Shown here: one piece after another, positions 1-64,000 of the stretch
Position numbering within the stretch: position 1 is the first letter of the stretch
Layout of the letters: every line of letters starts with the position of its first letter
Source: Malacoraja senta
Taxonomy: Eukaryota
Reading direction: 5' to 3'
DNA length: 64,000 nt
Assembly (NCBI GenBank): GCA_038087875.1
Contig: JAXLNO010006101.1
Span: forward strand, 1-64,000
Position numbers and translations under genes: made by a program
Notes under the pieces: model-generated
Database searches by the model: none
What the model saw: the letters and a program-made list of their open reading frames with translations, nothing else
What the model was told of the DNA's origin: nothing

Positions 1-255
1 GGCGGGGGTGGGGAAATTTGAATAGGAATCTGAGGGGCAACTTTTCCACACAGAGGGTGGTGGGTGTATGGAACGAGCTGCCGGAGGAGGCAGCTGAGGC
101 TGGGACTATAACAACACTTGGACAGGTACATGGATAGGACAGGTTTGGAGGGATATGGGCCAAACGCGGGCAGCATGTGGGACTAGTGTAGATGGGGCAT
201 GTAGGCCAGTGTGTCAAGTTGGGCCAAAGGGCCTGTTTCCACACTGTATCACTCT
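1..255 (+). mobile_element. CR1 LINE 3' end fragment
   Basis: Degenerate CR1 ORF2 C-terminus (…NFSTQRVVGVWNELPEEA…) followed by the GGGCCAAAGGGCCTGTTTCCACACTGTATC tail seen in many other copies in the window. Confidence 0.8.
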
Positions 256-336
256 GTCTCTCTGTTTCTTTCTCGCTGTCCCTCTTTCTCTCTGCCTCTC
301 TTTCTCTCTCTGTCTCTCTGTCTCTCTCTCTCTCTG
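256..336. repeat. (TC)n-rich microsatellite
   Basis: Directly visible TC/CT dinucleotide run. Confidence 0.95.
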
Positions 337-596
337 CTAGAGTGGATTTGGGCGAACGTAGACCCGATTCACACAATACCAACTGCGGGCTGGCAGGGGG
401 GGGAATGGGCCGAAGGGCCTGTTTTGGCCGGTCTGGACTCCCCACATCCACCGTTGTCACGCAAGGTCGGCTTCGTGAGTTTGGGGAAATGGTTTGGAAA
501 TAAGACAGAAATCTGCCTGAAGGGCTATATTAAGTGTGAATATAGTGTGAATTATAAAATGTGGGGATCGGCCTGCAAGCACCTGTGCATGTTCCC

Positions 597-1285
597 CCTG
601 CTGCATTAAAGGGCATGCATGCATCACTGGTTGCATTAAAGGGAATGCATGCATCATTGGCTGCATTAAATGGAATGCATGCATCACTGGCTGCATTAAA
701 GGGAATGCATGCATCATTGGCTGCATTAAATGGAATGCATGCATCACTGGCTGCATTAAAGGGAATGCATGCATCACTGGCTGGATTAAAGGGAATGCAT
801 GCATCACTGGCTGCATTAAAGGGAATGCATGCATCACTGGCTGCATTGAAGGGAATGCATGCTTCACTGGCTGCATTAAAGGGAATGCATGCGTCACTGG
901 CTGCATTAAAGGGAATGCATGCGTCACTGGCTGCATTAAAGGGAATGCATGCGTCACTGGCTGCATTAAAGGGAATGCATGTGCCACTGGCGGCATTAAA
1001 GGGAATGAATGCGTCACTGGCTGCATTAAAGGGAATGCATGCGTCACTGGCTGCATTAAAGGGAGTGCATGCGTCACTGACTGCATTAAAGGCAATGCAT
1101 GCATCACTGGCTGCATTAAAGGGAATGCATGCGTCACTGGCTGCATTAAGGAGAAGGCATGCATCACAGGGAATGCATGCATCACTGGCTGCATTAAAGG
1201 GAATGCATGCATCACTGGCTGCATTAAAGGGAATGCATGCATCACTGGCTGCATTAAAGGGAATGCATGCATCACTGGCTGCATT
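597..1285. repeat. 30 bp minisatellite, about 23 copies
   Basis: Unit CTGCATTAAAGGGAATGCATGCATCACTGG; it explains the 10-aa periodic ORFs (ALKGMHASLA / MQPVMHAFPL). Confidence 0.97.
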
Positions 1286-1436
1286 CCTGCCTCCCGCTGC
1301 ATGGCAGTGCTTTTATCCTTACCTGCTCTTCACCAAAGATTATATAGCAGAGCAAGATGCGCCACTCAGCGAAAAAAGGGTAGTATGCCATGGGTGGTTG
1401 TCGACGCCATTTTACTGGCGTGCCTCGACTACAGTC

Positions 1437-4400
1437 ATGGCATCTACATCTAAATCTTCATCTCACTGCTCTGCTATCAATTGCTCTAATCGTCAATGTA
1501 AATGACCCGACCTGTCATTCTTTAGGTTCCCCGATCGATCGAAAACACCGCGGAGTCAGAATCGATCTCTCTCTCTCCCCCTTCTCTCGATCTCTCTCTC
1601 CCCTCTCTTCTCTCGATCTCCCTCCCTCTCTCCCTCTCCGTTCTTTCCCTCCCTCCCTTTCCTCTCTCCCTCCCTTCCCTCTGTGTGAGAGTTGGCAGCC
1701 CTGCTATGCCTTAGGTCCAAAAGAGGATAGAAAGAAAATACTTAATGGTCTTTGTAAGAAGTTTTTAATATTCTCTTCTACATTTAAGGTAAATTGACAT
1801 ATTAGAGGCAAAATGCATCTTCAATATACAGGTCTCTCCACACAACTGAAAACAATTGCACTTAAGTGATACATCACCCATTCTGCAGGCATGTAGTTAA
1901 TCCTAAATGATATGTTCTGTAATTTCAGATGTCAACAGTGGGTCCAGAATACTCGTCGACAAGATCTCCTGAACTGAACTCCGGAGTACTTGTCAGCCAA
2001 CTGTTGTCTTTGTTCTTTACACTTTGAACTTGACCAGTTTTCCAACAAGCAGACCAAGAACAGGCTAAATTGGAATGCAGTTCCAACGCTCTTTGACATT
2101 CCTAACCCGCCAAAACGTCTGTCTTCCCAACGCAGGTTACTCAAGAGGAAGAATGAGAACCTCCCATCCTCACCAACGCCTTTAAAACAGCAAAGAGGCA
2201 AGTAATTTTCTCCTTTTTAAAATAAAATATATTCTCTCACTTTGGCTAAATATTAAAAAGTTATATCCAAACTGATATAATTGCCAATGGTCAATATGTA
2301 ATGGCATGTATGGTACTTTTATTTTCATTTGTGAAATGTTCACAAAACTATAATCACACGTAAGACTACACAGTGTGGGCTGATGGAATGCGTACTAGTA
2401 TTTAATTAAAGTAAGAACATCCATTTAAAGCTTCCTCAAGCATAATTCATACAACATTTAAATTGATTTAACTTTTCTTCTGGTAGATTGAAATTGGTGC
2501 ATCACATCTATTTTTAATTATAATTATTAGTAGATGCTGATTTATTTACATGTATGTGCTTCATCTTTTTCATTAATATGCTTGACATTTCTTTTTCCCT
2601 TTCTCATTTTTTTTGGTCTTGGCAGTGTCACACAACATACTGGCCGAACATTCTTACTGCTCAGCTGCAGACAAAATTCATCGTAAAGAACCCAGCAATG
2701 TCTCTACAACTCCTGAAAAACCTGATCTTCAATCCACACCAAATGTGAATGACAGCAGAGCTCTGAAGAAGGAAAGACAGCGTACTTTCCCCCTCAAAAA
2801 AAGAGTGCAACAGATTAAATTATCAATGAAAAAGAATACTACAGAAATTAAGACAATTAGTGACTTGATCAGAGGGGCTGGTGAATTTTTACAAGAACCA
2901 GCGCTGTCTTTCTTTGCGTCGCAGTTGCGTAATGCGGCTGGACGTAGAAGTGCAAGAGGAAGACGATGGAGTTATTCAGACAAGGTGGTTGCCTTGTCCC
3001 TCTACCACCAGAGTCCCCGAGCATATCAGTTCTGCCAGTGCATTTTCACACTTCCATCAATCTCATCACTACGTAGGTGGTTGAGCAATATTGAAGTGAG
3101 GCCTGGGTTTCCCCCTAAGATCTTTGAACTTTTGAAAGACAGGGTTGCGGGGATGTCAGAGAGGGATACATTATGTGTAGTCTCCTTTGACGAAATGAGT
3201 TTACGTGCAAGCCTCTCTTACAATATTACTGAAGATTCAGTGGAGGTTTTTGAGGACTTTGGATCCCTAGGGAAGACATCAAGGCTGCCAACCATGCTCT
3301 AGTTTTCATGGTTGGAGGCTTGATGGGGAAATGGAAGCAACCTGTAGGTTACTTTCTTTCACGGGACTGCACAATGGCTGACAAACTACAAACATTACTC
3401 AATGAATGTTTACAGAAGGTTAAGGCTATTGGACTACAGCCCAAGGCCGTTGTTTGTGACCAAGGCCCAAGCAATATTCGACTGTACTCCAACTTGGGTG
3501 TGACAGAAGACCATCCTTTCTTCGTCCACGGGGGAACCAATATCTATTGCATGCATGACCCACCCCACTTGTTGAAAAACACTCGCTCAAATTTGGAGAA
3601 ATATGTTTTTGAGGTCAAGGGAGAGGATGGCAGAAAAAAACATATCAAATGGGCGCATATTTACACATTTTATGAGCATGATTCACAGTTGCCCATTAGA
3701 AAGGCCCATAAATTAACCAGAGTACAACAGATTAAATTATCAATGAAAAAGAATACTACAGAGGCCATTTTGTTTTAAACAGCTTCTCTAAAATGAGAGT
3801 CAACAAGGCTGCGCAGGTGCTTAGCCATTCGGTAGCAGCAGGCGTCTACACCTATGCAGCTCTTGGAAAGTTACCTGGGGAGGCTGTTTATACGGCAGAG
3901 TTCATTGAAATGGTTGATGGACTGTTTGACTCATTTAACAGCAGGTTTTTCAAGGACCCCAAAATGTTAAGGAGGCCTATTTCTGAAAAGTCTGTGCATA
4001 AGTCATTCTTTGAATCATGCTTGACTGTACTCCGAAGCTTGACAGTGCTTGGAGCTAAAAATGTGTTGTTTGTCAAGGGATGGCGCCTTGCAATTTCTTG
4101 CATTTCACAGCTGTGGCAGCACATAAAGGAAAGCACAGACGCCCGTTTTATGTTTACATCTCGGATCAATCAGGATGTTGTAGAGAATTTGTTCTCCACT
4201 ATTCGGCGAAAGGGCGGATTCAGAGAAAATCCATCAGCGAAGGAGTTTCGATGTGCTTTCCGGATGGTTATGGTGGCTGAACTGATAAAACCATCTGTGA
4301 GTTCAAACTGTTCCCCCGACTCAGACAGATTTATCTTAACATTGCAAACACTAACAAAAAACAGAGTCAAGAAACCATCTCCATCTATCTCCCATACCAA

Positions 4401-4917
4401 TAAAACAAAACAGCACAATGCAGTCTGCAGCATTTCACTAGATCTCCCTGAAGAGAATACACTAGCTTACATCGCAGGACACATCTGTCACAAAATCATC
4501 TCTTCACATGAACTGTCCTCAAAATGCCACACATGCAGAGAAGTTCTATTACGAACGGATGCCACTTTAGTAGATCCTGCACTCATATTCATCCATCACA
4601 AAGCATACGACACATCAACGTCTGACTTTGGCTCATTGATGGTGCCTTCGGAATACTTTCTTGGGTTCTGTGAAGTGTGCGAGAAAGTGTTCCGCACAGA
4701 ATTTGATGATGTTAAGATGACCAGGGATAACATTTCCCATCTAATAAACACAGCAATACATAACACACAGCAATACAAAGACATGAACTTGTGCTGCAAT
4801 AGAGTCAAGATTAGAATTGTAGCAATCTTTGTGAGTATCCACATGCACTATGGACTCAAATTCAAGAATAGAAAAATGCATAACATGACTGTTAAAAGGA
4901 GATGTAAAAAACTTTAA
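1437..4917 (+). pseudogene. Spliced THAP-domain P-element transposase (THAP9-like family), inactivated
   Basis: Exon 1 from ATG 1437: MASTSKSSSHCSAINCSNRQCK*PDLSFFRFP. Exon 2 at 1929-2197: CQQWVQNTRRQDLLN*TPEYLSANCCLCSLHFE…AVPTLF (THAP C2CH). Candidate GC-AG intron 2198-2625. Exon 3 from 2626 carries RRWS…LSLY, SFDEMS, VCDQG, HDPPHLLKNTR, KMRVNKAAQ and NQDVVENLF, ending at stop 4915-4917. Lesions: two TGA codons, a frameshift near 3280, a 41 bp insertion at 3722-3762, and a disrupted exon 1 donor. Confidence 0.9.
1565..1685. repeat. CT-rich low-complexity tract within an insertion disrupting THAP exon 1
   Basis: Pyrimidine-rich run starting shortly after the FFRFP codons. Confidence 0.8.
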
Positions 4918-4984
4918 AAAGTGGAACATAAGTAAAGTGCATAATTTTCAAACATTATTTATTTGAAGTAATCCTATTGTTCAA

Positions 4985-5990
4985 GTTCGTTCAATTGAGT
5001 TTATTGTCATGTGTTCCTGATTGTACAATGAAATTCTTGCTTTGCTTCAGCACAACAGAACATAGTAGGCATTGACTACAAAACAGATCAGTGTGTCCAC
5101 ATACAATTATATAAATTTATACACACATGAATAAATAAACTGATAAAGTGCAAATAACATATAATGGGCTATTAATGTTCAGAGTTTTGTCCGAGCCAAG
5201 TTTAATAGCCTGATGGCTGTGGGGAAGTAGCTAATCCTGAACCTGGTCGTTGCAGTCTTCAGGCTCCTGTACCTTCTACCTGAAGGTAGTAGGGAGATGA
5301 GTGTGTGGCCAGGATGGTGTGGGTCCTTGATGATAGTGCCAGCCTTTTTGAGGCAGCAACTGCGATAGATCCCCTCGATGGAAGGGAGGTCAGAGCCGAT
5401 GATGGACTGGGCAGTGTTTACTACTTTTTGTAATCTTTTTGCTGGTGTTGAGTGCCAAGTTATTGTGCTGGCACCATATGGACAGTTGCTCGACTTCTCT
5501 TCTATACTCTGACTCATCCCCATCAGTGATACGTCCCACAACAGTGGTGTTGTCAGCAAACTTGATGATGGAGTTCGCACTATGTCCAGCTATGCAGTCA
5601 TGAGTATAGATTGAGTACAGCAGGGGGCTGAGCACGCAGTCTTGAGGTGCACCCGTGCAGAGTATTATCGAGTCTTGACACATTTCCACCAATACGAACA
5701 GACTGGTCTGAGAATGAGGAAGTCGAGGATCCAATTGCAGAGACTCAGTTCTGCGAGTTTGGTAACCAGCTTGGAGGGGATGATTGTATTAAATGCCGAG
5801 GTATAATCAATGAATAACAGCCTGACATATGAGTTTTTGTTGTCCAAGTTTCCCAGAGAAGAGTGGAGGGCCAGCGAGATCGCATCCACCGTTGATCTGT
5901 TGTGGCGGTAAGAGAACTGCAGTGGGTCCAGGTTTTTGTCGAGGTAGGAGTTGAAAATGTGTTGGCTCCTTGCAATGTGTTTGCCAAATT
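4985..5990 (-). mobile_element. Rex1/Babar-type non-LTR retrotransposon fragment
   Basis: [23 protein letters not shown]…[29 protein letters not shown] and the C-terminal HPGHTLISLLPSGRRYRSLKT…FPTAIRLLN are typical Rex1 RT motifs. Frameshifted. Confidence 0.85.
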
Positions 5991-6074
5991 TCTTGACTTT
6001 TAAAGACTCTTCAGAAAATGTGTTGGCTCCTTGCAAAGTGCTTGCCAAATTGTCTTGACTTTTAAAGACTCTTC

Positions 6075-6311
6075 AGAAAATGCCACCCAGCTTTGTGTCA
6101 TCCTCAAACTTGCTAGTGTTGCTCCTAATTCCCTCTTCCAAATCATTAATATATATGGTAAACAGTTGCGGCCCCAACACCGAGCCTTGCGGCACTCCAC
6201 TCGCCGCTGCCTGCCATTCTGAAAAGGACCCGTTCACTCCTACTCTTTGCTTCCGGTCTGCCAACCAATTTTCTATCCATGTCAACACCCTACCCCCAAT
6301 ACCGTGTGCTC
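6075..6311 (-). mobile_element. CR1 RT fragment
   Basis: WIENWLADRKQRVGVNG…SGVPQGSVLGPQLFTIYINDLEEG…KFEDDTKLGG. Confidence 0.9.
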
Positions 6312-6329
6312 CAGATGGACCTGAGAAAA

Positions 6330-6667
6330 ACAATCGGCAATGTAGGCAACCCGACTTGTCTTTCTTCAGGTTCCCCATTAAGGAGGAAAGGTAAGAAAAC
6401 ATTTATTACTTCTGTCGCATATTGAAATTTTAATTTAGCCTGTTCAATCTCTCACTGTAGTTAGATCATTGATCTCAGATAGTCGAGTCCTCATGGCAAC
6501 ATCCTTTTAAAAATCTTCACCTAAAGAGCATTTTCTTTCTGCCTCTCTGTTATTTAATGCAGAATAAGAACATATTGACTGCATGATATTTTCTTTAATT
6601 TCAGATGTCGACAGGACATGATCTACACCGAACTGCGGAGTATTTGTCAAATAACTGCCGTCTTATG
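6330..6667 (+). pseudogene. Second, diverged THAP/P-element relic (exon 1 end, intron, truncated exon 2)
   Basis: NRQCRQPDLSFFRFPIKEER followed by donor AG|GTAAGA at 6391. Acceptor TTTCAG|A at 6605 is followed by RQD…RTAEYLSNNCRL, paralogous to 1437-1531 and 1929-2010. Confidence 0.8.
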
Positions 6668-6989
6668 TACATTGTGTGAAATTGTGATTTGTTAACTGCA
6701 CAAAACAATGCAAATGGCAATTATTTATTATTGTATCTTCGTTGGACGTTTTGGTCTTTGGTGTAAGCAGGGGTGGGGCTATCATTGTGTTACATACGTT
6801 GAATTGTACATTACTTTCACTGGTTGGCTGATATGCTTAACACTGCAACCCTGTATATCTCGCGCACAGAATAATGTGAATTATGTAAATCTTACCATGC
6901 ATGTCAGAAATAAAGTGAGAAGTATGTTAATGGATCTCTATTATGAATTATTTAAAATTGAGTGGGTTAGTGCAATATCGGTTCCAGCC

Positions 6990-7437
6990 GTCAGTGACTG
7001 CACTGCCAGCCCACCAGCCGTATGTGACAGATCTGCCAACCCACGAGCCGTGAGTAAGTGAACTGCCAGCCCACCAGCTGTAAGTGACTGAACTGCCAGG
7101 CCAATAATCCATTCAGTCCACCCTCTCCCCCTTCTCTCACAGAGTCTGTCACCTGTTTTGGGCAGAATTTCTGGCAGTTTCTCAGCTGCCAGCCTGCCAG
7201 GTCTGAGTGACTGTACTGCCAGGCCTCAGTGACTGAACTGCCAGCCCTAGAATCCATTCGACCCACAATGTCCATACTAGCCCTCTGGAAAAATGTCCCT
7301 TCGGCGCACAACACCCATACTAGCGCAACAGAACCCCCCCCCCCCACTGGCCAGCAATATTGGAATTGGTGGAGAGGTGGAATATTGCATTGGGTGACCA
7401 GCCCTCCCGTGTGATGCTGGGACCCAACTTAGTCTAG
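6990..7437 (+). mobile_element. Non-autonomous Helitron, 3' part (hairpin half-deleted)
   Basis: 7375-7437 matches the 3' end of the Helitron at 24817-25427 (GGAATATTGC…CCAGCCCTCCCGTGTGA…GGGACCCAAC…TTAGTCTAG|T). The 3' arm of the hairpin is missing. Internal GTGACTGAACTGCCAGCCC repeats; 5' boundary not defined. Confidence 0.65.
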
Positions 7438-7717
7438 TTATTGTATATAAGTTGGAAATGTTGTCCTTTGTTTGAAATATGTTGAATTTGACATCAATTT
7501 TATTGATTAGCTGATATGCAAAACACTGCAACCCTGTATATGTCGCGCACAAAATGATGTAAATAAAAAGTGTTTTCCTTGTTTATGAAGTTCAATTTAG
7601 AATTATTTGAAATTGTGGGGGTTGGTGCAAAATACTGCTGACCCACGAATGTATCGTTATGAGACATTCAAGTTTTTAAAATCCATGTCTCGAAAAAAGC
7701 AAGAAGGTCCCCATATT

Positions 7718-8490
7718 GGGGCGGCCCGGTCGGGGGGAGAAGCGACGCCCAAGTCGGGGCGGCCCGGTCGGGGGGAGAAGCGACGCCCAAGTTGGGGCAG
7801 CTCGGCCAGAGGGAGAAGCGACGCCCAAGTTGGGGCGGCCCGGTCGGGGGGAGAAGCGACGCCCAAGTCGGGGCGGCCCGGTCGGGGGGAGAAGCGACGC
7901 CCAAGTTGGGGCGGCCCGGTCGGGGGGAGAAGCGACGCCCAAGTCGGGGCGGCCCGGTCGGGGGGAGAAGCGACGCCCAAGTTGGGGCAGCCTGGTCGGG
8001 GGGAGAAGCGACGCCCAAGTTGGGGCAGCTCGGCCAGAGGGAGAAGCGACGCCCAAGTTGGGGCGGCCCGGTCGGGGGGAGAAGCGACGCCCAAGTCGGG
8101 GCGGCCCGGTCGGGGGGAGAAGCGACGCCCAAGTTGGGGCGGCCCGGTCGGGGGGAGAAGCGACGCCCAAGTCGGGGCGGCCCGGTCGGGGGGAGAAGCG
8201 ACGCCCAAGTTGGGGCGGCCCGGTCGGGGGGAGAAGCGACGCCCAAGTCGGGGCAGCCCGGTCGGGGGGAGAAGCGACGCCCAAGTCGGGGCGGCCCGGT
8301 CGGGGGGAGAAGCGACGCCCAAGTTGGGGCAGCCCGGTCGGGGGGAGAAGCGACGCCCAAGTCGGGGCAGCTCGGCCAGAGGGAGAAGCGACGCCCAAGT
8401 CGGGGCGGCCCGGTCGGGGGGAGTAGCGACGCCCAAGTCGGGGCGGCCCGGTCGGGGGGAGAAGCGACGCCCAGGTTGGGGCGGCCCGGC
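7718..8490. repeat. GC-rich 38 bp minisatellite, about 20 copies
   Basis: Unit GGGGCGGCCCGGTCGGGGGGAGAAGCGACGCCCAAGT(C/T); it produces the six overlapping periodic ORFs. Confidence 0.97.
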
Positions 8491-8875
8491 CCGGGGAAGA
8501 GGGTGGCTGGGACGGTGTTCTGCCGGTGGTGGCTTGAGTCCGGGGTTCGGCCGCGGGCCAGCGGCTACGTCTGCAGGACTGGTGGGCGGCAGCTTCGACC
8601 ACCCCGGGCCGCGGTGTTTGAGCCGCGGGACTGTTATAACATCGCCCGGGGGGTATCGCCTCAGCGCAGAGGGAGAAGAGGAGGGAAGAGACTGCAGACC
8701 TAAGACTTTTGCCTCCATCACAGTGAGGAGATGCTGGGTGGACTCACTGTGGTGGATGTTAATATGTGTTTATTGTTGTTTTTATTGTATTATATGTATG
8801 ACTGCTGCAATTTCGTCCAGACTTCGGTCTGAATGACAATAAAGGCATATCTATCTATCTATATCTATCTATATT
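8490..8875 (+). mobile_element. Unclassified retroposon-like interspersed repeat (GC-rich body, AATAAA and ATCT tail)
   Basis: Tail GCCTCCATCACAGTGAGGAG…TCACTGTGGTGGATGTT…TGACAATAAA matches reverse-strand copies at about 54080, 57160 and 63370. Confidence 0.6.
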
Positions 8876-9107
8876 ATTTGACCAACTTATCGACTGAATT
8901 TAAATATGTAAGGATGTATGCACTACATTGTGTTACGCTAATATAGAATGAAAGAATGGAAAAATATTTCGACATTGTGTTCATGTCATGGATATTCTAT
9001 TCACAATATTAGGATTTCATATATATTTTATATATATGTGTGTGTGTATATATATGTGTATACATACTAATATGTATGTGTATATATATGTATATACACA
9101 CTTATTG

Positions 9108-9238
9108 NNNNNNNNNNNNNNNNNNNNNNNNNNNNNNNNNNNNNNNNNNNNNNNNNNNNNNNNNNNNNNNNNNNNNNNNNNNNNNNNNNNNNNNNNNNNN
9201 NNNNNNNNNNNNNNNNNNNNNNNNNNNNNNNNNNNNNN
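9108..9238. other. Assembly gap (N run) next to a TA/TG microsatellite
   Basis: 131 N characters. Confidence 1.
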
Positions 9239-9686
9239 AAGGTTGCTAAACAAATTAGAGGAAATCTGAAGAAAGAAACTAGAGAAATATGTCATCAAGT
9301 CACTTTTATTTATATAGCACATTTAAAAAAACAAGCGACCACGTTTGTTCGCGCTGGACGCATGCAATTGCATGCTGGTGGGACAGACCCTTAACTTGCC
9401 TCTCACACACAAACACACATTCATATAAATATATATATAAGTTACATTTAATTGTGTGCACAGTGTGTGTTAAAGCAATACAAGGGAAGCTGCACAATAC
9501 AATGCAAGGGAAACTACGCAAAGGTGGCGGCTAGGGAGGAAAGATGGGAGGGAAATGGGGGAACGGGGAAAACATTTACAATAAAATTAACTAAAATATG
9601 TGAGGTGATAGATGCGCTATATCAAACACTGTTCCCTACAACACTAATTACACTGGTTACACCAAGGATGATAGAGCAGATTACAT

Positions 9687-9862
9687 CAAAGATACTAGAG
9701 GCGCTCCGCTCCGCTATATAATCTTTGGATCAAAGCAGCGGGAGGCAAACTGGAAGTCGCGTTTTGCATTAGAAAATGGCGGCCGTGACGTTCCATTGCG
9801 TACTACACGTCAGTCCATTGGATTTCGGAGGAGTGGTCTATCTTGCTCCTCTAGTATCTTTG
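9687..9862. mobile_element. P-family-related MITE
   Basis: TIR CAAAGATACTAGAGG (9687) and CCTCTAGTATCTTTG (ends 9862). Its reverse strand starts CAAAGATACTAGAGGAGCAAGATAGACCACTC, similar to the P left end CAAAGATTATATAGCAGAGCAAGATGCGCCACTC. No TSD recognised. Confidence 0.6.
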
Positions 9863-9864
9863 GG

Positions 9865-10340
9865 GACAATAAGGGGCTCCTGTACCCGATTGGCTGAGCT
9901 GCGTCAGGTGACGGTGACTCATCCCCAGTATAAATAGAAGAGTTCCCAGAATCCTCTCTTTTTCGACGACGACCCTGCCTCGTGAGGTTGTGCTGGTGTG
10001 AGCTGTGAATGCCTGGGCCACATGGCACTGAACTTCGTGTAATTTCCACATTACGTAGTACCAAATATTGAATTGGGCTGTCCTTAGACGTTATCGGTCT
10101 TTTGTTTCAGGGATAGCTTTCTTTTAGGCAGGTTTAGAGCCTCGGGTTCGACGGTCCATCGTGTGGCTGGCCTGAGCAATTTTAAGTTGTTTGTTAATTC
10201 ATTCATATCGTTGTCTGGGTTGTTTAAATCAGGTTGGAGTTTTGGTGTGTTATTAAATAATTAAACTATTTTTTAACTTAAACCTGGCTTTTGACTGTGT
10301 TACGCGGCTCTGGATTGCCTGCTTTCGGGGAGTCGTAACA
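9865..10340 (+). mobile_element. Solo-LTR-like segment (3' part)
   Basis: Inverted CCAAT (GATTGG 9888), AP-1-like TGACTCA 9915, TATAAAT 9929, AT-rich polyA-like region, and terminus …GTCGTAACA. 5' end and TSD not identified. Confidence 0.5.
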
Positions 10341-10419
10341 CTCAACCAGAGGCAGAAAGTTTGTGCGGAACATATCAGATAAGGGTATTGTGATAAAAAC
10401 GCCGAGATAGCGAAACCCA

Positions 10420-12720
10420 TCCTCTGCCCATTTGAATGAGGTTAACTGGTGTTAGGCTAACTGGTCTATAATTCCCTGTTTTCTCCCTCCCGCCTTTCTT
10501 AAAAAGTGGCATAACATTAGCTACCCTCCAATCCACAGGAACTGATCCTGAGTCTATAGAACATTGGAAAATTATCACCAATGCATCCACGATTTCTCGA
10601 GTCACTTGCTTAAGTACCCTGGTATGCAGACCATCAGGCCATGGGGATTTATCAGCCTTCAGTCCCATCAGTCTACCCAACATCATTACCTGCCTAATGT
10701 GGATTTCCTTCATAGAAACATAGAAAATAGATGCAGGAGGAGGCCATTCGGCCCTTCGAGCCAGCACCGCCATTCATTGTGATCATGACTGATTGTCCCC
10801 TATCAATAACCCATGCCTGCCTTCTCCCCATATCCCTTGAATCCACTAGCCCTTAGAGCTCTATCTAACTCTCTCTTAAATCCATCCAGTGACTTGGCCT
10901 CCACTGCCCTCTGTGGCAGGGAATTACATAAATTCACAACTCTCTGGGTGAAAACGTTTTTTCTCACCTCAGTCTTAAATGACCTCCCCTTTATTCTAAG
11001 ACTGTGGCCCATGGTTCTGGACTCGCCCAACATTGGGAACATTTTTTCTGCATCTAACTTGTCCAGTCCTTTTATAATTTTATATGTTTCTATAAGATCC
11101 CCCTCATCCTTCTAAACTCCAGTGAATACAATCCAAGTATTTTCAATCTTTCCTCATATGACAGTCCTGCCATCCCAGGGATCAATCTCGTGAACCTACG
11201 CTGCACTGCTTCAATCACTATGATGTCCTTCCTCAAATTAGGAGACCAAAACTGTACACAATACTCCAGATGTGGTCTCACCAGAGCCCTATACAACTGC
11301 AGAAGAACCTCTTTACTCCTATACTGACATCCTCTTGTTATGAAGGCCAACATTCCATTATCTTTCTTCACAACCTGCTGGACCTGTAAGCCAACTTTCA
11401 GTGACCGGTGTACAAGGACACCCAGGTCTCGCTGCACCTCCGCACTTACCTAACCTAACCCCATTGAGATAATAATCTGCCCCCTTGTTTTTGCCGCCAA
11501 AGTGGATAACCTCACATTTATCTATATTATACTGCATCTGCCACGCATCTGCCCACTCACTCAACCTGTCCAGGTCACCCTGCAACCTCCTAACATCCTC
11601 TTCACAGCTCACACTGCCACTTCCGTTCCTCTGTCACCCCAGATCCTCTGGCCACTACTATATCAGGAAGATTGTTTGTGTCCTCCTTAGTGAAGACGGA
11701 TCCAAAGTACCTGTTCAACCCATCTGCCATTTCCTTGTTCCCCATAATAAATTCACCTTTTTCAGTCTTCAAGGGTCCAACTTTGGTCTTAACTAATTTT
11801 ATCCTCTTTACATACTTAAAGAAACTTTTTCTATCCTGCTTTATATTCTTGGCTAGCTTACCTTTGTACCTCATCTTTTCTTCCCGTATTGTCTTTTGTT
11901 ATCTTCTGTTGCTCTTTAAACATTACCCAATCATCTTGCTTCCCGCTCATCTTTGCTACGTTGCACTTCTTCTCTTTTATTTTTATACTGTCCCTGATGT
12001 CCCTTGTCAGCCACGGTCGCCCCTTTCTCCCCTTGGAATCTTTCTTCCTCCTAGGAATGAACAGATCCTGCACCTTCTGTATTATTCCTAGAAATACCTG
12101 CCATTTGTGTTCCACTGTCATCCCTGTTAATGTATCTTTCCAGTCAACCTTGGCCAGCTCCTCCCTCATGGCTCCCTAGTCCCCTTTATTCAACTGTAAC
12201 ACCGACACCTCCGATCTACCCTTCTCCCTCTCCAACCGTAGATTAAACCTGACCATATTATGGTCACTACCTCCTAATGGCTCATTAACCTCAAGTTCCT
12301 TTATCAGATCAGGTTCATTACATAACACTAAATCCAGAATTATCTTCTCCCTGGTAGGCTCCAATACAAGCTGCTCTAAGAATCCATCACAAAGGCACTC
12401 TACAAAGTCCCTTTCTTGTGGTCCAGTACCAACCTGACTTTCCCAGTCTACTTGCATGTTGAAATCTCCCATAACAACCACAGCATTACCTTTGCTACAT
12501 GACAATTTTAACTCCTGATTCAACTTGCACCCTATGTCCAGGCTACTGTTTGGGGGCCTGTAGATAAGTCCCACTAGGGTCTTTTTACCCTTACACTTCC
12601 TTAGTTCTATCCATACTGACTCCACATCTCCTGTTTCAATGTCACCCCCTTGCAAGGGACTGAATTTCATTCCTCACCAACAGAGCTACCCCACCCCTTC
12701 TGCCCACCTGTCTGTCTTTT
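10420..12720 (-). mobile_element. CR1 LINE fragments (APE endonuclease to 3' tail, internally deleted, plus an extra RT-upstream piece)
   Basis: Minus-strand ORFs: ESVWIEL…YRPPNS…GDFN…LDLVL…SDHN (APE), DKSPWPDGLH…WRVANVMPLFKKG, LVRPHLEYCVQFWSP, FTQRVVNLCNSLP; tail …CCTATTTTCTATGTTTCTATG. Confidence 0.92.
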
Positions 12721-12784
12721 CGTTAGGAGATATACTTGAATATTCAGTTCCCAGCCCTGGCCCTCTTGCAGCCATGTCTCTGTT

Positions 12785-12885
12785 TCTGTGTAGGATAGTG
12801 TTAGTGTGTGGTGATCGCTGGTCGGCGTGGACTCGGTGGGCTGAAGGAACTGTTTCCACGCTGTATCTCTAAACTAAACTAAAAT
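12785..12885 (+). mobile_element. HE1/V-SINE-type SINE 3' half
   Basis: GGATAGTGTTAGTGTG…GATCGCTGGTCGGCGTGGACTCGGTGGGCTGAAGG…CTGTATCTCTAAACTAAACTAAA. Confidence 0.75.
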
Positions 12886-14494
12886 GGAATCCCATCCCGA
12901 GTAGGCAGAACCTTCCCATTGAAACACTTACTAGTTACTTGAATCCCTAACCCAATCACAAAGTATCCCATTACATTGTTTCAACAGAAAGTTCTAGCAG
13001 GGACTCCGTTGACATAGTTTACATAGGTATAGAAACATTTCCCCAAACAATCTGAACAAGGCTTCACAGTTTAACAAATCACAAGATAACAGAACAACCA
13101 CTCTGCAACATAATTAACAGTATTTACAACTCCACCTTATCTGACCAATCCTGACCATGCACCTCTGAGCTCTTCTGCAAAGTCATCAACATTTTAACAA
13201 AGAAATGGACATCTGGACATCACCTTATCCTTGACTTCCATCTCTGGTCCAGACTCTTTGAAGCTGTAACTTGCAGCTTGAAACTTTTCACAGAAAGAGG
13301 CCAAGCAGGCCTTGCAAATGCAAAGATCCTCCATTTTGTGACATCTCTAATTTGGCCAATAATAATAGAACAAGGAACTGCAGACCAGACTATACTAACA
13401 GAACAATAAAACGGACGTGGATGAGATTAAACTCACCCGGAGGGTGGTTCCAATCTGGGACACTCTGCCTGTGGAGATGGTGGAGGCTTGGACTTTCCCT
13501 GCAGCTGCAGGAGATGCTCCACTGCAGGAGATGCTCCACTGCAGCAGCAGCGAGAGCTCCACTGCGGCAGTGGCTGCTCCACAGCAGGAGGGGCTTCAAT
13601 GCAGGAACCTGCTCCACTGCAGCATCTGCTCCCCTGCAATATCTGCTCCACTGCAACATCATGTCCATTGTAACGGCAGCAGCTCCATTGTAATGCCTTA
13701 TTTTTAATTCCACGTGATGAAATGAGCACACCCAAGAGACTTGTGATTAGTCCCTGATTATTGGCAGCAGGATATGTACAGTTTTGCTTCTGATGACTAT
13801 TTCCTCCTGGTAAGGTTCCTCACCAATATTCAAAAATTCCCATCAGTGATCTCAAATTGGACTAACTTTACAATCAATACCAAAGCTTGATGTCATTCAG
13901 AAGATGGTGACCATGGACAACACAAACCCACAGACATTGGGGCCCAGTTATGCTTTTTAATGTTGTACTAGTCACAGTCCTGAAATCAGAGATTGGACAA
14001 AGGTCAATGTTCCCATTGATGAAGAGGTGGATTGTCCTGGTTGTTCATTATTCAATCCATTTACTCAACCATGGCACAAAGTGTCACTGTCAGTACAGGC
14101 AGCAAGAATGAGCCATTACTTTAAACCTGGAGGAATAGAAAGAAGGATTCTGATCTATTTCACTTACCACACAGATGTGTGAAACTGAAAGATTGGTTAT
14201 TGCGATTTCTGACCTGGAAATAGACACATACTCATCCGTCATATTCTTCATGCTGGTTGATTATTCTTTAACTCTGAAAAATAATTTTTAGGTTGTTTGC
14301 TGTCTTTGTCAAGTAGACATGATCAATTGAATAATAGCATGAATACTCTGGAGGAAATAGTAATAACGATAACATTGCAAAGTGATGTTTCCACAGATAT
14401 TTTGCACGGGTAAGTTCAATGAAGATAAATACCTGAAGTTGGCCATAACAGATGATGAGCATGTTTTATTTTTCACAGGATTAAATGTACCATA

Positions 14495-14780
14495 GAAAAC
14501 ATAGAAACATAGAAATTAGGTGCAGGAGTAGGCCATTCGGCCCTTCGAGCCTGCACCGCCATTCAATATGATCATGGCTGATCATCCAACTCAGTATCCC
14601 GTACCTGCCTTCTCTCCATACCCTCTGATCCCTTTAGCCACAAGGGCCACATCTAGCTCCCTCTTAAATATAGCCAATGAACTGGCCTCGACTACCCTCT
14701 GTGGCAGAGAGTTCCAGAGATTCACCACTCTCTGTGTGAAAAAAGTTCTTCTGATCTCGGTTTTAAAGGATTTCCCCCTT
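14495..14780 (-). mobile_element. CR1 3' end fragment
   Basis: IRGKSFKTEIRRTFFTQRVVNLWNSLPQRVVEASSLAIFKRELD plus the CR1 tail. Confidence 0.9.
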
Positions 14781-16199
14781 ATCCAAAGCCAGAATTCATG
14801 ACAAATCGGAGCAGAAAGCATCAAACCCAAGTTTATGAATCCAGCGACTCAGATGAGGATTGGACACCTAAACTTTTGACAAAAAAAACACAACGTAATT
14901 TAAATCTGTTTGAAATATTAAATGCAGTTTTTCAAATAAAATTGATTCTAATCAATTTGGCCGTTAGCCTATGGAATCTGTTGCCAGGGAGATTATATTC
15001 TTAACTTTGGAGTGGTGGAAAACTTGAATATATTTTTCCAAATGTGTTATTCATTAAGTGAAAATTTACTTTTCCTAATTTTTACTTTTATGATATGTTG
15101 CTTATTTTAAACTCAATTACATTAGATATATCCAACATTTCCAAACTATTGAGATCCAGTCTGTGCTTCTCCAAAGCAGAGCTGATGTGTCACTTTTTTT
15201 CCCCAAGGATTCAGAATCTTTAGGCCTCCTTTTAAGGTTTTTCTGATATTTTAAAAATATGTGCAGGTTTTGTTCTTGCCCACTTGCAGGTATGATTTAT
15301 ATAATTTGTTTACATAATATGTTACAAATACAGGTAAATACGTAATTTGGGTCACAAAATGAAACGAAAAAGCACCTCGGCCCACGGTCTACTTGGTTTC
15401 AGTGTAAATTGTCCCTAGTGTGTGTGGGATAGTGTTTGTGTGTGGGGATCGCTGGTCGGCGTGGAGTCGGTGGGCTGAAGGGCCTGTTTCCGTGCTGTAT
15501 CTCTAAACTAAACTAAAATGGAGTCCCATCCCGAGTAGGCAGAACCTTCCCATTGAAACACTTACTAGTTACTTGAATCCCAGTAGATTACGACACCACG
15601 TATCTGATCTCCTTTGATTCATTGTTGACAGGTCACAACATCAAAATGAACGTGTAAAGCAAAGAACCGCAGATGCTGAAAATCTGAAATAAAAATGGAA
15701 GAAAATTCAAAAAACATTCAGCAGGTTCGACAGCATTTGTGGAGAAAGAAACAGTTCAGTTTCAGATCAGAGACCCTTCACCAGAGTAGGAAACAGCAAC
15801 AAAAACAAGTTTTTCAGTTGTAGAGAGGGGTTGTGGTGGATTGGTGGAACAAAGGGGATAATATCTCTGATGGGGCAAGAACAGATGAGGAAACGTAGTA
15901 TTTGGAGTCAGCAATTAGAATAAGATGATGGAATAAGGAACTGCAGACCAGACTATACTAACAGAACAATAAAACAGACGTGGATGAGATTAAACGCACC
16001 CAGAGGGTGGTTGCAATCTGGGACACGCTGCCTGAAGAGATGGTGGAGGCTTGAACTTTCCCTGCAGCTGCAGGAGATGCTCCACTGCAGGAGATGCTCC
16101 ACTGCACGAGGGGCTTCAATGCAGGAACCTACTCCGCTGCAGCGGGAAATCGAGGATGGGTGTAGACGGGAGACTCGCGACGGCTTTTGGCTCCTTTTC

Positions 16200-18680
16200 C
16201 AGCCGCCAACGGCCGGGGGGAGGGGCTATAAATAGCAGGAGCGGCAGAGAGGCGGCGAGTAGTGGAGGCAGGGATTAGGTGTGAGGTGGAGTTTAGTCGT
16301 GAGGTGGAGTTTAGTCATGAGGTGGAGTTTAGTCGTGAGTTTGACGCTGTGTTTCCGACCCCTCGCTCTCTGCCCAATGCCTTGTGCTTTGAATTGCCCG
16401 TTGGGTTAAAGTTAATGATCAGTTCATTGATTACATGTGATGCTGAAAAGAAAGTGTCCGTGCAATAAATACCGACTCTGCAGATTGAACGTGAAGCCGA
16501 GGGCAGTTTGTTCACAGTCTGTGCGTGCAGAGCTGGGCAGCATCTGTTTCATTTCGCTGTCCATTGAACAACCCAACCACAGCTGCCCCGTCTGTGGGCT
16601 GTGCACATCTGGAAAAGCGCAGAAAGTCAGGCAGTAACTGTGGAGAGAGTAAAGCTGCCTGCAAACCGCCCCACCCCACTGAAATGTACAGGGCTTGGCG
16701 ATCGCACATACTTTCTGTACTGAGGTCGGGGAAGTTTCACTTCTGTCACAATCTCCAGGACCCTGCAATCTACTGTGCAAGTCTTGCCCTAGTTTCACCT
16801 CCCAACCTCCACGCTTCCTACTTGTCGACTGCCTGCAGGCCCCGGGCCCCAACACTGGCCCGCGCCGCCTGCCCCAACACCACCAGGCCCAGTCCCGCGA
16901 CACAATCTTTGCCACGAGGAGCAGCACCAGCACTCACCGCCACCCTGACCGACCTCAGGCCCGGATCATCGAAGACGCCGCTGTCGCCGACCTTCACGTG
17001 GCCGCTGCCGCCGACCTTCACCCACTCACCGATGAGGACGATCCTCGTTAACTCACTGGGACCGCCAACTATCGCCGCCTCACCGATAACGCCGACTCTC
17101 ACTGCCTCACCGGTACCTCCGACCCTCACCGCCTCACCGGTACCTCCGACTATCGCCACCTCACCGGGACCGCCGAGCCTACCCGGCCATCCGCTGACCG
17201 CTACTTCCGACGCTTTGCCCGCTGACCCAGACTCCACTCCCCGTGGGCCTCCACCATTGACTCTACTGGCCCTCGCCACTCCACCGCCCTCCAGCAGCTC
17301 ACAGCCGTCGCTTTACCCGAGTCTCCTCCATGACTTCCGTTTTGCAGCCCCCATTCAGCATGGATGTCCAGTCACTCTACACCTCCATCCCACACCAGGA
17401 GGGTTTTAAAGCCCTCTGTTTCTTCCTCGACCACAGAACCAACCAATCCCCGTCTACTGATACTCTTCTCCGCCTAGCGGAGCTGGTCCTTACCCTCAAC
17501 AACTTTTCCTTTAACTTCTCCCAATTCCTCCAAATCCAAGGCAAAGCTATGGGCACGCGCATGGGCCACAGCTATGCCTGCCTCTTTGTAGGGTACATCG
17601 AACAATCCCTGTTCGAGACGTAGCAGGGCCCTATCGCCGAACTCTACCTCCGCTACATCGACGACTGCATTGGTGCTACCTCCTGCACCCATGCACAACT
17701 CACTGACTTCATCCATTTCAGCTATCTGGACTACACTTCTTCCCTCCCTGCTTCCTGTAAGGACTATCCCCTACTCCCAAATTCCTCTATGCCGCATCAG
17801 CACCCAGGATGAGGTGTTCCAAACCTCATTCTTTAGGAAACGGGGGTTCCCTCTTCGATTATAGATGAGGCTCTCACCAGGGTCTCCCCTCTATCCCGTA
17901 GCTCAGTTCTCACTCCCCATCCCCCCACCCGTAACAAGGACAGAGTCCCCCTTGTCCTCACCTTCCATCCCACAAGCCATCAGATACAACAGATAACCCT
18001 CCGACATTTTCGCCACCTCCAACGGGATCCCACCACTTGCCACATCTTCCCATCTCCTCCCCTTTCGGCTTTCCGCAGAGACCGCTCCCTCCATAACTCC
18101 CTGGTTAATTTGTCCCTTCCCACCCAAACCACCCCCTCCCCTGGCACTTTCCCTTGCAGCCGCAGGAAATGCTACACTTGTCATTTTACCTCCCCCCATG
18201 ACTCCATCCAAGGACCCAAGCAGTCTTTCCAGGTGAGGCAGAGGTTCACCTGCACCTCCTCCAACCTCACCTATTGCATCCGCTGTTCTAAGTGTCAACT
18301 GCTCTACATCGGTGAGACCAAGCGCAGGCTTGGCGATCGCTTTGACCAACACTTCCGCTCTGTTCGCATTAACCAACCCGATCTCCCGGTGGCTCAGCAC
18401 TTCAACTCCCCCTCCCATTCCGAATCCGACCTTTCTGTACTGGGCCTCCTCCATGGCCAGAGTGAGTCTCACCGTAAATTGGAGGAGCAACACCTCATAT
18501 TTCGCTTGGGCAGTTTACACCCCAGCGGTATGAACATTGACTTCAGGTAGTCCTTGCTTTCTCCCTCCTTCCTCTCCCCTTCCAATCTCTCCCACAGCCT
18601 ACTGTCTCTGCCTCTTCCTTTCTTCCTCCCGCCTCCCATCCCCACATCAGTCTGAAGAAGGGTCTCGACCCGTAACGTCA
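16200..18680 (+). mobile_element. Penelope-like element (RT + GIY-YIG), degenerate and internally deleted
   Basis: TATAAATA at about 16227 in the leader. RT motifs MDVQSLYTSIPHQEG…LAELVLTLNNFSFN…AMGTRMG.SYACLFVGY…RYIDDCIG. GIY-YIG region CSRRKCYTC…YCIRCSKCQLLYIGETKRRLGDRF…GMNIDF. Tail CTGAAGAAGGGTCTCGACCCG. Confidence 0.92.
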
Positions 18681-18769
18681 TCTTGTATTAATCAAATGTA
18701 AATATCAAAAAATAAATTGTCACATTTGTGTCTTGAATCAACTGCAACTAAAACCTACACCATTTTTGT

Positions 18770-18950
18770 AGCTCTCTGGCGGCCATTTTTGTAGTCGCTT
18801 TGGCGGCCATTTTCGTATACGATGCGGCGGCGGCCATTTTTGTAGTCGCCGTTGTGGCCATTTTTGTAGTCGTCGTGCGGTCATACGGCGGCCATTTTTG
18901 TAGTCCAACGCCTGCCATGTGACAGGAGGCCGCAGCGGCCATTTTGTCGG
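18770..18950 (-). promoter_or_regulatory. Tandem array of YY1-like motifs (about 6-7 copies of GGCCATTTT / CTACAAAAATGGCCGC)
   Basis: Repeated GCGGCCATTTTTGTAG units; the GCCATnTT core matches the established YY1 consensus. Function is inferred. Confidence 0.55.
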
Positions 18951-19720
18951 CGGGTGGGCTGAGTCATAGACGGGCCTCGCCCCACAAACCCACCGCTGCA
19001 GGTTGGGACCGGCTCCACCCACCCACCCACCCACCGGCGCCGGGGCCGCGCCCTCCCTCCCCCGGCGGAGACTGGAAACTGCCGGCGAATCGACCTATGG
19101 CGGCAGCGACCGACCGAGCGCCGGCTGACGAGCGGCCGAGGCTCCTCCACCCCGATGCTGGGCCGAGCGGACGGACGGACGGACGGGCAGCAGCGGCCGG
19201 GGATCGTGGACATCGGCGGCGGGAGGGAGGGAGGGAGGGAGGGAGGGAGGGAGGGAGGGAGGGAGGGAGGGAGGGAGGGAGGGACAGAAGGACGTGTTGG
19301 GCCGGGGGCGGGCGGGGCAACAACAACAACAACAGCAGCAACAGCAGCCGCCGCCGCCCCAGGGAGGCCCCGCCCGCTCTACCGGGTGGCGACGCCTTGA
19401 GCAGCGGCCGGGCGGGGGCGGGGCCGGGGGCGGGGCCGGAGTGTCGGGAGGTGACGGTGGGTGATGGGCGGCGGTGCCGGTGACGCTGGGGCCGGGGGGG
19501 GGGGGGGGAGGGGCAGCTCCGGGCGGGCGGGGCTGACGCTGGGGGGGGGTGGGGCAGCTCCGGGCGGCAGCAGCCGCGGTCTCTCAGCCCCGGTGGGCGG
19601 CTCCGGCTCCGGCTCCGGCTCCGGCTCGGCTCTGTCATGCGGGAGGAGGGAAAGCGAGGGCAGAGGCTGCTGCGCCGCTGGCAGATGGTGGAGTCAGTGA
19701 CAAAGATGAAGGTGAAAGTG
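18950..19720. promoter_or_regulatory. CpG-island-like GC-rich region with GC boxes, (GGGA)n and (CAA/CAG)n
   Basis: Very high CpG density in an otherwise CpG-poor window; GGGGCGGGGCCGGGGGCGGGG at about 19415-19437; (GGGA)n at about 19223-19283. Confidence 0.6.
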
Positions 19721-20001
19721 ATGAAACTTGTTGGATCAGGACGAGCTGGGAAATGTAAAGCCAGAGGGAGGTGGGTGGGAAGGTCAAAGGGAAATATGGG
19801 GCAAGAAGATGGAGATGAACGTCCTTCCCTTCACTCCCCCTCCCTCCCTCACCCTGGTGAGCACATTCCCCACCTCACTCACTCACTCACTCACTCACCA
19901 ACCAACACCGGGTCCTTTCCCTTCCTCTCTTCACTCATCTCTCATACACCAGTCCCATAGGGAGGTTGCACCACCCGTCACCTGTACTGTTGCCACGCAG
20001 C

Positions 20002-20145
20002 GCCAGCTGGAGGACATGCGGTGAAGCCAACTGGAGGACATGCGGTGAAGCCAACTGGAGGACATGCGGTGAAGCCAACTGGAGGACATGCGGTGAAGCC
20101 AACTGGAGGACATGCGGTGAAGCCAACTGGAGGATATGCGGTGAA
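20002..20145. repeat. 24 bp tandem repeat, 6 copies
   Basis: GCCAACTGGAGGACATGCGGTGAA x6 with no spacers. Confidence 0.97.
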
Positions 20146-20528
20146 CTGCAGGTAAACATTTACTATGTAGGAATGTTACAACATTTTGAGATTTTAAACC
20201 AAGCCTGTAATTTATCCCTTCAGATAAAACATAAAATTAAGTTTAATTTGACACCTAATTCACTTTCATATCTTCAGTATTAACAAAGTTATGGCCATTT
20301 TTATACTAGGAAATTAGCATCTTGTTCTCTATTGCTTTTCCATTTAGGCTGTGGGTCGAGCATCAAAAATGTGTCTAGAAATCCATTTTCGTGACCCACA
20401 TCTCGGAACTACATGACATTTTCCATAGATTTAGATGAAATATAATTGAGAAGAAAGTCATAACTCGTCAGTGCCAAAAGTTGCACATTAAATAATTAAA
20501 CTTATTAGAAATTGAGATCGGGAAAGTA

Positions 20529-20546
20529 AGCGCCATCTAGTGGCCA
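20529..20546 (-). promoter_or_regulatory. Candidate CTCF binding site
   Basis: AGCGCCATCTAGTGGCCA closely matches the reverse complement of the vertebrate CTCF core consensus. Confidence 0.55.
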
Positions 20547-20832
20547 ATATTACACCATGGGCAGCCTATTTCCGTGTTGCAGTCCATTTAAACTATATTA
20601 TTATACCTATATATATATATGATGTAAACATGACTGTAATCATATATAATTTAGTATAATTATATTATAATGTGGCTTTGAGAAAAAAGGTACAGGATAC
20701 TGAGTTGGATGATCAGCCATGATCATATTGAATGGCGGTGCAGGCTCGAAGGGTGGAATGGCCTACTCCTGCACCTATTTTCTATGTTTCTATATAAAAA
20801 TAATATAATGAATATAATTGTGAGTGTTTTTT

Positions 20833-21212
20833 GAATGAGACTGCTCCAGAGATCTGGCTCCTGAACCAGCCTAATTAATGGGTGAGGGCAGTTCTTGTGG
20901 ATTCCTCCCTTTACTGAACCCCACTGACTGCCAGTGTGCAGAGTGGGGGTCATGGCCATAGTGGGTCTGGGGCAGTGCCAGGCTGGGGGACAGACCTGCA
21001 AGGCATCTTCCAGTCACTTTAATAGGAAAATGAATGAGACTGCTGCAGAGGTCCCAGGTTTTATGGGCTTATGAACCTGCCTAATTAAAGGGTCAGGACA
21101 GATCCTCTGGGTTCCCCCGTTTACTGAACCCCACTGACTGCCATAGTGGGGAGAGTGGGGGTCACGGCCACAGTGGGACTGGGGCAGTGCCAGGTTGGGG
21201 GACAGACCTGTA
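20833..21212. repeat. Diverged direct duplication of about 170-180 bp
   Basis: TGAATGAGACTGCT…TTTACTGAACCCCACTGACTGCCA…GGGGCAGTGCCAGG.TGGGGGACAGACCTG occurs at 20833-21001 and 21031-21212. Confidence 0.85.
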
Positions 21213-21416
21213 AGAGTAAAGTCTTATTTCTGATGTAATGAAATGTCACATCCTGACCAAGAATCGAATGCTCTGATGTTTACTCGACGAGTATTCATTT
21301 TAAGCTACAATGAGCCTATATTTATGTTACAGACCCCCTCATGGTGCCTTTGCAAATGAGGGCTATTAGCTTTAACCTAAAAGAACCCTAAAAGTTTTGC
21401 ATTGTTTGAGTATCTA

Positions 21417-21685
21417 GTTTGTGTGTGTGTCTGTGTATACCTGTCAAACGTGTATCTGTAGATGTGTGGATGTATGTGTGGGTGAATGGATGGATGTGTG
21501 TGTGGATGTGTGTGTGTCGATGTATATGTCTGGATGGATGTGTGCATGTATGTCTGCATGCGGATGGATGTGCGGATGTGTATGTGGATGCATGGATGTA
21601 TTTGTGCATGTATGTGCATGCATGGAAGTGTGCGTACGGATGTATGTATGTGTGTATGTATGTCTGTGTGGATGGGTGGGTGGAC
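21417..21685. repeat. TG/ATG-rich degenerate microsatellite
   Basis: Directly visible. Confidence 0.9.
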
Positions 21686-21797
21686 TGTTGCACTGTCATT
21701 CACCAGCACGCCATTATCATAAGTAATTCACTCATTGTTTAAATAATTTGACCAAATAAACAGTGAAACGATGGACATAAAATAAAACTTTATATAA

Positions 21798-22125
21798 TCA
21801 TTTATTTCCCCGATTTATTTGTTTCTTGGTCCTCCAAAATATTCCAAATTGGAATTTAAACTGGATCTTATCTTCATCTGAATATTCTTCATCAGATTCC
21901 AAGTCTTTTGCAGTAATAGAGTTTCTGCAGTCAACACACTGACATAAATCTGTACATGGCTCACCATGCTGTTGACATGAGCATCTTCCTTCCCTGTACT
22001 TGATTTCTCACAGTTTGTTTTCTTGCATGAACAGTATGTTAATTCTAGCAAGGTGCTTGGGGCTGGAGGCAGATCACCCTAGTCAATGTCCAATTCACCA
22101 CCTACAATTTTCCACCCATGTTCAT
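21798..22125 (-). pseudogene. C-terminal relic of an Academ(X)-like transposase (Cys-rich finger)
   Basis: Minus strand reads HGWKIVGGELDID*GDLPPAPSTLLELTYCSCKKTNC…/GRCSCQQHGEPCTDLCQCVDCRN plus an acidic tail, with one stop and one frameshift. The GW…W..LPPAP..LLEL..CxCxxxC…CxC…CTDxCxCxxCxN pattern is what I recall for the Cys finger that follows the XPG-like domain in animal Academ proteins. Confidence 0.65.
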
Positions 22126-22769
22126 GTTTGTTGACCATCACTTGTCATGGATCGAAGCAGTCTCTTTGGGGCCGTCTCATCTGCTTCACCATCAGGAACT
22201 GCCTCTTGAGGTGATTCACCTGCTTCAGGCTTTTCAGCGTCTTGAACTCAATTGAACGAGGAAAAAGAAAACAAAAAAGGAATGAAAAGTAAAATAAATC
22301 AACATCTTCAAATATATCTTTTCATGTTGTTTGAGTCCCGATTTAGCTCGATTTATTGTTATGTTGCAGAAGTGATGATAGCACTCTGCATGATAACCCG
22401 GGATACACTGCTGCCTCCTAATAATAGAAGATAAAATGTGTCGGGGAGTATTTTACATCTTTTCATGTTTTATATTAGGTAAGACAATATCAACATATCA
22501 ATGGGGAAATTATACATGTACGAATGTCCAGGTAGATGGGATGGCAAATCTGCAAATGATCAAATTAGTGTTCATTATGGCACTTTTGTGTGGACAGCCT
22601 CTGAAGAGTGGAGGGGTAGAAGCTGCAGGAAAACAAATCTCATAGTATTTAGGTCTGCATGGACTTCAATTCATGGACTTCAATTCATAAAATGTCAATC
22701 TCTTCTTAATGTCAATGAGACTTACACTGTAATTTACTGCCATAGATAAGTTAGTTCAAGTTCAAGTGG

Positions 22770-35548: not shown

Positions 35549-36172
35549 ATACCCAGAAAGCAAGGAAAAGTTCAAGCTTAAGGAGAGGAAATCTGAATTC
35601 ACATTCTAGACCTTCATCATTTAATTTGGCAACTAAAATGTTGCAACTCTATTTACCTCCACAGATGCTGTTGGATCATTTCCAACATGTTATATTTCTG
35701 TTTCAAGTTTATAGCACCATGTCATTATTTTACCTTATTTTCCACTGAAAATGGAAAGGTTGTTTGATAGATTTGTAATGTAATCATAGCCTAGAACATG
35801 GGTCCTTTGCTGATTAATATTGAGTCGAGTCCAGCAATACATTCCTCAGGGCTTGAGCAATTGTGCTCTTGACCTGCTGTGAATTTATCAGAGAGTAGAG
35901 TAAGGATGTGTAAAAGTGTAGTTATGCCGGCTGAAGTATGTACATTTTTGAGATGGTAGAGAAAATGGGAAGATGAATCACTTCTGTTCAGAAGACATTT
36001 AACAAGGTTACACTTAAAGTGTTTATAAACATTTGTGAGGTAGGATCAGGTTATTTGACTGGAAGGTAATTTTCCCCAAGTGAATGTGGGTGGTGGGAAA
36101 ATTGAGAGAGGAGATTAATTGGAATGTGAGATTTACATGGAAACATAAAATACTGTAGGTGCAGGAGTAGGC

Positions 36173-36654
36173 ACGTAAGCCAGACCCGTTTAACCACCTG
36201 GAGATGGTCTGTAGTGATACCTTCTAACGAGGTTTTATGTAACTAACAATATTGCTAGTTCAGAGTCTATAAGGCTCTTAGGGACCTTAACATTCTGGTG
36301 TAGATGTGTGACCCCACACAACCCAAGGTCCATGGGATATGCAAACATCTAGTTTGACCTTATGCCCCTGGTCTACTCTGCTTGACTAAGTCATAAACAT
36401 AAAACCTTATTATTGCCCGCAGATCTTCCTATCCAGTGTTAACTTATGCAATGACTGGACCCGTTGCGCTGAACTCAGCGCCATGAGCATAATCACGAGT
36501 AAGTGAGTTTGACCAAGGACAGGGATGTAGCTGGAGCCCACCGGCGAATTGACGTAGCACAATGTTAACAACCCATATCTCTACGTCCCTAGGCCTGGGA
36601 GGTTTTGAGTTGAAGATACCCTTCATAATCTAGATGTCAGAGGGTGAAGACCGC
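36173..36654 (-). mobile_element. DIRS-type tyrosine recombinase fragment
   Basis: Frameshift-corrected minus strand: IMKGIFNSKPPRPRDVEIWVVNIVL…SLSLVKLT…VIMLMALSSAQRVQSLHKL…VKQSRPG…KPR*KVSLQTISRWL, matching the recalled DIRS YR pattern (KGIFN.RPP.PRY..WDV; LALxxAQRV; K.SRPG; VS..TISRWLK). Confidence 0.8.
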
Positions 36655-36944
36655 GCCAGCACGCATGCTGATCATCCAAAATCTGTACCCCGTTCCTGCT
36701 TTTTACCCATATCCTTGATTCCATTAGCCCTAAGAGCTAAATCTAACTCTATCTTGAAAACATCCAGTGAATTGGCCTCCACTGCCTTCTGTGGCAGAGA
36801 ATACCACAGATATACAACTCTCTGGGTGAAAACGGTTTTCCTTATCTCACTCCTAAATGGCCTATCCCTTATTTTTAAACTATGACGCAAGTTTCTGTGT
36901 TCGATGACTTTATTCTCCTCAGTGATTTGATACACACGTTAATA

Positions 36945-37250
36945 GTTTAGTTTAGAGATATAGAGCAGAAACTGGCCCTTTGGCCCACCGAGTCTGCACC
37001 GGACAGCGATTCACGCACCTTAACGCTACCCTACACACAAACTTGGGAATATTTAATATTTACACCAAGCCCATTAACCTATAAACATGTACGTCTTTGA
37101 AGTGTGGGAAAAAATCGATGGTCTTGGAGAAAACCCATGCAGGTCACAGGGAGAACGTACAAACTCCATACAGACAGCACCTATAGTTAGGATCGAACCC
37201 GGGTCTCTGGCACTGTGAGGCAGTCACTCTACCTCTACTGCACCGTGCCA
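36945..37250 (-). mobile_element. HE1/V-SINE-type SINE
   Basis: Reverse complement of the SINE consensus including B-box GGTTCGATCC. Confidence 0.8.
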
Positions 37251-37269
37251 CCCATAATAGTGCTGCCCA

Positions 37270-38200
37270 AAAGTCAAGAGAGTTTTATTGTCATGTGTCC
37301 CAGATAGGACAATGAATTCTTGTTTGCTGCAGCACAACAGAATATGTAAACATAATACAGAGATAAAAGTTCAGTGTGTCTATATACCATAGACCATATA
37401 TATACACAATAAATAAACATATAACGTGCAATAGGCTGTTATTGTTCAGAGTTTGTTTGATGTCGTGTTTAATAGCCTGATGTCTGTGGGGAAGAAGCTG
37501 TTCTTGAACCTGGATGTTCCAGATTTCAAGCTCCTGCACCTTCTTCCCGATGGCAATGGAGAGATGAGTGTGTGGCCAGGACGGTATGGGTCTTTGATGA
37601 TGTTGGCAGCCATTTTGAGGCAGCGACTGCGATGGATCCCTTCGATGGTGGGGAGGTCAGAGCCGAAGATGGACTGAGCAGTGTTTACAACTTTCTTCAT
37701 TCTTTTCCGCTCCTGGACGTTCAAGTTGCCGAACCAAGCCACGATGCAACCAGTCAGTTTGCTCTCTACTGTGCACATGTAGAATTTCGAGAGAGTCCAC
37801 CATGACATACCATCTCTCCGTAATCTTCTCAGGAAGTAGAGGAGCTGATGTGCCTTCTTTATAATTGCATCAGTGTGCTGGGACCTGGAAAGATCTTTGG
37901 AAATATGCACCCTCAGGAATTTGAAGTTCTTGACCCTTTCCACCATATAAATTTGATATAAATGGGATTGTGAGTCCCTATCCTACCCCTTCCAAAGTCC
38001 ACAATCAGTTCCTTGGTTTTACTGGTGTTGAGGGCCAGGTTATTGTGCTGGCACCATTTGGTCAATCGGTCGATCTCACTAATATACTCTGACTCATCAC
38101 CATCAGTGATTCGTCACACAACAGTGGTGTTGTCGGCGAACTTGATGATGGAGTTCGGACTATGTCTGGCTACGCAGTCATGAGTATAGAGTGAGTACAG
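37270..38200 (-). mobile_element. Rex1/Babar-type 3' fragment
   Basis: VERVKNFKFL.VHIS…IIKKAHQLLYFLRRL…NIIKDPYRPGHTLISPLPSGRRCRSLKSGTSRFKNSFFP. Confidence 0.85.
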
Positions 38201-39639
38201 TAGAACAGTTTTCTTGTTTTTCAGTCATCAATATTCTCACTAGAATGGGCCATAAAAAGTACTTCCTGTGGAAAAAGTTCAGTAACTTGGGGGGAAAAAA
38301 GATTTAAACTAATTGGTCAACTAAATTGTAAAAGACAATGTGAAAAGAATACAAATGTGATCTATGAACTAGTTCAAAGAGCTGCCTTGCCTCAGGCACC
38401 ATCCACTGAATGCTGCCGAGTGGTGTATTTGTGGAATACTTTGTAGGATTGCATGGAATAAAAATATACATCAATCATAATTAATTTAAATGGCACAGAG
38501 GATGCCAGGTTTTATTTACACTCTATTTGGAGACACAGAACAATGCTGCACAAGGCAGGATGTACAGGAAGGAACTGCTGATGCTGGTTAAAACTCTCCA
38601 GTGAGTCCCTCAGCACGTACTCCTGCAGTCTGGAATGGACAGACAATGGTTTGGGTCAGACACTTCTTCAGACTGATTGTAATAGAAAGCTGAAAAAGAG
38701 ATGTGGGGCTGGGACAAAGCCTGGCAAGTGATACAGGTGATAAGACACAAAAAGCTGGAGTAACTCAGCGGGACAGGCAGGATCTCTGGAGAGAAGGAAA
38801 GGGTGATGTTTCGGGTCGAGACCCTTCTTCAGACCCTTTGTCACCTTTTCACCTCTAGCCATTGCCACTTACTCCACCCGTCTATTTATCAAAATCTGTT
38901 CTCTAGTCGCACCAGCTTCTCGTTTTCACCCAACAAATAGCTTACAATGGCCTGTTTCCTTTATCATCGTTACTTTTTTGCATATCTTTCATTCATTGTT
39001 CTTTATCTCTCTACATCATTGTCTATATCTCTTGTTTCCCTGATCTCTAACTAGTCTGAAGAAGAATCTCGACCTGAAAAGTCACCCATTCCTTCTCTCC
39101 AGAGATGCTGCCTGTCCCACTGAGTTACTCCAGCATTTTATGTCTTATCACCTGGACACTGAGAATGGCAGAAAAGTTTTTTGCCCTGTTCTTGTTTTGT
39201 ATATATTTCATTATTCTGAATAATGTTTATTTTTGGATGGGATAAAATCCCTCCAAATATTACCTGACCTGCTGAGTCTCTGCAGCCCTTTGTGTTTTGC
39301 AGTGAATAGTATATATGATGTGGATATGAATATTGGTGGTTTGATTAGTAGGTTTGCAGATGACATGTACATTGAAGAAGGTTGTCTATGGATCCAGTGG
39401 GATACAGATTAGCTAGAGAGCTGGATGGAGCAATAACAGAAGGAATGTAATCCAGACATGTGTGAAGTTGTGCGTGTCGGCATGTCATGTTCTGGTAGGA
39501 CATAAACGGTAAGAACCTGAGCGGTGTTAATATACAGCGAGTCCTTGGGTTGCAAGTTCATAGTTACCTGAAAACGCCGACAAGGGTAGACAGGAAAGCA
39601 AAAAATGCACTTTGGCATGTTTGTCCACTTAGACATAGA

Positions 39640-40205
39640 AACATATAAAATTGGTGCAGGAGTAGGCCATTTGGCCCTTCAAGCCAGCACCACCATTCAA
39701 TATGGTCATGGCTGATCAACCAGAATCAGTACCCTGTTCCTGCTTTCTCCCCATATCCCTTGATTCCGTTAACCCTAAGAGCTAACTCTCTCTTGAATAC
39801 ATTCAGTGAATTGGTCTCCGCTGCCTTCTGTGGCAGAGAATTCCACAGATTCACAACACTCTGGGTGAAAAGGTTTTTCCCCATCTCAATCCTAAATGGC
39901 CTACCCCTTATTCGTAAACTGTGACCCCTGGTTCTGGACTCCCCCAACATTGAGAATATTTTTCCTGCATCTAGTCTGTCAAATCCCTTATTAGTTTTCT
40001 GTTTCTATCTGATCCCCTCTCATCCTTCTGAATTCCAGTGAATATAAGCCCAGTCGATTCATTCTTGTATCATATGTCAGTCCTGCCATCCCGGGAATTA
40101 ACCTGTTGAACTTTACTGCACTCCTTCAATAGCAAGAATGTCCTTCTTCAAACTAGGTGACCAAGACTGCACAAAATACTCCAGGTGCAGTCTCACCAAG
40201 GCCCT
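39640..40205 (-). mobile_element. CR1 3' fragment
   Basis: GESRTRGHSLRIRGRPFRIEMGKNLFTQSVVNLWNSLP plus tail. Confidence 0.88.
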
Positions 40206-40539
40206 GTATAACTGAATAGACTCTGGCATCAAGTATAAGAGTTGAGAAATCAAACAAAACATTGGTTAGGCTGCACATGGAGTATTGTGTAGAGTTCTGG
40301 TCGCTCCTCTACTAACATTACTGTGCGGGGATCACTGGTCGGCGTGGGCCGAAGGGCCTGTTTCTGCAATGTATCTCTAAACTAAAAAGGATGTGATGGC
40401 ATCAAAAGTAGTGCAGAAGGGTTTTGCGAGGTTGTTGCCTGGAATAGAGGTCTGGTGTTATGTGAAGAGATTGGATAGGCTGCATTTATTCTCACTAGAA
40501 TGCAGGAGTGAAATAATGAGGGCTATAGATAGTGTCAGA

Positions 40540-40965
40540 AGGAACTGCAGATGCTGGTTTAAACAGAAGAAAGACACAAAAAGCTGGAGTAACTCAGTGA
40601 GACAGGAAGCATCACTGGAGAGAAGGAATAGGTGATATTTTGGGTTGAGTCCCTTCTTCAGGAAGGATCTACAGATGCTGGTTTACACCGAAGACAGATG
40701 TAAAATGCTGGAGTAACTCAGTGGGACAGGCAGCATCACTGGAGAGAAGGAATGGGTGACATTTCGGGTCGACATCCTTCTTCAGGAAGGATTAACAGAT
40801 GTTGGTTTACACCGAAGACCGACATAAAATGCTGGAGTAACTCAGCAGGACAGGCAGCATCTTTGGAGGGAAGGAATGAGTGACGTTTCTAAACATCATC
40901 CATTCCTTCTCTCCAGAAATACTGCCTGCCCTGCTGAGTTACTCCAGCATTTTGTGTCTATCTTT
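40540..40965. repeat. Tandem and inverted array of PLE terminal repeats
   Basis: Three head-to-tail copies of GGAACTGCAGATGCTGG…ATGCTGGAGTAACTCAG…GCAGCATC…GGAGAGAAGGAATGGGTGAC, followed by an inverted partial copy. Confidence 0.8.
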
Positions 40966-41414
40966 GGGGTATAGATAGGATAGAGAGTAACTGTCTCTTT
41001 TCCAGGGCAGTGGAGACTAGAACTGGAGGTTTAAGGTGATGGGAGAGAAATGTCAAGGGGATCTGAGCAGACGTTTCTCACTGCAGTAGTTATCTGGAAT
41101 GAGCTGCAGGGGAGATGGTAGAGGCAGATATAATCACAATGTCTATAAAGCATTTGGACTTTTGGTAGGAAAGTCAGGGAGGGATATGTGCGTAATTCAT
41201 GTAATTGTAGATAAACATCTCGGTCAGCATAAACAAGTTTGGGCAAATGGGCCTGTTTATATGCTGCAGGATTCAGTTTATTTTAAGATTCTTTCTGTGG
41301 TTTTCATGTTGCTATCTCTATTAGCCAGAATAAGCACTGAAAATGGCTCAAGCAGTCTACACCAGAGAGAACACTGCGTGAACCAAAGAAAGTGAGATAT
41401 GTAAAATAGGTTCT

Positions 41415-41725
41415 TTAGTTTTTTAATTTAGATACACAGCGCGGAAACAGGCCTTTCGGCCCACCGAGTCTGCACCGACCAGCGACTAACCCGCACACCA
41501 ACACTATCCTATGCACACGAGGGACAATTTGACACATGCATCAATCCAATTAACCTACATTCCTGCACGTCTTTGGAGTGTGGGAGGAAATCGAAGATCT
41601 CAGCGAAAATCCACGCAGGTCACGGGGATAACGTACTAACTCCGTACAGACAGCACCCATAGTCAGGATTGAAACCGGGTCTCTGGCACTGCAAACACTG
41701 TAAGGCAGCAACTCTACCACTGTGC
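41415..41725 (-). mobile_element. HE1/V-SINE-type SINE
   Basis: Reverse complement of the SINE consensus. Confidence 0.8.
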
Positions 41726-42589
41726 CACTGTGCCGCCCTTATTGGTAACTTTGTGTGATCTTATTTTGTTAGGATGCAAATTCTATGGGAACGCTTTCTC
41801 AAAGAGATAGATAATGATGTAGAAACAATGAACTGCAGATGCTTGTTTGTACCAAAGAGAGTCACAAAGTGCTGGAGTAACTCAACGGGTCAGATGTGTT
41901 CTACAGCATCTCTGTAGATAAAGGATGGGTGATGCTGGGTGAAGCTTCAGGTTGGGATCCTTCTTCAGACTGATGTATCGGGTTGGGACCCTTCTTCAGA
42001 CTAACCCTGCTTGAGACTGAAGTAGGGTCCCGACACGAAGTGTCATCCAGCCTTTTTCTCCAGAGATGCTGCCGGTCTCGCTGAGTTACTTTAGCACTCT
42101 GTGTCTAAGGTTGATAATGAGTTGTTCAATCCTGATTTTTTGTGATGTTAATTTCTGCATGTTCACAGGGCAGACTGTGAGAGTAAACAGTTGAAAAACT
42201 AGTCTAGCAGGAAATGTGTGGTATTTGAGTAAGTGTGAATGTGGGGCCTCTCCAGTGAGACGATAGGGGAACTCCCTGACAAAGGGAGATGTGGTGAACA
42301 AGTCACCAGGAGGTCATATCAAAGCAGAAGTTAAATGTTACATTGATATTTTTAGAGTCTGCTCTTGATGTACTGGCATGATGCAATCCGATTTGGACAA
42401 CTTACTGTATATTGCAGCTCAAAATGATATAGAGATATAGCATTGGAACAGTGTTTAAGAAGGAACTGCAGATGCTGGAAAAATCAAAGGTACACAAAAA
42501 TACTGGAGAAACTCAGCGGGTGCAGCAGCATCTATGGAGCGAAGGAAATAGGCAAAGTTTCGGGCCGAAACCCTTCTTCAGACTTCAGT

Positions 42590-42882
42590 CACGGCACGGT
42601 GGGGCAGCGGTAGAGTTGCTGCCTTAAAGTGTCAGAGCCCCGGGTCCGATCCTGACTATGGCTGCTGTCTGTACGGAGTTTGTACATTCTCCCCATGACC
42701 AGTGGGTTTTCGCCAAGATCTTCGGTTTCCTCCCACACTCCAAAGACGTACAGGTTTGTAGGTTAATAGGCTTGATATAAATGTAAATTGTCCTTCGTGT
42801 GTAGGATAGTGTTAATGTGCGGGGATCTGTGCCGACTCGTGCTGAAGGGCCTGTTTCCACACTGTATCTCTAAACTAAACTA
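42590..42882 (+). mobile_element. Full-length HE1/V-SINE-type SINE
   Basis: GGCACGGTGGGGCAGCGGTAGAG…GGTCCGATCC…CTCTAAACTAAACTAAA. Confidence 0.85.
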
Positions 42883-43260
42883 AAATAATCTAAGTAAGCT
42901 TGACATCTAGAATAATGTACAGCATAGAAACAGGCCCTTCAGCCCAGCTTATCTATGCCAGCCAAGATGCCCCATCTACCCTTGACCCACCTATCTATAT
43001 TTTAGCTTAGTTTAATTTATTATTAATGTCACGTGTACTGTTTTGCAGTGAAAATGTTTCTTGTGTGCTATCCAGTCAGTGAAAAGACTACATTACAATG
43101 AAGCCGTCATTGTAATGTTATCTATAGATACAGGGTAAATGATATCATGTTTAGTGCAATGTAAATCCGATTGGTGCTTTGCCGATTTCCCTCCAAACCT
43201 TTCCTATCCATAGAAATGTCTATTACTTGACAATAATTGTATTATTGTCTTTGTGTCTAG

Positions 43261-43521
43261 AGCCTCACACACTGATCTACTACTACACCCTGAACCACGG
43301 GAGTACTCATCTACCAGAATATAGTGTTGTGGGTGTTCTGGACGGTTGTGAGATACAGTATTATGACAAAAACATGGTCATTACAGTTCCAAGACAGAAA
43401 TGGATGGCGGCTGCATTTGACAGGAATTACTGGGTAACAAATACGGTCTCTGAAACTGGTTTCCATGGAATCATCAAAGGGCAAGTCGATGAATGGATGC
43501 AGAGGCAGAACGAAACAGCAA
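43261..43521 (+). CDS. MHC class I-like heavy chain, alpha1-domain exon
   Basis: TCTAG| acceptor and |GTTAGT donor; 261 nt, phase 1-1, open. Translation EPHTLIYYYTLNHGSTHLPEYSVVGVLDGCEIQYYDKNMVITVPRQKWMAAAFDRNYWVTNT…WMQRQNETA contains the HxLxYxYT, PEY..VG.LD, YYD, VPRQ.WM and YW motifs and the terminal N-glycosylation site. Confidence 0.88.
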
Positions 43522-45499
43522 GTTAGTTCATTCATTTCAATACAATTGGAGTGTGATCAATGTTCATAAAAAAACATCTCAAAGAAATTTCTCGCTGTGC
43601 CAGAGACCCAGGTTTGATCCCGACTACATGTTCTCCCTGTGAACACAGATATTTCCTCCAGGTGCTCCGGTTTCATCCCATATCTTGAAAACGTGAGAGT
43701 TTGTAGGTTAATTGGGCTCTGTAAATTACTCTTGTGTGCTGAGAATGGGTGAGGAAAGTGGGATTACATAGATGTGTAGGAAGGAACTGAAGATGCTGGT
43801 TTACAGCAAAGATAGGCACAATGTGCTGGAGTAACTCAGCGGGACAGGCAGCATCTTTGGATACAAGGAATGGATGACTTTTCAGGTCAAGACCCTTCCT
43901 CAGACAGAGTGTTTCCCCTGACTTACTCCAGCATTTTGTGTCCATTTTGGGATAACATAGAACTAGTGTGAAAGATGATCGATGGTTGGCATGGAATTGG
44001 TGGGCAGAATGGCCCGTTTCCATGCTGAGTTACTAACCTAAGAACTGCAGATGCTGCAAATGTGAAATAAAAACCAAAAATGCCATTGTCTGATGGCTTC
44101 ATTGTCAGTTTATCACCATGGAAACCTGTCATTACCGTATTAGTGATACCCGCTATGTCCAACCATGCCTCCCACTCCTGTCTGTAACTTACACATTCTC
44201 ACAATTCTGAAGCATTAATTTTGTTTCTCTTTCCATAGGTTCTGTTGAACCTGCTGTGTGTTCCAGCATTTTACAAATCATTAAAATGTTGGTGGCTTTT
44301 TGAATGGTTAAAATCCCTTGCGTACCTCACCAATTGTTTTTACTTTTATTGACAAATTTTGAATGAAATGTGTGAAATATTTAAAGGATAACCTAAATGG
44401 CATTGTGGTTCAGCCGTAGTGTTGCTGCCGTAGTGCCAGAGACCCAGGGTTGATCCTGGCCTCAGGTGCTGTCTGTACATAGTTTGTACGTACTCCCCGT
44501 GACCTGCGTGGGATTTCCCCGGGTGCTCCGGTTTCCTCCCACACTCCAAGCCTGTATGCCAAAGTGGATCACTGGTCACTGTGGACTCTAAGGGCTGTTT
44601 TCGTGCTATATCTCTAAATTATCTTGGGCACCAATTGTAAAGTAAGCTGTCCAAATCCATCTGCACCACACTTGTATATCCATATAAGTTGCAATTGGAC
44701 ATGTTTTGTATTGTAAATCAATAAGTCCTATCACCATTACTGTGTTAATTCAATGACATTCGTAGTGTACCATTGAACAAAGCAGGACTAGGCGTGGGGG
44801 AACCATGGTGAGGTGGGGAGGGGGGGGGTGGGGACAAAGGAGGACCTGGTGTGGGAGACTTTATAACTTTGTCGGTGCCCTTTATGTGAAGAATCTTGAC
44901 ATACGTTGGGTTTACAAAACAAAGACTTTCACTGTGACTTGTCACATGTCACAATAAAGTATCATTCATTCATGATTAATTATTGCTGAAAACATTGCTT
45001 TTTGTTACCTCTTCGGTTACACATTAAACAAATTATATTATTAATCTTTAACTGGACTAAAACAGGGTGAGGGTACAAACAGGGAACAATACATCAAAAT
45101 ATTATGCACTGGGCATAATTCTATCAATTTTCCACATCTTGCAATATTTATTATTATTTTCAAATTATATGTGAATACATGTGAATGACATTTATTAGAT
45201 TATCATCTGATTCATTGAACCATGTTTATTGAATCATATTGCCTTCAAAAATATGTTTTATATTTGCATTATTTATGGTGCGCTTATTATCTGCAACATT
45301 GTTATGTTTATGAGATTTATGAGCATATTGTCGGGGCTCAAGGGTGTGAACAAGAGGGAGAGATTGGGCAAGCCAGGGCTTTATTCCATGGAGCACAGGA
45401 GGCTGAGGGGTGATCATATAGGGGTGCTTAAAATCATGAGGGGAATTGATAGATGTATGCCCAGAGCCTTTTACCCAGAGAAGGAGAATAAAATGCTGG

Positions 45500-45970
45500 A
45501 GAATGATATAAATGCTGGAGAAACTCAGCGGGTGAGGCAGCATCTCTGGAGCAAAGGAAATAGGCAACGTTTAGGGCCGAAAACCCTTCTTCAGACTGAT
45601 GTGAGGGTGGGGGGAATGGGGGGGGGCAGGAAGAAGAAAGGAAGAGGTGGAGTCAGTGGGCTGAGGGAGAGCTGAGAAGGGGAGGAGAAAGTAGGGACTA
45701 CCTGAAATTAGAGGTCAATGTTCATACCGCTGGGGTGTAAACTGCCCAAGCGAAATATGAGGTGCTGCTCCTCCAATTTACGGCGGTCCTCACTCTGGCC
45801 ATGGAGGAGGCCGAGGGTAGAAAGGTCGGATTTGGAATGGGAGGGGGGAGTTGAAGTGCTGATCCACAGGGAGATGAGGTTGGTTGTTGCGAACCGAGCG
45901 GAGGCGTTTGGCGAAACGATCGCCAAGCCTGCGCTTGGTCTCACCGATGTAGAGCAGCTGACATCTAGAG
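45500..45970 (-). mobile_element. Penelope 3' fragment (GIY-YIG C-terminus and terminal repeat)
   Basis: EDRRKLEEQHLIFRLGSLHPSGMNID on the minus strand, plus the hammerhead-like terminal repeat. Confidence 0.85.
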
Positions 45971-46894
45971 AGAAACGTTTTGAATGATGTCTACCGATTC
46001 CAGGGTAAATGGGACTAGCTTAAATGGGGTATCTTGATTAGCATGGACAAGTTGGGCCAAAGGGCTTGTTTCCCTGCTGTGTGACTCTCTATGACTGCTT
46101 TATAGCAAAGAGCGCTGCTGCCTCACAGCGCCAGTGATCCGGGTTCAATCATCTCCAGTGCAGTCTGTGTGGAGTATAAGCATTCTCCCTGTGACAATGT
46201 TTGTTCTCCAGTTTCCTCCCACATACCAAAATGTGCTGAATTAGTAGATTAAGCCACCGCTGCAAATAGAGGTGGATTTGTGGCATTGATAGAAATGAGG
46301 AAGATCCGTTTTGGGGCAAATTAGTGTTGGAATAATTTTGTTCTCTGGGTAAAAGGCTCTGGGCATACACTCTATCAATTCCCCTCATGATTTTAAGCAC
46401 CCCTATATGATCACCCCTCAGCCTCCTGAGTGGGCTCAGGAGGCTGAAAGACCTCTTTCTCTGTCACATGGAATTATGGGCAGTTATTTATCCTTGAATT
46501 GCCTTCTTTCTCATTTTAGTCAACAATGTAAAATTGAACTAATTGTCTGGATTGAACTATTTAACAATTGTAGATGAAAGGAAGAGCAGAGGCTGCTTTC
46601 CTCCAGACACAAAGTGCTGAGGAACTCAACGGGTCAAGCGGCATCTTTGGAGAACATGGGAAGGCAGATATTTCGGGTGAGGATCCTACTTCAGACTGAA
46701 GTTGGGTCACATTAGAACATGCTTTGTACTCACACTCGCAGTCCAGTGTTAGTTTTCAAGGATTTTTTGTTATTCACAGCTTGTAGTTGTTACATATTCA
46801 GCAGAGAGAAGACGAGACAAACTAAAGCACCTGCAAAACTCAACTAAAAGACCGCAGAAAGAAGCTTGAAAAGAAGGCTCTTATCTAAACAACG

Positions 46895-49800
46895 TACTTT
46901 CAAGAGAGAGTTAGATTTAGCTCTTAAGGCTAAAGGAATCAAGGGATATGGGGGAAAAGATTAGTTAAAACAAATGTAGGTCCCTTGCAGTCAGAAACAG
47001 GTGAATTGATCATGGAGAACAAGGACATGGCAGACCAATTGAATAACTACTTTGGTTCTGTCTTCACTAAGGAAGACTTAATTAACTGCCGGAAATAGCA
47101 GGGGACCGGGGGTCAAATGAGATGGAGGAACTGAGTGAAATCCAGGTAGCCGGGAAGTGGTGTTAGGTAAATTGAATGGATTAAAGGCCGATAAATCCCC
47201 AGGGCCAGATAGGCTGCATCCCAGAGTACTTAAGGAAGTAGCCCCAGAAATAGTGGATGCATTAGTGATAATTTTTCAAAACTCTTTAGATTCTGGAGTA
47301 GTTCCTGAGGATTGGAGGGTAGCTAATGTAACCCCGCTTTTTAAAAAGGGAGGGAGAGAGAAAACGGGGATTACAGGCCAGTTAGTCTAACATCGGTAGT
47401 GGGGAAACTGCTAGAGTCAGTTATTAAAGATGGGATAGCAGCACATTAGGAAAATGGTGAAATCATTGGACAAAGTCAGCATGGATTTATGAAAGGTAAA
47501 TCATGTCTGACGAATCTTATAGAATTTTTCGAGGATGTAACTAGTAGAGGGAGAACCAGTGGATGTGTTATATCTGGACTTTCAGAAGACTTTCGACAAG
47601 GTCCCACATTAGAGATTAATATACAAACTTAAAGCACACGGTTATGGGGGTTCAGTATTGATGTGGATAGAGAACTGGCTGGCAGACAGGAAGCAAAGAG
47701 TAGGAGTAAACGCGTCCTTTTCAGAATGGCAGTCAGTGACTAGTGGGGCACCGCAAGGCTGAGTGCTGGGACCCCAGCTATTTACAATATATATTAATGA
47801 TTTGGACGAGGGAATCGAATGCAACATCTCCAAGTTTGCGGATGACACGAAGCTGGGGGGCAGTGTTAGCTGTGAGGAGGGTGCTAGGAGGCTGCAAGGT
47901 GACTTGGATAGGCTGGGTGAGTGGGCAAATGCAAGGCAGGTGCAGTATAATGTTGATAAATGTGTCCACTTTGGTGGCAAAAACAGGAAAGTAGACTATT
48001 ACCTGAATGGTGGCCGATTAGGAAAAGGGGAGATGCAACGAGACCTGGGTGTCATGGTACACCAGTCATTGAAAGTAGGCATGCAGGTTCAGCAGGCAGT
48101 GAAGAAAGCGAATGGTATGTTAGCATTCATAGCAAAAGGATTTGAGTATAGGAGCAGGGAGGTTCTACGGCAGGTACACAAAATTGCTGGAGAAACTCAG
48201 CGGGTGCAGCAGCATCTATGGAGCGAAGGAAATAGGCAACGTTTCGGGCCGAAACCCTTCTTCAGACTGCAGTTCTACTGCAGTTGTTCAGGGTCTTGGT
48301 GAGACCACACCTGGAGTATTGTCTACAGTTTTGGTCTCCTAATCTGAGGAAGGACATTCTTGCCATAGAGGGAGTACAGAGAAGGTTCACCAGACTGGTT
48401 CCTGGGATGTCAGGACTTTCATATGAAGAAAGACTGGATAGACTCGGCTTGTACTCGCTAGAATTTAGAAGATTGAGGGGGGATCTTATAGAAACTTACA
48501 AAATTCTTAAGGGGTTGGACAGGCTAGATGCAGGAAGATTGTTCCCGATGTTGGGGAAGTCCAGAACAAGGGGTCACAGTTTAAGGATAAAGGGGAAATC
48601 TTTTAGGACTGAGATGAGAAAAACATTTTTTACACAGAGAGTGGTGAATCTCTGGAATTCTCTGCCACAGAATGTAGTTGAGGCCAGTTCATTGGCTATA
48701 TATATTTTTTATTTTTTTATTTTTTATTTATTTTTTAGAAGTATTTTACATTACAGTAATCTGCAATAACGTAAATTTATACAGTTCTTGTACCACTTCT
48801 GTTTTTCAACTTTAATAGAAAAGAAGAATAGAAAGAACTAGCAAGGACAGTCAGTGAGTGAATGAAAAAGTGGTCCAGGAACACACATGTGAACCTAAAC
48901 CACAAGAAATAGTTAAAGAAGAAAAGAAAAAAAGAGAAAAAAGAAAATAAGATAGGACAATATGAAAGGGATGTGCCTTTTTCTTATCTGTACTCACCCC
49001 TCGCCAGGACCTAAAACCATTTATTATCAACATTTTGTTGCACCCTATGTTTGTAATAGGTCGATATATGGAGACCAAATCTTTTGGAATTGGTCTTGTT
49101 TACCTGCTAGGAGGAATCTCATATCTTCTAGATGTAACAATTCCGACATATTAGAAGTCCACATTTTTATTGTTGGCGTAGGAGCATTTTTCCAAAATTT
49201 CAGTATTAATTTTTTTGCCGTTATTAAGCCAGAACTAAGAAAACTCCTTTGAAACGAAGTCAGCTCCAAACTTGCTTCTATTGTTCCAAAAATAATCAGT
49301 TCTGCATTCGGTTTCAGTTTTATTTAAAATAATTTAGTGAAAATTTCAAAAATTTCATTCCAAAATTTTTGAACTTTTATACAAAAAACAAAAGAATGTG
49401 CTATCGTTGATTCTTGTACTAGGCATTTATCACAGTTTGCAGAGGTATTTGGGTAAAATTTACTTAATTTAGCTTTTGAATAATATAATCTATGTAAAAT
49501 TTTAAATTGAATCAGAGTATGTCTTACGTTAATCGAACATTTATGCACATATAATAGATGTTTATCCCAACTCTCTTTCGAGATTTTTATAGCTAGTTCC
49601 TGTTTCCATTCTCTTCTGATCCCGTCCGATGATGGAATTTCTATATTTAAAATGGAATTATATAGGTATGATATTAAATTAGCTGATTCCGCTTTTATAT
49701 TCATTATCCCATCTAATAAGTCAGGAGAGATATTTTGATATTCCCGTGTATACTTTTTCAAATAGTCACGTAGTTGGAAATATTTAAAATATTGATTATT

Positions 49801-50600
49801 ATTCAAGTTATATTTAAGTTGTAATTGGTGAAATGTTAAAAAACTTCCGTTATCATACATATCTCCAAACGTTTTAATTCCTGCTCTTTCCCAATTTATA
49901 AAAGCTCTATCTATCATAGAAGGTTTAAACGAAGGATTATTCATTATAGGTGAAAGAAGTGATAGATTTCTTAATTTTAACAATAATTTTATTTGTTTCC
50001 AAATTCTAATTGTACTGTGAATAATTGGATTTTTACTATATATTGTATTCTTTATTTTTGTTGGTGAGAGAAGGATCGCTCCTATGTTAAAAGGGGAGCA
50101 GTCCTCTCTCTCCATTACTATCCAATCCACCTGCTGGGCCGAATTGTCCAACAGGTGAATCATATTTTTGACATTTGTGGCCCAGTAATAATATAAAAAA
50201 TTGGGGAGTGATAATCCACCAAATTCCTTAGGTTTACACAAATGTTTTCTTTGGATTCTGTGGGATTTATAGTCCCATATAAAATTTATAATATCAGCAT
50301 CCAATTTTTTAAAAAACATTTTGGGTAAGTATATCGGTATTGACTGGAATAGATATAAAATTTGTGGTAAAAAGATCATTTTTATAGCATTTATTCAGCC
50401 TATAAGAGACATCATTGGCTATATTTAAGAGGGATTTAGATGTGGCCCTTGTGGCTAAAGGGATCAGGGGGTATGGAGAGAAGGGAGGTACAGGATACTG
50501 AGTTGGATGGTCAGCCATGATCATATTGAATGGCGGTGCAGGCTCGAAGGGCCGAATGGCCTACTCCTGCACCTATTTTCTGTGTGTCTATGTTTCTAAA
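46895..50600 (+). mobile_element. CR1 ORF2 (RT to 3' tail), interrupted by a PLE repeat (about 48172-48270) and an L1 (48702-50411)
   Basis: DKSPGPDRLHPRVL…, LGPQLFTIYINDLD…FADDTKLGG, LVRPHLEYC…, FTQRVVNLWNSLP; the tail resumes after the L1 at 50412. Confidence 0.9.
48702..50411 (-). mobile_element. 5'-truncated L1-clade LINE with a 13 bp TSD
   Basis: Open 351 aa ORF2 C-terminus (LYLFQSIPI…FIW…GGLSLPNF..YYWA…CDKC…HSFVFC…FW). A-rich tail reads as a T-run at 48702-48740. TSD TCATTGGCTATAT at 48689-48701 and 50412-50424. Confidence 0.92.
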
Positions 50601-51197
50601 AGCAGGAATGGGGTACTGATTCTAGATGCAGGCATGATCATATTGAATGGCGGTGCTGGCTCGAATGGCCGAATGGCCTACTCCTGTGCCTATTTTTCTA
50701 TGTTTCTATAATTAGTATACATTCGGCTATTTGTGGTGTTTCTTGAAAACACGAAGACGAGAGAATGTAAAGGATCTGCAGAACAACTAAAAGACTGCAG
50801 AAAGCAGCTTGAAAAGGAGGCTCTTCATCGATACAACATAATTATGTTTTATTCAGCTATCATTGTTTGTAGAGTTTCTTATTGGAATGAAAACATCATC
50901 CAAGTTTTGACCTTTCCTTATTACTCCTGGTCCCAGGGGCATGGTTGGCATTAGCTCATTACCTTCATCCTAATAAAGGGTTGTTGTTCACAGTTGTGCC
51001 TAGATTTTTATCAATTATAACCTTGAGTTCACAAACTGTTCTTTGTCTCTGGGCTAAAGTTCACAGACTCTCCTTTTCAAGGAGTGAGCAGTTTTAAGCA
51101 AACTGACTTCAGCAAATCCTTACAAATTCCATCACCCCCCCCCCCCCCCCACTTTGATTCATCAATCAATGCCAGAGGGAATGAATCATCTAAGTAA

Positions 51198-51871
51198 AGG
51201 GGCCTGTCCCACTTACGTGTCCTTGGAACGCAAATTACGCGTTGAGCCGCGATGGTCTGACGAAGGTCGGGCGCGATTACATGCGTACGCACAGCCGTCT
51301 GGAGCGTGTGACACATTATTTGAAGATGGACACAAAGCTGGAGTAAGCCAGTGGGACCGGCAGCATCTCTGGAGAGAAGCAATGGGTGACGTTTCATGTC
51401 GAGACTCTTCTTCAGTCTGAAAAGAAGGGTCTTGACCCGAAACGTCACCCATTGCTTCTCTCCAGAGATGCTGCCGGTCCCGCTGACATTTTGTGTCTAT
51501 CTTCAATTTTCTTGGCCCCGCTCTGGGAGTAGAAGTGGGGGCGGATCCGGACCTCAACGGCCGTGAGCCCCAGGCCGAGTTCGGCGATCGTTTGCCTCCT
51601 TCTGCTGCTGTTGAAAGTGAGACTTTGCGTCGCGCCAGGGTCTTGGGCCTGTCCCACTTTGGCCGTCAGTTCCGCGACAGGCCGTTGGCGCGCGAAGATT
51701 TCGTTCACTACAAAATTATCGGAGCCCCGCGCGATGTCGCGCACAACTACATACCCCTCCGCGCTTCCAAGTGGGACCGGCCCCGCGCGGCCATACGATG
51801 CCCGTGCGCCTCAACGCGACCACAAGGTCGCATAATTTGTGTACCAAGGACACGTAAGTGGGACAGGCCCT
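51198..51871. mobile_element. PIF/Harbinger-type MITE with nested inserts
   Basis: TIR AGG(G)GCCTGTCCCACTTACGTGTCCTTGG and CCAAGGACACGTAAGTGGGACAGGCCCT, flanked by a TAA TSD (51195-51197, 51872-51874). An internal second TIR-like pair lies at about 51645 and 51770-51783. Confidence 0.8.
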
Positions 51872-52863
51872 TAAAAATATCAAGGAAAGGTAGCGCAGCT
51901 ACACATCACTGGATATCTTTAACCTGTTCAATGCCACCGCCGAGTACACTAGGGGTCATGGCCAATAGTGAAAAATAAACTTGGCAGTGAACAGCTTAAT
52001 GGTCTCCATATTTTAGAGAAAGCCTTCAATGCCCATGAGGGGTGAGCCTTATTATATCTATGTTTCTCTAAATATAGGAAGCACTTTTGTGGTAAAAGAT
52101 GGGTCAGCTCGGGCCTCGAAAAGATCCAACCTTATGTGCAGCTTTATATTTGTTTATATGCAATAAGCAAAAAGAACACAATAGAAGATAAAACATGATA
52201 ATAACTATAAGCAAAGCCAAGAGATCGTGGCCTTACACGAGTTGCTGCCTTGCAGCACCAGAGACCCTGGTTTGAACCTGACTACGAGTGGTGACTGTAC
52301 GGAGTTTGCATGTTCTCCCCGTAACCTGTGTGGCTTTTCTCTGAGATGTAGGTAAATTGGCTTGGTGTAAATGTAAATTGTCCCTAGTATGGGCTGAAGG
52401 GCCTGTTTCAGCACTGTATCTCCAAAGCAGTGGGGGGGTCGTGACCCCCAAGGGGGTCGTTTGGGGTTTTCCGGGGGTCATGAAGGGGTTGTAAAGAACA
52501 TCAATTTGTTGAGCCCATTTTTAGGAACCTAACAAAGGTACATACCACACACAGTTTTTTATTCACGTATGCGCGTACGTATACACGGGGCCTATGAGAG
52601 GGGGGTGCAGGGGGTACATCGTACCCGGGCTCGGAGTCCAAAAGGGGCCCGGGAGCTGAAGGAAGGGGGGGGGGGGCGGGAATTTCCTGAAATCTCAGAA
52701 ATTTTTTGCATATATTTTGTGAAGACTAGCATTCACATTTTGTGCCTTCAGAGTTTTATATATCGTAATTCGTAGAAATTGTGATCCATAATAAAGCAGG
52801 GAATTTTCACAAGCGGATGTGTGGTCGGGGTAACCTGATTAAAAGAGGGGGAAGGGGAAGACC

Positions 52864-53460
52864 CATCACTACTGATGGATCCTCCCTGTAGGAGGAGGGA
52901 GAGCACTAGGACCCAGCAGAGTCATCACTACTGATGGGTCTTCTGTGTAGGTGGGGGGGAGCACTAGGACCCAACAGAGTCATCACTACTGATGGATCCT
53001 CCCTGTAGGAGGAGGGAGAGCACTAGGACCCAGCAGAGTCATCACTACTGATGGATCCTCCCTGTAGGAGGAGGGAGAGCACTAGGACCCAACAGAGTCA
53101 TCACTACTGATGGATCCTCCCTGTAGGAGGAGGGAGAGCACTAGGACCCAGCAGAGTCATCACTACTGATGGGTCTTCCGTGTGGGGGGGCAGGGGGGGG
53201 GAGCACTAGGACCCAGCAGTCATCACTACTGATGGGTCTTCCCTGCAGGAGGGGGGAGAGCACTAGGACCCAGCAGAGTCATCACTACTGATGGGTCTTC
53301 CCTGCAGGAGTAGGGGGAGAGCACTAGGACACAGCAGAGTCATCAATACTGATGGGTCTTCCCTGCAGGAGGGGGGGGGGAGAGCACTAGGACACAGCAG
53401 AGTCATCAATACTGATGGGTCTTCCCTGCAGGAGGGGGGGGGGAGCACTAGGAACCAGCA
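52864..53460. repeat. 59 bp minisatellite, about 10 copies, inside the hAT element
   Basis: Unit GAGCACTAGGACCCAGCAGAGTCATCACTACTGATGGATCCTCCCTGTAGGAGGAGGGA. Confidence 0.95.
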
Positions 53461-54079
53461 ATCAGACCATGTGCTGTCTGCATGGTTTAGGTTGTGGGCC
53501 TGGTGCTATGCCGGGAACTCTGGTGAGGTGATGGCTCTGGCCCGCTGGTGGCCGGTGGAGAGGCGAGGGTCGGCAGAGTCGCTGGTGGAGGCCCGTGGGG
53601 AGCTGGAGTAGAGATATGGGCAGCAGCATCATTGGCTTTCTGAAGACAGTGAAGGTCGGCGACAGTGGCTGCGGTGGCCTCGCCCGGGGAGGTGGTGAGA
53701 GTCAGGAGCCGCGGCTGTTTCAGTGGTCCGGGCCTGGGTTTGGGTCAGTGTGTGGATGGGTGGGTGTGAGTGAGTGGGTGAGGGTGTGTGTGTGTGTGTG
53801 TGGATGTGTGTGGGTGTAGGTGAGTGAGTGTGTGTCTGAGTGTATGTGTGTGTTAGTGGGAGGGTGAATTTTATAAATGAAGTTAAAACCATTAGATCTG
53901 TTGAACTTGTTAACAGACTATTGACTTGGTAACCTGTTTCCAAATGTTTGTGTTAGCTTCAGAATACTATTAACAATTCCAGCAACAGTAGCTTCTGCAG
54001 AGGTCATTTAGCAAACTCAAGCTGATTAAGAATTATTTAAGGTCGACAATGTCTCATGAACGTCTTGTGGATTTGGCCA

Positions 54080-54575
54080 GGCTAAGTATTCAAAGTCAGT
54101 TTTATTCATCACATACACCCGAAGGTGCAGTGAAGTGAATTTGCCAGCAGTGATACACGTAAAAAGAACACACAATACACAATAAAATTGAACACAAACA
54201 TCCACTACAGCATTCTTCACTGTGGTGGAAGGCAACAAGTTTCAGCCAGTCCTCCTCCTTTGTTCACCTGTGTTCGGGGCCATAACCCCTCCGTAGTCGC
54301 ATCTAGGGACGGACCAATGTACAAGGCCCTCTCGTCGGGATGATCCAAACTCTGACGTTGGGACGGACAAACACACTCTGCGGCTTGGAGGTCCCGACTC
54401 GGCACTTTCCTAGTGGAGACCGCAGCTTCAGGATGTTATAGGCCGCAGGCCAGCGGTTCGAGCTCGTCTCTGGTGATCCCCGGCAAGGGATCCCAGGATC
54501 CGGATGGTAAGTCCACGCCACGCCCGCGGCTAGAAGCTCCGCAGACCACAGCTCCACGGTGTCAACGTATTGAAT
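54080..54575 (-). mobile_element. Unclassified retroposon-like repeat (same family as 8490-8875)
   Basis: Shares the CATCCAC…CACTGTG.TGGAAGGC tail and the GATGGTAAGTCC motif with the other copies. Confidence 0.6.
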
Positions 54576-55189
54576 CAATAGTATTGAATCATACATTGCC
54601 AGAACAATACATTTTCATGCTGTGATTTGACATTTTTCACACAAAAAAGGCCAGGAAAGCTCTTTATATAAAGTAAATTTATATAATAAAAGTAAAACTT
54701 TTACTTTTTACTAATAATTATGTCTTTTGATGATATGATCTGCATTGAAACATAAAAGGATGTTTCAATGTGAATTCTTTCTCCTTATCTGTATTGTAGC
54801 ATAAACAAAGATGTTCACAACAAAGGTAGATAAAATGCTGGAGAAACTCAATGGGTGAGGCAGCATCTATAGAGTGAAGGAAAACAAATGTGCTTTCTGA
54901 TCCTTTTATGTTATTTATACTTATTTATATTTATCATGGAGGGTGTATAGGGACATAAGGCCTCAAATGCAGAAAATCAACAGAGCGCCCCATTCCACCC
55001 CTCTCTCATCTTCCGTACCCCTTTTTGCCGTGCAGGCTACAGCTCATGGCATAAAACTGTAGCATAGTGGATAAAAACAGGATGACTAATGGAGAAGGGA
55101 AGGGGGCCCAAAATAAACTTTGTACCCACTGATAAAATTCCTCTGAGGCCCTGCGTATACACGCACAAACAGTGTGTGTTGTGAACCAT

Positions 55190-56936
55190 GTCTTCCAAGA
55201 CGCGCATGTATAGTGAAACATTTCACAAGTTGGGCTTCACAAGCATTGTTCCAAATCCGTGGTCAAGCTGCAATGTGTTCTCTGTGCCAAGGTGTTGAGT
55301 CACGAGAGCATGAAGCCCAGCAAACTGAAGATCCATTTGGAGTCTTGTCACAGCAACCTGGCGGGGAAGAGCGTGGACTATTTCAAACGAAAAGAAGCCA
55401 TAACTCAAGGGATCCCGCATCTATTCAACGGGTCACTGTGCTCATCAAAATGAAGCAGCGTTGGAGGCTTCATACCGGATTGCTTATCGAATCGCACAGA
55501 CTAAGAAACCTCACAGCATCGGTGAAGAGCTTATCAAGCCATGCCTTCTCGAAACAGCGAAGTTGGCGCTGGGGGAAGAGCAGTCAAACAAGTTCAGGCA
55601 GATTTCCCTTTTGAATGACACAGTCAAAAGTAGAATCTCGGATATGAGTAATGATATTCTGCTGCAAGTAGTGAGGGCTGTGACGAGCAGTCCAGTGTAT
55701 TCACTGCAACTGGGCGAGTCAACAGATGTTGCCTCATGTTCCCAACTGCTAGTCTACATTCGTTACCTCGATGGAGTAGCCATGACGGAGGAGTACATGT
55801 TCTCGGAGCCATTGGCTACTACCACTCGGGGAGAAGATGTGTTCAGAATGCTGGAAGCCTTCCTCATCAAACATGAGCTTGGCTGGAAATGCCTTGTTGG
55901 GATGTGTACAGATGGGGCACCTTCCATGGTCGGTTGCAGATCCGGTTTCCAAGACTTCGTGAATGATGTCGCTCCACATGTCTCCTTCCCCCACTGCATG
56001 ATACATCGCTATGCTTTAGCGATGAAGACTCTCCCTCTTGGTCTTCGAGAAGTGCTTTCAGATGTGGTGAAGATTGTGAACCACATCCGAGAGAGTGCAA
56101 CAAACTCAAGAATCTTCAAGCGATGTGTGAAGAAATGGGCATCGATTTCACTATTCTGTTATTCCACACAGAGGTGCGCTGGCTTTTGCGTGGTAAAGTT
56201 CTCAATCATGTGATTCAACGTTGAGAGGAAATAGTGTTGTTCTTGGAGAGAAGGGGTACTGAGAAGGAGAATCAGCTTCATGAAAAGATGCAAGTTGAAC
56301 TGTTCGTGATGAAGGTTGCTTACTTGGTTGACTTCTTCGCTGAGGTGAATTCCTTGAACCTGTCGCTTCAAGGAATCCTCCCAATGGCATTCAGGAGGAA
56401 CCTTTACCAGAGAACAGACGGTGACATGGCTATCTTCCCTGAGATGACGACTCTCCTGGATGCTACGCCTGATGCTGAATGCCACTTCCACGAGGAGATC
56501 TCAACCCACCTTCTGGCAATTAGTGAACCCATCGAACGTTACTTCCCCAGACTGGACGACCGCTCTCGTGATGAGTGGATGCTCTGACCCTTTTCCGTTG
56601 AAGACGGTGGCATCAGCGATACTGACGTGACCGAAGGTTGAATTTTACTGAATTCGTGAAGATGCGCAACTCAAGAGTGACTTCATGGAACAAGAGCTCG
56701 CCACGTTTTGGCTGAAAGTGAAGGAATGTCCTGCTCTTTCGAAGAGGGCCCTGACCCTATTGGTCCATTCCCCCTCAACCTCTCACTGTGAGGGTGGATT
56801 CTCAACTATGGTAACTCTGAAAACGAAGGTACGCAATAGGCTTGTGATCGACACTGACATGAGGTGCTGCCTGTCGAGCATTCGTCCACGTTTTGATTGC
56901 CTGATGACTGCGAAGCAATTTCAGCCATCCCATTGA
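55190..56936 (+). pseudogene. hAT/Buster transposase, frameshifted
   Basis: BED-like QCVLCAKVLSHESMKPSKLKIHLESCH; KKPHSIGEELIKPC; SLQLGESTD (first catalytic D changed to G); CTDGAPSM; HCMIHR; CEGGFS…KTKVRNRL…QPSH*. Confidence 0.9.
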
Positions 56937-57159
56937 CTGAGCAATGGCAGACATGTTTTAATAAATCGGGCTGTTTTTTTTCAAATTTTGTTTCAGAGGT
57001 CACGGTACTGATCAAGAGTGCCTGATGGGGTCGTGGGGCCAAAAAGGTTAAGAACCACTGCTCTAAAGCTTAAAACTAAAGGGGCTAATAAAGGCCACAA
57101 AGTGGCTTTAGTGAGTCGGATTACAGAAAATCCCACATCTTTTTCATGGTTTCATGGTT

Positions 57160-57845
57160 AGTTTATTGTCACATATACCAATTAAGGTACATTGAAATGC
57201 AGACTACCATACACCATACTAAAAAAAAGCAACAAGACACACAATAACATAAAAGTTAACATAAACATCCACAACAGAGGAGCCCGCACGTTCCTTACTG
57301 TGATGGAAGGCAATAAAGTCTAATCTCCTTCCTCTTTATCTCCCGCAGTCGGGGCAATCAAACAATCTGCAGTCGGTGGTCGAAACCCCCCGTTGAGGAA
57401 TCGAAACTCCCACGTCGGAGCGGTCGAAACTCTTGCGGCTTGGAGATCCCGGATGTCGGTCTCGACCGTAGACCACGGGCTCCGCGATGTTAAAGTCTTG
57501 CAGGCTCTCACAGTTGGAGCCCTAAAGTCGATCCCCGACAGGGATCGCGAGCTCCATGATGGTAAGTCCACAGGCTCCTGCGATGGATCTCCCGGTCGAT
57601 CTCTAGCAAAGGCCGCCATTCATCAATGTTAGGCCGCATTGTGGACGGAGATACGATACAGAAAATATCGCATCTACGTCGAGGTAAGAGATTAGGAAAA
57701 GTTTCCCACAACTCCCCCAACCCCCACCCCCAAAACAAGCTAAAGAACACTAAAGAATATACATTTAACACGTACAAAACAGACACAAAGAAGGAAGGGA
57801 CAGACGACTTTTGGCGAGGCAACCATTGCAGCAAAAGGTGGATTG
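57160..57845 (-). mobile_element. Unclassified retroposon-like repeat (same family)
   Basis: TTTATTGTCACATATACC…AAACATCCAC…CTGTGATGGAAGGC…GATGGTAAGTCCAC. Confidence 0.6.
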
Positions 57846-57949
57846 CTTAAGGATATAGAAGGGAATATGTGCTTGGAGTTTGGCGAGGTTTGGTTTCACC
57901 AAGGAAGACATGTAGAATAGTAAGGACCATTAATAGTAAGTACATCATA

Positions 57950-58740
57950 AAATCCTCCAACATTTTTGCCACCTCCAACGGGATCCCACTACTGATCACA
58001 TCTTCCCATCTCCACCCGTTTCTGCTTTCCGCAGAGACCGTTCCCTCCGAAACTCCCTGGTCAACTCGTCCCTTCACACCCAAACCACCCGCTCCCCGGA
58101 TACTTTCTCCTGCAACTGCAGGAGATGCAACACCTGTCCCTTTATGTCCCCCCCTCGACTCCGTCCAAGGACCTAAAGTCTTTCCAGGTGAGGCAGAAGT
58201 TCACTTGCACCTCTTCCAACCTCATCTACTGTATCCGCTGTTTCAGTTGTCAACTTCTCTACATCAGTGAGACCAAGCGCAGGCTCGGCGATCGTTTTGT
58301 TGAACACTTCCCCTCAGTCCGTCTTACCCTACCCGATCTCCCGGTGGCTCAGCACTTCAACTCCCCCTCCCATTCCCAATCTGACCTTTCTGTCCTGGGC
58401 CTCCTCCATTGTCAGAGTGAGGCCCAGCCCAAATTGGAGGAACAGCACCTCATATTTTGCTTGGGTAGTGTATACTCCAGCGGTATGAACATTGACTTCT
58501 ATTACTTTCGATAGCCCTTGATTTCTCTCTCCATCCCCTCCCCCGTCCCAATTCTGCCACCAGTCTTACTGTCTCCGCCGACATTCTATCTTTGTCCCTC
58601 CCCTGACATCAGTCTGAAGAAGGGTCTCGACCCAAAACAATGCCCATTCCTTCTCTCCAGGGAAGCTGCCTGACCCGCTGAGTTACGCCAGCATTTTGTG
58701 TCTCTCTACGATTTTAACATCTGCAGCATCTGCAGTTCTT
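57950..58740 (+). mobile_element. Penelope 3' part (GIY-YIG and terminal repeat)
   Basis: FQVRQKFTCTSSNLIYCIRCFSCQLLYISETKRRLGDRF…SGMNIDF, then CTGAAGAAGGGTCTCGACCC. Confidence 0.9.
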
Positions 58741-58789
58741 TCTTACACATGGAGAATCAATGTGGAGAATGCTAACATGCAGGGACACT

Positions 58790-59300
58790 TTGAAGTTAAG
58801 CAAGAAGGAGATGTTGGATCACTTGAAGAGAAATGTGGATAAATCCCCAGGATAGAGGGGTGTAGTGGATGATAATAATAATCGTTGAAAACATTAGTGC
58901 CGTGCTGGTTTCCGATGGGCACGGTGACGGACGCACCACACATCTCTCCTCCATGCAACTGGCAAGCTCCTCTTTTATCTCTACACATGCGTCTTCCATC
59001 AACGTCTTCTGCATCATCTTGATTGGCCGTCCTGGGTCAAGTCTTCCATGGGTGGGTTCCCACAGCACAACCTTGTTTGCTGGCATTTCTGGGTGGCGGA
59101 GCCAGTGACCTGCGAGCCTCATCCTTCTCAACGTGATCTTCTCGGTCAGAGGTGGATTCTCCCCATAGAGCTGGGCGTTGGTGATGTGGTCCCTCCATCT
59201 GACATTTTGAACTTTTCCGAGCATTCGGGTGTAGGTACCATCGAGAGACTAGGACAGTGCTGGAGTGAGAGTCCATGCCTCACACCCGTACAATAATATG
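58790..59300 (-). mobile_element. RTE-clade LINE 3' fragment
   Basis: NVRWRDHITNAQLYG…RRMRLAGHWLRHPEMPANKVVLWEPTHG…GRP, a typical RTE C-terminus. Confidence 0.8.
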
Positions 59301-59482
59301 GTCTCTACAGTTGTACGGAAGGCCAAATATTCAGGCTGTAGTTCAGTGACAAGTAGAGTTCTGCAGGGATCTGTGCTGTGACCCTTGCTACTTGTGACAT
59401 ATATAAATGACTTGGACCCTGGTGTTCAGAAATTACCCAGTCATAACAATTAATCAAATAATGATTTTTATTTTTATTTCAG

Positions 59483-59756
59483 ATTATCACTACGTTCAAG
59501 GACAGTTTGGTTGTGAGGTGAACGATCACAGTCCCACTGTAGGGATATTGAAGTTGGCTTTTGATGGAAGATATGCATTTAGTTTTGATAAGGACAAACT
59601 AAAGTGGACGGTGCATGATCCAATAGCTGAGCTTCAAAGAGAAATGGGACAAGAATGAAAAAATGAACCGTTATTTCAAGAGCTTGTTAGAACATGACTG
59701 TGTGGATCTATGGCTTACATACTATGCAATTGGAAAGACATACCTGACCAGAAAAG
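59483..59756 (+). pseudogene. MHC class I-like alpha2-domain exon with a 2 bp frameshift
   Basis: TTTCAG| acceptor and |GTGAGT donor; 274 nt, where 276 would keep frame. YHYVQGQFGCEVND…LAFDGRYAFSFDKDKLKWTVHDPIAE / FKEKWDKNEKMNRYFKSLLEHDCVDLWLTYYAIGKTYLTRK; both disulfide Cys are present; the shift is at about 59632-59635. Confidence 0.88.
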
Positions 59757-60094
59757 GTGAGTTCAGAACAAAGGATGTTGTTTTGTGATGGTAGGCAATG
59801 AGTAATATTTCACTCTGAGGCAATGAGTAATATTATCTCTGACCCAATCATGACAGAGGGAAAGGTCATTCGGCCCATTGATTCTATGCTAGTTTTCTAT
59901 GCAATGTCGACAAACTGTTCCACAGCTCTCTCTCACAACTTGCACTCAGCTCCCTCGGATTCTCCTTGCATTCAGCTCTACGACGGATAATTTGCAATGT
60001 CCAACTAACTCACCGGCACGTCTTTGGTATACGGGACAAAACTGGAGCACATGGAGGAAGCCAACTGAGTCATAAGGTCATAAGTGATGGGTGC

Positions 60095-62050
60095 AGCATT
60101 AGAACATTCGGCCCATCAAGTCGACTTCGCCAGTCAATCATGGCTGATCTATCTCTCCCTCCTAACCCCATTCTCCTGCCTTCTCCCCATAACCCCTGAC
60201 GTGCATACTAATCAAGAATTAAAAATATCCATTGACGGACTCCACAGCCTTCTGTGGTAAATAATTCCACAGAATCACCACCCTCTGACAAAATAAATTC
60301 CTCCTCATCTCTTTCCTAAAGGAATGTCCTTTAATATTGAGACTATGACCTCTCGTCATAGACTCTCCCACCATTGGAGACATCCTCTCCACATCCACAT
60401 CTATCCAAGCCTTTCACTATTTGTTTGTTTTTAAAATATTTTTATTAGAAGCATGTGCATATCATAATACAAACATTTCTTATATATCAATCCTACTTAG
60501 CTAATAGGTGGGAGTCCAGCTATCAAAATAATAGTGGTCCTCCTTTATCAATTGTATATTAAATCTGCTTCTATTTAGTTTTTTTTTATAGATAGAAAGT
60601 GAGAAATTAAAAAAAAAAGGCATGAAAAAGAAGAATGGAATAATTTACCAATAATACAACTTTGGAGATAGGTCCGTAGGTTATAAAGCATAACTATTCA
60701 TCTAATCCTGAGCTTGGATTTCAGTCAGATTCCTATGCTGAACCAATTTACCCTTTCAAAAAATCAATAAATGGAGACCATATTCTATTAAATAATTCAT
60801 GTTTTTCAATTAAGACAAGTCTAGTTCTTTCCAAATGTAAGGTCTCCGACATTTCCATAATCCACATTTTAATTGTGGGGGTTATAGGACCTTTCCAAAA
60901 TTTTAATATTAATTTTTTCCCAATTATTATACTATAATCAAGAAAGTTTCTTTGGTTTATTGTAAGTCTTAGGCTTTGTTCTGATATTCCTAATATTATT
61001 ATGAGTCGGGATCCAATTGGGTATTGACTAATTCAGAAATTATTCTGAAAATGTCCGTCCAGAAATTTTTGATTTTTATACAATTTACAAAGGTATGAGT
61101 TAAGTTAGCCTCTAAATGCTGGCATTTATCACAAATAGGAGAGATATGTGGGAAGATTCTATTTAATTTTGTTTTAGAATAATGTCATCTATGTAATACT
61201 TTAAATTGTATTAAGGCATGTCTGGCATTTAATGAGCATTGATGTATATATTGTAGACTTTCGTCCCAAATATCTTTTGTTATGGGTTGGCCTAATTCAT
61301 TTTCCCATGTGTGTCTATATAAATCCGTCGGCGGGACCTCACTATCTAAGAGGGTATTATAAATATGAGATATTAATTTTTCTGTATTAGGATGTTTATT
61401 CAAACATTCATCAAGGATTTCTGGTTCCCTAGTTCTGTAATCTTGTGTATTTGATTTAATGTAATCTCTAAGCTGTAAATATCTAAAAAAGTTATTTGAG
61501 TGTAGTCCGTAAATCTGTTGTAACCCCTGAAATTACAGAAAAGTGCCTTTCCTATAAAGATGTCCCATCTTTTTAATTCCTTAATTTTTCCATTGTGTAA
61601 AGCCTTTATCCAACATGGAAGGTTTGAATAAAGGGTTGTTTATAATGGGGAGACAGTGACAATTATCCAATTTTAAAGTCTTTTTTAACTGTTTCCAAAT
61701 TCGTATACCACTATATATTATAGGATTTTCACTATAGGTGTTTTAATGCAATTTTGTGGGAGCAAACATAATCGAACCAATTTCAAAAGGCAAACAGTCT
61801 TTCACTATTTTGTATGATTCAATGAGGTCCCCCCTTATTCTTCTAAACCCCAGCAAGTACAGGCCCACTGCCATCAAATGGTCATCATATGTTAACCCAT
61901 TCAATCCTGGGATCATTCTTGTACACCTCCTCTGGACCCTCTCCAGAGCCAGCACATCCTTCCTCAGATATGGTGCCCAAAATTGCTCACAATGCTCCAA
62001 ATGTGGCCTGACCGGCGCCTTATAGAACCTCAGCATTACATCCCTGTTTG
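60095..62050 (-). mobile_element. CR1 3' fragment split by an L1 insertion
   Basis: CR1 tail at 60095-60422; CR1 RT C-terminus (PVRPHLEHCEQFWAPYLRKD) at 61799-62050. Confidence 0.85.
60423..61798 (-). mobile_element. 5'-truncated L1-clade LINE with a 12 bp TSD
   Basis: DCLPFEIGSIMFAPTK…IHQCSLNARHALIQFKVLHR is homologous to the L1 at 48702-50411. TSD CTTTCACTATTT at 60411-60422 and 61799-61810. Confidence 0.88.
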
Positions 62051-62369
62051 ACAGGGAGAAAGTGTAATTGATGTCTTTCATATTAGTTAACCATGGATTT
62101 TCTTGACCACAGTTGACAGCCCCTAATGGGATTGCATGTCTATCACACGTCTCTATAGAGCACAGCGTTAAGCTTCGAAGGGCAAAATTTACACGAGATG
62201 TGCAGGTCAAGTGTTTTTTTGCACAGAGAGAGCTTGATACCTAGAATGCGCTACCAGGAGTGGTGGTAGAGGAGGACATGATAATGGTGCTTAAGAAAGT
62301 TTTGGACAGGCTCGTGGGTATGCAGGGAATACAAGGATATGGAACACATGCAGGCAGTGGAGATGAGTT

Positions 62370-62660
62370 TTGGTTTAGTTTAGAGATAGAGTATGGAAAC
62401 AGGATCTTTGGGCCACTGAGTCTGCACTGACCAGCAATTGCCCATTCACTATTTTTGTCCTACAAGCTAGGGACAATTTACAGAAGCCAATTAACCTACA
62501 AACCTGCACGTCTTTTGTATTTGGGAGGAAACCGGAGCCCCCAGAGAAAACCCACAAGGTGACAGAGAGAACGTACAAACTCCGTCCAGACAGCACTCTA
62601 GTCAGGATCGAACCCGGGTCTCTAATGCTGTAAGACAGCCACTCTATCACTGCGCCACTG
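62370..62660 (-). mobile_element. HE1/V-SINE-type SINE
   Basis: Reverse complement of the SINE consensus with B-box GGTTCGATCC. Confidence 0.8.
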
Positions 62661-63369
62661 TTTTGCCTTAGTTTAACTTGGTATCCTGTTCGACATGGAC
62701 ATTGCAGGCTGAAAGTCCTGTTCTTGTACTGTTCTATGTTCTATATATTCTCATTGGACATGGCAGAGTTTTCCACTCCTCCAGCCTCCATGTTGAATAC
62801 TTACTCCCAGTTTAAATCTGATTCAATTAGTCAATCCATTTCTCCCTCCCCTCCTGCCCTGATCCCCATTCTATATTTTGAAATAGTCATTCCCTTTTTC
62901 ACTCCCTGGTCTGTCTACTATCCCCACAACTTTCCTCTACTTTCCTGTCTTGGTGCATGCAACATCTATCCATTTACCTCTTCCCTTCCCACTGTCCATA
63001 GACCCAGGTAGTTCTTCAAAGTGAAACAGCGTGAAACACTTGCACTTCCAGTCAAATCTACTGCATATGGTTTTCATGACGTAATCTTCCACATTGCATC
63101 AATGAAACAAATTGAATGGCTGCTTTCTGGAGAACCTGCATTCAATCCATGGGACTTTCTAAGATTCCTAATTCCTGCCACTTTAATTCTCCATTCAACA
63201 CCCACCATGATCCATCCATCTGTACCTCTTACACTAGGATAACAAGGGTGACAGTAACCTTGAGGACCAACAACTCAGCTTCTGTCAGGACATGTTGCAG
63301 CCTTTCACACTCCATTCCACATTCAACGAGTTGTATTCCCTGTCAATAAAAGAACTGGTCATTTCATAA

Positions 63370-63900
63370 GTTCATGTTCATTTATTGTCACATACACCAA
63401 TTGGTGTAGTAAAATTCACTGGCCAGGTCAGTCATACAATTTTAAAAAGCAACAGACTCAAAAACACATTTTGACATAAACATCCATCATAGTGACTCCT
63501 ACACATTCCTCACTGTGATGGAAGGCGAAAATAAAGTTCCAAGTCCTTCCCTTGTTGTTCTTCCTTGGTCGGGGGCCTCGAGCCCCCCGTTGAATGGACG
63601 GTCTTGAGTCCCGTAGCCGGCGGCGTTCGGGCCCTCCGCGTCGAGGTGATCAGCTCCCGCATCGGGGGATTGTCAGCTCCCCTGCGCCGGGCGATCGAAC
63701 CTCGCGTCGGGGCTGGACGAACCTTCTGTGGCATTGGAGCTCCCGACTAGCCTCTCCCGAGACTGGGAGCCCTTGATGGTAAGTCCGCAGGCAAGGGATC
63801 TGCTCCGATTGTAAGTCCACACCCCGTGGTGGGGCTCACGACAGTCCTTTTCAACTGTTAAGTTGAAGTCAGAAAGAACAGATGCAAGAAGTATGAAGAA
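63370..63900 (-). mobile_element. Unclassified retroposon-like repeat (same family)
   Basis: TTTATTGTCACATACACC…CTCACTGTGATGGAAGGCG…GATGGTAAGTCCGC. Confidence 0.6.
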
Positions 63901-64000
63901 GGACACCAAGCTGAAACATTACGTAACCATGTCTTCCAGATGCTGCCTGAGCCACTGAGTTACACCTGCACGTTTTTGTGTTTTTTAATTACAGTTAAGT

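Follow-up and report, generated by a model that had tools for sequence, protein, structure and literature searches.

Outside zebrafish, few vertebrate P-type transposons have, to our knowledge, been described with their ends, target-site duplication (TSD) and transposase gene together. A survey of 23 genomes recorded P only in platyfish and coelacanth (PMC4350176). The locus reported here lies in a 64,000-nt stretch of DNA from Malacoraja senta, analysed as a whole and called the window, and together with its relatives it ties the spliced transposase gene of a family to that family's ends and 8-bp insertion mark (Table 1). We conclude, with a probability of roughly 80%, that window positions 1334-9862 are one inactive, full-length (autonomous-type) copy from a P-superfamily (THAP9-like) family of cut-and-paste transposons of skates. 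The kind, P superfamily, is already known, and the copy is a member of a multi-copy skate family with matches in Amblyraja radiata, Leucoraja erinacea, and ENA and Logan assemblies; A. radiata and other assemblies hold several diverged copies. The nearest relative found, L008 from A. radiata, is 93.8% identical to the window copy, and other relatives stand at 81-87%. Three L. erinacea copies of ~6.2 kb (L010-L012), from which most of exon 3 is missing, are 98% identical to one another, and blocks 1332-1535, 1766-2526, 2563-2773, 6081-6894, 7419-7717, 9392-9497 and 9713-9862 of the window are collinear with them. No match came from a word search for the THAP-coding piece of exon 2, nor from the first of two metagenome pattern scans; the second returned two GC-rich bacterial contigs, which we dismissed as chance matches.

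Table 1. Features of the skate P-type copy and its immediate surroundings, in window coordinates.
Feature	Position	Strand	Basis
Left flank, resembling the inverted inner junction of the right arm (9728-9755)	1283-1317	+	13-nt exact match and gapped alignment
Left arm: 5' terminus (CAAAGAT...), promoter-like subterminal region, start of exon 1	1334-1470	+	Homology to 5' ends of relatives
Exon 1: start of THAP domain; TGA at 1503-1505; splice donor lost downstream	1437-1535	+	Comparison with L007, L008, L009
Intron 1 remnant, CT-rich low-complexity tract	1536-1928	+	
Exon 2: remainder of THAP domain; TGA at 1975-1977	1929-2197	+	Pfam THAP, E=3.7e-6
Intron 2, GC-AG, donor AG/GCAAGT	2198-2625	+	GC also in L008, GT in L007
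Exon 3: HTH, RNase H-like DDE domain with GTP-binding insert, C-terminal region; two breaks	2626-4917	+	
SINE-like repeat and LINE reverse-transcriptase fragments, inserted in 3' UTR	4991-6080	-	Pfam RVT_1
Second LINE reverse-transcriptase fragment, family-inherited	6081-6311	-	RVT_1; contiguous with next block in L010-L012
Partial THAP duplicate inside the element: exon 1, intron 1 and exon 2 (the "paralog" of the first-pass annotation)	6312-6665	+	
Family 3' UTR units 6785-6986 and 7431-7717, other repeats between	6785-7717	+	Collinear with L001 3' UTR and L010-L012
38-bp GC-rich satellite, ~20.6 copies	7718-8500	.	Starts at end of L001 3' UTR alignment
Assembly gap (N), in non-coding DNA	9108-9238	.	
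Conserved 3' subterminal region	9392-9686	+	Matches L007 15607-15735 and L010-L012
41-bp double-end palindrome; right half was taken earlier for the right terminal repeat	9687-9727	.	
Right arm: inverted copy of 5' terminus and subterminal region; 3' terminus placed at 9862	9728-9862	-	

Searched as separate exon pieces, the coding part matches PF05485 (THAP) in exon 2, with the C2CH pattern divided between exons 1 and 2, and Pfam further recognizes Tnp_P_element HTH and RNaseH_N at 2628-3299, the second half of RNaseH_N at 3308-3775, and GBD with RNaseH_C at 3793-4914. PF21787, PF21788 and PF21789 are all matched, which together describe an RNase H-like catalytic domain into which a GTP-binding domain is inserted, and relatives also match THAP9_C. 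Three pieces align to the Drosophila P transposase 6p5a at ~25-30% protein identity, with the D of FDEMS on D230, the D of CDQG on D303 and the E of QDVVENLF on E531, the catalytic triad of the Drosophila enzyme (PMC7776569). The first-pass annotation, made from the letters of the window, had picked out these motifs as candidate catalytic residues and had predicted a spliced gene with a 2197/2626 junction. The alignment upholds the motifs; the same junction is used in the NCBI skate gene models P0083, P0079 and P0075, and a Priapulus copy discussed below (L009) lacks intron 2 precisely there.

Skate genome annotations enter copies of this family as THAP1-like or THAP2-like host genes, under the NCBI label 'THAP domain-containing protein 1-like/2-like', and it is from these labels that one could take the locus for a host gene of the domesticated THAP9 type, or its pseudogene, instead of a transposon. 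We give this reading next to no weight: each skate genome holds numerous diverged copies, the family has terminal inverted repeats (TIRs) and an 8-bp TSD, and the neighbours of the locus in the window, a PRDM9 relic and an MHC class I-like gene, are unlike the THAP9 neighbourhood. Every copy read is, moreover, either broken (the window copy, L001, L002, L007 and L008) or internally deleted (L009-L012), and an intact transposase gene was seen in none of them. The earlier call of a P element with a THAP domain, as distinct from domesticated THAP9, is thus borne out by the Pfam domains, the 6p5a alignment and the existence of a multi-copy family with ends.

The window copy is unable to produce transposase: its frame is interrupted by two stops (both CGA>TGA) and shifted twice, and the exon-1 donor is lost. 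An active element would have an uninterrupted frame and working splice signals; here there are five disabling lesions. Both in-frame stops are TGA at sites where L007 and L009 have CGA; L008 has CGC at the exon-1 site and CGA at the exon-2 site, and the internal THAP duplicate has CAA and CGA (6629-6631), respectively, the latter being the CGA noted earlier in the paralog at 6605-6667. Judged by these copies, both nonsense codons are products of CpG decay, as had been proposed. The exon-1 donor (GAA AG/GT), kept in L007, L008 and L009, is missing. In exon 3 the frame is lost at a 1-nt deletion near 3285 and shifted again by a 41-nt insertion at 3718-3758, which is a copy of ~2806-2847 in the same exon. 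A TAG at 3300 was rejected as a point stop, since it arises downstream of the 1-nt deletion. To speak of only a few lesions, as had been done, is broadly accurate only where the coding part is concerned; the five lesions are disabling and the TSD is absent.

The ends of the copy are where our reading departs most from the earlier one, in which a nearly intact, recently mobile P element was bounded by inverted termini at 1334 and 9727. The 20-mers 1334-1353 (+) and 9708-9727 (-) do match at 19/20, where the chance expectation is 0.01, and the coding lesions are few and partly CpG decay. Nevertheless, we regard this model as very improbable: the proper partner of 9708-9727 is 9687-9704, within an internal palindrome that L007, L011 and L012 also have, the inverted similarity extends outward beyond both 20-mers, and the element runs 135 nt further to a terminus of the family type. 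The pair 1334/9727 lacks a TSD (CTCTTCAC versus GATCAAAG), the nearest relative found stands at 93.8%, which is not near-identity, and the model is contradicted by the clean copy L011. This L. erinacea copy has a perfect 34-nt TIR, arms that match at 102/114 and the TSD CTTCAGAC at both sides, and on its layout we place the true right terminus of the window copy at 9862, 135 nt outside 9727, which makes 9727 an internal position.

The comparison with other copies is consistent with this placement. The right-arm layout in the window is that of the TSD-flanked L011, the terminal 35 nt of the right arm are almost identical to the 5' end of L008, and the 3' order of conserved region, palindrome and inverted arm is common to L007, L011, L012 and the window. 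The left arm has homologous counterparts at the 5' end of L007, L008 and L010-L012, and 1334-1470 matches the reverse complement of 9728-9863 at 77% (85/111 aligned nt). Bases outside CAAAGAT were rejected as part of the terminus because the flanks of the copies diverge immediately outside this motif.

The 5' end of the window copy is atypical. Its first 20 nt are of the palindrome-half type, unlike the family consensus, and no TSD is present at 1334/9862 (CTCTTCAC versus GGGACAAT, 1/8 match); at the outer ends of L007 the TSD match is only 4/8. The left flank resembles the inverted inner junction of the right arm with an alignment score reached by 4 of 500 shuffles, a resemblance that suggests a rebuilt 5' end. 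We infer that another copy probably served to rebuild the end, through recombination or template switching, with loss of the TSD.

Identity along the copy is uneven as well. Against the relatives, segment 1334-1535 reaches only 75-76% identity and the remainder 85-96%; against L008, the same segment stands at 75% and exons 2-3 at 94-97%. Because 1334-1535 is less like the relatives than the remainder, the copy is a mosaic, and its two ends may stem from different insertions. Taken with the absent TSD, the left flank that resembles an inverted inner arm junction and the assembly gap at 9108-9238, this mosaic identity is what a join of at least two separate copies could leave behind, with the 5' end and perhaps the gene coming from one and the 3' half from another, whether through ectopic recombination, by insertion of one copy into another or by mis-scaffolding at the gap. 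We consider such a join unlikely: the order and orientation of all the major blocks are those of the family layout in the three L. erinacea copies and L007, an outcome not expected of a random join. The gap lies in non-coding DNA, 4.2 kb downstream of the stop codon, so that no reading frame spans it, and the blocks on either side keep their order and strand in the three L. erinacea copies. The right end sits beyond the gap, across which continuity is indicated indirectly by block order.

Within 1334-9862, read as a single full-length copy, the LINE fragment and the THAP duplicate among the passengers of the long 3' region are a family inheritance. We rejected the idea that the THAP fragment at 6312-6665 and the LINE pieces are locus-specific debris or a second inserted copy, because the 0.8-kb block 6081-6894, which includes the THAP duplicate, is contiguous in the three L. 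erinacea copies (85% identity). The repeat at 4991-6080 recurs elsewhere within the window, and its 4991 junction is identical in L008. A flank comparison for orthology between the window copy and L008 gave matches confined to interspersed repeats, and evidence for a duplication of the 3' UTR start fell short of significance (25/300 shuffles).

The palindrome at 9687-9727 most likely remains from a copy that was once nested here. It occupies the homologous internal position at the 3' end of L007, L011 and L012, and the 8-bp direct repeats that flank it agree at 8/8 in L007 and L011 and at 5/8 in the window. Internal double-end relics, which retain ~15-20 nt of each end, are flanked at 8/8 or 7/8 in L007, L008, L009 and L011. 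Double-end palindromes of this kind, 17-60 bp long and bordered by direct repeats of 8 bp, may record the past excision of nested copies as fossil footprints. Drosophila P is known for a long staggered cleavage (17 nt) and for its dependence on GTP; if the footprint interpretation is true, here would be a vertebrate P family with a long staggered cut like that of Drosophila P.

An intact member of the family would begin with CAAAGAT in a TIR of ~34 nt, continued imperfectly as arms of ~135 nt that may contain a promoter-like region. Its transposase, of the THAP-HTH-RNase H(DDE)/GTP-binding type, would be encoded in three exons, followed by a long 3' region with old passengers (a LINE fragment, the partial THAP-exon duplicate and tandem repeats). 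By analogy with Drosophila P and zebrafish Pdre2, the THAP finger would bring the transposase to subterminal sites, and cleavage would occur at the repeats; reinsertion would leave the 8-bp TSD seen in the relative L011. Recent mobility is plausible for this family, given the three 98%-identical, non-autonomous L. erinacea copies, one of them with a perfect TIR and TSD. It does not extend to the window copy, for which fairly recent mobility had been claimed: its distance from the relatives found, its five lesions and its missing TSD all speak against the claim.

In the priapulid worm Priapulus caudatus we observed a copy of the skate family (L009) with 86-90% nucleotide identity to skate copies, more than is found between some skate paralogs, and with a CAAAGAT end similar to theirs. 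Skate contamination appears unlikely as its source, because no other skate repeat occurs in the 23.6 kb flanking it. A reading in which the family was recently mobile in skates and crossed between skates and Priapulus caudatus is one we put forward tentatively and regard as somewhat doubtful. Should the Priapulus copy be confirmed, it would exemplify the movement of a transposon between a vertebrate and a phylum of invertebrates in the sea.

Compared with Drosophila P, the skate family shares the THAP and HTH domains, the RNase H-like DDE domain split by a GTP-binding domain with equivalents of D230, D303 and E531, a TIR of ~31-34 nt, an 8-bp TSD (in skates, in the relative L011), and a spliced gene accompanied by internally deleted, non-autonomous derivatives. 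It differs in its terminal sequence, its intron positions and its vertebrate host, and in its inverted arms of ~135 nt, which take in the 5' subterminal region. Zebrafish Pdre2/zfTHAP9 (PMC10983969), compared here by description only, is likewise a vertebrate P-like element with TIRs, 8-bp TSDs, and full-length and many internally deleted copies, whereas the skate family combines a 34-nt TIR with long arms. Galileo and other long-TIR P members (PMC3688188, PMC4168063) share with it a P-type transposase and foldback-like inverted ends with repeated motifs, but Galileo TIRs are far longer than the skate arms of ~135 nt; the repeated CAAAGAT motifs of the skate family may serve as binding sites for the THAP domain. 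Human and chicken THAP9, finally, have homologous transposase domains. In contrast to THAP9, a single-copy host gene without TIRs or a TSD, the skate family is multi-copy and mobile, and the copy in the window is one of its broken members.

Comparison copies retrieved via skate proteins were used to decide which end of the element is real. The first-pass annotation had set its ends at 1334 and 9727, where the 20-mer CAAAGATTATATAGC[A/G]GAGC occurs (1334-1353, forward strand; 9708-9727, reverse strand) and nowhere else in the window, at a chance expectation of 0.01. Similar 18-mers form a further pair at 9687 (forward) and 9862 (reverse), and 9728-9863, when reverse-complemented, shows homology to 1333-1470 (85/111, 77%). 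The Leucoraja erinacea copy L011 has a perfect 34-nt TIR beginning CAAAGAT and the identical 8-mer CTTCAGAC as target-site duplication (TSD) at both sides; its 3′ end runs from a conserved 3′ region through a short double-end palindrome into an inverted 5′ subterminal copy ending ...ATCTTTG. Because this layout is matched position for position in a second L. erinacea copy (L012), in the Amblyraja radiata copy L007 and in the window, the proposed right TIR is not a terminus but the inner half of the palindrome at 9687-9727, and the true right terminus is 9862. The copies’ flanking DNA differs from CAAAGAT outward; around the window copy, no TSD was found with the right end at either 9727 or 9862. 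A GCCATTTT / AAAATGGCG box, a possible YY1-type promoter element, and a CCAAT-like box (window 1400-1425 and 9773-9791) are conserved subterminally in all copies. Outside the element, a 30-bp satellite with long spurious ORFs on both strands (600-1285) abuts the left flank, and just beyond the right terminus, at 9885-9935, an inverted CCAAT, TGACG-like motifs and TATAAATAG make up a promoter-like block that faces rightwards.

Short double-end palindromes (17-60 bp, sometimes tandem) between 8-bp direct repeats recur in the family and cluster within its other copies (see table), while control matches elsewhere give flank repeat scores of 2-3/8. They look like relics of nested copies, and may be excision footprints or nested copies that were deleted completely. 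The first 20 nt from 1334 are likewise of the palindrome-half type, unlike the family consensus, and identity to relatives over 1334-1535 is only 75-76%, as against 94-97% for exons 2-3 compared with the A. radiata copy L008. The flank at 1283-1317, moreover, resembles the inverted inner junction of the right arm (9728-9862), with a score reached in 4 of 500 shuffles. Together with the missing TSD, these features suggest that the copy’s 5′ end was rebuilt, through either recombination or template switching in repair.

Coordinates of features in the window and in related copies
Feature	Location	Strand	Detail
THAP domain	exon 2	+	Pfam
P-element HTH and first half of RNase H domain	2628-3299	+	Pfam
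RNase H domain, second half	3308-3775	+	Pfam
GTP-binding insertion domain and RNase H C-terminal part	3793-4914	+	Pfam
RT fragments	4991-6311		
THAP fragment	6312-6665		
Double-end palindrome, window	9687-9727		flanking repeat 5/8
Double-end palindrome, L007	15735-15774		flanking repeat GGCATAAC, 8/8
Double-end palindrome, L011	17505-17572		flanking repeat CTTTGGAT, 8/8
Double-end palindromes, L008	10480-10618		flanking repeats GGTGCAAT, 8/8; GTTGGAAT/GTCGGAAT, 7/8
Double-end palindrome, L009 (Priapulus)	9786-9845		flanking repeat 7/8

The three L. erinacea copies (L010-L012), which lack most of exon 3, hold window 6081-6894 as one unbroken block (85% identity), after which come 7419-7717, 9392-9497 and the right arm, and the junction at 4991 is common to the window and L008. 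On this contiguity and this junction, 4991-6311 and 6312-6665 are not later debris or a second copy: both passengers already belonged to ancestral elements and were copied together with these. The 3′ UTR of the related copy L001 is collinear with 7431-7718 and ends where a 38-bp satellite starts. The assembly gap at 9108-9238 lies in non-coding DNA, 4.2 kb downstream of the stop codon, so no reading frame crosses it; the blocks on either side retain the order and strand of the L. erinacea copies, which bears indirectly on continuity.

Five lesions disable the window copy: TGA stops at 1503-1505 (exon 1) and 1975-1977 (exon 2), at sites that code for arginine in other copies; two frameshifts in exon 3 relative to L008 (93.8% identity across 2251 nt), namely a 1-nt deletion near 3285 and a 41-nt insertion at 3718-3758 copied from about 2806-2847 of the same exon; and loss of the exon-1 donor GAA AG/GT, present in L007, L008, L009 and L002. 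The deletion rules out a point mutation as the source of the TAG at 3300. Both stops had been ascribed to CpG decay (CGA>TGA), rightly, given the codons found at these sites elsewhere: CGA/CGA in L007 and L009, CGC/CGA in L008, and, in the internal THAP duplicate, CAA at the exon-1 site and, as had been noted, CGA (6629-6631) at the exon-2 site.

Recent mobility, as proposed, is supported for just one group, the non-autonomous L. erinacea subfamily, whose copies are 98% identical to one another, and not for the window copy; none of the copies found exceeds 94% identity to window exon 3. These L. erinacea copies, each roughly 6.2 kb, lie on separate scaffolds with the same annotated 220-aa product, and only L011 keeps both ends and a TSD. 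Of the 31-mers of 1300-4990, run X1 (organism A) has 0.67 and organisms B to H have 0.23-0.28, as might be expected if other species carry related copies.

Beyond skates, positions 9786-13801 of Priapulus caudatus scaffold KQ715490.1 (L009) hold a family member with 82-90% nucleotide identity to skate copies (exon 3: 86.2% to the window, 89.5% to L007), which has a CAAAGAT-like end and is truncated about 620 nt into exon 3. No other skate repeats were found in 23.6 kb of this scaffold, and the copy suggests horizontal transfer or an assembly problem. The family’s distribution across marine animals is patchy, because this transposase lineage also includes annotated proteins of two Diadema sea urchins (P0085, P0086; 52-59% identical) and of the anchovy Coilia grayii (P0045; 67% across a short segment). 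NCBI labels the L007, L008 and L010-L012 copies THAP1-like, THAP2-like or ‘52 kDa repressor’-like genes, and one L007 gene model fuses a MORC-like gene with the element’s THAP exons. Three contigs of a sister P-like lineage, each from a different metagenome sample (L002-L004), are 99.6-99.8% identical to one another, presumably DNA of a single host species; they have the window’s three-exon layout and also TGA at the exon-1 site.

The first-pass 2197/2626 splice junction is borne out by the NCBI models P0083, P0079, P0075 and P0092 (from A. radiata and L. erinacea), which join ...KER/C... and ...KQQR/V..., the latter corresponding to window 2197/2626, and by the Priapulus copy, where intron 2 is precisely absent, exons 2 and 3 abut and the spacing to the next conserved codons is the same. 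The intron 2 donor is GT in L007 and GC in the window and L008; the sister lineage, at 61-67% nucleotide identity to the window, is interrupted by introns at both of the corresponding positions.

The Pfam domain search was run piece by piece on separate exon segments, and each gene piece also gave an alignment to Drosophila P transposase (6p5a). These domains and alignments show that the transposase gene and catalytic motifs first noticed in the sequence are real: the aspartates of FDEMS and CDQG and the glutamate of QDVVENLF correspond to D230, D303 and E531 of 6p5a (counted along the chain), which a review gives as the catalytic triad (PMC7776569).
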